A program made the translations under genes and the position numbers. Positions 1 to 41,739 of a stretch of 41,739 nt of DNA are shown here, piece after piece. Under the pieces are notes generated by a model. That model did no database searches. It was not told the DNA's origin and saw only the letters and a program-made list of their open reading frames with translations. The stretch is from a virus: positions 1 to 41,739 of the IMG/VR virus record IMGVR_UViG_3300036846_000629. The stretch is one strand, 5' to 3'. Each line of letters opens with the position of its first letter. The first letter of the stretch is position 1.

Positions 1-127
1 GGGTCGGACATGATCTCGCGGGCGACGCGCTGCCGGTAGGCAGCCGGATCGCCGGCGCTTTCGCGGAGGATTTTCTGCTCGCCATACCAGCGCATCAGAG
101 ATTTGCCCGGGTTGGGCGCGTCCCAGA
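1..127. repeat. Terminal direct repeat: bases 1-127 are identical to 41613-41739. This is a contig overlap, so the unique genome is 41,612 bp and circular or circularly permuted.
   Basis: Read directly: gggtcggacatgatctcg...gcgtcccaga occurs at both ends. 127 nt is a common assembler k-mer length. Confidence 0.95.
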
Positions 128-779
128 TGCGTTGCACGACGGCTCGCGCCATCGGGTCTACTGGATTGAGCGAGGTCAATGTCTTGTATGCCGCAACGAA
201 CTCGTCACCGTGCTCTTCATGAGCCTCGGCGAGAGCAGCATTGACGTGGCGGGAGGTCAGTTCGTGCGTGATTTGCGCGCGCTGATTGGCCGCCCAGGCC
301 TCCGGGTCTGACCATATGTCGGGCTGCGCCTGTTCCGGTTGAGGGGGTTGTCGCTGCTGTTGCTGTTGCGTGAGCATCTGAGCCTGGAAAGCAGCGATCT
401 GCGCACGCAGCGCATCGCGTTCCTGCTCGATCGCCTGACGGCGTGCGGTTTCCTCGCGCAGGCGGCTAGATGGCACCGGGCCTCGCGGCTCGCCGTCCCG
501 GCCCTTGCCGGTGTCGGGCGCCTCCTCCTCCGTTGCGGAAACCTCGTCGTCGGGATTGTCAGGCTCTTCTTCGCCTTCGCCTTCGGGCTGGTCCTCGTCG
601 GGTTCGTCGGGCTCGTCGCCCTCCTCGACATCGCCGGGAACGTCGTCCATCTCTTCGAGAGAGGTGTCGCCGTTATTCTCGGCCTCGTCCTGCCCGATGG
701 CGTCGTCGAAGATTTCCTGCTCGGTGCCAGCAATGGCGTCAGCAATGATTTCTTCCTCGATGGGAATTGGTGTAGCCAT
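1..779 (-). CDS. Scaffolding-like protein, N-terminal part. The ORF runs off the window start and continues through the circular junction to its stop at 41420, about 323 aa in total.
   Basis: ATG at 779 preceded by AAGGA. Translation is MATPIPIEEEIIADAIAG... with a very acidic N-terminus and a Q-rich coiled coil (RQAIEQERDALRAQIAAFQAQMLTQQQQQ). It is in frame with MRWYGEQKIL of ORF 41420..41707 and lies directly upstream of the capsid gene. Confidence 0.6.
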   Translation of the reverse strand, partial: MATPIPIEEEIIADAIAGTEQEIFDDAIGQDEAENNGDTSLEEMDDVPGDVEEGDEPDEPDEDQPEGEGEEEPDNPDDEVSATEEEAPDTGKGRDGEPRGPVPSSRLREETARRQAIEQERDALRAQIAAFQAQMLTQQQQQRQPPQPEQAQPDIWSDPEAWAANQRAQITHELTSRHVNAALAEAHEEHGDEFVAAYKTLTSLNPVDPMARAVVQRIWDAPNPGKSLMRWYGEQKILRESAGDPAAYRQRVAREIMSD

Positions 780-851
780 GGTGATTGTCCTTGGATGCCG
801 ACCTGCATTGCTGCAGTGTCGATGCCCGGTACGGCGGGCGGCGGCGGCCTA

Positions 852-897
852 TGTCGGCGGCGCGTCCGTGCGAGCCTGTGTCGGCGGCTCGTCCGTG
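852..897. repeat. Two 19-bp direct repeats TGTCGGCGGC(G/T)CGTCCGTG at 852-870 and 879-897, upstream of the scaffold gene.
   Basis: Read directly, one mismatch. They lie in the 200-bp gap between the 714-aa gene stop and the scaffold start. Confidence 0.7.
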
Positions 898-978
898 GCG
901 GATGTCAGTAGCCAACCCATCCGCTGGTCATGGCCGGATGTCGCCCCGGCCGGGCGATCTGATTATTGCGGCGAATAC

Positions 979-3123
979 CTACGGCAAGCCGCTCTGTATG
1001 ATCGACGCCGTATAGGTCGCCGCATTCGGCGTATGCGCGTTTGCCGAATCGTTGTTGCAGATGAAAACGTTGAGCGAGTTCGGGGTCGGAGCGCCGACAC
1101 CGCCGCCGGGGAAGACGGCATTATAGGAAAGCGTGAAATACGGTCCCGGATAATTGGTACCGGGTGCCACGAAATTCGGCGACATATAGACCGGAGGCGG
1201 GTTCTGCGGACCAAACTGGAACTGCCACGTTCCTCCGATCGTCGTGCTGGTCGTGATGCAGGCGCCCGCCGCGACTGAAGAACCGCCCATGCTCGGCGTC
1301 GTGAGGATGATCGGCAGAGCGTTCGGATAGTAGTAGAACAGCGAGTGCTGATCCTGCGCCGGAAAACTGGTCAGATAAAGCGGAGTCGCGCCCTTGAGAA
1401 ACTGATAGCTCGTTCCACCAATCACGACGATGTTAACGTCAAAGTAAGTATTGTAATCCGAATTGAAAATCGCAGGGGTCGGAATGCTGAACAGCGGATT
1501 TCCACCGGTACCGGCGACGATCGTATTTCGCAGGCTCGTGAAAGCATCCATCGTCGTCGCGACATCGATAATCGGAATATAGCCGCTCTTGACGGTCGTA
1601 TCGGTGATCGTCACTGACGCGTGCTCCGTCTCAACGATGATGCCGTAACCTCCGCCCGAGCTGCCTACGCTCGTCGTGAACGTACTGTTGGAAACCGTCA
1701 GGTTTGGCGTCGTAGCGTCCAGCGCCCTAGCCGACGACGTGTTGATTGTCGTATCGTGTATATACGCGCCGCGAAAGGCGTCGAGATCGATCGTTCCATC
1801 CCCGACCGAACCGATGATGGTGATGTTTTGCGCAATGCCAGCGAACGAACCGCTAGGCATCCCGAACGAGGAGCAGTTTTGAAACAACAGGGTCGTGAAA
1901 TCGGCTCCATTCGCGGCGTGAGTGAAGAAACCAGACACGCCAGGAATTCCACTGATCAGCCACACCGGAACAGATGCGTCCTGAATAGCCTGATCTCGAA
2001 TGAGGGTAGCGTTGCCACCTATCGCATTCTCTGCCGATATAACGAACAGGGACGAGTTCGAATTGAAATAGGCATTGCGTGCGATGCTGTCCTGGATGGT
2101 GCAGCCCTCGCCGCAAATCATGTTATGCTTGGAACCGTCCGTCGCCCAAGAGTTCATGATCAGCGAAGCATTGCCGATCTGCATGGAGCCGGACTGGTCC
2201 AAGCTTCCTCTCGTCCAGAGGCCGTTGACTGTGGTGCCGGTACGGCCAACGCCATAGATGCCATACGACGCGCTGGTATACTCGTACAGGTTCCCGTCCG
2301 TCGTCGGATTGGTACTGCCGACGGGGTGTACGTAGAGCGTCGCGGTGCCGGCCGTATCGCTGGTTACGAACATGCTCGCCGCGGTCGATGCACAGGCGGC
2401 CGTCGATGCTACGCGCTGCAGGACGGCCCCATTCTCATAGGCGTTTACAAAGCCGTTCAAGTTACCGGAGCCCTGCGCGAGCGTGATGGTCGTGCTGTAG
2501 CAGCCGCCGGAAGAGAGGGTCCAAGAGGACGGGGATATGATCGCCGTAGCGTCGATCTTCGGCAGCGCCACGCTGGGGGACAGGGTCGGCCCGTTGCCGA
2601 TTGCACTCAGCGTCATGCCGTTGCGCGGCACGTTCAAGGACGCAGTTACGCGCCACACCCGCGGGGTGGTGTTGCTCGCGGTGCTCTGCACGAAGTACCA
2701 AGTATTACGCGGCAGGGCGGCGTCGGCGGTCTGCAGTTTTCCGAGGGTCTGGAAGGCGGTCGAGATGGACGAGCCGTCGTTGCTGTCGGACCCCTGGACG
2801 GCATCGACGAAATAGGCCGCCCCGACTGTGCCCTGGCAGGCGTTGAGGGTCCATACGCCGGACGAGGATCGCGCCCAGCAGCCGGCCGCGGACCCGGAAG
2901 TCCCGAACCATGCATCGCTCAGCGCGCTCGACCCGGCGGGGTTGCCGAGCGCCGGAATGACACCGGCGCCGGTCGGGACAGGCACGGGAGGAGCCTGCAC
3001 AGTCCCCGGATTACCGAGCATCGAGTGGGACGGTATCTGCCCGAATCCACTCTGTGCGCTCGCCGACGACACCGAGATGGAAAGCGCAAGCGCAGCGCCG
3101 ATGAACGCGCGCGTCGTGTTCAT
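979..3123 (-). CDS. 714-aa beta-helix-like protein with a Sec signal peptide (tail fibre or secreted depolymerase-like).
   Basis: N-terminus MNTTRAFIGAALALSISVSSASA|QS. The body is long and rich in G/S/T/N/A, with repetitive short rungs. It is adjacent to the tailspike genes. Confidence 0.65.
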   Translation of the reverse strand: MNTTRAFIGAALALSISVSSASAQSGFGQIPSHSMLGNPGTVQAPPVPVPTGAGVIPALGNPAGSSALSDAWFGTSGSAAGCWARSSSGVWTLNACQGTVGAAYFVDAVQGSDSNDGSSISTAFQTLGKLQTADAALPRNTWYFVQSTASNTTPRVWRVTASLNVPRNGMTLSAIGNGPTLSPSVALPKIDATAIISPSSWTLSSGGCYSTTITLAQGSGNLNGFVNAYENGAVLQRVASTAACASTAASMFVTSDTAGTATLYVHPVGSTNPTTDGNLYEYTSASYGIYGVGRTGTTVNGLWTRGSLDQSGSMQIGNASLIMNSWATDGSKHNMICGEGCTIQDSIARNAYFNSNSSLFVISAENAIGGNATLIRDQAIQDASVPVWLISGIPGVSGFFTHAANGADFTTLLFQNCSSFGMPSGSFAGIAQNITIIGSVGDGTIDLDAFRGAYIHDTTINTSSARALDATTPNLTVSNSTFTTSVGSSGGGYGIIVETEHASVTITDTTVKSGYIPIIDVATTMDAFTSLRNTIVAGTGGNPLFSIPTPAIFNSDYNTYFDVNIVVIGGTSYQFLKGATPLYLTSFPAQDQHSLFYYYPNALPIILTTPSMGGSSVAAGACITTSTTIGGTWQFQFGPQNPPPVYMSPNFVAPGTNYPGPYFTLSYNAVFPGGGVGAPTPNSLNVFICNNDSANAHTPNAATYTASIIQSGLP

Positions 3124-3133
3124 GGCAAAATCC

Positions 3134-3685
3134 TTACTGCACCATCCACCCTGTGTTGGCGCTATCGTTGAATGGCACTAGGGTTACCCAGGCGTAATTC
3201 GTCGCGATCACATAGCTTGTAAGACCGTCAATGGTTTCGCCCCCTGCTGGCGCGAGCGTGATATTGTTTGTTCCGGCTTGCCCGAGGTCCTTGAATGTCA
3301 GCGGCACGCCGAGGCGGGTGGCTGCCGGTGGCAATGTGCAGGTCGCGGGCGATAAAATCTTGCAGTTGATGATCTGGTCGGTCGCTGACGCCACGATCGG
3401 CGTCGCAGCGACGTAGCGCTGTGTCCGGGTCGGTCCCGGCGGCGCGATCGCAGTGGAAAGACTGCTGAGAGAAATTTTGAAATAGTGTTGAGCGACATCG
3501 TCCCAGCAGAGCAGATAATCGGTCGGTAAATTGGCGGCCGGCGGCACCTGAGTTGCAAAGGCGGCGATCGTAAAGCCGATCGTCCAGATGCCCGAAGTTT
3601 TGTCAATCGTGACCGGCCCGCTGCCCTGCACCAGGGCCGGGAACGGGAATGTCGCGTTGACGCGGATGCGGGCAGGCAATGCCAT
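3134..3685 (-). CDS. 183-aa receptor-binding or tail-fibre protein sharing its N-terminal anchor with the 566-aa tailspike.
   Basis: N-terminus IRVNATFPFPALVQGSGPVTIDKTSGIWTIG compared with IRVNAAFPFPALVQGSGPVTIAKASGVWTVG in ORF 3696..5396. Confidence 0.7.
   Translation of the reverse strand: MALPARIRVNATFPFPALVQGSGPVTIDKTSGIWTIGFTIAAFATQVPPAANLPTDYLLCWDDVAQHYFKISLSSLSTAIAPPGPTRTQRYVAATPIVASATDQIINCKILSPATCTLPPAATRLGVPLTFKDLGQAGTNNITLAPAGGETIDGLTSYVIATNYAWVTLVPFNDSANTGWMVQ
3609..3640. repeat. 32-bp exact repeat GTGACCGGCCCGCTGCCCTGCACCAGGGCCGG, copy 1 of 2 (partner at 5314-5345).
   Basis: Read directly. It encodes the shared N-terminal anchor of the two tail proteins. Confidence 0.9.
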
Positions 3686-3695
3686 TTCAGCCGGC

Positions 3696-5396
3696 CTATG
3701 GCGAAGTTCGAGTCAGTTCATACCAGGCTCCAGAAAGGGCCTGCAGTTGCATCAACGTATTGGCCGTCGGATTGTAATTTACAGAGCCCTTCAAATTGAA
3801 ACTGCCTTGCACCAGCGTCGAATTAGCATCGCCAAAATAGAACGTATAAACTTGCCCCGACACGCCATTGGTAAAATTCGTTATATTGGTCGCAGAACTA
3901 TTGTAAACATAAAATTGACGATCCACTGCGACTGACGGAGTCGCTCCAGCAGAGTTCAACAACGAAAAATCCTTCGGCAGTAAAACAATTCTAGCCCCTG
4001 TCTGTATAGACTGCGGTGTAGTGACGTTATCAAACACATTCGAGTTCAATGGAATTGATACAGAAGCGCCAGACCCGAGAAGAATGCCGGTGCCAAATCC
4101 CTTGATTACATTTCCGGTAATCGTATTATTTGCCGAATTAGACAACGCAATTCCAGTCGCGCCGGAACTGGAGCTGCTCAGCGTGTTGTATGCTATAATA
4201 CAATCCCCTTCCAGATTGGCAGTCCCCGGCTTGAATATACCGGCGGAGCTTCCAGTAATATTCGTTATTATGTTCGACATAATACTAATGCGATTGGTCT
4301 GATCAGCCAAAGTAATACCGTGTGTAGTCGGGTTTTCAACTATGTTATTGTAGACGAAACAATCCTGTGAGCCTCCGTCAATCAGTATTTCTCGCCCGAC
4401 GCTGTCTCTAATGGTTCCGTTGAAGCACCCGAACAGTTCCAAGATGCCCATGCCTGTGCCAGCATTGCATCTTTCTATAATGCAATCTCTGCTGCCTATA
4501 ACAACAATCGGAGCGGTAGGAACGCCAGAGGTGACATTACAATTCTTGACAGTGCCATTCTGAACTAGCTCAAAAACAATACCACCATCGCTAGACTGAA
4601 TTACAGTCAGATCAGAAACACTAACATTGTTTAAAGGCGTACAGACTTGAATCAGCGTCCAATTGATCCCACCTATCGGCAGCGGCTCGACAAGAGTAAT
4701 CACCCCGGTACTGGTATTGACGGCACTTATCTTGGAAAAGAAGGTCGGAAACCAGTAATTACCAGCGAACGGTCCGGTTATGTACGCCGTCTGACCCACA
4801 GAAAAATGTGTAGAGTCTGCCGCCGTGGTAGTCGTAACCGTATTGCCGCCTTCGACCGGAGCATTTATCGCATAAGTTGTTCCAGTCGAAGTGCCATAGG
4901 CAATTACACCCATATTGTTAGGTGATAATGCAGCCCCGGTGTTCTTGATGAACGTAGAGCCTACACCAGACCCCTGCACGCTGACATTAGAAATCAAGCT
5001 GACTGCACTGGATATATTATAGGTGCCCGGAGGAAAAAAGACAGTGCCTCCAGTCAAAGACAACGATTGGATAGCGTTATTAATTGCAGTATAATCATCA
5101 GCAATGCCGTCGCCAACGGCACCATAACTCTTGACATTAATCATAGGTGCAGGTGCGCCTGCAAGATTGCTTACCGCAATCTTCGAGTATGTTCCGGCGA
5201 CACCATCAAAGATCAGAACATATTGATGCGATGAACTCGGCGGGGTCGGCGTGATCGCGCCGAATTGATCGATCGAGTGTCCGACTGTCCAGACGCCGCT
5301 GGCCTTGGCGATGGTGACCGGCCCGCTGCCCTGCACCAGGGCCGGAAATGGAAACGCGGCGTTGACGCGGATATCGGCGGGAAATTGGCTGCTCAT
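3696..5396 (-). CDS. Tailspike / depolymerase with a pectate-lyase-type right-handed beta-helix, 566 aa.
   Basis: VKSYGAVGDGIADDYTAINNAIQS motif typical of pectate_lyase_3 / tailspike caps. Many N-x-x-I/V rungs. Shared anchor N-terminus. Confidence 0.75.
   Translation of the reverse strand: MSSQFPADIRVNAAFPFPALVQGSGPVTIAKASGVWTVGHSIDQFGAITPTPPSSSHQYVLIFDGVAGTYSKIAVSNLAGAPAPMINVKSYGAVGDGIADDYTAINNAIQSLSLTGGTVFFPPGTYNISSAVSLISNVSVQGSGVGSTFIKNTGAALSPNNMGVIAYGTSTGTTYAINAPVEGGNTVTTTTAADSTHFSVGQTAYITGPFAGNYWFPTFFSKISAVNTSTGVITLVEPLPIGGINWTLIQVCTPLNNVSVSDLTVIQSSDGGIVFELVQNGTVKNCNVTSGVPTAPIVVIGSRDCIIERCNAGTGMGILELFGCFNGTIRDSVGREILIDGGSQDCFVYNNIVENPTTHGITLADQTNRISIMSNIITNITGSSAGIFKPGTANLEGDCIIAYNTLSSSSSGATGIALSNSANNTITGNVIKGFGTGILLGSGASVSIPLNSNVFDNVTTPQSIQTGARIVLLPKDFSLLNSAGATPSVAVDRQFYVYNSSATNITNFTNGVSGQVYTFYFGDANSTLVQGSFNLKGSVNYNPTANTLMQLQALSGAWYELTRTSP
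5314..5345. repeat. 32-bp exact repeat, copy 2 of 2 (partner at 3609-3640).
   Basis: Read directly. Confidence 0.9.
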
Positions 5397-5397
5397 G

Positions 5398-5961
5398 TCA
5401 GCAGGTCACCGCTAAGCCACCGCTGAGGCACATCTGCACCAGGCCTCCGATCGTTTGACCACCGGGCGTAGTGAACGTGCCGTCCGGCCCACTGGTCACT
5501 GATCCCGTGCACGGAACGGCTTTGCCAGCAGTGAGGCACATTTGCAGCAGCCCCTCGACTATCTGCCCGCCCGCGGTCCGAAATGTGCCGTCTGGGCCGC
5601 TGGTGACGGTTCCCGTGCAGGGCATGGCCTTATTGGCGGTCAGACACATGAAGACGACACCCGGCACGGTCGCGCCGCCTGGCGTTGGAAATGATGCGCC
5701 ACCGCCGACGCCGCCACATGGGATAGCCAAGCCGGCGGAAAGGCACATTTGGACGGCACCGCCGACCGTCTGGCCGCCTGGCGTAGTAAATCTGCCGTCA
5801 GGGCCAGAAGTGACGGTTCCCGTGCATGGCCGCGCGAGGCCGCCGGTGACACACATGACGACGAGGCCGGGCACCGTCTGCCCGCCGGGCGTGGTGAATG
5901 ACGACTGCGCGACCGCCGGGGCTGCCAGCATCGCAAGAGCGATGGCAAGCGCGGTCCTCAT
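5398..5961 (-). CDS. Secreted Cys-rich protein made of five tandem repeats of about 35 aa, 187 aa in total.
   Basis: Signal peptide MRTALAIALAMLAAPAVA|QS. Five copies of F-T-T-P-G-G-Q-T-V-x-G-x-V-x-M-C-L-x-x-G-x-A-x-P-C-T-G-T-V-T-S-G-P-D-G. ATGA overlap with the portal stop. Confidence 0.7.
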   Translation of the reverse strand: MRTALAIALAMLAAPAVAQSSFTTPGGQTVPGLVVMCVTGGLARPCTGTVTSGPDGRFTTPGGQTVGGAVQMCLSAGLAIPCGGVGGGASFPTPGGATVPGVVFMCLTANKAMPCTGTVTSGPDGTFRTAGGQIVEGLLQMCLTAGKAVPCTGSVTSGPDGTFTTPGGQTIGGLVQMCLSGGLAVTC

Positions 5962-8063
5962 GCTTCGGCCTTTGCCTTCGGCCTGGCGGCGGCCTCTTTT
6001 CGCTTCGCCGCGTGATCGGCCATGTTGGTGATGTGCTGCTCCTGCAGCTCGCGCATCTTGAACAGGTGCTCCTGGCGCGCCTGCTCCATCTCGAGCATGA
6101 GTTTCTGGCGCTCGGTCTCGGCCCGCATCGATTCAATGCGCATATCGGCTACATGCTGTTCGCGGGCGCGCTGGGCGTCCTGCTGCCGGGCGAGCGCATC
6201 CTGCTGGGCGTTGGCGATCTCGGCCTGGGCCTGGGTTTGCTTCGCCTGCAGGTCCATCTGGGCGCTTTGCTGATCGGCCTGCGCCTTGTGCTGCGCGGTC
6301 GCCATGTCGAGTTGGCCCTTTTGCTGCGCGGTCTGCGCCTTGAGCTGCTCGACCTGCATCTTGGGATCGGGCTGCTGCGCCTGCTGGGCGAGTTTCTGCT
6401 GCAGTTGCGCCTTGAACGACGCCGGCAGGGGCATGAAGTCCAGCTTCACCTGCCACGGGATGGTCGGATCGTCCTTGATCAGCTCATAGGCGTCTTGCAT
6501 GAGATTGGCCGTATCCGGCCCTTCATCCATGATGATGTCGACATCGATCGAGCCGACCATGTTCTCGATCACAGGTTGGCCCCACTGGTTGAGACCGAGC
6601 GCGTTGATCTGCAGGAACTGCGTGATCTCCTGGTTGCCGGAGTTCACCCGGATGTAGCGTTCCGCCGTCCAATTGCGCTTGATCGCCGCCCAGACGGCGC
6701 GATACACGCGGAGCTTCCATGACTTGTAGTTGCGCAGGAATGTGCCGAGGTCGGCCGAGGCCGCCTTTTGCAGGCGATCGATGGCGACGCCGGAATGTTC
6801 ACCCTGTTCGGCCGCGGTGACGCGGTCTGGCATGATGTTGGCGAAGCCGGTGATCTTGGCCCGGGCGTCCTGCATCAGCGCTAGGTGCGCCTGCAGGTCC
6901 TCATCCTTTGGTGCCGGGGCCGGTGGTTCAAAACCTTTGTTAAATTCAATCACACCATCGGGACGCGCGGACTCACGCCTAGCCGTTTCCACATCATCCA
7001 CAGCGCCCTTTTCGATGGTCAGGCGTGACGTGCTGCTGATGTACAGAGCCTTGGAGCGCCGCTGGTTTACTTCATCTTGAGGTCCTTTAAAATTGCGTAC
7101 AAAGCCGTACCGATCTCCGTCGTGATCGACGGCAGCGCTAAACATGATGAAACGGTCGGTCGATCGCCTGCGCTCATCGAAGAACGGCGACACACCTTGA
7201 TCGAGCAGCAGATTACTGACATAGAACGCCCAGAACCATTTGCCCTTGTTTTTGTACCAGTGCTCGACGAGCCGCACGCGGTGTTCATTGGCGTACACCC
7301 ATTTGAACTCGCGATCCGCATGAGTGGTGAGGTCAAATCCCGTTTCCACCATCAGCGAGCGCAGTTCGTCCTCTTTATCGGGGAACAGCTCGATGGCGGC
7401 TTCCTCGTGCAGCCATTTACTGATGCCCTTATATCGCGCGTCGCTGAAATCCGGCTTGAATGATGTCGGATCGTAGAAAAAGTCGTCCCCGAAGATGAAA
7501 TCCGCGCTGATGTCGGGATCGCCATGGTCGCCCTCGATCAGCTTGATCTCTATTCCGGCAATTCCTTCCGTGGCTGCCTGGCCAGCACAGTAAGCATCAA
7601 GGTGCGACCACTCGCAGCCGTCCAGCACGGCCCGCACGCATTGAGTGGCAATCTCGGCACCTGAAGCATGCGTTGGGGTTCGTGGGTAGGCTTTAGGGTC
7701 TGCTCGGAACCGCTGAGCGATCCATACCAGATTGTCAATTTTTGGAGATACTTCATTGAACGTGATGATAGGTTGCCGTCGGTTCCGTAAAATCCTGATT
7801 TCCTCGGGCGTCCACTGCGATCCGTGGTAGTAGTGTCTGGAGAGTTTTTGCTCTTCATATTCCTGCACCTTCACGGTGAGATAGCCGATGTATTTCTCGC
7901 GCAGGCGGGAAACCGGCAGGTAGCCCTCCTCGTCGCCGTCCCAGTCGGACTCGTCGGGCGAGATTTCCGAGCGGCGCGCCATGGGCGGCCGGTTGAACCG
8001 GTCCCGGTCGCGCACGCGGGAGGGCGCCAGCGGGCCGGCTGGCAGTTGGAATGCAGATGGCAT
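5958..8063 (-). CDS. Portal protein, 701 aa, with a long Q/A-rich C-terminal coiled-coil (P22-like barrel extension).
   Basis: Size and position. YYHGSQWTPEEIRILRNRRQPIITFNEV region. C-terminal 150 aa are a heptad-like Q/A/K/E coiled coil. Confidence 0.7.
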   Translation of the reverse strand: MPSAFQLPAGPLAPSRVRDRDRFNRPPMARRSEISPDESDWDGDEEGYLPVSRLREKYIGYLTVKVQEYEEQKLSRHYYHGSQWTPEEIRILRNRRQPIITFNEVSPKIDNLVWIAQRFRADPKAYPRTPTHASGAEIATQCVRAVLDGCEWSHLDAYCAGQAATEGIAGIEIKLIEGDHGDPDISADFIFGDDFFYDPTSFKPDFSDARYKGISKWLHEEAAIELFPDKEDELRSLMVETGFDLTTHADREFKWVYANEHRVRLVEHWYKNKGKWFWAFYVSNLLLDQGVSPFFDERRRSTDRFIMFSAAVDHDGDRYGFVRNFKGPQDEVNQRRSKALYISSTSRLTIEKGAVDDVETARRESARPDGVIEFNKGFEPPAPAPKDEDLQAHLALMQDARAKITGFANIMPDRVTAAEQGEHSGVAIDRLQKAASADLGTFLRNYKSWKLRVYRAVWAAIKRNWTAERYIRVNSGNQEITQFLQINALGLNQWGQPVIENMVGSIDVDIIMDEGPDTANLMQDAYELIKDDPTIPWQVKLDFMPLPASFKAQLQQKLAQQAQQPDPKMQVEQLKAQTAQQKGQLDMATAQHKAQADQQSAQMDLQAKQTQAQAEIANAQQDALARQQDAQRAREQHVADMRIESMRAETERQKLMLEMEQARQEHLFKMRELQEQHITNMADHAAKRKEAAARPKAKAEA

Positions 8064-9254
8064 TTATTGATCTTGCGTGTGCTGGAAGTGATAGGCGCCC
8101 ATTGCGGGGAGTGCTCCGATGCCTGCAATGCCGTATTTCTTGAGAATGTCGATCAGTTTGTCGTCGAAGACGACGTAGTTGCGGGTCGGGTTCTGGGCAT
8201 AGGCGTGCTGCTTGGCGGCCTTGTCATGCCAATCCCGGAGCTGGGCGAGGCGTTGATCCCTGTCGGGACCGGCGGGTTGTTTCTCCACCATGGTGAGGGC
8301 TGACTTGGCCTCGTCCAGTTCAGCCTTGGCCTTGACGGGATCGACACGCGAACCCTGGTCGAAATACTTGATGCCTGGTATGCCGGCTTCGCGGAGATTC
8401 TTGGCAACTGTTTCGTGGTTAAATGCGATGAAGCCCTGCCTTACAGCAGTGCTGGCGTCTGCATTCTTGAATTCATCCCACTTCTTTCCCATCGCCTGCT
8501 TTAGAGCCTCGACGGTCTTCGGGCTCTGCTCACTCAGCGGCTTGTCCCAGTCCAGGAAGTGCTCGGGGTCGGCCTTGATGGCGACTTGGTACATCTTGCC
8601 TGGCTTCATCTTTTCTTCCATGAGCCGGTCGTATTCCTCAGACTGCCGAGCGCCTAGTTCCTTGTCTTTGAAATTCCGGTAACCGTAGGAGTTGGCTTCC
8701 ATATCTTTCGCAAGCTGCGTCATGCGCGCGTTGTTTCGATTGATGAGAGCCATATCCTTGACGTTGTTCTTGTAATCCTTCGCCACCCCCTCATTCTCCG
8801 CAAAATACAACCCATGCCCGTAGGCCTGCGCCCCCTCACCGGTGCCGATCTTGGACATATCGAACCGCTCGAAATCATGCGGCGAGCCGTGATAGGCGGT
8901 GATGCCCTTGAGGCCCGCGCCGGCCAGTTCCTCAGCGGCCTCGGCGGCGGGCTTCAGCGCCGCTTTCGCCCCAGGCGGCCCCATCATGCCTATGGCGGCC
9001 GTGGCGAGGTCCTGCAGTGGCGTTTCCGATCGACCCATCATTGTCTTGCCCAGCAGCCCAAACGGCTCTGCAGCACTTTCTACCGCGCCCCTGACGGCCT
9101 CCTGCACGCCTGGACGGTTGCCGATGACATCGGGCCTCGCCATAACCATCGGTCGAGGCATGAAGTCCTTGAGCGGATCAGCATAGTCGGTCGGTGGCGG
9201 CGCCGTCCGGCGGCCTAGGAGACTTCCCAGCGCTGCGGCCCAGTCGATGTCCAC
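8064..9254 (-). CDS. 396-aa protein with a PARP-like (H-Y-x) ADP-ribosyltransferase signature, possibly a packaged or ejected effector.
   Basis: AYHGSPHDF ... YGHGLYFAENEGVAKDY ... RNYVVFDD, compared with PARP1 WHGSR ... FGKGIYFADMVSKSANY ... YNEYIVYD. It lies directly upstream of the portal gene. Confidence 0.5.
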   Translation of the reverse strand: MDIDWAAALGSLLGRRTAPPPTDYADPLKDFMPRPMVMARPDVIGNRPGVQEAVRGAVESAAEPFGLLGKTMMGRSETPLQDLATAAIGMMGPPGAKAALKPAAEAAEELAGAGLKGITAYHGSPHDFERFDMSKIGTGEGAQAYGHGLYFAENEGVAKDYKNNVKDMALINRNNARMTQLAKDMEANSYGYRNFKDKELGARQSEEYDRLMEEKMKPGKMYQVAIKADPEHFLDWDKPLSEQSPKTVEALKQAMGKKWDEFKNADASTAVRQGFIAFNHETVAKNLREAGIPGIKYFDQGSRVDPVKAKAELDEAKSALTMVEKQPAGPDRDQRLAQLRDWHDKAAKQHAYAQNPTRNYVVFDDKLIDILKKYGIAGIGALPAMGAYHFQHTQDQ

Positions 9255-9257
9255 ATT

Positions 9258-9452
9258 TCATCCCCTGGACAGTTCGGACCGCAGTCGATTGCGGAGCTTG
9301 TCTGCCTTGCGAATGGCATACACGATGTGAACCGAAAGTCTCGTCATCTCGGCTTGCAGGAATGCCAGCTCATCCTCGATGCGGCCGAGATGGCGCCATA
9401 TCTTCTTACGATTGCGGTTTGTCGATGCGTGCCGACGAGGTTGCCGCGTCAT
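9258..9452 (-). CDS. Hypothetical 64-aa protein.
   Basis: ORF track. 4-nt stop/start overlap with the upstream ORF. Same strand as the operon. Confidence 0.5.
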   Translation of the reverse strand: MTRQPRRHASTNRNRKKIWRHLGRIEDELAFLQAEMTRLSVHIVYAIRKADKLRNRLRSELSRG

Positions 9453-9664
9453 GGCCGCCGGGGCGCGCTATCTAGCAATTCCTGCTGCCGGCGTTGGCGC
9501 CATGTTTCCAGCACCGGGCGCAGCGCCTTGGCGTTGGTGTAGCCTTCCTGGCGCATGGCGTAGACTATGGCAAAGCCGTAAAGGTGAACAAGAGAGCGCA
9601 TTGGTCGGCTCATGCGATCCATGATCGTCATGATGCGCTCGGCGTCGGCCTTGGGATCGCTCAC
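9449..9664 (-). CDS. Hypothetical 71-aa protein.
   Basis: ORF track. 4-nt overlaps on both sides. Confidence 0.55.
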   Translation of the reverse strand: MSDPKADAERIMTIMDRMSRPMRSLVHLYGFAIVYAMRQEGYTNAKALRPVLETWRQRRQQELLDSAPRRP

Positions 9665-9882
9665 ACAACCACCTTCATTCCCTTGTGGTCATAGAGGTTG
9701 CAGCACCAGTAGGCACCGACCTCGCGCCTATCGAGCTTCGGGTTCGGGTTGTGGCATACGCCGCGGTCGAAGTACTCGCAGGTGCCGCAGCGGAATGCGA
9801 CGCCCTCGGCATTCTTGGCGAGGCCGATCGCGCTGGTGTCCTCTCGCGCGCCGGTGAGCATCACAGGCAGAACTCGTACCAA
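9661..9882 (-). CDS. Hypothetical 73-aa Cys-rich protein.
   Basis: FRCGTCEYFDRGVCHNP...WCCNLYDH cysteine pattern. Coupled to neighbouring ORFs. Confidence 0.55.
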   Translation of the reverse strand: MVRVLPVMLTGAREDTSAIGLAKNAEGVAFRCGTCEYFDRGVCHNPNPKLDRREVGAYWCCNLYDHKGMKVVV

Positions 9883-10163
9883 GGTGAATTGGCTCTTCTA
9901 TCCCTTTCCTTGGCCCTCCATTCATCGCGGTCTCTAATGCAATGCACGTCGATCGGGGCTGGATTGGCGCTGGTTCCAAGCAGTTCTCTCACTTCCTTTA
10001 GCGAAACATAGCCAAAGTTAGGTGCTCTCCATAACTCTCCGTCTGAGGCCGCGCGCACTTCGCCAACGGTTCTATAATCTCGCTCCAATCGGTTTTTCGC
10101 CCGCATTGACAGCTCCCACAGTTCACTGACCGGGAAGTCATCATCATATGTCTCGATTGTCAT
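9861..10163 (-). CDS. 100-aa protein resembling the RNA polymerase alpha-subunit C-terminal domain (helix-hairpin-helix).
   Basis: ELSMRAKNRLERDYRTVGEVRAASDGELWRAPNFGYVSLKEVRELL aligns with E. coli RpoA [48 protein letters not shown]. Confidence 0.6.
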   Translation of the reverse strand: MTIETYDDDFPVSELWELSMRAKNRLERDYRTVGEVRAASDGELWRAPNFGYVSLKEVRELLGTSANPAPIDVHCIRDRDEWRAKERDRRANSPWYEFCL

Positions 10164-10172
10164 CTTGTATCC

Positions 10173-10388
10173 TCAGGCATGGAACGTCGGAACGTGAATT
10201 CCGGCCATGCCGAGCAGTACAATGATGAACCATATGGCCACGACGGCGACGAGGACGACGAGCAGCACGCGCAGGATGGTGCGGAACGGCTCGGCGAGCG
10301 GGATGAGCGGCAGCAGCTGCTGGATCGCCCAGTAGACGACGCCGCAAACGATGACCAGCAGGATCAGGCCGATGATGGTGCCAATCAT
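10173..10388 (-). CDS. Small membrane protein, 71 aa, two predicted TM helices.
   Basis: MIGTIIGLILLVIVCGVVYWAI ... LLVVLVAVVAIWFIIVLLGMAG. Confidence 0.6.
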   Translation of the reverse strand: MIGTIIGLILLVIVCGVVYWAIQQLLPLIPLAEPFRTILRVLLVVLVAVVAIWFIIVLLGMAGIHVPTFHA

Positions 10389-10687
10389 GGCGGGCCCTCT
10401 AGGGCCATTTCAAATATTTCCCGTTCAGTGAGGTCAATTGCGGTCGTAATGATACGCTCTTCTTCGCGCCGAAGATGATGATATCCAACCATCCAGAATG
10501 CCCTGAGCGGTCCGGCAAAATCTACCGATGGGGGCCCCTGAGTCCAATTTCTACCGTTAGGACAGCACGCACGGCGCCCATATTTTCCGCGTCGCCCGTC
10601 TCGATTGAGACAATTTCCGGGACGATTGGCCCAACGGTTCTTTAGTCCAAAACGCCCATTGTCATCACGATCCATGGATGCCTCCAA
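10385..10687 (-). CDS. Hypothetical 100-aa basic protein.
   Basis: ORF track. ATGA overlap with the downstream ORF. It is the first gene after a divergent intergenic region. Confidence 0.45.
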   Translation of the reverse strand: MEASMDRDDNGRFGLKNRWANRPGNCLNRDGRRGKYGRRACCPNGRNWTQGPPSVDFAGPLRAFWMVGYHHLRREEERIITTAIDLTEREIFEMALEGPP

Positions 10688-10695
10688 TATTTTTT

Positions 10696-10726
10696 AACTG
10701 CGGTCAAAACTGCGGTAAACTGCGGT
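10696..10726 (+). repeat. Three direct AACTGCGGT iterons at 10696, 10708 and 10718, in the divergent intergenic region next to the HNH gene.
   Basis: Read directly: ttAACTGCGGTcaaAACTGCGGTaAACTGCGGTgatc. A TTGACA hexamer follows at about 10755. Confidence 0.75.
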
Positions 10727-10813
10727 GATCAGCTCGCCGATGGCCTCTGGCCTTGTTGACAGTCGCCGTTCGGGTGACAGTATGCGGGTCGTTCTCAACT
10801 GGAGCACGACATC

Positions 10814-11257
10814 ATGAAACCCAAATCAGGCGAATACGCATCGAAGCCCGCGACCAAGTCCGAATGGCTGCGCAAGCAGTACCAGCGTTCGCATCACTGG
10901 CGTAAGACCAGCCAGGAGCACAAACGCCGCGTCGGCTGGATGTGCGAATACCCCGGCTGCGGCCGGCGATGCGACGTCGTTCACCATCTGAACTATGACC
11001 ACATCGGCAACGAACTGCCCGAAGACCTAATGGCGCTGTGCAACTTCCACCACGACCAGATGCATCGAGGCTGGAACGTGCGCATCCCGGCGAACGACAA
11101 TCAGCCTAAGTTCGACTTTGAGAAGAAGGCCGTGGCCATAGCGAACGACACCTTCGACTTCGAGCACTTCGATTTCAACTGGGATGACCTGGAAGAAGCC
11201 GTGATGGCGGCGAACGACAACGATGTGATCATCTTTGAATGGCAAAAAACCGGCTGA
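10814..11257 (+). CDS. HNH endonuclease, 147 aa.
   Basis: CEYPGCGRRCDVVHHLNYDHIGNELPEDLMALCNFHHDQMH (HNH / Cys-box motif). Confidence 0.8.
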   Translation: MKPKSGEYASKPATKSEWLRKQYQRSHHWRKTSQEHKRRVGWMCEYPGCGRRCDVVHHLNYDHIGNELPEDLMALCNFHHDQMHRGWNVRIPANDNQPKFDFEKKAVAIANDTFDFEHFDFNWDDLEEAVMAANDNDVIIFEWQKTG

Positions 11258-11264
11258 ATGCTTA

Positions 11265-11298
11265 CCCGGCGCTTACCGGTTGCTCGGCAGGCGCCGGG
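11265..11298. terminator. GC-rich hairpin between convergent genes: CCCGGCGC, 18-nt loop, GCGCCGGG.
   Basis: 8-bp inverted repeat read directly. It sits between the HNH stop (11257) and the stop of the minus-strand 124-aa gene (11344). Confidence 0.5.
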
Positions 11299-11343
11299 AT
11301 CACGCTGCGACACAGGGACAACGTCTACATCGCCACATGATTA

Positions 11344-11718
11344 CTAATCATGAGCACCGCCGTTAATCATCGGCTCCTGCTTGCGCGCATGCAGCACCTG
11401 CATCGCCTCTTTCTGGTACTCCCAGCAGTCCTTGGTGATCTGCTCGACCGCGGCCTCAAACTTTTGTTGCCCGGCGCAGTAGATCATCAGGTTGGCGGCC
11501 GCCTGCACGCCATGGAAAAAGATGAACTTGGCGTCCTGGAGCTGCTTCGGCGTCAGGCGGTCGGCAAACGACACCTCGGCCAGCATGCGCCACGCCGCCT
11601 CCATGGTGGCAAACACATTCAAGTGCGCCGGGATGTCATCCTGCGTGACGGTATCGCGCTCGCTGCCGGCCTGCGAAGCCAGCAACTTATCGACGAGATT
11701 GTCTCGCGGTTTGGTCAT
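11344..11718 (-). CDS. Hypothetical 124-aa protein.
   Basis: ORF track. 4-nt overlap with the upstream ORF. Confidence 0.6.
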   Translation of the reverse strand: MTKPRDNLVDKLLASQAGSERDTVTQDDIPAHLNVFATMEAAWRMLAEVSFADRLTPKQLQDAKFIFFHGVQAAANLMIYCAGQQKFEAAVEQITKDCWEYQKEAMQVLHARKQEPMINGGAHD

Positions 11719-11918
11719 AGCATGGGTATTCCTATTTCGCCGCCGGAGGCCTCGATCTCTGCCGCTTTCTTGTAATAGGCACGCCCTTCACGCGTTCTCT
11801 TGCTGGGAAATCCTACCGCCCCTCCCGTTTTTATCTTCGGCGCGGCATCAAAAAGAGCCATGAGATCATCGGGCGCCTCGACTTGTCCCGCTGGGTAATC
11901 GATAAACAATTTGGTCAT
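11715..11918 (-). CDS. Hypothetical 67-aa protein.
   Basis: ORF track. 4-nt overlaps with TerL and the downstream ORF. Confidence 0.55.
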   Translation of the reverse strand: MTKLFIDYPAGQVEAPDDLMALFDAAPKIKTGGAVGFPSKRTREGRAYYKKAAEIEASGGEIGIPML

Positions 11919-13369
11919 AGTAATTTCACGCTGGATTCCACATCATCGCGGTCGTCCCCTGGCACGCGATAGGGGTCCTTTGCCGGGTCGGGCGGCGCTA
12001 TGAACCGGCGCCAGGGCCGGGAGCTGCAGGCATATCGCCAGTCGTCGGCCGCGTGGTCCTCGCTCTCCGTGTCGAGGTCCTCGGCTTTGTTGGGATCGTG
12101 CTGGAGGACTGGGATTGTTCGTATAGAAGCGACGCACGTGTCGAAGCAATAAACCATAGGCCGCATGCTCTGACCGCGGATGCGCGCACGCATAGCATCC
12201 CATCCCGACATCGGCCCTCTGCGATCATGGCTTCCGCTTGCTGCAACTCTTGTGTTATCCGCTGGACGGAACGAAGCAAGCCCTGCGGCGATAAGACGGC
12301 CGTTGAGCCGCTCCATAATTGAGGGTCCACCGTCCTCCTTAAAAGCAGAGGGGTCCATAACACCGTAAGAAAGTCTGGGGTCACCTCTTTCGCGTTTTGC
12401 AATACCATCGCCCACCTGCTCTGCCGTCAGCTTGAGCCCCTTGCCGCCAGCCGCAGGGTTTTCGACGCCGTACCACTCGCGGTAGCGGACTAGCGCCCCA
12501 CGAGGTAGTACGGCGCCCTGCACGACCGCCCAGTCATCCTGCACGACCGCCCACCATCCGATCGAGAACGGGGACGCTGAACCCCAGTCGCCCGATCGAA
12601 ACCGTGTCCAGTCGTCAGGGATATGGAATGGCTGGATGATATTCTTCGGCGACCACTCATTGAAAAACGCGCCTTCGATCGCATTCCAGTCGCCCTCGAG
12701 CCAGGCCCGCACCAGTTCGGCCGACCCGGACGCGCGCAAGCGTTGGATGTAGTCCGGGCCGAGGAAGGCGTTATCAGTCACCCGGCTCGGTATGTAGATG
12801 CGCTCCAGGCCCGTGTGTGGGTCGACGATGATGCGCCAACCATTGGGCGCCGGGTCGATGTATCGCCGCTTCACCCACAAATGCCCGGAACCGCCAGGAT
12901 TGCCCGTTGCTCGAAAGCCGACAGGGACGCCGGCGCCCGATCGCAGCGTCGCCATCAGCTTGAGAACCGGCCCCTCATTCGGGAAGGTGCCGATCTCCTC
13001 AAGATAAACGCGCGTGTAGCTGTGGCCCTGCCAGGCCTCGGCGTCGGCATCGCGCTCCAGATAGGCAAATCTCAATCTCGCGCCGTTGGGAAACCGCCAG
13101 ACCTTGTCTTGCTCATGAAATACGCACCCGAGCGGCTGATACATGGACCGCGAGCGCTCGATGGTTTCGACGAGCTGTGTGCGTTCCCGGCGGAACATGA
13201 CGCCGATGGCGTGTTCGCCGTAGTTGTCGGCGTGCCGGACGAACTCGCCGAGGACGCCGTCTGTCTTGCCGCCGCCGCGGGCGCCGCCATAGAACGCTTC
13301 AAAAACGGGGCAGGTGATCAGCGCGGTCTGCGGACCGGGCTGGGCCTGCCATATGGCACGGTCAAGCAT
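11915..13369 (-). CDS. terL: Terminase large subunit, 484 aa.
   Basis: Walker A FYGGARGGGKTDG. Size. C-terminal acidic nuclease-like region. Confidence 0.85.
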   Translation of the reverse strand: MLDRAIWQAQPGPQTALITCPVFEAFYGGARGGGKTDGVLGEFVRHADNYGEHAIGVMFRRERTQLVETIERSRSMYQPLGCVFHEQDKVWRFPNGARLRFAYLERDADAEAWQGHSYTRVYLEEIGTFPNEGPVLKLMATLRSGAGVPVGFRATGNPGGSGHLWVKRRYIDPAPNGWRIIVDPHTGLERIYIPSRVTDNAFLGPDYIQRLRASGSAELVRAWLEGDWNAIEGAFFNEWSPKNIIQPFHIPDDWTRFRSGDWGSASPFSIGWWAVVQDDWAVVQGAVLPRGALVRYREWYGVENPAAGGKGLKLTAEQVGDGIAKRERGDPRLSYGVMDPSAFKEDGGPSIMERLNGRLIAAGLASFRPADNTRVAASGSHDRRGPMSGWDAMRARIRGQSMRPMVYCFDTCVASIRTIPVLQHDPNKAEDLDTESEDHAADDWRYACSSRPWRRFIAPPDPAKDPYRVPGDDRDDVESSVKLL

Positions 13370-13370
13370 G

Positions 13371-13562
13371 TCATTCCTCGGGCGGCTCTGGTGGCGGCAG
13401 CTCCTCCAGTTCCTCGATCATGCTTCGCAGCTCGGCGAGCTGGGCCGGGCTGATCGGCGCGTTGTGCGTCTGCTGCCCCATCATTTGGGTGTAGAGCGCC
13501 CGCAAATGCGCGGTGATCTCGACAACGGTGTGGTGCTGCGTCGGCTGCGGATCGGATGGCAT
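13371..13562 (-). CDS. Hypothetical 63-aa protein directly upstream of terL.
   Basis: ORF track. Shares the motif HNAP(I/V)(S/T)P..L(A/S)EL with the 185-aa protein upstream. Confidence 0.55.
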   Translation of the reverse strand: MPSDPQPTQHHTVVEITAHLRALYTQMMGQQTHNAPISPAQLAELRSMIEELEELPPPEPPEE

Positions 13563-13595
13563 GAGTATCCCCTCTGATCTGGCTCTCGCCAGTGT

Positions 13596-14153
13596 CTATG
13601 CGCGATATTCTGCAGCGGGCTCCGGTTGCGGCGCCGGCTTGGGCGGCTCGGCCTTGGCCGGAATGTCGACGCGCCGCGGCGCCGCATCGCGATCGGCCGC
13701 AAGCGCAGCCTCGAAAGCGCGAACGCCAGGTGAGATGTCCGAACCCTGGATCGACTTGACGGCTTCTTCGAGCCTGTCATCCGCGGTCACCCAGTGCGGG
13801 CGCTGTTGCGCGTCGGCCGGCAGCGAACGCACATAGGCAAGCGCCTCCTCGGCGCTGTCGATGATCTCGACGCCGCCATCCTGCTTTTTGAATGTCACGG
13901 TGCTCGGATGGCCGCGCTCATCGAGGATTTGATGCAGGGGCGCCTGTGGCTGCTCACCGGTGACGCTGCCGACGATGGCTGCGAGTTCCGAGAGCATCAA
14001 CGGGGTGACTGGCGCGTTGTGCCGCTGTGCCTCCGTCATGCTCTTTAGGAGGTCTCTGGCGCGCGTTTGCGGATCGGGCTCTGCGGGCTGCGCCGGCGCC
14101 GTCTGTGCCCCTGCGGGCTGCGTATCGTCATAGGAATGGCTTTTCTTCGACAT
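13596..14153 (-). CDS. Hypothetical 185-aa protein. Start trimmed to the ATG at 14153.
   Basis: GGAGGAAA Shine-Dalgarno 6 nt before ATG 14153 (MSKKSHSYDD...). The longer track ORF extends upstream without an RBS. Confidence 0.6.
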   Translation of the reverse strand: MSKKSHSYDDTQPAGAQTAPAQPAEPDPQTRARDLLKSMTEAQRHNAPVTPLMLSELAAIVGSVTGEQPQAPLHQILDERGHPSTVTFKKQDGGVEIIDSAEEALAYVRSLPADAQQRPHWVTADDRLEEAVKSIQGSDISPGVRAFEAALAADRDAAPRRVDIPAKAEPPKPAPQPEPAAEYRA

Positions 14154-14237
14154 GTCCGTTTCCTCCGTTTTCACGTTGTCATGACTATGCGAATGTGCAT
14201 ACCTGAGGCGGATGCGTGCGACCATGGGAGTGGCGCC

Positions 14238-14390
14238 ATGAGCGATATGATGCGCCGACTGCGTGAGGAAAACGCCAGGCTGAAAGCCGAGAACGCAAGA
14301 CTGCAGGCGGCTCTGAACGAGATTTTCCACCGGATGGTCATCGCCGAGGCCGCACTCGATGTCACTCCTCTACAGGTTCCACGCTCATGA
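14238..14390 (+). CDS. Candidate 50-aa coiled-coil / leucine-zipper peptide, antisense-embedded in the late operon.
   Basis: GGGAG 7 nt before the ATG. MSDMMRRLREENARLKAENARLQAALNEIFHRMVIAEAAL... It lies in a 208-bp gap between minus-strand genes. Confidence 0.35.
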   Translation: MSDMMRRLREENARLKAENARLQAALNEIFHRMVIAEAALDVTPLQVPRS

Positions 14391-14550
14391 TCGTGGTCTC
14401 GCCGACGACATCTTTAAAATCCCACGCGATGCTTGTTAGCTCCTTCGCCGCCGCCTCGGCCTCTTCTTGGGTGGCCGCTTCGACATAGGCTTGCATCACG
14501 CTCGTTTGGTGAGACAGCACCCGCCAGCGAATGCGTTCTTTCTCGGCCAT
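14362..14550 (-). CDS. Hypothetical 62-aa acidic protein. Start trimmed to ATG 14550.
   Basis: GAGGAA RBS before MAEKERIRWRVL... The track start at 14562 is a TTG. Confidence 0.55.
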   Translation of the reverse strand: MAEKERIRWRVLSHQTSVMQAYVEAATQEEAEAAAKELTSIAWDFKDVVGETTIMSVEPVEE

Positions 14551-14563
14551 AGGTTTCCTCAAT

Positions 14564-14690
14564 TGAGCTTGTGGCGTGGATCAGACCGTGGCAACGTGGT
14601 GACGCATCGTACCGCTGCGCGGCTCACCGCATCACGCCGCAACACTTGGCTGCACGTCTCATCGCTCCACATCGCTTCGCAACGTCTTAA
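14564..14690 (+). repeat. Seventh (CGCNN)n unit: TGAGCTT head, 17 phased pentamers at 14603-14687, CGCAACGTCTTAA tail.
   Basis: Hand-parsed register: CGCAT CGTAC CGCTG CGCGG CTCAC CGCAT CACGC CGCAA ... CGCTT CGCAA CGTCT. It shares the 12-mer GCGGCTCACCGC with the units at 23271 and 24952. Confidence 0.8.
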
Positions 14691-15025
14691 TTCAGCTTTC
14701 CCTTGTCTGACTCGGGCGGTGGCAACGCAAGCGGTTGACCACGGTTTTGCAACCACTCGTCGCGTTGCATTGTCTGCGGCACAAGCGCAAACGCGTGTTT
14801 TATTTCGCCATCAACCTTTTGTTCCGGTTTGCCAAATCCGCGCTCGATGATGGCAATGCAGGCGGCGAGCGAGACGCGATCGTCATCCGAATTCATGTGC
14901 TTGACGATGCGCGCCAGAGCTTCCGGGCAATGCTCCCTGGCCGCCTGCTTGATGCTCCACAATTTGGCGGCGCCGATGGTTTTGGGCCGGCCTGGGCCGC
15001 CCTTCCAGCCCTTTTGAAAAGGCAT
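14687..15025 (-). CDS. Putative small terminase / DNA-binding protein, 112 aa.
   Basis: N-terminal FQKGWKGGPGRPK and IIERGFGKPEQ motifs recalled from TerS-like (DUF5681-type) phage proteins. Confidence 0.45.
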   Translation of the reverse strand: MPFQKGWKGGPGRPKTIGAAKLWSIKQAAREHCPEALARIVKHMNSDDDRVSLAACIAIIERGFGKPEQKVDGEIKHAFALVPQTMQRDEWLQNRGQPLALPPPESDKGKLN

Positions 15026-15058
15026 ATTTTTCTCACATTTTGGTCGGGTAGTAACTTA

Positions 15059-15265
15059 CTACCGTCTGATTTTGCTGGCTTGCTTATCCGAAATCATGCC
15101 GCGCTTGCGCAGATTGTTCACCCGCTTGTTTGCGGTCGCGATGGCGACTCCCTCGTCCCCTCCTCCGCGCACGATGGCGCTGGCGATCGACGCCGCCTTA
15201 CTTGCGGCTGGGCCGCTGAGCTTCTTGTTGTGTTTTGCGGCGAAGGTCTTTCCCGTCCAGGGCAT
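15059..15265 (-). CDS. Hypothetical 68-aa basic protein.
   Basis: ORF track. C-terminal GMISDKQASK resembles the N-terminal GRISDKQMKK of the upstream gene's product (ORF 15275..15688). Confidence 0.5.
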   Translation of the reverse strand: MPWTGKTFAAKHNKKLSGPAASKAASIASAIVRGGGDEGVAIATANKRVNNLRKRGMISDKQASKIRR

Positions 15266-15274
15266 GGTCGAGGC

Positions 15275-15688
15275 CTACTGCGTATTGCGCCCGCCGCCGC
15301 CGTAGAGGCCGCCCTGCGCGGGGATTTTGCCTTTCATTTTCGTGTTCCCCGTCTTCGGGTTGGAGGCCTTGACATCGCCACCAGATGGGAACTTCGGGTG
15401 CTGGTGTTTTGGCTCGTCAATGTGGCCCTTGTGCAGTTGGCCTTCGGGGCCGGCGCGGCCATGTTTGATCGGTGTTCCGTAGCGCCCACCGCGGTCCTGG
15501 TGAGTTGCGCTGTTGATCTCGTTCACTGGCGACTTGCCCTTGTTGCCGAGGCGCCCCTCGTCCTTGGTTTTTTGTTCGAACGGCGCCATCTTGGATTTCT
15601 GCGAGCGGGTAGCGCGCAGCACGGCGAGTTTTTTCATTTGCTTGTCGCTGATGCGGCCGGACGCGTGCAGTGATTTGGCGCTAAGCAT
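15275..15688 (-). CDS. Hypothetical 137-aa basic G/K-rich protein. Start trimmed to ATG 15688.
   Basis: AAGGGAA RBS before MLSAKSLHASGRISDKQ. Confidence 0.5.
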   Translation of the reverse strand: MLSAKSLHASGRISDKQMKKLAVLRATRSQKSKMAPFEQKTKDEGRLGNKGKSPVNEINSATHQDRGGRYGTPIKHGRAGPEGQLHKGHIDEPKHQHPKFPSGGDVKASNPKTGNTKMKGKIPAQGGLYGGGGRNTQ

Positions 15689-15962
15689 GGGAAATTCCCT
15701 TTTTTCGGCGTTCCAGAATTGATCCGGACCCATCTTCCCGATGGCGTACCGTTACCATCGGCAGGTGTTCCTTGTCGGCGAGCCGCTCGACATTTGCTTC
15801 GCAAAGTCGGACATAATCGTGGACGATGGCGGCCATGGCGGCGAGTTCGAGATCGGCCTCGCGCAGCGTCATGCGCTTGGTGTAGACGCGGTTCGTGTAG
15901 ATGCGCTTGCGGCGCATCAGTTCACGCTGGGCGCATTTGAGCTTGTCAGCGTCGGTGATCAC
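15681..15962 (-). CDS. Hypothetical 93-aa protein with a GTG start.
   Basis: ORF track. N-terminal KLKCAQRELMRRKRIYTNRVYTKRMTLREADLELAAMAAIV is a pattern I recall from alphaproteobacterial phages. Confidence 0.5.
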   Translation of the reverse strand: MITDADKLKCAQRELMRRKRIYTNRVYTKRMTLREADLELAAMAAIVHDYVRLCEANVERLADKEHLPMVTVRHREDGSGSILERRKKGISHA

Positions 15963-16012
15963 TGCGAAAAATTCCCTGATGATTTTTCTGCAGTCTGTAA
16001 TCGGAGAAAAGC

Positions 16013-16205
16013 ATGGCGCTCATGATGGCTAACTTGTACCGCGCTCTGCGGACAGCGAATGTTCCGGAAGATGAAGCGTGAGGCTGCCGAAGAAATTGCC
16101 GGCTTCGAGTCGATGCGAGGAGAGCTGCAAGTCCTCAAATGGATGGTCGGCTTCAATCTGGTTTTGACTGTAACGATTGTAGGCAAGCTTTTTCTCGGCC
16201 ACTGA
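16013..16205 (+). CDS. Candidate DUF1640-like membrane-anchored micro-protein. It is interrupted by an in-frame TGA at 16079-16081 and needs a +1 shift to join ORF 16071..16205.
   Basis: GGAGAA RBS, then ATG 16013: MALMMANLYRALRTANVPEDEA*. The +1 frame continues (M)KREAAEEIAGFESMRGELQVLKWMVGFNLVLTVTIVGKLFLGH*. Confidence 0.3.
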
Positions 16206-16299
16206 AGCGGCCCATGAGGCGGCGACCCAGTCCAGCCGGGTGTGGCCGTCGGCGGCGATCGCCACCCAGGTGGTGTGCCACAACCATCCGCCATCGCGG

Positions 16300-16806
16300 T
16301 TATCCCCCAACTTTCTGCAATTTGTCAACGGGAACTTCTGCCTCGATGAGCCTGCCAAGAAATTCCATGAGCACTCGCGCCCGGTTTTTCGGTGACGCTG
16401 ATTTGATCCTTGCGACCATATTGGCAAATGGCCCATCGATGATGCGAACCTCGGTTCCGGCCTCAATTCCGTAATTGCGCGTGCGGTCGAATATCCGGTT
16501 GGTCACGGCGCGCCGCAGCGCCTCGATGAAGCCATCGGCAATGGCTACTGGCTTGCCATCGGCCGAGCGCAGCACCTTGCGGACGCCCTCGATGTCCGTG
16601 ATTTCATGCAGTCGCAGCAAGTCGATCCGCACGAATACATAGCCGGGGAACAGCACGTCGAACGCCTTCCATTTTTCACCGGCGCGGTAGCATTTCCAGT
16701 AGCTTTCCATCGGCATGAATGTTTCATGCCAGCAGTTTTGCAGCGCCACACAGACGCGTGGCTGCGCGGCCGAAGAGGTGCACACGACTATCCAGCGCAT
16801 GGTCAT
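16300..16806 (-). CDS. NusG/RfaH-like transcription antitermination factor (NGN + KOW), 168 aa.
   Basis: MRWIVVCTSS...FMP...VLFPGYVFVRID...GVRKVL (NGN) and GTEVRIIDGPFANMVARI (KOW). GGGAGGTG RBS before ATG 16806. Confidence 0.7.
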   Translation of the reverse strand: MTMRWIVVCTSSAAQPRVCVALQNCWHETFMPMESYWKCYRAGEKWKAFDVLFPGYVFVRIDLLRLHEITDIEGVRKVLRSADGKPVAIADGFIEALRRAVTNRIFDRTRNYGIEAGTEVRIIDGPFANMVARIKSASPKNRARVLMEFLGRLIEAEVPVDKLQKVGG

Positions 16807-16843
16807 CGCCACCTCCCGCGGCACCGGCGAGAGCCGGGCCTGA

Positions 16844-16857
16844 GTTTCACGTGAAAC
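16844..16857. promoter_or_regulatory. Perfect 14-bp palindrome GTTTCACGTGAAAC about 40 nt upstream of the NusG-like gene, next to an AT-rich patch. Candidate operator or late promoter element.
   Basis: Read directly. The flanking ttatgtatcaatatgtt (16866-16882) is unusually AT-rich for this genome. Confidence 0.5.
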
Positions 16858-16893
16858 ATTCCGCGAACATATTGATACATAACGGGAACATGC

Positions 16894-17664
16894 TCATCGG
16901 CGAATTCCAAATTGCAGCATGTTGATTTCCCCCAGCGTCAACTCAGACGGAGCCTTGGCCCGTATCCTCGCCAACTCCGGCTCTTCATCGGCAGTCGCTT
17001 TCTTTTCTTTTTCAAAGATTTCATGGGGGGGCCGGCTCGCCGCTTCAACGAGCAGGCCGGCCCCCCCACCCGTAGGAGGTTTCCCGCACTCAGGCTGCTT
17101 CTCCAGGCTGTGCCCGTTGATTGGGGCACCCGGCCCGACACCGTGCGCGTTCTCAGGCCCGGCTCTCGCCGGTGCCTTCGCGCGCGCGGCACCAAAGGAA
17201 GAGGTTTTATTTCTTTCTTGGTAAGGTATAGGGGCGTAGCACCCCTGCTGTAGCAGGTGCCGCGGCACGTGCTGTGGCAGGGATGGTTTTCCCCAGTGTT
17301 TCTCGGCGGTTGCTTGGCCGCCCAACTTGCCTGCTTCGGACTTCTTGCGAGCCGTGGTCACATCTCGCACCATGCGCCGGTTAAGCAACCGTCCGGACCG
17401 GTCGCGGCTGGCAACGCCCTTTTCGAGAATCCCGTCGACGAGTTTCCGAACCTCTTCGACCGTGCCGGCGTTTGTCACGCGGGCTAGCTCGGCATCCGAG
17501 ATTGGGTTCCCCTTGCCGTCGCAGAGATATCCGACAGGGCTCGCTGCTGCCATCAAGCCTAATAGATCAATCCACACCCCACGCTCGGCTGGCGTCAGCC
17601 GGCGTACCTCCTGGTCGCCCAGCCAGTCGCTCCAGAACCATTTGGTCGAGGCGCCCGCAGACAT
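16894..17664 (-). CDS. DUF1376-family (YdaU-like) protein, 256 aa. Replication-associated in other phages.
   Basis: N-terminus KWFWSDWLGDQEVRRLTPAERGVWIDLLGLM. Confidence 0.6.
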   Translation of the reverse strand: MSAGASTKWFWSDWLGDQEVRRLTPAERGVWIDLLGLMAAASPVGYLCDGKGNPISDAELARVTNAGTVEEVRKLVDGILEKGVASRDRSGRLLNRRMVRDVTTARKKSEAGKLGGQATAEKHWGKPSLPQHVPRHLLQQGCYAPIPYQERNKTSSFGAARAKAPARAGPENAHGVGPGAPINGHSLEKQPECGKPPTGGGAGLLVEAASRPPHEIFEKEKKATADEEPELARIRAKAPSELTLGEINMLQFGIRR

Positions 17665-17667
17665 GAT

Positions 17668-17838
17668 TTACGACTCGCGCACCGGTTCGGCCGGCGTACA
17701 GGCACACAGCCAAACCATGTGCATGCTGAATTGCCCGTGATAGGTGCCGCATAGCGCGTCCGTCGCCAGCCAGCCCAGCCGTAGGTAATCCTCGACGGCA
17801 TGATGGCGGACAAACTTATGGGTGCGGGCGCGGATCAT
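17668..17838 (-). CDS. Hypothetical 56-aa protein. Start trimmed to ATG 17838.
   Basis: ATGA overlap with the methylase stop. MIRARTHKFVRHHAVEDYLRLGW... Confidence 0.5.
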   Translation of the reverse strand: MIRARTHKFVRHHAVEDYLRLGWLATDALCGTYHGQFSMHMVWLCACTPAEPVRES

Positions 17839-18473
17839 TCGGCAGCCTGCACCCGTTGGGGCTTGTCGAACTTCGTGGCCTCGTTGCCCCAAGTCGTCCA
17901 GCCTGGTCGCGACTGCCTGCCGAATAGTTCAATATAGGGTCCCTCACAGTATCGCCGCACTCGATCAAATATCTCGTCTGGCTTGCGGCTATGCTCGCGC
18001 ACCGGGGCGAGGATGATTTCCCGGACGTCCTTGGCGATGCGGCGGGCGTTGCCTCGGCGGCCCAACAGGACAAACTCTGCATTCTTGCGGGTCGTCAGTC
18101 CAAGACCGACATGCAGGTCGCATTCATCGAGCGGCACCGCCCGCAATTGCATGACTTGATGCGAGCGCTTCAGCTTCACCCAAGTAAACGCCAGGGCGGA
18201 GTATCGGAAGCCCCACGCCTCGATCACATCGAACGCTTGGCGCAGACATGGGCCTGTCGTCCACAAAAAAAGATGCGCGTCAGCGTGCGCGAGATCCTTG
18301 ACGGGAAGCGACGCAATATCATCGACGCCCATGACATCGTAATGCTTCTCCGCGTCGCGGCGGCTCGTCCAATTGCTCATTTGCAGGGCGGTGCGGGCGC
18401 GGAAATGCCAGGGCGGGTCGGCAACTAACGCCTTGAAATGCGCACGCGGAAGATCATCAAGCGAAAGACTCAT
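17835..18473 (-). CDS. MT-A70 family N6-adenine DNA methyltransferase, 212 aa.
   Basis: ADPPWHF catalytic motif and REHSRKPDE motif. Confidence 0.85.
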   Translation of the reverse strand: MSLSLDDLPRAHFKALVADPPWHFRARTALQMSNWTSRRDAEKHYDVMGVDDIASLPVKDLAHADAHLFLWTTGPCLRQAFDVIEAWGFRYSALAFTWVKLKRSHQVMQLRAVPLDECDLHVGLGLTTRKNAEFVLLGRRGNARRIAKDVREIILAPVREHSRKPDEIFDRVRRYCEGPYIELFGRQSRPGWTTWGNEATKFDKPQRVQAAE

Positions 18474-19090
18474 GCCCGCCCACCCCCCGCACGCGAAACA
18501 CGAAAATGCTCGCCGCAGTACGGTGCGCCGCTGATGGCCTCATCCCCGCAGTAGAATTTCTGGTGAAAGGGCTCGTCGCCATGGAACAGCGGCCACCGGC
18601 AGCTGCAATCCTTCAGGTCCCAGATCGTCACGCCATGACCGGCAGTGCGGCGGCGGGGCGCTACAGGCGGCATGGGCGACGGCACAGGTGGCACAACGTC
18701 AGGCGCCTGTACGATCACAGGAGGCCGCGCGGCTGCAAGTCTCGCCCTGCGCCGGGCCTTCTGCTCGCGGCGCTGCAGCCTGTACCGCTCGAGCGTCATC
18801 CGTGTCCGCGGCTTGCACAGCCCCATCCTGCTCAGCTTGCCCATCACGGCATTGCGCGTAATCCCGAGTTCCCGAGCGATCTGCCCCGCCGACATGGCGC
18901 ACTCGCGCAGCCGCAACAGCTCCGCCGTCCGTGCGGCAGGCCATAGCCCTTTGGTCCAGAACCGGTCGGCTGCCGCCTGGTCGTGGCAAGCAGCAGCCGT
19001 CGCGCCCGCCGGTACGGGCGCCGCATCTGCGGGATCGAGCAAAGCATTAATCCCGCAGACACCATCATCAATGGTTTGATCGCCTCTCAC
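18470..19090 (-). CDS. gcrA: GcrA-like cell-cycle regulator homologue, 206 aa.
   Basis: SAGQIARELGITRNAVMGKLSRMGL (GcrA N-terminal domain) and C-terminal CRWPL...FYCG...PYCGEH. Confidence 0.75.
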   Translation of the reverse strand: MRGDQTIDDGVCGINALLDPADAAPVPAGATAAACHDQAAADRFWTKGLWPAARTAELLRLRECAMSAGQIARELGITRNAVMGKLSRMGLCKPRTRMTLERYRLQRREQKARRRARLAAARPPVIVQAPDVVPPVPSPMPPVAPRRRTAGHGVTIWDLKDCSCRWPLFHGDEPFHQKFYCGDEAISGAPYCGEHFRVSRAGGGRA

Positions 19091-19533
19091 GGTTTCCGCC
19101 CGCCTGGCGGTGCACCCATTTGTCTAGGCGCACCATTGCCTTGGTGACGGCGTGCAGCAGTCGACGCAGCAATGTCATCGTCGATCCCCCTGAGATCGCG
19201 TTCCCATTGCTCTATTTCTACACGCCTCCACATGATTTGGAATTCGACGAACCAACGCTCGCGGCAGTCGTCGCCGATAAAAGCGTGCAGGAACGCCGGC
19301 CCATGTCGGCTGCGAAAAAGGAACAGCAGGGCGGCGGTGCTGAAATTACGGCGATCGCGCAGCGACTTGTGCCATGCGCGGACCGAAAGTCCGGTCAGAT
19401 CAGCCAGATGGGCAGCTGGTTTCTTCGGAAATAATTCGTGAACGAGGGCATGCAATCGTTCGACATGGCCGAATATTTCGGCGGTTCCAGCGCCCCGCAG
19501 TTCTCCGGAGGGATTTGTCAATAGTACCTTCAT
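19087..19533 (-). CDS. Hypothetical 148-aa protein, possibly an HTH regulator. Start trimmed to ATG 19533.
   Basis: ATGA overlaps at both ends. AAHLADLTGLSVRAWHKSLRD is HTH-like. Confidence 0.5.
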   Translation of the reverse strand: MKVLLTNPSGELRGAGTAEIFGHVERLHALVHELFPKKPAAHLADLTGLSVRAWHKSLRDRRNFSTAALLFLFRSRHGPAFLHAFIGDDCRERWFVEFQIMWRRVEIEQWERDLRGIDDDIAASTAARRHQGNGAPRQMGAPPGGRKP

Positions 19534-19838
19534 GGAGCAGCATCCCCCCAAGATGAGGGGATTGACATTGCGAAACCACAGGGAGGCCCGGATGACCATA
19601 ATGATTCACAATGAGCCTCATTGGGGAACCTGGTGGTTCCATCACGGAAACCATCCGTGGGTTGCAGATATGGTTGCAGGTACAATTGACACATTGTCGC
19701 ACAACCGACATGTTGGACGGGCAGCCGGTAAAAATCCCAGTGGTCGTCCTGAGATTTTACGGGGAAGCCCACATGAAGCTGATCCGCGTGACGCCCATTT
19801 GGGGCGCTCCCAAAGGTCGTGCCTATCTGATCGATCAT
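19530..19838 (-). CDS. Hypothetical 102-aa protein.
   Basis: ATGA stop/start overlaps with the cro-like gene (19835-19838) and the next gene (19530-19533). Confidence 0.45.
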   Translation of the reverse strand: MIDQIGTTFGSAPNGRHADQLHVGFPVKSQDDHWDFYRLPVQHVGCATMCQLYLQPYLQPTDGFRDGTTRFPNEAHCESLWSSGPPCGFAMSIPSSWGDAAP

Positions 19839-20050
19839 GCGGCACGCCCCTGCGTCGGGGCCGATGGCTCCAGGAGATCGTCGGCACTAACCTTCCCCCC
19901 GGTCGCTTCGCGAATCCTGCGCATCATCGTCGCAGACGGAAAGCGATGGCCGCTGATCCATCGACTGATCGAAGCACCTGTAACGCCGATCGAACCGGCG
20001 AACTCGGCCTGCGATATCCTGTGCTTCAAGAGAAAATCTGCCAGCTTCAT
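19835..20050 (-). CDS. Cro-like XRE-family HTH regulator, 71 aa. First gene of the lytic operon.
   Basis: LLKHRISQAEFAGSIGVTGASISRWISGHRFP. Divergent from the CI-like gene. Confidence 0.75.
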   Translation of the reverse strand: MKLADFLLKHRISQAEFAGSIGVTGASISRWISGHRFPSATMMRRIREATGGKVSADDLLEPSAPTQGRAA

Positions 20051-20058
20051 GCCTGATC

Positions 20059-20144
20059 ATTACCCCGACGGTAACGGATGTCAAGCCCCTGTTACCCACA
20101 TGGGAACAGACAATTTGTCTGCCTGCCGTTACCTTTTTGGTATG
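20059..20144. promoter_or_regulatory. OR-like operator region with three 17-bp sites RTTACC-N5-GGNAAY. O1 20059-20075 ATTACCccgacGGTAAC. O2 20091-20107 GTTACCcacatGGGAAC. O3 20128-20144 GTTACCtttttGGTATG. Also contains the palindrome CAGACAAtTTGTCTG at 20107-20121.
   Basis: Read directly, in the 91-bp divergent gap between the cro-like and CI-like genes. O3 overlaps the CI-like ATG. Confidence 0.65.
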
Positions 20145-20474
20145 TCGAAGCTGAATCAGTTGATCGAGAACGACTACAGAAGCGCAGCCAGGATAGCCAA
20201 GAAGATCGGCGTGAGTGGCAAGCAACTTAGTCTATGGCGCCGTGGCAAAGCTGCCATTCCGGACGACAAGGCCATTGTCCTGGCCAATGAGTTCGATGTA
20301 ACACCGTTCGATATTTCCTCCGATTTCAACAAGGTGGTGCTGGACGGGTACAGGAACCCGCGACAACGCGAAGCGGTGCGAGCCTACATGGAACAGGCTT
20401 GGCATGTCATGACCAAGCTGGAGCCGCTGCCGACGCCAGATAGTAAGCCATCGCGAAGAGCGGGAACGAAATAG
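20142..20474 (+). CDS. CI-like HTH repressor candidate, 110 aa, with no S24 peptidase domain.
   Basis: ARIAKKIGVSGKQLSLWRRGKAAIP is an HTH. The position is divergent from the cro-like gene. Start trimmed from track ORF 19611..20474. Confidence 0.6.
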   Translation: MSKLNQLIENDYRSAARIAKKIGVSGKQLSLWRRGKAAIPDDKAIVLANEFDVTPFDISSDFNKVVLDGYRNPRQREAVRAYMEQAWHVMTKLEPLPTPDSKPSRRAGTK

Positions 20475-20498
20475 GAACCAAAAAATTTTCTCAATTTT

Positions 20499-20539
20499 GT
20501 TACCTTAAGGGTATTGACCGCCATTACCATTGTGGTAAT
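20499..20539. promoter_or_regulatory. OL-like region with two more operator sites. O4 20499-20515 GTTACCttaagGGTATT. O5 20523-20539 ATTACCattgtGGTAAT. They overlap a candidate early-left promoter (TTGACC 20514-20519, 16 nt, TAATGT).
   Basis: Read directly. Same consensus as O1-O3. Confidence 0.6.
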
Positions 20540-20570
20540 GTCTCCCCATCAGCAAGCGCGGGAGACAGAC

Positions 20571-20792
20571 ATGTACGCTCACTATTTCGCCAGCAAGAAC
20601 CGCAAGACCATCACCATCACCCGCAGCCCTTCGCTGCGCGGTCTGATTTGCAAGTGCTCAACGTACCAATTGGAGCAAGTTGGGTGTGATTGCGACGTGG
20701 GGCACCACGTCATCAACACGTTCGATGTGTCCGGCAAGGCCGAGGCGCGCAAGATCGCCGATAGACATAGCGCTGTCTGCTGGAACTTCTGA
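20571..20792 (+). CDS. Hypothetical 73-aa early protein.
   Basis: Preceded by the conserved CAGCAAGCGCGGGAGACAGACA leader. MYAHYFASKNRK... Confidence 0.55.
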   Translation: MYAHYFASKNRKTITITRSPSLRGLICKCSTYQLEQVGCDCDVGHHVINTFDVSGKAEARKIADRHSAVCWNF

Positions 20793-20817
20793 CAGCAAGC
20801 GCGGGAGACAGACAACA

Positions 20818-20997
20818 ATGTCTTGGATTTATCGACCTGGCAAAATCGATGCCGATAATGACGATCTAGTTTACGTCGTCGGATATTTTTCGCCTGACGG
20901 CGGATTCGAAGGGATTGCCGATTTCCCCGACGAAATGCAGGCCATGTGGCGCGTGCATTTTCTCAATGGCGGATCGGCGACGCCGATCCCGGAATGA
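20818..20997 (+). CDS. Hypothetical 59-aa early protein.
   Basis: Same 22-nt leader at 20793-20814. MSWIYRPGKIDADNDDLVYVVGYF... Confidence 0.55.
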   Translation: MSWIYRPGKIDADNDDLVYVVGYFSPDGGFEGIADFPDEMQAMWRVHFLNGGSATPIPE

Positions 20998-21019
20998 CCC
21001 ATCAGATCGGGAGACAGAC

Positions 21020-21235
21020 ATGACCAGCATCACCGAACGAGAGCTTCGCACCCGATACAGCGGTGGTTTCTCACCAGCGCATCGTCGTCTGTTCCTCCAG
21101 GGCTACGACGATGGCCAGCAAGGCCGGCCCATCAATGACTCTCCGGCATGGGGCGAAGCCACGCGGCAAGCCTACAAGCGCGGCTATGGCGCCGGATATG
21201 ACATCCACTATCGCAAGACATTGAGCCGGCCATGA
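21020..21235 (+). CDS. Hypothetical 71-aa early protein.
   Basis: CGGGAGACAGACA leader at 21008-21020. MTSITERELRTRYSGG... Confidence 0.55.
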   Translation: MTSITERELRTRYSGGFSPAHRRLFLQGYDDGQQGRPINDSPAWGEATRQAYKRGYGAGYDIHYRKTLSRP

Positions 21236-21573
21236 AACACGAACACCTTGGTTTGAACCCGTTCGCCCCGGCCTCGAAGGTCGCCGAGCAGGTCGTGCAG
21301 CCGATCGTCAATACGGCGCCCCGCTTCGCCAAGACTTACTGCAGCCAATGCGGCGGGGAATTCGGTCCGGGCGACAGCGGCTATTCGCATTGCCGTGATC
21401 ATGGAACGCCGCGCCGGCACGAAGACGACTGGCTGATGGAGTTTGCCAAGCTTCTCGGCAAGCAATCACGCGAGCGCCACGAGATGCGCCGGAAGCTGCG
21501 GCCCGCGCCGGTCTCCGATGATGATTTCGACAATGCGATCTCGCGCGAGGAAATGGGGGAGAGGTATCTATGA
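21232..21573 (+). CDS. Hypothetical 113-aa early protein.
   Basis: ORF track. ATGA overlaps with neighbouring ORFs. Confidence 0.6.
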   Translation: MKHEHLGLNPFAPASKVAEQVVQPIVNTAPRFAKTYCSQCGGEFGPGDSGYSHCRDHGTPRRHEDDWLMEFAKLLGKQSRERHEMRRKLRPAPVSDDDFDNAISREEMGERYL

Positions 21574-21776
21574 CGTTCCTATTTGAAAGTTTGGATGAAC
21601 TGGCCGCGTATCTTGAAAAGCGCGCAGACGAGATCGTGGCTGGCAATAGCGCTGTAAGCAAGGTCCCCGGGGAGGGCACTGTTGCGCAAATAAAACGGAA
21701 CGAAGCGATGGCAGGTGGGCTCAAGATCGCCGCCGACATTGTGCGCAAATCTCGCATTCAGGGAGCATCATCATGA
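21570..21776 (+). CDS. Hypothetical 68-aa early protein.
   Basis: ORF track. ATGA overlaps. Confidence 0.55.
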   Translation: MTFLFESLDELAAYLEKRADEIVAGNSAVSKVPGEGTVAQIKRNEAMAGGLKIAADIVRKSRIQGASS

Positions 21777-22066
21777 TTTTCGGCTCGTGCGACTGCTGCG
21801 AAGCACATCACCGTATCCTGCATGGCTGGTCGGTTCTCGGCCTCGAAACCTGGGCCTGCACCATTTGCAGCTACGGCGACATCACCGAGGACATCTGCGA
21901 CCTCGAAGACGAAATTGAGGCCGTCGAGGCCATACCGAATGTCGGCGACGACAACGCCGACTATCTCAAACGCTTGAAACAGGCACTCGCCGAAGCAAGG
22001 AACAGCACAAATGAACACGCAAATAACAACCCAGCAGATCACTCACGCTGGAACGCTCCCAACTGA
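21773..22066 (+). CDS. Hypothetical 97-aa Cys-rich acidic early protein.
   Basis: ORF track. CDCCEAHH...CTIC. Overlaps the erf start by 56 nt. Confidence 0.5.
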   Translation: MIFGSCDCCEAHHRILHGWSVLGLETWACTICSYGDITEDICDLEDEIEAVEAIPNVGDDNADYLKRLKQALAEARNSTNEHANNNPADHSRWNAPN

Positions 22067-23243
22067 CAGCCAAGCGCTCGTCCATATGATTGAGCGGGTT
22101 GCGCGGGACGTATCATTTCCGATCGATCGGCTGGAAAAGATGATGGAAATGCACGAGCGCGTCACTCTGCGAAATGCGGAGGCGAGCTGGAACGAGGCCA
22201 TGGCTGCGGCGCAATCCGAAATTTCCGTGGTCGGGTTCGACTCCAATAATCCGCAAACGCGCAGCCGCTACGCAAGCTATGCATCCATGGATGCCGTTGT
22301 CAGGCCGATTTACACAAAATACGGGTTTGCTCTTACGTTCGGAACGGATTCCGCTCAGAGAGTGGATGATGTCACTATTACTTGCACCGTCTCGAAGGGC
22401 GGATATTCCAAGCATTACAGCATTTCCATGCCCGCGGATGGCAAAGGCGCCAGGGGCAACGAGGTAATGACGAGGACGCATGCGACTGGATCGGCCGTAA
22501 CGTATGGTCGCCGGTACTTGCTCTCGATGATCTTCAACATTGCATGCGGCGAGGTCGACGATGATGGCAATCTGGCCGGAAAGTATCAAACGGCCAGAGC
22601 CCGTAACAGTGATATTGCAAAGTTGCCTCCCGACAAGCGCGGCGCGGCGACCGAATACGCCCACGAGGTTGACGCCGAACGTATAGGCCAAGGCATGATA
22701 AATGCAGCTCGTGCTGTTCCCCGGCCGGCTACCGAAACGGAGACGGATGGGGCAAGAGAAAGATTCTGGAATAAAAATCGAAAGACCCCTGCCGTCATCC
22801 CGCCCCATGACGAGGACGGCGTCATCATCGAGCAACCTACCGACCGCTCGGCCGCGCTTCAATACATATGCGTGACGCGCGATGTGATCCGCACCGCGCA
22901 CGATCCGGACAAACTGACGTCATGGCTCAATAGTCCCGAGCAGAAACAAGAACGACAAAAAGCTAAGCTCACGGATGAGGAACTGATATCGCTCAGAGAT
23001 TTTGCCGCCGCGCGCAAGGCGCAGCTCAAAGCCGCCAACGGTAATGGTGTCCCCAGCCATGAAGACACGGAGGCATTTTACAGGTACGTGACCGCAAAAA
23101 TGGTGGCAGCCAAGGATAAGGATGAATTGGCAAATGTGTATGCGGCCATTGTCGAGCCAGTGGAAAGCAAGATGTTCCCGCCCGATGTCACTGCGTTGAC
23201 TGATGCCTATGCCCGACGGGAACGGCAACTGAAAGACGAATAA
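22011..23243 (+). CDS. erf: ERF-family single-strand annealing recombinase, 410 aa.
   Basis: RYASYASMDAVVRPIYTKYGFAL...HATGSAVTYGRRYLLSMIFNIACGEVDDDGN, the ERF core signature. Confidence 0.8.
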   Translation: MNTQITTQQITHAGTLPTDSQALVHMIERVARDVSFPIDRLEKMMEMHERVTLRNAEASWNEAMAAAQSEISVVGFDSNNPQTRSRYASYASMDAVVRPIYTKYGFALTFGTDSAQRVDDVTITCTVSKGGYSKHYSISMPADGKGARGNEVMTRTHATGSAVTYGRRYLLSMIFNIACGEVDDDGNLAGKYQTARARNSDIAKLPPDKRGAATEYAHEVDAERIGQGMINAARAVPRPATETETDGARERFWNKNRKTPAVIPPHDEDGVIIEQPTDRSAALQYICVTRDVIRTAHDPDKLTSWLNSPEQKQERQKAKLTDEELISLRDFAAARKAQLKAANGNGVPSHEDTEAFYRYVTAKMVAAKDKDELANVYAAIVEPVESKMFPPDVTALTDAYARRERQLKDE

Positions 23244-23254
23244 TGACCGCTCTC

Positions 23255-23319
23255 CTCGTCGCGCCGCGACGCGGCTCACCGCTCCGCCCCGCCCCGCTCC
23301 GCTCCGCCCCGCTACGTCC
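23255..23319 (+). repeat. (CGCNN)n array unit 0: 13 phased pentamers between erf and the 199-aa gene.
   Basis: CTCGT CGCGC CGCGA CGCGG CTCAC CGCTC CGCCC CGCCC CGCTC CGCTC CGCCC CGCTA CGTCC. Confidence 0.9.
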
Positions 23320-23337
23320 ATAACGGAGGACCCAAAC

Positions 23338-23937
23338 ATGCCCATCATCGTAAATTTTGTTATCACAGGCATCGCGTCGTACAGCCAATCAAAGCCGCAC
23401 CTTTCCGATATGCAGCCGAACGAGTCGCACGACGATTACCGGCAGCGTACATGGCGAGCGCATCTCCATGTCGACCGCGACAAGAAGGTGTTCATCCCGC
23501 CTTCCGCAATCAAAAACTGCCTGTCAGAGGGTGCCAAGTTCATGAATATCGGAGTTCCGGGCAAAGGCAAGGCAACGTATACGAAACACTTCGAGGCGGG
23601 GCTCGCTGTGATCAAGCCGATCTCGCTAGGCATATTGGCCAAGGATGTAGAGAGCGAAACCTTGTTTCTGCCTGCCGACGGTCGCCGCGGGAGCGGGAAG
23701 AGAGTATGGAAAACCTATCCGGTCCTCCCGTCATGGGAAGGAAAAGTGGAGGTCATTGTCCTTGACGAAACTTGCCTGCACACATCGCAGCGTACCGGCA
23801 ACACGATCTTGCAGGATGTATGTGAGGGCAGCGGGCAGTATATCGGCCTCGGCCGGTTCAGACCGCGAAACAATGGCCACTATGGACGGTTTGTCATCAA
23901 GGATTTTGTCGTCAATGCGATGGCATCTGCAGCATGA
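23338..23937 (+). CDS. Orphan 199-aa protein flanked by pentanucleotide arrays.
   Basis: GGAGGA RBS. MPIIVNFVITGIASYSQSKPHLSD... I recognise no family. Confidence 0.7.
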   Translation: MPIIVNFVITGIASYSQSKPHLSDMQPNESHDDYRQRTWRAHLHVDRDKKVFIPPSAIKNCLSEGAKFMNIGVPGKGKATYTKHFEAGLAVIKPISLGILAKDVESETLFLPADGRRGSGKRVWKTYPVLPSWEGKVEVIVLDETCLHTSQRTGNTILQDVCEGSGQYIGLGRFRPRNNGHYGRFVIKDFVVNAMASAA

Positions 23938-24371
23938 GCTTTGCGGCGCGACGCATCGCAGCACCGCGCCCCGCCGCGCAACGCGGCACTCCGCGCCGCA
24001 ACGCGTCGCCGCACATCGCCACGCATCACACCGCAACGAAAGTCCCTGGCCACATGAGCTTCACGCCGCATCGCTGCGTACCGCTACGCCGCACTCCGCG
24101 TCGCATCGCGTCGCAGTACCCCGCGCCGCTGTGCCCCGCAGCGCAACGCATCACACCGCAACGCAACGAAAGTTCCCGGAGCTGGCCACATGAACTTCTC
24201 GCCGCGGTGCCCCGCCCCGCTCCGCTCCGCCGCGCCCCGCTCCGCGTCGCAGTGCACCGCGTCGCCCCGCAGCGCTCCGCTCCGTACCGCTCCGCGTCGC
24301 CACGTTTCGCGCCACCCTGTGGCGCGCCGCAGCACACCGCATCGCTTCGCATCGCAACGAAAGGTTCGCAC
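23933..24371 (+). repeat. Three tandem (CGCNN)n units with heads at 23933, 24053 and 24189. Phased cores at 23947-24041, 24067-24171 and 24203-24362.
   Basis: Hand-parsed: 19, 21 and 32 pentamers in unbroken register. Each unit starts CATGA(G/A)CTT and ends CGCAACGAAAG. Confidence 0.9.
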
Positions 24372-24866
24372 ATGAAACCCACACTAGAATTGAGCGCCGA
24401 CACGCAACGGCTCATCGACTTCCTGGTCTCCCGCGACAGGGCAACCTATGCTGAGATGTCATCGGCCACCGGCCGGAACATCGAAGGCCGCGACCGCTAT
24501 GTCCTGTCCAGCGCGCGACGTGTATTGGAAAAACAGCGTGGCATTGTCTTTGCGGCCGAGCGCGGGGTCGGAGTCGTCCGCGCCACCAACACCCAAGTTG
24601 CTACCCTGGCAACCATCCATCCAATCAACAGGATCAGACGGGCAACCAGCGTCGCGCAGAAACGTCAGGAGCAGGTCAACATTCAGGCCCTTACGGCTGA
24701 TGACCGATTGGCGTTCGACATCGGCCGCAGCGTGATTTCCGCCATCCGCAGCAACACTTCGCAGTCGCTCCGCACCAGATTGCGGGAGGAGATCGAGAGG
24801 CGGGACGGCGGCATCGTCAACATCACCAGCGTTCTGGCGTTGCCGCGCCACCAAAAAAGAGCGTGA
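24372..24866 (+). CDS. Orphan 164-aa protein flanked on both sides by pentanucleotide arrays.
   Basis: AAAGG RBS, ATG 24372. MKPTLELSADTQRLIDFLVSRDRATYAEMSSATG... The composition is normal, unlike the 146 upstream codons of track ORF 23934..24866. Confidence 0.65.
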   Translation: MKPTLELSADTQRLIDFLVSRDRATYAEMSSATGRNIEGRDRYVLSSARRVLEKQRGIVFAAERGVGVVRATNTQVATLATIHPINRIRRATSVAQKRQEQVNIQALTADDRLAFDIGRSVISAIRSNTSQSLRTRLREEIERRDGGIVNITSVLALPRHQKRA

Positions 24867-25250
24867 GCTTTGCGATGCTCAGCAGTGCAGCGCGCCGCCC
24901 CGTCCTGCAACGCGGCTCATCGCAGCGCTTCGCGCCGCCCCGCATCGCGACGCGGCTCACCGCACCACCACGCGCCGCAACGCTACGCTTCGCGTCGCTC
25001 CGCATTGCGCCGCTCCGCAGCGCTCCGCTCCGCAACGCAACGCAACGCAACGTAATACAGGGGGCACCATGAGCTTCACGTCGCGCCACGCCGCGCCGCT
25101 CCGCCGTGCACTGCTCCGCAACGCATCTCGTCGCATCGCATCGCACCGCATCGCTGCGCTCTGCCACGCATCGCGACGCTGCACGCCGCAGCACCCCTCG
25201 GCTCTTCGCATCGCTCCGCTCCGCAACGCAACGCAACGCAACGTAAAGAC
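24862..25250 (+). repeat. Two tandem (CGCNN)n units with heads at 24862 and 25068. Phased cores at 24891-25055 and 25082-25246, each ending in (CGCAA)4 CGTAA.
   Basis: Hand-parsed: 33 + 33 pentamers. The printed 10-nt blocks from 24891 to 25051 all begin cgc or cgt. Confidence 0.9.
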
Positions 25251-25261
25251 ATGAGGGCAGC

Positions 25262-25657
25262 ATGACCGGATTATCTCCTCCGGATATCCCGGACGACCGT
25301 CTGCTGACGCTCCAGGATGCCTGCGACCTGCTGTTCGGTAATCAGATCAAGGTCGCCACGCTGCGCTCGGAGATCGACCGTGGCAACCTGACAGTGTTCC
25401 GCATCGGCAGGCGCTTCTTCACCACCCCCCAGCAAATCCGCGAGATGGTCCAAAAATGCCGCGTCCACGGTCCCCTGCGAGGCTCGTCCTCGATCGCATC
25501 AGACGCGAGTGGATTATCCGAGACGGAACGTATTTCGGCCGCACAGGCTGCCCTGAAAATGACGTTGGAGGGGCTCAAGGGGCGCTTGCCAAATACATCG
25601 GCAACAAGTACCGCCCGGCCCCTACTCCGACGCCGTCGATTGCCGATGTCCTCCTAG
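25262..25657 (+). CDS. Excisionase / AlpA-like HTH protein, 131 aa. The C-terminal 67 codons overlap int out of frame.
   Basis: LLTLQDACDLLFGNQIKVATLRSEIDRGNLTVFRIGRRFFTTPQQIREMV. GAGGG RBS. Confidence 0.55.
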   Translation: MTGLSPPDIPDDRLLTLQDACDLLFGNQIKVATLRSEIDRGNLTVFRIGRRFFTTPQQIREMVQKCRVHGPLRGSSSIASDASGLSETERISAAQAALKMTLEGLKGRLPNTSATSTARPLLRRRRLPMSS

Positions 25658-26466
25658 CCTATAGCCGGGAGCACGTGCCACATAAACGCTCCGCAAGCAA
25701 GATTGTGCATACCATCGCCAACCTGGCGCGATGGTGGGGCGACAAACGGCTCGCCGATGTCACGGCCCGGACCTGCCGGGCCTATGCCGCCGAACGACCT
25801 CCGGTGGCTGCCCGCCGCGATCTGGAAACGCTGCGGGCCGCGATCCGATACTGGCATCGCGAATACGGTCCTTTGCCGTCGATCCCATTCGTGGTGCTCC
25901 CGGACAAGCCAGCGGCACGGGAGCGCTGGCTGACCCGCGAGGAGGCGGCACGCCTGCTATGGGCTGCCCGTGATGTCGAGCACCTGCGCCGGTTCGTCCT
26001 TCTCGGCCTCTACACCGGCAGCCGCGCCGGGGCGATCTTGGGCGCGCGCTGGGACTGGATCGACCTCGACACCGGCCTGATGCGGCGACGGGCTCCTGGG
26101 GCCACCGAGAGTACCAAGCGCACACCGCCGATCCGGCTGGCAGCTGGCATCCTCGCTCACGTGCGCCGCTGGTGGCGGATCGATGCCATGTCCGTTGGCA
26201 ATGAGCCGGAACTCATCCGCCCCCTGTTCATCTGCCATTACAATGGCGGCCAGGTCATCAAGCTTCGCCGCTCTTGGCAGGCCGCAGTCGGCCGTGCCGG
26301 CCTCGACGGCAAGGTTACGCCCCATACCCTACGTCATACCCGCGCCACCTGGCTCATGCGCGACGGCGTCAATATTTGGGATGCCGCACAGCAGCTCGGC
26401 ATGTCGGCAATCATCCTGGAGCGCACCTACGGCCATCATCAAGCCGACTATCAGATACGGAAATGA
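25456..26466 (+). CDS. int: Tyrosine recombinase / phage integrase, 336 aa.
   Basis: HTLRHTRATWLMRDG and LERTYGHH catalytic motifs. N-terminal ARLVLDRIRREWIIRDGTYFGRTGC...ALAKYI arm-binding-type region. Confidence 0.9.
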   Translation: MPRPRSPARLVLDRIRREWIIRDGTYFGRTGCPENDVGGAQGALAKYIGNKYRPAPTPTPSIADVLLAYSREHVPHKRSASKIVHTIANLARWWGDKRLADVTARTCRAYAAERPPVAARRDLETLRAAIRYWHREYGPLPSIPFVVLPDKPAARERWLTREEAARLLWAARDVEHLRRFVLLGLYTGSRAGAILGARWDWIDLDTGLMRRRAPGATESTKRTPPIRLAAGILAHVRRWWRIDAMSVGNEPELIRPLFICHYNGGQVIKLRRSWQAAVGRAGLDGKVTPHTLRHTRATWLMRDGVNIWDAAQQLGMSAIILERTYGHHQADYQIRK

Positions 26467-26471
26467 GGGTT

Positions 26472-26491
26472 TCTGTGCCATATCTGTGCCA
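26472..26491 (+). promoter_or_regulatory. Direct repeats TCTGTGCCA x2 at 26472 and 26483. Candidate integrase arm-type sites, left of the core.
   Basis: Read directly. The related CTGTGCC(A) x2 lies on the other side of the tRNA fragment. Confidence 0.5.
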
Positions 26492-26532
26492 CTTTGGGGG
26501 GAGGATACCATACTAAGTGGTTGATTTTGTTG

Positions 26533-26578
26533 TGGGCGGTGACGGACTCGAACCGCCGACCCTCTCGGTGTAAACGAG
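26533..26578 (-). other. attP core: 3' portion of tRNA-Val(TAC), covering the anticodon stem-loop, variable loop, T-arm and acceptor 3' strand. It is not a complete tRNA.
   Basis: The reverse complement reads CTCG TTTACAC CGAG AGGGTC GGCGG TTCGAGT CCGTC ACCGCCC A. No matching 5' acceptor or D-arm lies upstream. It sits 67 nt after the int stop. Confidence 0.7.
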
Positions 26579-26629
26579 TCGCTTCATTGAAATATAACGA
26601 TTTTTCGTCGTAAAACGTGGGAACTGAAC

Positions 26630-27190
26630 ATGAACAACAGCAGAACATCGGAACGTATCTGTGCCGAAACTGTGCCACCCAGCCCCGGGCGTTCACGGCG
26701 CAGATCAACTCAGAATTCCTCCGGGAAGGATCGCCCAAAATTCTGGCTCTATTGCCAGCGTACCGCGCGCGCAGCAAGTGAGCGCGCAAAGGCCAAGCGA
26801 GTGCCATTCGCCATAAATGCGCGCTTCATCGACGAACTCTTTGTGGATCAAAACTGGTGCTGCGCCATAAGTGGAGTGCCATTTGAGTCTCCCGGGGTAA
26901 AAAAGGCGCCGTTTGGACCAAGTCTCGATCGCATCGTTCCGACACTCGGGTATGTTCCAGGAAATGTTCGACTTGTATGCACGATCGTCAACGAGGCCAT
27001 GGGAGATTGGGGACTCAAGAATTTGACGACGCTCGTCAATGCAATGGCGAAGCGACAACGCGGCCATAACGCTCGAAGAGAGCGGCTTCGCCAAGATGGA
27101 GTGAATGCTGACGTTGTCCAATTAAATCAAATGGTTACAGCATGGGAACAAACACGGATCAAAGCCGGGAAGTGCCGATCGGCATCGTGA
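26630..27190 (+). CDS. HNH-like nuclease-domain protein, 186 aa. The start is uncertain.
   Basis: CCAISGVPF...PSLDRIVPTLGYVPGNVRLVCTIVNEAMGDW resembles the C..G....S.DRID...GY...NV.....N..K HNH-variant pattern. Confidence 0.5.
   Translation: MNNSRTSERICAETVPPSPGRSRRRSTQNSSGKDRPKFWLYCQRTARAASERAKAKRVPFAINARFIDELFVDQNWCCAISGVPFESPGVKKAPFGPSLDRIVPTLGYVPGNVRLVCTIVNEAMGDWGLKNLTTLVNAMAKRQRGHNARRERLRQDGVNADVVQLNQMVTAWEQTRIKAGKCRSAS
26658..26677 (+). promoter_or_regulatory. Direct repeats TCTGTGCC / CTGTGCCA at 26658 and 26670. Candidate arm-type sites, right of the core.
   Basis: Read directly. Confidence 0.45.
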
Positions 27191-27342
27191 TGGAGTGCGA
27201 CCATCAGGCCAATAAAGTGCGTGTGGACAAGCGAGGCGACCAGTTCGTCGAGCGCTGCGAATGTGGGGTTTGGCGACCAATCCGGAACGGCAAGAACGCA
27301 TGGTGCCAGCCGGCCCCGCCCCAACCAGAGGCAGAGCGATGA
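27142..27342 (+). CDS. Hypothetical 66-aa protein.
   Basis: ORF track. CDH...CECGVW cysteines. Confidence 0.4.
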   Translation: MGTNTDQSREVPIGIVMECDHQANKVRVDKRGDQFVERCECGVWRPIRNGKNAWCQPAPPQPEAER

Positions 27343-27368
27343 GCGAGCCGACATGAGGCCCTTAGAGC

Positions 27369-27761
27369 ATGAAGCTTCCGCTGCCTGAAAAGCTCGAGTG
27401 CGGCCGGGTACGAACTGGCCCATGGGCCAGCACGCCGGCTTATGAGGGGTGCGGCATGTTCATTGTGCAGGGCCCGTGCGGCGCCGAGCTGGCGATCGTG
27501 GCATCAGACGCGATCGAGGACCCCAATGCCCGCGGCTGGGAGCATGTCAGCGTCTCGACCTCTCGGCGTCCGCCCAACTGGCGGGAGATGTGCTGGGTCA
27601 AGGGCCTGTTCTGGGGCGACGAGGATTGCGTGGTGCAGTTCCATCCGCGGCGCTCGCAATACGTCGACATCCATCCCTATACCCTGCACATGTGGCATCG
27701 TCCCGAAGGCTTTCCCGAGCCACCGTCGATTTTGGTAGGCCCAAGAATGGAGGCACCCTAA
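27369..27761 (+). CDS. Conserved phage hypothetical protein, 130 aa (WEHVSVS family).
   Basis: GWEHVSVSTSRRPPNWREMCWVKGLFWGDEDCVVQFHP...LHMWHRP is a pattern I recall from many prophages. Function unknown. Confidence 0.6.
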   Translation: MKLPLPEKLECGRVRTGPWASTPAYEGCGMFIVQGPCGAELAIVASDAIEDPNARGWEHVSVSTSRRPPNWREMCWVKGLFWGDEDCVVQFHPRRSQYVDIHPYTLHMWHRPEGFPEPPSILVGPRMEAP

Positions 27762-28013
27762 ATGGCTCACTCCGTCATATTTATCGACAGCGGGCGGGAG
27801 CCGCAGTGTCCGTCCAATCCGGCCTATCCGAACGGCAAGCACCTCCGCGCCGCCGGGACTGGGCCGACGTGCGAGGTGAAGTTGCCCTACCCGGCGCCGC
27901 GATGCGGAGTGATGGTGGTCAAGTGTGATGCCTGTGGGCTGAGCGTCGGCCTGACGGTCGCCGGACGCCCCGATGATCCTTGCGCCGTCACGCTGGCGTG
28001 CAAGTCTCCTTAA
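27762..28013 (+). CDS. Hypothetical 83-aa Cys-rich protein.
   Basis: DSGREPQCP...LPYPAPRCG...KCDACG...AGRPDDPC. Confidence 0.55.
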   Translation: MAHSVIFIDSGREPQCPSNPAYPNGKHLRAAGTGPTCEVKLPYPAPRCGVMVVKCDACGLSVGLTVAGRPDDPCAVTLACKSP

Positions 28014-28243
28014 GGTGGCGACACGACACAACGCGACAGAATGTCGGTGACGTATTTCTGATACTCATGCTGCTGCGCGATCATCATGTTGCGAAAATTG
28101 GCCCCTACATTGAGCGCATAGAAGGCAAACACCAGCAGTCCTATCATCACTACAGTCATCGCCAGCACGGCGGGCTGCTGCCTCAGACCCTCGACGATTC
28201 CACTAACGGCCTTTCCAGCCTCCTCGACTGGCCCTGGGCTCAT
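28010..28243 (-). CDS. Single-TM lysis-cassette protein, 77 aa. Holin candidate.
   Basis: AVLAMTVVMIGLLVFAFYAL is a TM segment. ATGA overlap with the endolysin stop. Confidence 0.5.
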   Translation of the reverse strand: MSPGPVEEAGKAVSGIVEGLRQQPAVLAMTVVMIGLLVFAFYALNVGANFRNMMIAQQHEYQKYVTDILSRCVVSPP

Positions 28244-29217
28244 GGCTCGCCTTCCCCCCAGGGATAGATGACCTCGACGGTGTCGTCAGTCTCCAGCCCC
28301 AGGATTTCCATCACGGCGCGGCTCACATCGGCAACGCGTCCGGTGTCTTCATGCGGCCCCCAGTCGGCAGGAAAGCACGGCGTACCATGTCCAGTCCGCG
28401 GATTGCGCACATAGGCGAGATGCTGCAGCAAGGTAGGCTTCGGCGTGACCGTATAGTCCCAGCGGCATGCCACATACGGGACGCACATGTTCAGCCGCCT
28501 TGCGAGACCGGCCGTGCCGGATGGCTGGTAGGGCAGGAACAGATGCTGGGCCTCGTCGACATTGTAGATGAACGCCAGGCCCTCGGATGGGCTCACGCCG
28601 GTATCGTTCGGCCCCCCGAACCACGACACCTTGCCGGTCGCCTGGAACAGCGGCTCGCCTGCCGGCGGCGGATCGGGCGGTACCGGGTTGGACCCGGCAT
28701 CATCGCCGCCGATGACATCGGCGATGGCGTCGCATATGACGTCGAATTCGCGCTCGTATAGGTCGGCGTCCGACTTGGAGTCCACGAAGCAGGTCTCGAT
28801 CAGTATGGCCGGCATCTCGGTCGAATTGAGAAACTTCAGATCGCTGCGATATTTTGGTCCCCGGTCGATGAATCCGCACATGGCAATTTGCGCAGAAATC
28901 TGCCGGGCCAGGCTTTCCTGCGTGACGTACAGGCACTCGACGCCCATTGGCTTCGATGTGGTCTCGTAGGCATTGAAGTGGACGCTGATGTCCAGCTGTC
29001 GCGTCTGCGCATTGTGGTAATTGACGATCGTATTGAGGTTGGTACTGACATCATGGCTCGTGTTGTCGTGGAAGGTCTTCACCTTGACATTGCGCGAGCG
29101 CAGCATTTCCGCGGTCAGGTCGACCACGCGACGGGCCTCGTCGACCTCGTCGAGATAGCCGCTCGCGCCGCGCACATACTTGCCGTGCCCGCTGGAAATG
29201 ACGACAGAATTGTACAT
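28240..29217 (-). CDS. Endolysin: N-acetylmuramoyl-L-alanine amidase (Amidase_3-like) fused to a C-terminal RlpA / DPBB-like domain, 325 aa.
   Basis: SSGHGKYVRGASG...ISVHFNA...AILIETCFVDS is the amidase. KVSWFGGPNDTG...ADWGPHEDTGRVADVSRAVMEILGL is the DPBB-like part. Confidence 0.75.
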   Translation of the reverse strand: MYNSVVISSGHGKYVRGASGYLDEVDEARRVVDLTAEMLRSRNVKVKTFHDNTSHDVSTNLNTIVNYHNAQTRQLDISVHFNAYETTSKPMGVECLYVTQESLARQISAQIAMCGFIDRGPKYRSDLKFLNSTEMPAILIETCFVDSKSDADLYEREFDVICDAIADVIGGDDAGSNPVPPDPPPAGEPLFQATGKVSWFGGPNDTGVSPSEGLAFIYNVDEAQHLFLPYQPSGTAGLARRLNMCVPYVACRWDYTVTPKPTLLQHLAYVRNPRTGHGTPCFPADWGPHEDTGRVADVSRAVMEILGLETDDTVEVIYPWGEGEP

Positions 29218-29226
29218 GTGTCTCCC

Positions 29227-29325
29227 TCACATCGCGAAATGATTGATGATTACGATGAAGATCGCAGTGACGGCGGCGATCACGATCAGCAGGACGAGCA
29301 GCGCCGGGCCGTTTTCCTGGCTCAA
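29227..29325 (-). CDS. Candidate 32-aa hydrophobic micro-ORF with a TTG start overlapping the upstream stop.
   Basis: (M)SQENGPALLVLLIVIAAVTAIFIVIINHFAM*. TTGA overlap with the fibre-associated gene. It ends 9 nt before the endolysin ATG. Confidence 0.3.
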   Translation of the reverse strand: MSQENGPALLVLLIVIAAVTAIFIVIINHFAM

Positions 29326-29990
29326 TTCGTAACGCCGCCATAGAGCACCGGTAGCTTGGCAATGAACACCTGGCGCGTGGCGACCCCATCGAACATCGAC
29401 AGATAGGCGTCATAGGTGCCGAGCCAGAGCTGGCGCACCGTGATCTCGGGGATGAGTATCTGCAGAAATCCGATGTCGATGATGGTGACCCCGGTGCCGA
29501 GCGCCGCCTTGATCAGGGGAGCGGCGGCATCCGGCGTGCCAAAATCGTAATATGGCACATAGCCGGAGCCGTCATTGCGCGGCGCCCCGCGGCGTATCTC
29601 GAACTGGAATGTCGAGCCAACCTGGACCACCATCGCCCCCGTCGCCGGGACATAGCTCGTAACGGTGCCGAGCATGTAATTGTTGCCGGTCGGGTCAGCG
29701 ATTTTGACCGCATTGCCCGGCGTAAATGCGCCGATGACGGGCGCCAGCGTCAGCGCCGACAGCTCGTTGCCGATCGGCGGCACGGGGATGGTCAGCGAGC
29801 CTGTGAACGGCGCCGAGACCGCGCCGGATGTCACCTGCCAGGACGTGCCGGTGAACGCCATACCGCTCGCGGTCGCGGTCGCCGATAGATTGACCGGATC
29901 GCCGGTGTCGTCATCGTAGATCGAGCAGGAGATCAGCAGGTCCTCCCGATTGCTCGTCGGCGGGAGGAAAATCGGAGGATTGCCATACAT
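29322..29990 (-). CDS. Tail-fibre-associated protein, 222 aa. Start trimmed to ATG 29990.
   Basis: MYGNPPIFLPPTSNRE... begins 6 nt after the stop of the tail-collar gene. The track extension is Arg-rich and out of character. Confidence 0.6.
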   Translation of the reverse strand: MYGNPPIFLPPTSNREDLLISCSIYDDDTGDPVNLSATATASGMAFTGTSWQVTSGAVSAPFTGSLTIPVPPIGNELSALTLAPVIGAFTPGNAVKIADPTGNNYMLGTVTSYVPATGAMVVQVGSTFQFEIRRGAPRNDGSGYVPYYDFGTPDAAAPLIKAALGTGVTIIDIGFLQILIPEITVRQLWLGTYDAYLSMFDGVATRQVFIAKLPVLYGGVTN

Positions 29991-29995
29991 GGGTG

Positions 29996-31051
29996 TTACA
30001 GCCTGATGTACCAGGAGCCGAGGGCAAAGGGCGCCATCGTGTTGTGGGCCGTGCCGCTGCCGGCAGCCGCGATCGAAATACCGGTCCCGCCCACGTCGCC
30101 GCCGAATGTTCCTGCGCCGACATCGGTTGACTGCGATGTCGTTGGCGGCGCGGCAAGCCATCCCGCCACGTTCGCGGTAGTGTTTGTAATCTGAGCCGAC
30201 CGGAACGAGGTGATCGTGTGCTTGTGGCCCGGATCGGTCAGCGCATGATTATGGTTCGCCAGCTCCGCGACCGTCAGCGTATGATTGGCCTCGCCCCCAG
30301 TCGCGGCAGGCGTAGTCGGCAGGTCGCCTCCGCCAGAGGTGATGTTGCTGTTCGCAATGCGACCCACCGCCATGGCGCCCATGTCGTCGAGGCCCACGAG
30401 CATCCGCCCGCGCAGATCGGGCAGGGTAATCGGCTTGTTTGACATGAAGTCAGCGAGCGCAGTCGCGCCACGGCCGCCGACCACTTGGCAATGGGCATCG
30501 GTGCAATTGGCCCAGAGATATGTGTACAAATTCTGTGTGTCGGCGTTGGTGCGGCCGGTGCAGCCAATGCACGAGGCGGAGCCGATGCTCTGGCCGTTCA
30601 CCTTGACCCAGCCTGTGAGCACCTCGCCGGTCATGCGGTATTTGATGTCGCCGGTCGAGGCGATGGTAGTCGGATCGACGCCGGGGCCGCCGCCGCCGCC
30701 TGAACCGCTGGACGGGCCGACCACCTGCATGTTGGGGATGTCGAAGATCACCACACCAGTGCTATCCGTAAGGCGGACATGCACCTGGCCATTGGCCAAA
30801 TAAAACATGGGAATGCGGCCGGTGCTGTCGGCCGGTAGCGGCCATGGATTGATCAAAGTCAGGCCAAAATCCTGGAAAGAATTCTGGGGTGTTGCCACCG
30901 TGCCGACCTGATAGATATATAGTAGTGCCCCGGATAGGGGACGGCCGTTGGCGTCCGACTGTTGTGCAAGGGCGACGGGGATTACGCCCTGGGCAAAGGC
31001 GGCGGACCCGTATAGAAGAGTTAGTAGAGCGATTATGATGCGCAGCATCAC
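29996..31051 (-). CDS. Tail fibre with a phage tail-collar domain, 351 aa. The N-terminus looks like a Sec signal peptide.
   Basis: ITLPDLRGRMLVGLDDMG...GGEANHTLTVAELANHNH is the collar motif. N-terminus MMLRIIIALLTLLYGSAAFA|QG. Confidence 0.75.
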   Translation of the reverse strand: MMLRIIIALLTLLYGSAAFAQGVIPVALAQQSDANGRPLSGALLYIYQVGTVATPQNSFQDFGLTLINPWPLPADSTGRIPMFYLANGQVHVRLTDSTGVVIFDIPNMQVVGPSSGSGGGGGPGVDPTTIASTGDIKYRMTGEVLTGWVKVNGQSIGSASCIGCTGRTNADTQNLYTYLWANCTDAHCQVVGGRGATALADFMSNKPITLPDLRGRMLVGLDDMGAMAVGRIANSNITSGGGDLPTTPAATGGEANHTLTVAELANHNHALTDPGHKHTITSFRSAQITNTTANVAGWLAAPPTTSQSTDVGAGTFGGDVGGTGISIAAAGSGTAHNTMAPFALGSWYIRL

Positions 31052-31094
31052 GCAATATCCTTATTTGTTCGTCTGGAGCTTTATGGTCATCAAT

Positions 31095-33290
31095 CTATCG
31101 CCTGACGGAGCCTTGACCTTCTGGCTGCTCTACTTCGGAGCGGCCACTTGCTGGGATCGCGCTACGCGACAATATGTGTTCAGCTGGCACCCCAGTATTG
31201 TGGCTGAGGTTCCTAGTGGCGATGTTGAAAACGGCGAGGCGTGTTGGCGTCGGGTGACCCAGATATCCGAGCCGCGCCCGGTTCCATGCCGCCGCCGATG
31301 ATGCGATGGCAGGATTGCCAAGCCATCGCGCCAGCATCCATACGCCTGCTGTCGTTCCTGCACCGATGGCGGAGCCGGCTCCAAGCCCGCCGGAGGCAAT
31401 ATCGGAGCCCAGTAAAGCCGCATCCTTCGCCACATCGAGGAGAACCAGAAGACCGGCCGAATGCGAGGTGGTGGATTCCCGTAGCGCACCTTTGATGTGG
31501 CCGCCCATCTCGGCGATGTCTTCAATATTTTGTAGGTGCTGAGGCGAGAATAAAATGCTCTTGGCCCGATCGGAAACTTTATCCCAATTTGTCGTGAACT
31601 GCGACAGGCTAAAACGTCCAGTCGCATTGTTGTGCCCCAGCTCAGTGAGCAACACGCCGCCAATTTGCTGAAAATCGGCCGGCTGCATTGATCCGCGCAA
31701 TTGCGCCAGCAGGCGAACATTGCCGCCTTTTTCCCGGGATGAGCCGAGCAAAGTGGCGATAGCGCCTTCGCCGCGGCTATTGATCAATCGGTGGATCGCA
31801 GCGTTCTGATCGGCAAAGCGGCCAAATTCACCTTCCGCTCGATCAAACGCCGCCAGTGCCGCCGAGCGTCCGGCCGGTGTCTGATTGTGGGCCGTTGTCG
31901 CGACCATGTCGCGCAGATCGGCGGTCATGGCGCGGGTTATTCGATTGTAATCAGCGGAATTATACCCAGGATGCGGAACTAGCGCATTGCCGGCCTCACG
32001 GGCATCGACGCGAGCGCGATGGGTTCCGTTGAATCCCGCTCCAGAGGCGACATTCTCGAATTGCTCAAGGCCCTGACTTGGATTAGGCCAGCCGGCGGCG
32101 GCACGATTCTGCCGGATATCCTGAAGCGTGCGCTGAGTCCGTGGCAATACGAACCGGCGGTTTTGATCGATCAGGCCTCGTAATGCATTGTAGTTGGCGT
32201 CGATCGTCGCACGGTTGGCGTCGATGGCGGTCTGCAGGCCCGGCCTTACGATCGCATCGGCGGCGGCTCGATCGGTTGCGCCGCCAGTCATATGGCTGGC
32301 TATGTCGCCAAGGCGTTCGCCCGCGGCCTCTTGAGTGACCTCGACACGATGGCCAATACGTTCGCCGGCAAATGGTACTTGGCGCAGTTTGGCAGTCGTA
32401 GCCTGCAGTGCCCTGCTATCGGCCGCCACGCCACGCGGTAAGGGCGCCCCAAGAGCCTCAGCCGTTTGAGCCGCGCGCTGACCTGGAGTCAGCGTCGGAG
32501 CCCGCGGGCCGAGGAGCCCACCAAAGGCAGCACCGGTCACGGCGCCAAGCCCACCGCCGATCAAGGCGCCTTTGCCTATATCGCCAATATCCTTGCCTTC
32601 GCTGAGCGCCGTCCCACCGCCGTAGGCGGCCCCGCCAAGCCCGCCAAATGCCGCGCCGCGTCCGATCCGCGCTGGTGCGGCAGCAGCCGCCAGACCTGGC
32701 AAAGGCACCGCTGCAGTCCCCATAAGCTCGCCAGCGAATGAGGCGTAGGGATGCTGCTTGCGGCCGGCTTCCAGCGCGCCCTGCGCCTCCTCCCGTGCTT
32801 CCCGGTATGCCTTCGTGGCCTTGCCTTCGGGCGACACGAAGTGTTCGTAGCCCATCCGCACGAGGCCCATGAGTGCATCAGCGACGCCCGGCTCCGGTTC
32901 AACGCTCTTTGGGGCTCCGCCCTCCCTGCCCGCCGCGAGGGCGCCTGATAGCGCCGGATACAATCCGAACGACGCGCCCTGGACTGCCGAGCGGCCGAAT
33001 GCCTCGCCGGTCGAGACTTCGCGAAATGTATTCTTTGCTTCCTTCTCGGCTTCTGGCGAATGTTCTGGCATATCGCCCCAGATGCCATCCGCATGCTCAT
33101 CCGCCGAGGCCTTGGCGGGCTTGAAATCGGGCAAGCTGTCCCAAACACCACCACTCGATTTACTGTCCGGTCTGATCTCGATCCGCAAAGGCCGCCGCGG
33201 CGGCGCTTCCGTTTTCGGCAGATCGATAGCCGGCAAACCAGGCGGGTTCCCCTGGCCGGCAGCAACCGTATAGAGATCGCCAAAACTCAT
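31095..33290 (-). CDS. Internal virion / ejection protein, 731 aa.
   Basis: Size and position. Gly/Ala-rich hydrophobic blocks (GAAFGGLGGAAYGGG, GALIGGGLGAVTGAAFGGLLG). Confidence 0.55.
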   Translation of the reverse strand: MSFGDLYTVAAGQGNPPGLPAIDLPKTEAPPRRPLRIEIRPDSKSSGGVWDSLPDFKPAKASADEHADGIWGDMPEHSPEAEKEAKNTFREVSTGEAFGRSAVQGASFGLYPALSGALAAGREGGAPKSVEPEPGVADALMGLVRMGYEHFVSPEGKATKAYREAREEAQGALEAGRKQHPYASFAGELMGTAAVPLPGLAAAAAPARIGRGAAFGGLGGAAYGGGTALSEGKDIGDIGKGALIGGGLGAVTGAAFGGLLGPRAPTLTPGQRAAQTAEALGAPLPRGVAADSRALQATTAKLRQVPFAGERIGHRVEVTQEAAGERLGDIASHMTGGATDRAAADAIVRPGLQTAIDANRATIDANYNALRGLIDQNRRFVLPRTQRTLQDIRQNRAAAGWPNPSQGLEQFENVASGAGFNGTHRARVDAREAGNALVPHPGYNSADYNRITRAMTADLRDMVATTAHNQTPAGRSAALAAFDRAEGEFGRFADQNAAIHRLINSRGEGAIATLLGSSREKGGNVRLLAQLRGSMQPADFQQIGGVLLTELGHNNATGRFSLSQFTTNWDKVSDRAKSILFSPQHLQNIEDIAEMGGHIKGALRESTTSHSAGLLVLLDVAKDAALLGSDIASGGLGAGSAIGAGTTAGVWMLARWLGNPAIASSAAAWNRARLGYLGHPTPTRLAVFNIATRNLSHNTGVPAEHILSRSAIPASGRSEVEQPEGQGSVRR

Positions 33291-35029
33291 TTGAAGGCGC
33301 TCGGATCATAGGCGACGATGCGACCGCTCGGCAGCTTGATCGGGGCGCCCGGCTCAATGCCTTCGTCTCGCGCCCATTTGATGGCATCGGCCTTATTGTG
33401 CAGTGCCGGGGCAACCGGCGGCGCAAACAGGCGCATATCTCTGATTTCATCCGGATGGAAAATCTGATTCTTGGCGTCGCTGTTGAATTTAGACAGCACT
33501 TCGTTAAACCCATCATCAAGCGCGCCGCGGCCATATTTGCCGCGGTAATCGGAGGCAAGCGCAGAGGTTGCCCTCATGTGGTCGCCCATGCGTTGCTGCA
33601 ATTCGGTGAGGTATCGCAGAGCTGCCTTGGTGTTTTCCGGGTTCTGTGCAGCCTTTTCCATCAATGATATCTGCTGCTGAAACAGCCGGCCGGCGGAACC
33701 GCCCATCTCGGCGGCTTCGGCCTTGAGCTGGGTCGTCTGGTTGAGAATGGCCGACGCCATGACCTTGCGAATGGCTTCATTCGGAAGCGCGGCATTCGGA
33801 TCGTAACCGGGCAATCCCTGGAAAAGAGGATTCGAGCGGATTTTATTGAGAGCCTCTCGAAATTCAACACCGCTGCCTGTCACCAGATTCGGACTATTAA
33901 GAATGCCGCGCATGGCATCGAGGTGCGGCTTGAGGGCCGTTTCGAATTCGCGCGCCGAGCCGTGTATGCCCTTCGCCAAGGCATCGCCGCGCGCAATTTC
34001 TTTCTCCGCAGCATTTTTTCCGATGTCGAGTTGCTGTCCTCTCATTTGCTTGGCGACATCCGCGAGCTTGTCACGGATATCCTTCGCCCGCGCGCGATCG
34101 TCGGCAATGGCGGCCTCGGCCTCCTTGACGGCGCCAGGACTTGCGTTTCTCGCGTGTGCCTGCAGCCATTTCGATCTCGCGGCAGCCCTGTTTTCGTACT
34201 GGATCGCTTGCGCTTCGGTGCCCACGGGCGTTTCCGCCGCCGGCGGGGCCTGCTGTGGCGTAATGGTTTGATATGGCGGTGCTTGTACGGTTTTGACCCG
34301 GTTCGGTACGATCGGCGCGTCGGTGCCGGCTTGCGGCTGCACACCCTGGGGCATCGAAGCGCCCAGGGCTGCCGTCTGTCCAGATGTCGGCGCCTCTGGC
34401 ACGCCAGGCCGCTCGCCAAATTGGTTCTCCAGCGCCGCCGAGACCTGCCCTGCCTGCTCGCGAGTGAGCATCGTCTTCGGGTTGATGCCCAGCTGCGCGC
34501 CGAGCATGTTCGCGGTGCGCACCGGATCGCCTGAGACTAATCCGGACCGCTGCACCAAAGCTGTGAGAGTGTACGGCCCAGCCGTATCCTCAGCCTGGTC
34601 GGCAGATGCGGCGCCAGGTGCAGCCGATGCGGCCGATGGAGGTTGCTGCCCCCTCAACATCTCCGGCGTCTGGTGGGTCGTGGCGGGCGCCGGCGCACGG
34701 CCACCTTCCGGCGGTCCTTGCGCAAGGCGGCGATCCGCCTGTACTCCGGTCAAATACGGGACCATCTTTTCAAATAAATCGCCGCCGCCACGGCGTATCA
34801 TCTCCTGTATCCCGGCGTTGATGCCTTCCGGGGTATCCAGGTCGACATCGAGCGGCGCCTGCAATGCCTCGGTGCGCGCCATCTGGCCGCGCTTGTATGC
34901 GCCCTCCGCGCCCTCCTGATAGGCCTGCGGAATGCCGCGGATCATCTTGTAGAGCGCATCCGCGAGGTTAGGCGGACCCGCGCCGGTGGTCTGCGGAGAT
35001 GTGATATAATCAGACGCGGCCATTGTCAT
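33287..35029 (-). CDS. Internal virion / ejection protein, 580 aa.
   Basis: Position. Low-complexity A/P/Q-rich centre. ATGA coupling to the next gene. Confidence 0.55.
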   Translation of the reverse strand: MTMAASDYITSPQTTGAGPPNLADALYKMIRGIPQAYQEGAEGAYKRGQMARTEALQAPLDVDLDTPEGINAGIQEMIRRGGGDLFEKMVPYLTGVQADRRLAQGPPEGGRAPAPATTHQTPEMLRGQQPPSAASAAPGAASADQAEDTAGPYTLTALVQRSGLVSGDPVRTANMLGAQLGINPKTMLTREQAGQVSAALENQFGERPGVPEAPTSGQTAALGASMPQGVQPQAGTDAPIVPNRVKTVQAPPYQTITPQQAPPAAETPVGTEAQAIQYENRAAARSKWLQAHARNASPGAVKEAEAAIADDRARAKDIRDKLADVAKQMRGQQLDIGKNAAEKEIARGDALAKGIHGSAREFETALKPHLDAMRGILNSPNLVTGSGVEFREALNKIRSNPLFQGLPGYDPNAALPNEAIRKVMASAILNQTTQLKAEAAEMGGSAGRLFQQQISLMEKAAQNPENTKAALRYLTELQQRMGDHMRATSALASDYRGKYGRGALDDGFNEVLSKFNSDAKNQIFHPDEIRDMRLFAPPVAPALHNKADAIKWARDEGIEPGAPIKLPSGRIVAYDPSAFK

Positions 35030-35032
35030 TTC

Positions 35033-35716
35033 TCATTTGAAAGTCGGCGCACTGACGCCCTTGCCGCCCGCAATGCTGGCCACGTCGCCAAGTGCCCCAA
35101 GGGCGGCGCCCCAAAGGTTGCCAGAGGCGTTATAGCCAGCCAGATCACCGGCAGCCTGCGCCTTGCCTTGCGACACGTCGGTGCCATAGGCGGCCTGGCC
35201 CTGGCCGGTGTAGCTCGTGTTCATTGCATTGCCGAGGCCAGTATTGACGCCCGCAATGCCAGTCGCCGCATTTCCGGCAGCACCGAGGAATGGTTGCAAC
35301 TGGCCGATATAGTTGCCCCAGTTCTGATTGGCGAGATTGCTGCCCATTTGCTGCAGGGCGAGATCGGTATTGCCCGAGGCGAGCTGACCTGTGCGCGCCT
35401 GATTGGCCATCACCGAATTGAGGCCTTGCTGCACTTGGAACTGATAGCCGGGATTGTTCTGGAATGCTGCCGCGGCACGTGCGTTCCCTTCCGGGCCGTT
35501 AAGGCCCATGGCATCGGCGAGCGCATTCTGGCCCTGATTGGCGACATCGAAATTGGCCTGAAATGGCACCAGCGCCTTCGCATAGTCGGTCGTCAGCGCG
35601 CCACGGCCGAGACCGAACTGTCTCGATAAGTCCTGATAGCCCCGCTGATCGGCCGCGATCTGATCTTGCGCGGCCTGTTGGCCCGGTCCGGCCGAGAAGA
35701 TATCGAAGATGCCCAT
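35033..35716 (-). CDS. Internal virion / ejection protein, 227 aa, G/A/N/Q-rich.
   Basis: Composition and position, analogous to the P22 gp7 / gp20 / gp16 block. Confidence 0.5.
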   Translation of the reverse strand: MGIFDIFSAGPGQQAAQDQIAADQRGYQDLSRQFGLGRGALTTDYAKALVPFQANFDVANQGQNALADAMGLNGPEGNARAAAAFQNNPGYQFQVQQGLNSVMANQARTGQLASGNTDLALQQMGSNLANQNWGNYIGQLQPFLGAAGNAATGIAGVNTGLGNAMNTSYTGQGQAAYGTDVSQGKAQAAGDLAGYNASGNLWGAALGALGDVASIAGGKGVSAPTFK

Positions 35717-35720
35717 CGGA

Positions 35721-36158
35721 TTACCTCAGGAATGGCCTCATGAGGCCCGCCATGTTGTTGTTTGCCGGAGCGGCTCCGGGATTGAACGGAGCACCCCCTT
35801 GGAAGCCGGACGGCAAGCCGGGCCCCATCTGCGCGCTGGGTGGGATGCCGATCGGTGTCATGGGAGCGCCGCCGGCTCCACCAGGCGCCCCGCCGGCCGC
35901 CCCGCCCATGGGAGGCAGCATTGATGCGAGAGCAGAGGGGGCGCTGGACTGCGCATGGCCCAGCAGGGCCGCCACATTTGGCGGAATGTTTCGATTGGCC
36001 AGAAACGCCTGAAGACCACCGGCGAGATTGGGCGGCTGATAGCCCGGTCCGCCGAGCCGGAAATTCTCCGTCATCTGCGGATTGGCCATACCCATCGGAT
36101 TAGGCGGTCCCTGGCCGTTGTTGGCCTGCGCGGCGCCGAACTGGTCGAAGAATGCCAT
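35721..36158 (-). CDS. Low-complexity G/P/A-rich virion-module protein, 145 aa.
   Basis: ORF track. In operon. Confidence 0.5.
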   Translation of the reverse strand: MAFFDQFGAAQANNGQGPPNPMGMANPQMTENFRLGGPGYQPPNLAGGLQAFLANRNIPPNVAALLGHAQSSAPSALASMLPPMGGAAGGAPGGAGGAPMTPIGIPPSAQMGPGLPSGFQGGAPFNPGAAPANNNMAGLMRPFLR

Positions 36159-36167
36159 GGGAAACTC

Positions 36168-36404
36168 CTATACAAGCCGAATGCGCACCGCGCCGGCGTT
36201 CTGGTAGAGCCCGCCGATCGGAACGCCTGCGGTCGCCGCGGCGGCGTCGGTCGCCGCGCTCGTCAGCGGCCCGACCTTGTTGACGGCGAGATTGCGCAGC
36301 AACGGATCGCACGACAGCAGATATTGCCGCCAGATTTGCGAAGGCACGCCAGCGCTCTCGACCCAGCGGGCGGTAAGCGGCGGTAGCGGGGCGATCGTCG
36401 TCAT
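36168..36404 (-). CDS. Hypothetical 78-aa virion-module protein.
   Basis: ORF track. C-terminal AGVPIGGLYQNAGAVRIRLV. Confidence 0.5.
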   Translation of the reverse strand: MTTIAPLPPLTARWVESAGVPSQIWRQYLLSCDPLLRNLAVNKVGPLTSAATDAAAATAGVPIGGLYQNAGAVRIRLV

Positions 36405-36562
36405 GGGGTCAATGACTCAGAGTAACGCCGCAGGTCTTCCCGGCTGACGAACCCATGGCGCCTGCCGCAGCGGATGCATTGCCCCCAACATCCACTATCG
36501 TCAGATGCGGGGCTGCATTGACGACATCTGCCGAGCCAGCACAGGAGCCGATCGAACATCAT
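36401..36562 (-). CDS. Hypothetical 53-aa Cys-rich (zinc-ribbon-like) protein. Start trimmed to ATG 36562.
   Basis: MMFDRLLCWLGRCRQCSPASDDSGCWGQCIRCGRRH. ATGA overlap downstream. Confidence 0.4.
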   Translation of the reverse strand: MMFDRLLCWLGRCRQCSPASDDSGCWGQCIRCGRRHGFVSREDLRRYSESLTP

Positions 36563-36569
36563 GAGCTTC

Positions 36570-38051
36570 TCAGAACTGCGCCGGATTGTCAGATTGCGTT
36601 GCCGACATGAACGGTGCATTGACCGGATCGGTCATATCGATGCGCCAGCGCCGGCCTTGTGCCCCGGTCAGGCCGGGGCGCATGATCTTGACGCGGGTGG
36701 TCTTCGCCTTGCCCTGCTGGCCGAGGCTGCGCAAGAGCGGGTTTTTCCAGGTTACCCCGCCGTCATTCGACCAGGAGATCGCGACCTGTGGATTGACCAC
36801 GTTGATCGGCGCCGGCGTCCCGTCCGCATTGAGCACCCGCCCGGCACCGACCACGAAATTGAAATCCGCTCGGGCGACTCGAATGCGGTTCGGGAATGAG
36901 GTCACCGGAGCGCTTTCGAGCCGCATCAGCATCGGCGCGCCGAGCTCGGTATAGACGGCATCGTCGATAGCGGACAGCGTACCGGTATAGATATCGCCGA
37001 GCAGCCAGCGCCCGAATGCCGGGTGCCCACCGGTGCCGCGCCATCGACCTTGTTGGCCGCTCGCCGGCGAGAGCGACCATCGCTCGTTCCATTGCTGAGT
37101 TCCGAGATTGAATTCCCAGGTCCAGGCCGGCGACTGGATGACCCAGAATTTCTTGCCCGAAAACATGTAGACCGATGCTTCGAGGACATTTCCGGCACGG
37201 TGCTGCTGCTCAATCAGGCGATCGAGATCTGGCGGGCTTATCTTGGTGGGCTGCAGGCTGCCATAGGGCAATTCCCACACCCCGAAATCTTGGGCTACCC
37301 AGCTTAGGTCATCGAAGCCGGTTTCCCAGCCGGCGATGGCGTTGGCCTGTAGCAATCCGAATGGCAGCACGACCTGGCGCGCATAGGGAAAGTTCGGTGC
37401 CACGTTGGCAACGTCCTGCCAAACCTCGCAGTGGCCGGTAGTGAAGAAAAACATCAGTCCGGAGAACGCGACGCCGCGCAGCAAAGTGACATCGGATCGC
37501 GATTGTATGGTGACGAACGTCAGCGCGTTCCAACTGCCGCTGGCAATCGAATTGATTGGAGACGCCCAGACCCGCCCGTCCGCGATGGTGAGGAAGAAAT
37601 AGCCGTCTTGAAAGCTGACCGAATTCGCCTGCGGAACGATGCCGCCGGTATTCAATGCGACCGGTGCGCCGCCGGTCGAAAGCACATAGGCGCCGTTGTC
37701 GATATCGACAGCAAGCACGTCAGGTGTGGCGTTCTGGTTGCGCGCGATCGAGACATGTTTAGTGCCTGGAAAAGCGCCGAGCAAGTTCACCGCGCCGCCG
37801 GCGGTGACCGTCGTGGCCGTATTCTTCCATACCTCATAAGACAGGTTGTTGACGATGAGGCCCCCGCGGTAGCCGGTTTGCGCAGTGGTGGCCCACTGCA
37901 CCAGGCCTGGCTGCCGATGGTAGGTCGCCGGCGACGGACCTCCGGGACCGAGCGGCTCGGCGCAGCAATTGATGAGACGCCCCGCGCTTTCCTGCGGTGT
38001 GTTGCCTGGGAACGAGCCCAGCGGCCAGTCGATGGGAAATGGACCACGCAT
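36570..38051 (-). CDS. P22 gp10-like tail hub / packaged-DNA stabilisation protein candidate, 493 aa.
   Basis: Size, position after the head-completion genes, and C-terminal SWSNDGGVTW...RVKIMRPGLTG...RWRID resembling the gp10 family tail. Confidence 0.45.
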   Translation of the reverse strand: MRGPFPIDWPLGSFPGNTPQESAGRLINCCAEPLGPGGPSPATYHRQPGLVQWATTAQTGYRGGLIVNNLSYEVWKNTATTVTAGGAVNLLGAFPGTKHVSIARNQNATPDVLAVDIDNGAYVLSTGGAPVALNTGGIVPQANSVSFQDGYFFLTIADGRVWASPINSIASGSWNALTFVTIQSRSDVTLLRGVAFSGLMFFFTTGHCEVWQDVANVAPNFPYARQVVLPFGLLQANAIAGWETGFDDLSWVAQDFGVWELPYGSLQPTKISPPDLDRLIEQQHRAGNVLEASVYMFSGKKFWVIQSPAWTWEFNLGTQQWNERWSLSPASGQQGRWRGTGGHPAFGRWLLGDIYTGTLSAIDDAVYTELGAPMLMRLESAPVTSFPNRIRVARADFNFVVGAGRVLNADGTPAPINVVNPQVAISWSNDGGVTWKNPLLRSLGQQGKAKTTRVKIMRPGLTGAQGRRWRIDMTDPVNAPFMSATQSDNPAQF

Positions 38052-38140
38052 CAGCCTATGATCCAGAACAGGATGGCCCAGAAGACAATGACCAGCACCG
38101 CCATCACGGTCATTGCGATGAGAAGCTCATGCCAATTCAC
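38051..38140 (-). CDS. Candidate 29-aa hydrophobic micro-ORF with a GTG start.
   Basis: (M)NWHELLIAMTVMAVLVIVFWAILFWIIG*. The stop TGA shares one base with ATG 38051 of the gp10-like gene. Confidence 0.3.
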   Translation of the reverse strand: MNWHELLIAMTVMAVLVIVFWAILFWIIG

Positions 38141-38141
38141 A

Positions 38142-38525
38142 TCAAAAGTACTGCACACGCAGCGGCTCGAATGTGGGACGGCCGCGACTGATCTGCTTGA
38201 GTGCCGTGGCTCCCGCGCCCGAGCCTGGCGGCATGCCGAGGCCTTTGGCCACCAGCCGCGTAAAGTCGTCAGGGCCTGCGGTGAAACGGCCCGCGCACTC
38301 TCCCGCCAGGATGTCGGCTAGCGGCGTGAACAGGGCGCCGGGGATGTTGTTGGCGTCGGCGATGTAGCAGATGTCGAGCCCGGACAGCATTCGGATGGTC
38401 GGATCGACCATCTTGCCGACATATTCCACGTCCTCGACATCCGGCGTCTGGCCGGGCTCCAGCGCATTGAGATTTCCGAGCGTCTGGTTGACGAGGTCAG
38501 TCTGGGTGAGGAATGCGCCGGGCAT
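38142..38525 (-). CDS. Head-completion / adaptor candidate, 127 aa.
   Basis: ORF track. Position between the capsid and hub genes. Confidence 0.5.
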   Translation of the reverse strand: MPGAFLTQTDLVNQTLGNLNALEPGQTPDVEDVEYVGKMVDPTIRMLSGLDICYIADANNIPGALFTPLADILAGECAGRFTAGPDDFTRLVAKGLGMPPGSGAGATALKQISRGRPTFEPLRVQYF

Positions 38526-38559
38526 TGCTTCTTATCTCCGCTCTGGCTGCGCCAACCGC

Positions 38560-39045
38560 TCAGGCCGCCTGCTGTTTCAGATCGAACAGTCGCGCATCGA
38601 ACATCGGGCGCAGATAGTCGATGTCGTCGTCGCCGACGCCACAGCGCTCGCGCATCGCCTCTTCGGTGTTCCAGCGCTCATTGAGTTCGTCGTGATCATC
38701 GATCGCCCTGATCCAGGCGACCGCATGCGCGCGATATTCCTCCGGGGTTTTCGGCAAGGGCGGCCTCCCGCGCTTGGCGCGTACCTGGGTTTCGCCCTCG
38801 ACCACGAAATAAGGATTGGCCTTGGCGATTTCCGACATCGGCTTCCAGCGTTCGACGGTTTTCGACATCGGCCGCTGCGTCGCCGGGTCGGTCCATCGCT
38901 CCACCTCGAGCACGTTGTAGCCATGCTTGGGATTGCGGTCGTCGAGATCGAGCGGCACGTTGGCCTGAAACGTGATGCCGTTCCATGTGTTCGAGGAGGG
39001 GTGTTGCTGGCCGTCATCGGGCGGCACATAGGTCACCTTGGTCAT
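38560..39045 (-). CDS. Hypothetical virion-module protein, 161 aa. Start trimmed to ATG 39045.
   Basis: GAGG RBS. MTKVTYVPPDDGQQHP... Confidence 0.55.
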   Translation of the reverse strand: MTKVTYVPPDDGQQHPSSNTWNGITFQANVPLDLDDRNPKHGYNVLEVERWTDPATQRPMSKTVERWKPMSEIAKANPYFVVEGETQVRAKRGRPPLPKTPEEYRAHAVAWIRAIDDHDELNERWNTEEAMRERCGVGDDDIDYLRPMFDARLFDLKQQAA

Positions 39046-39052
39046 CACTGCC

Positions 39053-39427
39053 TCATCCAAACGTTGCGCTATGCCAGTCGGTCGTTGACGGGTTGCCAAC
39101 GGAGTTGAGGATGGGCATAAAGATGGTAACCTGTCCGGAGCCCATCGCAAGTGGCGCGTCGATGGTGCCGTTCATCTTCTCGCCATGGGCGGGATAGATG
39201 TAGAGCGCGGTCGGCAGATCGTTGACCACAATCACGATCGTATTGGCCTCGCCGGATAGGATGCTCGGCAGGATCAGGCTGCCATTGCCGGGGCCTGACC
39301 TGCATTGCACCAGCGCGTTGTTGATGCGTGTCGCGGTCGCCTGTGTGGTCGCGGGGCCGGGGATCAACTCGACCTTGGCGTACTTGCTGCCCATCAAAAA
39401 CAGCGCCGCTACGGTTATGATGCTCAT
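39053..39427 (-). CDS. Hypothetical virion-module protein, 124 aa. Start trimmed to ATG 39427.
   Basis: AAGGAGA RBS. MSIITVAALFLMGSKYAKVELIPG... Confidence 0.55.
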   Translation of the reverse strand: MSIITVAALFLMGSKYAKVELIPGPATTQATATRINNALVQCRSGPGNGSLILPSILSGEANTIVIVVNDLPTALYIYPAHGEKMNGTIDAPLAMGSGQVTIFMPILNSVGNPSTTDWHSATFG

Positions 39428-39445
39428 GGCATCGTCTCCTTGATT

Positions 39446-39496
39446 GTAGAGAAAGAGCGGCGCGGCCGGCTGAAGGTACTCGCGAGCGCGCGCCGC
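39446..39496 (-). terminator. Intrinsic-terminator-like hairpin after the 194-aa gene: GCGGCGCG, 24-nt loop, CGCGCCGC, followed by TCTTTCTCT on the minus strand.
   Basis: Inverted repeat 39457-39464 / 39489-39496 read directly, with a pyrimidine/T-rich tail. Confidence 0.5.
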
Positions 39497-39539
39497 AGTG
39501 GGTCGATGGGATGTGACCACCACCGACCGGGGAGGAACA

Positions 39540-40124
39540 TCAGCAGGCCGGAGCGGTGGCGCCGGTCGGCACTGGGGTACAACTGCCGTCGTTCGGGGCG
39601 ATATATTCGAACACATAAGTGGCCTGGCCGGCGGTCAGAGGCGCCACGGTGATATTTATCGTGGCCCAGATATCGAAACCGCCTAACGCGCCGGTCTGCG
39701 CAATGCCGTTGCCGGTAACGGTGATGCCGGCGTTGGCCGCAACGATGGTCAGAGCCGTCGCGCCACCTGCAGCCAGCACCGATTGTGCCGCCACCAAGTT
39801 AGCGCTGCCGGATGCGGTTCCAAACGCCACGTTGGCGACTGTTGCCCCGGCAAATGCTGTCGTGACCTGCTGGTACGCGCGGATCATGAACGCGTTATAT
39901 GGCACCGCCCCGACTTTCACCGAGCAGGAGCTTGGCGGTGCGGCGAGAACACATGAGTTGAACGACACAGTAAAGCGCAGGTAGTGCGTCTGCTGGTCGT
40001 TGAACATGCGAGGCGCCGGCGAACGTTGCGCGAGCGCCGGGATGGTGACGGCACAGAGCGCGAGCAGCGTCACCGGCAAGAGCCGGGACGGGCACAGCGC
40101 CAGGGAGCGGAGAAGTTTCCACAT
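39540..40124 (-). CDS. 194-aa protein downstream of the capsid gene, with an N-terminal signal-peptide-like segment.
   Basis: AAGGA RBS at the right spacing for ATG 40124. MWKLLRSLALCPSRLLPVTLLALCAVTIPALA|QR. A/T/G/V-rich beta-type body. Confidence 0.6.
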   Translation of the reverse strand: MWKLLRSLALCPSRLLPVTLLALCAVTIPALAQRSPAPRMFNDQQTHYLRFTVSFNSCVLAAPPSSCSVKVGAVPYNAFMIRAYQQVTTAFAGATVANVAFGTASGSANLVAAQSVLAAGGATALTIVAANAGITVTGNGIAQTGALGGFDIWATINITVAPLTAGQATYVFEYIAPNDGSCTPVPTGATAPAC

Positions 40125-40152
40125 GATGGTGATCCTTGTTGAGGGAATGGCG

Positions 40153-40193
40153 AGCTGGGCAACCGAGCGGTGTGGCGCTCGCGCTGCCCAGCT
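40153..40193 (-). terminator. Stem-loop immediately after the capsid gene: AGCTGGGCA, 23-nt loop, TGCCCAGCT. Candidate attenuator or mRNA stabiliser.
   Basis: 9-bp inverted repeat read directly. No clear U-tract. Confidence 0.4.
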
Positions 40194-40224
40194 AAGACCG
40201 GCGGACAGGGAACGTCAGCCGGTT

Positions 40225-41376
40225 CTACGCGTCGGTAACCGACGCGAAGTAGCCCGTAAACACACCCCATTCTTTGTAGTTACCAGCGGGGTTGAGTTTC
40301 GCGATTTTCTTCATCCCGTACGCCATCATGATGCCGACACCCCGGTAGAATTGGTAATCGTCCTCCTTGAGGAAGGTGGGGGTAGGCATGCGGCCCCAGC
40401 ACCAGGCCATGGCAGATTGCCCGCACAGGAACACCGGTGCGATCGGACCGCCAGATCCGCCTGCGGTAGTGTACGTCACTGGCAGGCGGATATCCATTTC
40501 CGGGATTTCGCGAAAGATGACGCCGCCATAGATCAGATCGCCATCCTGAAACAACGGATTTTCGTCCAGACCATCGCCTTCACGGGGGCGGGCCTGGGTG
40601 TTGGCGGTGATGATCGTGGTGTCGTTCTGCAGATCGCGGAAGCAATTTGAGCCGCAGAACATCACGAAATATTCCCGACCGTTCTTGAGTTTGTACGGCC
40701 GAATGCGCGGGTTCGCCTTCTTGGCGAGCCGCTTCATCTTCATGGCCGAGGCGGCGCTCAGCGTCATCGCCGAGGTGACGTTGAGGGCCGCGGTGGCCCA
40801 CGTCGTTGAGTAGTTCCCGGTGCTGCCGCCGAACAAGACGCGATCGGCGTTGTCGGTCACCCAGGTGTTGCGCTGGGCGGCGGTCGCAGTGTCGAATAGC
40901 TGGCCATTGACGCGCTGACCGCCGGACGAGCCGAGACCGGCCGGAGCCGTCGAGGCGAGTGGCACGGCGAAGAACGCATCGATGATCTCATCGCGCTGGA
41001 GTTCCTTGCCCCAGTCCTCGAGCAGCGGCCGAGCCTGGCCGAACAGGTCGATGGATGATTTCTGCTCTTCTGATCGCGGGATACGAACGGCATTGCGAGC
41101 CCAGTCGATCCAAGCCCGATCGCCGTAGTTGTCGATATTTTCCTCGTTACCGACCAGGGTGCCGGTCGCAACGGGGTTGTTTTTGAGCCTCGCAATCAGC
41201 GGGATGTTGATCTGCTCGCCGCCCTTTTTCAGGTCGTTGATGACACGAATGATGGCGGTGAGTTCTGACCCGATATACGGCGAGAACAGGTTTTGCCGGA
41301 TGTATTCGCGCGTGATCTCCTTGCGGAATACAATGAGTTTGTTGTTACTTTGTACTGTCGTAATGGCCATGGCCAT
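40225..41376 (-). CDS. Major capsid protein, 383 aa. HK97-fold, recalled as N4-gp56 / DUF4043-like.
   Basis: Position after the scaffold gene and size. N-terminal LIVFRKEITREYIRQNLFSPYIG...KGGEQINIPLIARL...LVGNEENIDNYGDRAWIDWARNAVRI pattern. Confidence 0.7.
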   Translation of the reverse strand: MAMAITTVQSNNKLIVFRKEITREYIRQNLFSPYIGSELTAIIRVINDLKKGGEQINIPLIARLKNNPVATGTLVGNEENIDNYGDRAWIDWARNAVRIPRSEEQKSSIDLFGQARPLLEDWGKELQRDEIIDAFFAVPLASTAPAGLGSSGGQRVNGQLFDTATAAQRNTWVTDNADRVLFGGSTGNYSTTWATAALNVTSAMTLSAASAMKMKRLAKKANPRIRPYKLKNGREYFVMFCGSNCFRDLQNDTTIITANTQARPREGDGLDENPLFQDGDLIYGGVIFREIPEMDIRLPVTYTTAGGSGGPIAPVFLCGQSAMAWCWGRMPTPTFLKEDDYQFYRGVGIMMAYGMKKIAKLNPAGNYKEWGVFTGYFASVTDA

Positions 41377-41419
41377 CCCCCATAGGGTATGGCCCCAGCA
41401 CTGTTAGCGGCGTCGAGCG

Positions 41420-41739
41420 TCAGGGCCTCATTGCAAAGGCGAAGACCGAATTGTCGGAGTTGTCATAGAGGTCGGGATTGGATGCGTGCATCGATCCGGA
41501 CCCGCTGGCTCCGTTCAGAGATTTCGGTAATCGCGTCGAGGTGCGGGGACGTCCACCATCGCCCCGGGTGGCTTCGCCGCGCATATCGCTGATGATTTGC
41601 TTGCGAAACTCGGGGTCGGACATGATCTCGCGGGCGACGCGCTGCCGGTAGGCAGCCGGATCGCCGGCGCTTTCGCGGAGGATTTTCTGCTCGCCATACC
41701 AGCGCATCAGAGATTTGCCCGGGTTGGGCGCGTCCCAGA
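41420..41739 (-). CDS. Scaffolding-like protein, C-terminal part. Same gene as 1..779 via the circular junction. 41613-41739 duplicates 1-127.
   Basis: The frame continues from 128..779. It ends ...NSDNSVFAFAMRP* with the stop at 41420-41422. Confidence 0.6.
   Translation of the reverse strand, partial: WDAPNPGKSLMRWYGEQKILRESAGDPAAYRQRVAREIMSDPEFRKQIISDMRGEATRGDGGRPRTSTRLPKSLNGASGSGSMHASNPDLYDNSDNSVFAFAMRP
41613..41739. repeat. Terminal direct repeat, second copy of bases 1-127.
   Basis: Read directly. Confidence 0.95.

Follow-up and report, generated by a model that had tools for sequence, protein, structure and literature searches.

The segment 23243-25261 of the window (the whole stretch of viral DNA analysed, 41,739 nucleotides in length) is identified with high confidence as a VIPR (Viral Interference Programmable Repeat) locus, comprising a vipr gene, a vap-like gene and six vrRNA units on the same strand (Table 1). 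It is carried by a temperate phage, in the early-left operon. VIPR was first described in 2026 as a minimal, CRISPR-like system of RNA-guided DNA silencing, its discoverers propose it as the ancestor of the CRISPR RAMPs, and the reference loci are those of Escherichia phage SUSP1 and of a Pseudomonas fulva prophage, the latter of type II (10.64898/2026.04.26.720920, 10.64898/2026.04.26.720927). The present locus very probably belongs to this recently described kind, with some variant features, and adds to it a well-populated branch with a different scaffold triplet. It also indicates that an unaided reading of raw sequence, from which the original prediction for this region was made, can pick out VIPR systems.

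Table 1. Coordinates and composition of the features of the locus
Feature	Coordinates	Strand	Description
U0 vrRNA-like array	23243..23323	+	Upstream of vipr; leader variant ATGACCGCTCTC, 12-13 CGCNN units, no CGCAA tail; from register parse and counts
vipr	23338..23937	+	199-aa minimal RAMP, Cas7-like
U1 vrRNA-like unit	23934..24053	+	Leader ATGAGCTT, 19 units, tail CGCAA-CGAAA and linker
U2 vrRNA-like unit	24054..24189	+	Leader ATGAGCTT, 21 units, tail CGCAA CGCAA CGAAA
U3 vrRNA-like unit	24190..24371	+	Leader ATGAACTT, 32 units, tail CGCAA-CGAAAGG
vap-like accessory gene	24372..24866	+	164-aa protein; predicted N-terminal winged-helix topology, then long helices
U4 vrRNA-like unit	24863..25068	+	Leader GTGAGCTT, 33 units, tail (CGCAA)4-CGTAA
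U5 vrRNA-like unit	25069..25261	+	Leader ATGAGCTT, 33 units, tail (CGCAA)4-CGTAA

Periodic arrays between erf and the xis-like gene

The region from erf to the xis-like gene has two protein genes only and contains six phase-locked (CGCNN)n tracts, which cover 755 of its 923 intergenic bases. All six carry the CGC triplet on the top strand, which is the strand of the genes. The original prediction had placed six in-register tracts in these gaps, and their positions and register were reproduced on recounting. Pentamers beginning with CG number 11/13, 15/19, 17/21, 27/32, 28/33 and 24/33 in 5' to 3' order, which agrees with the earlier counts for five tracts and corrects that for the fourth, at 24203-24362, where 26 had been given. 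C accounts for 45-58% and G for 24-27% of the bases across the six tracts, with about 26-34% C in the flanking genes, and the composition claimed for 25082-25246 (C 47%, G 24%) holds. The proposed Fourier check returned a sharp signal in the tract region only: CGC period-5 power exceeds 10 only in 150-nt windows starting at 23976-24251 and 24851-25151, the median over the window being 0.75. There are 15 occurrences of the pattern (CGCNN)5CGC, whereas 100 dinucleotide-preserving shuffles contained none. Tandem Repeats Finder confines arrays of period 5, 10 and 15 to the tract region and reports no CRISPR repeat-spacer array in the window; no similar tracts were seen elsewhere in the window, the original remark to this effect having concerned the flanking CDS.

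A conserved leader, C(A/G)TGAGCTT, precedes the repeats, and in five units the repeat register begins exactly after it. Units U1-U5 share the tail (CGCAA)n-CG[AT]AA. The start of the register after the leader and the full form of the tail had both been missed originally. The U0 leader resembles that of one relative, L125 (ATGACCTAGCTTT). Discrete array RNAs, if made, would be expected to begin near the CATGAGCTT leader. Genes and arrays interlock closely, with the TGA of the U1 leader serving as the vipr stop codon, the TGA of the U4 leader as the stop codon of the vap-like gene, the U3 tail doubling as the ribosome-binding context of the latter gene, and a short linker joining U5 to the start codon of the xis-like gene.

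No promoters or terminators were found inside the arrays, the linker regions are predicted to be without stable structure, and secondary structure in the window tails is not significant (z-scores of at least 0.4). Rfam searches of the window and five other loci gave no match at gathering thresholds and, in permissive mode, chance sub-threshold miRNA matches only, and a known RNA family or ribozyme was rejected on this result. An assembly artefact was likewise ruled out, as the same architecture recurs in more than 200 independent contigs; an identical 445-nt array is found in two separately assembled data sets (L121 from JGI and L122 from Logan).

The 199-aa protein is a Vipr-type RAMP

The product of the 199-aa gene (p199), which had been listed as a candidate binder of the arrays, is a Vipr-type minimal Cas7-like RAMP related to the Vipr of SUSP1. 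The p199 family profile detects PDB entry 36pp, 'SUSP1 Vipr protein', at E=2.8e-4, and hhalign of the family against full SUSP1 Vipr gives a probability of 94.9% (E=4e-8) over the thumb-to-G-loop region, the alignable stretch being about 74 C-terminal columns. The thumb hairpin of p199 is predicted at about residues 105-130. Its G-loop spans G170-L-G-R-F-R-P-R-N-N-G-H-Y-G-R-F185, in which GLGRFRPRNNGHYGRF is aligned to GVGDWRPRFGRF of SUSP1. F174 and R175 thereby align with W178 and R179 of SUSP1 Vipr, which, according to the preprint, stack on G2 and make a cation-pi contact with Y3, respectively (10.64898/2026.04.26.720927).

Structure comparison places p199 in the same fold. Its AF2 model has a pLDDT of 90, and the best 50 matches of this model in the PDB by Foldseek are all Cas7-family RAMPs (Csm3, Cmr4, type VII Cas7 and Cas7-11), with E-values down to 5e-7; additionally, one of its best matches in BFVD is to a phage protein that bears the name 'Cas system-associated RAMP' (TM-score 0.64). 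No Pfam domain was found in p199, which does match phrog_4652. A search of an annotated phage collection gave no DNA-level relative of the region and two distant protein matches to p199 only.

A putative accessory protein

The 164-aa protein (p164) resembles a winged-helix protein and may be the counterpart of the accessory protein Vap. Its AF2 model (pLDDT 71) has the topology H-b-H-H-b-b, and the Foldseek matches, although weak (E 0.01-0.1), are nearly all MarR/MecI/AspA winged-helix DNA binders. Alignment with SUSP1 Vap by hhalign reaches a probability of only 65.6% (E=5.8e-5). The conserved position of the gene adjoining vipr supports the Vap assignment.

Proposed mechanism and comparison with known systems

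In VIPR, as described in the preprint, one Vipr protomer occupies each 5-nt repeat and holds the conserved triplet, and the NN bases read DNA as NNx NNx (10.64898/2026.04.26.720927). If the locus works like the homologous systems of SUSP1 and P. fulva, its arrays would be transcribed together with the operon, and Vipr protomers would polymerise along the array, one per pentamer, each pair of protomers sequestering a triplet (C-G-C instead of G-G-Y) and exposing two variable bases. The exposed dinucleotides would pair with double-stranded DNA as NNx NNx NNx, each repeat leaving one target base unread, in most cases the wobble position of a codon, and the filament would remain on its target and block transcription of the competing mobile element. 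RNA expression and processing, filament formation, silencing and the real targets are what we infer from this analogy.

The resemblance to the described VIPR loci extends over many features. In both, the product of vipr is a minimal RAMP of about 200 aa with thumb and G-loop, and beside vipr lies a small accessory gene, whose product is DNA-binding in VIPR and predicted to be a winged-helix protein here. As in SUSP1, arrays lie on both sides of the vipr-vap pair, on the gene strand, and each is followed by an invariant 3' segment, although in the window U0 is without the CGCAA tail. The 5-nt repeat consists of a conserved triplet, with a pyrimidine as its third base, and a hypervariable NN; matches to foreign coding DNA follow a 1-nt skip that passes over the wobble base (here at family level); guides (here as decoded) point to rival mobile elements, other VIPR systems included; and the home of the system is a phage or prophage.

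There are also differences. The window triplet is CGC (YNNCG in the register of the preprint), whereas the published one is GGY; the preprint text gives the repeat classes YNNGG, NNNGG, YNNNG and NNNNG only and does not mention CGC, which would fit the class YNNNG without being named there. The similarity between the window Vipr and that of SUSP1 is only remote, and the tracts have 12-33 units compared with the 9-16 given in the preprint. The tail in the window is short, (CGCAA)n-CG[AT]AA, and without a predicted pseudoknot, whereas the tail of the SUSP1 clade is a pseudoknot. Furthermore, the window arrays are embedded in an operon through start/stop overlaps and have no promoters of their own.

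With class 1 CRISPR-Cas systems the locus shares the RAMP fold (Cas7/Csm3/Cmr4), with protomers that would polymerise on a guide RNA and a thumb that would flip bases periodically. It has, however, no repeats and spacers, no Cas1/Cas2 and no large or small subunits; the period in class 1 systems is 6 nt with 1 flipped, whereas in VIPR it is 5 nt with 3 sequestered, and the guide information is non-contiguous. The original prediction had pointed to TRAP, an oligomer that reads a triplet every 5 nt on RNA ((G/U)AG-NN) with free spacer bases, and its idea of an oligomeric filament protein reading triplets 2 nt apart on RNA proved apt, as Vipr polymerises in this way according to the preprint (10.64898/2026.04.26.720927). 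TRAP is nevertheless an 11-mer ring on 11 repeats that acts in attenuation control and has uninformative spacers, whereas the window has a RAMP protein and longer tracts, and its spacer bases are the informative part.

Distribution of the family and its scaffold triplets

By DNA pattern alone, 119 viral loci were picked, which together with the window gave 120 array-bearing sequences for analysis. Homologs of p199 are present in 46 and homologs of p164 in 40 of these, every one on the CGC-top strand. ERF is present in just 5 of the 120, which speaks against the suggestion that the arrays are an ERF recombination substrate. Dozens of viral contigs, as well as prophages from many phyla, carry the trio of a Vipr-like gene, a Vap-like gene and co-oriented pentamer arrays. 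The predicted winged-helix fold of p164, and its reported constant association with the arrays, would also suit arrays that act as double-stranded DNA sites (iteron-, centromere- or operator-like, phased by half helical turns) for p164 or another phage protein. Strict co-orientation with the genes (46/46 and 40/40) is, however, not expected of such sites, which would leave the variable NN and their matches to foreign coding sequence unexplained, and in SUSP1 the arrays correspond to sequenced small RNAs bound by Vipr, as stated in the preprint (10.64898/2026.04.26.720920); we find this alternative scarcely credible.

The tracts combine a fixed scaffold with hypervariable NN bases. In a set of 270 tracts the triplet positions have frequencies of C.95, G.90 and C.92, followed by N and N; the freedom of positions 4-5 had been recognised originally, and it is the key point of the system. 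Between relatives whose Vipr is 97-98.5% identical, the number and length of the arrays and their NN strings differ, and the arrays share partial blocks only. Ordinary codon evolution with a conserved peptide, which the original prediction had named as evidence that would tell against it, was therefore not found.

Considering these open, operon-embedded arrays, one could regard each unit as a micro-ORF of 26-69 aa (MSF...) for Arg/Ala/Pro-rich x-R-x-A-x pentapeptide repeats, with translational coupling between neighbouring units at ATGA overlaps and with the peptides or their translation as the function. Each array boundary in the window is indeed a start/stop overlap (TAATG, ATGA or GTGA), and linker stop codons are depleted family-wide (40 observed vs 88 +/- 8 in shuffled and 133 in antisense sequence). 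A perfect (CGCNN)n, however, leaves no sense frame in which a stop codon could occur, open frames thus arising automatically, and tract length changes in steps of 5 rather than 3, so that frames are not kept. The peptides differ between relatives with 97-98% identical Vipr, the L125 leader reads ATG ACC TAG, several linkers of another relative (L012) have no ATG, and the micro-ORFs have no Pfam or PHROG match. Translation as the function of the arrays is thus considered very unlikely; ribosome transit may be a secondary property, compatible with the VIPR explanation.

A functionless mutational product, arising by (CGCAA)n slippage or by DGR-like adenine mutagenesis from CGCAA to CGCNN, would account for the gradient of CGCAA, which makes up 44-57% of the second and third units from the 3' end vs 5-10% at the 5' end, and some unrelated pattern matches, e.g. 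L017, are plain microsatellites. The CGCAA units are, however, part of a conserved tail, each position of the triplet is kept at 90-95% across hundreds of tracts, and the triplet variants include G-to-A/T and C-to-T changes, which adenine mutagenesis does not make. In the close relatives examined, none of the called genes showed a reverse-transcriptase domain, and the probability of this origin is practically negligible.

The scaffold triplet of the arrays varies across the family. A survey of 164 loci with a p199-family gene (window included), using motif-free period-5 detection, gave the triplets CGC (82 loci), the canonical GGC (36) and GAC (15), as well as GTC, CTC, GTT and others. The third triplet base is always a pyrimidine and the NN are always variable. 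Use of GGC is seen in relatives at about 50% identity. Tracts reach up to 89 units in one relative, and the tail of the clade of L088 forms three hairpins with 4 covarying pairs. Changes in Vipr accompany those of the triplet: at the base of the thumb, position 111 is occupied by V in 48/48 proteins with a G-initial triplet and by L, A or C in 62/69 CGC-type proteins, and 6 of the 7 most closely related CGC/GGC pairs show a switch between L and V there; position 173 varies with the middle triplet base. Replacement of the G-loop residue D177 of SUSP1 by R173 was considered as the cause of the change from G1 to C1 and rejected, because R173 occurs in CGC- and GGC-type proteins alike. The natural triplet switches and matching Vipr changes provide a route to the rules of the RNA grip and to orthogonal engineered VIPR tools.

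A wider reading is put forward tentatively, as more doubtful than probable. It holds that the Vipr clade is large and taxonomically very broad; that its scaffold triplet has repeatedly been re-coded (CGC, GGC, GAC, GTC, CTC, CAC, GTT, ATT), tracking Vipr residues; and that there is a CGC subtype whose guides, 19-33 units long or longer, are aimed at catalytic motifs conserved in rivals (the Vipr G-loop and integrase box II) and whose arrays are kept stop-free to fit translated operons. If true, and not already in preprints, this would amount to a protein-RNA 'scaffold code' keeping co-resident VIPR systems orthogonal.

Guide code and candidate targets

To evaluate the code, 376 non-redundant guides were compared with 5.7 million positions of masked sequence (counting both strands), in a final test limited to genuine VIPR loci and with complexity filters applied. 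A 1-nt skip gave 33, 14 and 7 matches at scores of at least 16, 18 and 20, many of them from one guide, so that independent guide-target pairs are few (about 5). At the same thresholds unit-shuffled guides gave 4-7, 0-1 and 0 matches, reversed guides 5, 0 and 0, a skip of 0 gave 4, 0 and 0, and a skip of 2 gave 7, 0 and 0. Independent strong matches with the 1-nt skip agree at 24/24, 25/26 and 23/24 bases, and the 1-nt-skip code holds in silico for the p199 family. An earlier skip test on all pattern matches was discarded, microsatellite artefacts being dominant in it and shuffled guides equal in score.

The NN thus carry targeting information, which does not agree with several roles first suggested for the arrays, namely a loading site for the phage's own xis/int control, a replication origin, a decoy, a Rho rut site or a phasing of double-stranded DNA. 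A related possibility is that the arrays are C-rich, G-poor unstructured RNA for Rho utilisation, anti-termination or the loading of a non-guide protein, acting on polarity from erf to int with no targeting. The composition of the transcribed strand (C 45-58% vs G 24-27%), the unstructured linkers and an operon without internal promoters or terminators would all fit; however, Rho does not require a strict 5-nt phase, and neither the obligate link to a Cas7-like RAMP, nor the G-rich triplets of the family (GGC, GAC), nor the NN matches to foreign genes under the 1-nt-skip code would be explained. This possibility is exceedingly improbable.

Returning to the VIPR guides, those decoded hint at conflicts among temperate phages, over integrase box II and over rival vipr genes. 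A guide of the relative L128 decodes to RPRNNGYYGRF, which is the Vipr G-loop, and matches more than 20 rival vipr genes; the vipr of L128 itself is protected by a swap of its Arg codons into the alternative codon family. In the window, when the complementary strand is used and the wobble base skipped, the NN of U2 (24067-24171) decode to V[IM][FL]LG[HQ]AGLT[IM]T[DE]R[Y*]V[HQ][IM]A, which is the tyrosine-integrase box II motif LGHAGLT.T.RYV. The match of this peptide to Pfam PF00589 (positions 151-168 of 172) is marginal at E=0.041, as is that to the phrog_216 integrase at E=0.014; it is the sole peptide among 10 decoded to match Pfam. In tblastn searches of phages and plasmids it found only integrases (52-71% identity), the matches listed being integrase genes wherever the matched stretch is annotated by name. 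The box II motif, defined after the fact, is compatible with 5 of 300,000 unit-shuffles.

No DNA-level target of the window guides was found in 5.7 million local positions (both strands), in IMG/VR seed scans with the six tracts or in one metagenome scan. The 9-unit seeds of U1, U2, U3 and U4 had 0 matches in IMG/VR, the 8-unit seeds of U5 and U0 gave chance matches of seed length only in the same collection, and the 9-unit U2 seed gave 7 seed-only matches in the metagenome collection, below a rough chance estimate. The integrase reading of U2 therefore rests on the decoded 21-residue peptide, and the simplest interpretation is that U2 is directed against the catalytic box II segment in tyrosine integrases of other elements. 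An integrase gene targeted by U2 would be expected to encode LGHAGLTMTERYVHIA. In the integrase of this phage itself, box II is divergent (LGMSAIILERTYGHH).

Pentamer arrays of the window

All six (CGCNN)n tracts proposed between erf and the xis-like gene proved to be real, each a run of 12-33 units with 45-58% C and 24-27% G. The anticipated period-5 signal for CGC was also recovered, since in 150-nt windows its power exceeded 10 only for window starts 23976-24251 and 24851-25151 of the 41.7 kb, and (CGCNN)5CGC occurs 15 times in the window as against none in 100 shuffles. The expectation that the tracts fill the intergenic space from erf to the xis-like gene agrees with their share of 755 out of 923 bases. 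Two features are absent from the original prediction, namely a conserved leader, C(A/G)TGAGCTT, exactly after which the register starts in five units, and a 3' end of the form (CGCAA)n-CG[AT]AA in each unit. No promoters belonging to the window arrays were found, Rfam families and ribozymes are absent, and no fold was predicted for the window tails.

About 200 nt are shared, in different frames, by the xis-like ORF (no Pfam match) and the integrase ORF, which makes a wrongly called start site probable for one of them. The window contains no tRNA gene and hence offers no obvious tRNA attachment site.

Coordinates of features in the window and in compared loci
Sequence	Feature	Coordinates	Remark
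Window	Tract	23255-23319	11/13 pentamers CG-initial
Window	p199 gene (vipr-like)	23338-23937 (+)	
Window	p199 residue 111	23668-23670	thumb base, motif F-x-P-x-D-G
Window	p199 residue 173	23854-23856	G-loop
Window	Tract	23947-24041	15/19 CG-initial
Window	Tract U2	24067-24171	17/21 CG-initial
Window	Tract	24203-24362	27/32 CG-initial
Window	p164 gene (vap-like)	24372-24866 (+)	
Window	Tract	24891-25055	28/33 CG-initial
Window	Tract	25082-25246	24/33 CG-initial
Window	Array boundaries	23241-45, 23934-37, 24054-57, 24190-93, 24372-75, 24863-66, 25069-72, 25251-54, 25262-65	start/stop overlaps
Window	xis-like ORF	25262-25657	131 aa
Window	Integrase ORF	25456-26466	
L128	vipr	10001-10543	
L128	Best guide	10568-10677	directly downstream of vipr
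L007	Match of L128 guide	10055-10090	24/24 bases
L078	Guide tract	2224-2303	
L028	Match of L078 guide	3666-3704	25/26 bases, within 502-aa gene
L121	Single tract	7067-7511	89 pentamers (445 nt)
L122	Identical tract	5088-5532	
L088	Linker, example	10161-10235 (oriented)	reverse strand

The two proteins and comparison with VIPR systems

The 199-aa and 164-aa proteins, p199 and p164, have no Pfam domain and are both "hypothetical". Searched against solved structures, the p199 family profile gave a single match (36pp, "SUSP1 Vipr protein", E=2.8e-4), and its hhalign comparison with the full SUSP1 Vipr reached a probability of 94.9% (E=4e-8). The top 50 PDB matches of the AF2 model of p199 (pLDDT 90) are all Cas7-family RAMPs, and a search of predicted viral structures adds a phage protein annotated as "Cas system-associated RAMP". 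For p164 a winged-helix topology is predicted at the N-terminus; its fold matches are weak and almost all to winged-helix DNA binders, and in hhalign its alignment to the SUSP1 accessory protein has a probability of 65.6%.

VIPR (Viral Interference Programmable Repeat) systems, of which seven types are known, encode a RAMP of ~20 kDa (vipr) adjoined by an accessory gene (vap) and flanked by guide RNAs (vrRNAs) of 9-16 YNNGG repeats, with GGY conserved and NN hypervariable, and an invariant 3' tail; alternative repeat classes are NNNGG, YNNNG and NNNNG (10.64898/2026.04.26.720920, 10.64898/2026.04.26.720927). In the helical filament, one Vipr protomer per repeat keeps GGY sequestered and offers NN for pairing with dsDNA, every third base being skipped, and the natural targets (satellites, prophages and other VIPR systems) are transcriptionally silenced (10.64898/2026.04.26.720920, 10.64898/2026.04.26.720927). 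The original idea of a TRAP-like filament that recognises spaced triplets on RNA was right in spirit; the functions proposed along with it were not borne out.

At the SUSP1 locus, (GGTNN)12 arrays lie up- and downstream of vipr-vap in the orientation of vipr, and the window has the same layout. The published triplet is GGY, whereas that of the window is CGC, a string absent from the preprint text, yet the window repeat YNNCG fits the YNNNG class; the window tracts have 12-33 units, against the published 9-16 repeats. Taken together, sequence and structural-model comparisons make a genuine VIPR identity of this locus very probable. Systems of this kind were described only in 2026, so that the locus is not new as a category, but as a member it is uncharacterised and its scaffold is a variant one.

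Hypervariability and coding potential

Two pairs of loci whose Vipr proteins are 97-98.5% identical (L012/L061 and L018/L029) differ in array number, length and NN strings, and share blocks only partially. The alternative raised at the outset, that the segments evolve as ordinary codons, therefore came out negative. A perfect CGCNN tract contains only the codon types CGC, NNC, GCN, NCG and CNN and cannot encode a stop in any sense frame, hence the many ORFs listed in the tracts are no evidence of coding. Every array boundary in the window is a TAATG, ATGA or GTGA overlap. Sense-strand stops are depleted in 97 linkers of CGC-type loci (40 versus 88 +/- 8 in shuffled and 133 in antisense sequence; 71 of 97 lack a stop in any frame), linkers within one locus being paralogs, so that the effective sample is below 97. 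Whole array clusters are consequently open to ribosomes, which may in this way traverse operon-embedded arrays.

The pairing rule in silico and putative guide targets

We compared 376 non-redundant guides (the NN strings of the tracts) with a masked search space of 5.7 million positions (counting both strands), and an excess of matches was seen with one base skipped.

Guide matches by number of skipped bases (many skip-1 matches come from the L128 guide, so that independent guide-target pairs are few)
Pairing	Score ≥16	Score ≥18	Score ≥20
Skip 1	33	14	7
Skip 1, unit-shuffled guides	4-7	0-1	0
Skip 1, reversed order	5	0	0
Skip 0	4	0	0
Skip 2	7	0	0
Skip 3	only residual array-to-array homology		

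The best guide, that of L128, matches vipr of more than 20 other loci; read at codon positions 1-2 it gives RPRNNGYYGRF, the peptide of the Vipr G-loop. In the vipr of L128 itself this peptide is written with each of the three Arg codons taken from the other of the two families, CGN and AGR, so that the guide meets 5 mismatches there; this looks like self/non-self discrimination through synonymous codons. Other independent guides matched 25 of 26 and 23 of 24 bases.

The L078 guide matches a gene that is itself array-flanked in L028, a related locus (Vipr 93% identical); judged by its sequence, this match adds a putative further instance of one VIPR locus targeting another.

For the guides of the window, no DNA-level target was found in local sequences and collection scans. 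When NN strings were decoded as codon positions 1-2, one of ten peptides gave a clear result: the complementary strand of U2 reads [FL][FL]V[IM][FL]LG[HQ]AGLT[IM]T[DE]R[Y*]V[HQ][IM]A. None of the other nine has a Pfam match; that of U2 is to PF00589 (positions 151-168 of 172, E=0.041), in the box II catalytic-tyrosine segment. U2 also matches integrase PHROGs (E=0.014), and every listed tblastn match with a named annotation over the stretch falls within an integrase gene. Out of 300,000 unit-shuffles of U2, 5 allowed the box II pattern, which was defined after seeing the result. The match spans at least 19 units, longer than the published guides, and in the integrase of the phage itself box II diverges (LGMSAIILERTYGHH). 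We infer that U2 may be aimed at integrases of competing elements.

Scaffold triplets and protein-RNA covariation

Motif-free period-5 detection around 164 p199-family genes (in loci L121-L233, the vipr homolog with 3 kb on either side) gave CGC (82), GGC (36), GAC (15), GTC and CTC (3 each), GTT (2) and one apiece of CAC, ATT and AGT; in all of them the third base is a pyrimidine. Since canonical GGC arrays adjoin these genes, the family extends to canonical GGY/NN systems, with CGC as a variant of the scaffold; GAC, GTC ("YNNGN") and CTC fit none of the repeat classes in the preprint text.

Position 111 of p199 is V in 48/48 proteins with a G-initial triplet versus L, A or C in 62/69 CGC-type proteins, and flips between L and V in six of the seven closest CGC/GGC pairs. 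CTC-type proteins depart from this rule at position 111. Position 173 follows the middle base, with R where that base is G and F, S and Q in GAC-, CTC- and CAC-type proteins respectively. By this covariation the two positions are candidate, not proven, triplet determinants. A change from SUSP1 D177 to R was rejected as the cause of G1 to C1, R173 being present in both CGC and GGC types.

Spread of the architecture

Exact matching of eight CGCNN units in a row across IMG/VR yielded at least 119 loci, many of them clusters of co-oriented tracts (orientation is mixed in only 2 of 120 sequences). The common module runs from variable units through CGCAA CGCAA CG.. and a linker, conserved within a contig, to the next tract. 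In the association set (n=120, the window plus loci found by DNA pattern alone), homologs of p199 and p164 are encoded in 46 and 40 sequences respectively, all on the CGC-top strand, and ERF in only 5.

Plain microsatellites also occur among the matches (L017, L105, L038, L070 and others) on unrelated contigs, some of giant viruses, without a Vipr gene, and accounted for spurious "targets" when the skip rule was first tested. Between vipr and vap of L121 (JGI) lies a phase-locked tract without linker, far exceeding any vrRNA described; it recurs in L122 (a Logan assembly), that is, in two independent data sets. In L088 a ~60-nt linker is present in 12 copies. A three-hairpin element without an Rfam match is conserved after each array in its clade. 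Compensatory substitutions affect 4 of its pairs, and its role may be that of a structured vrRNA tail or of a processing element.
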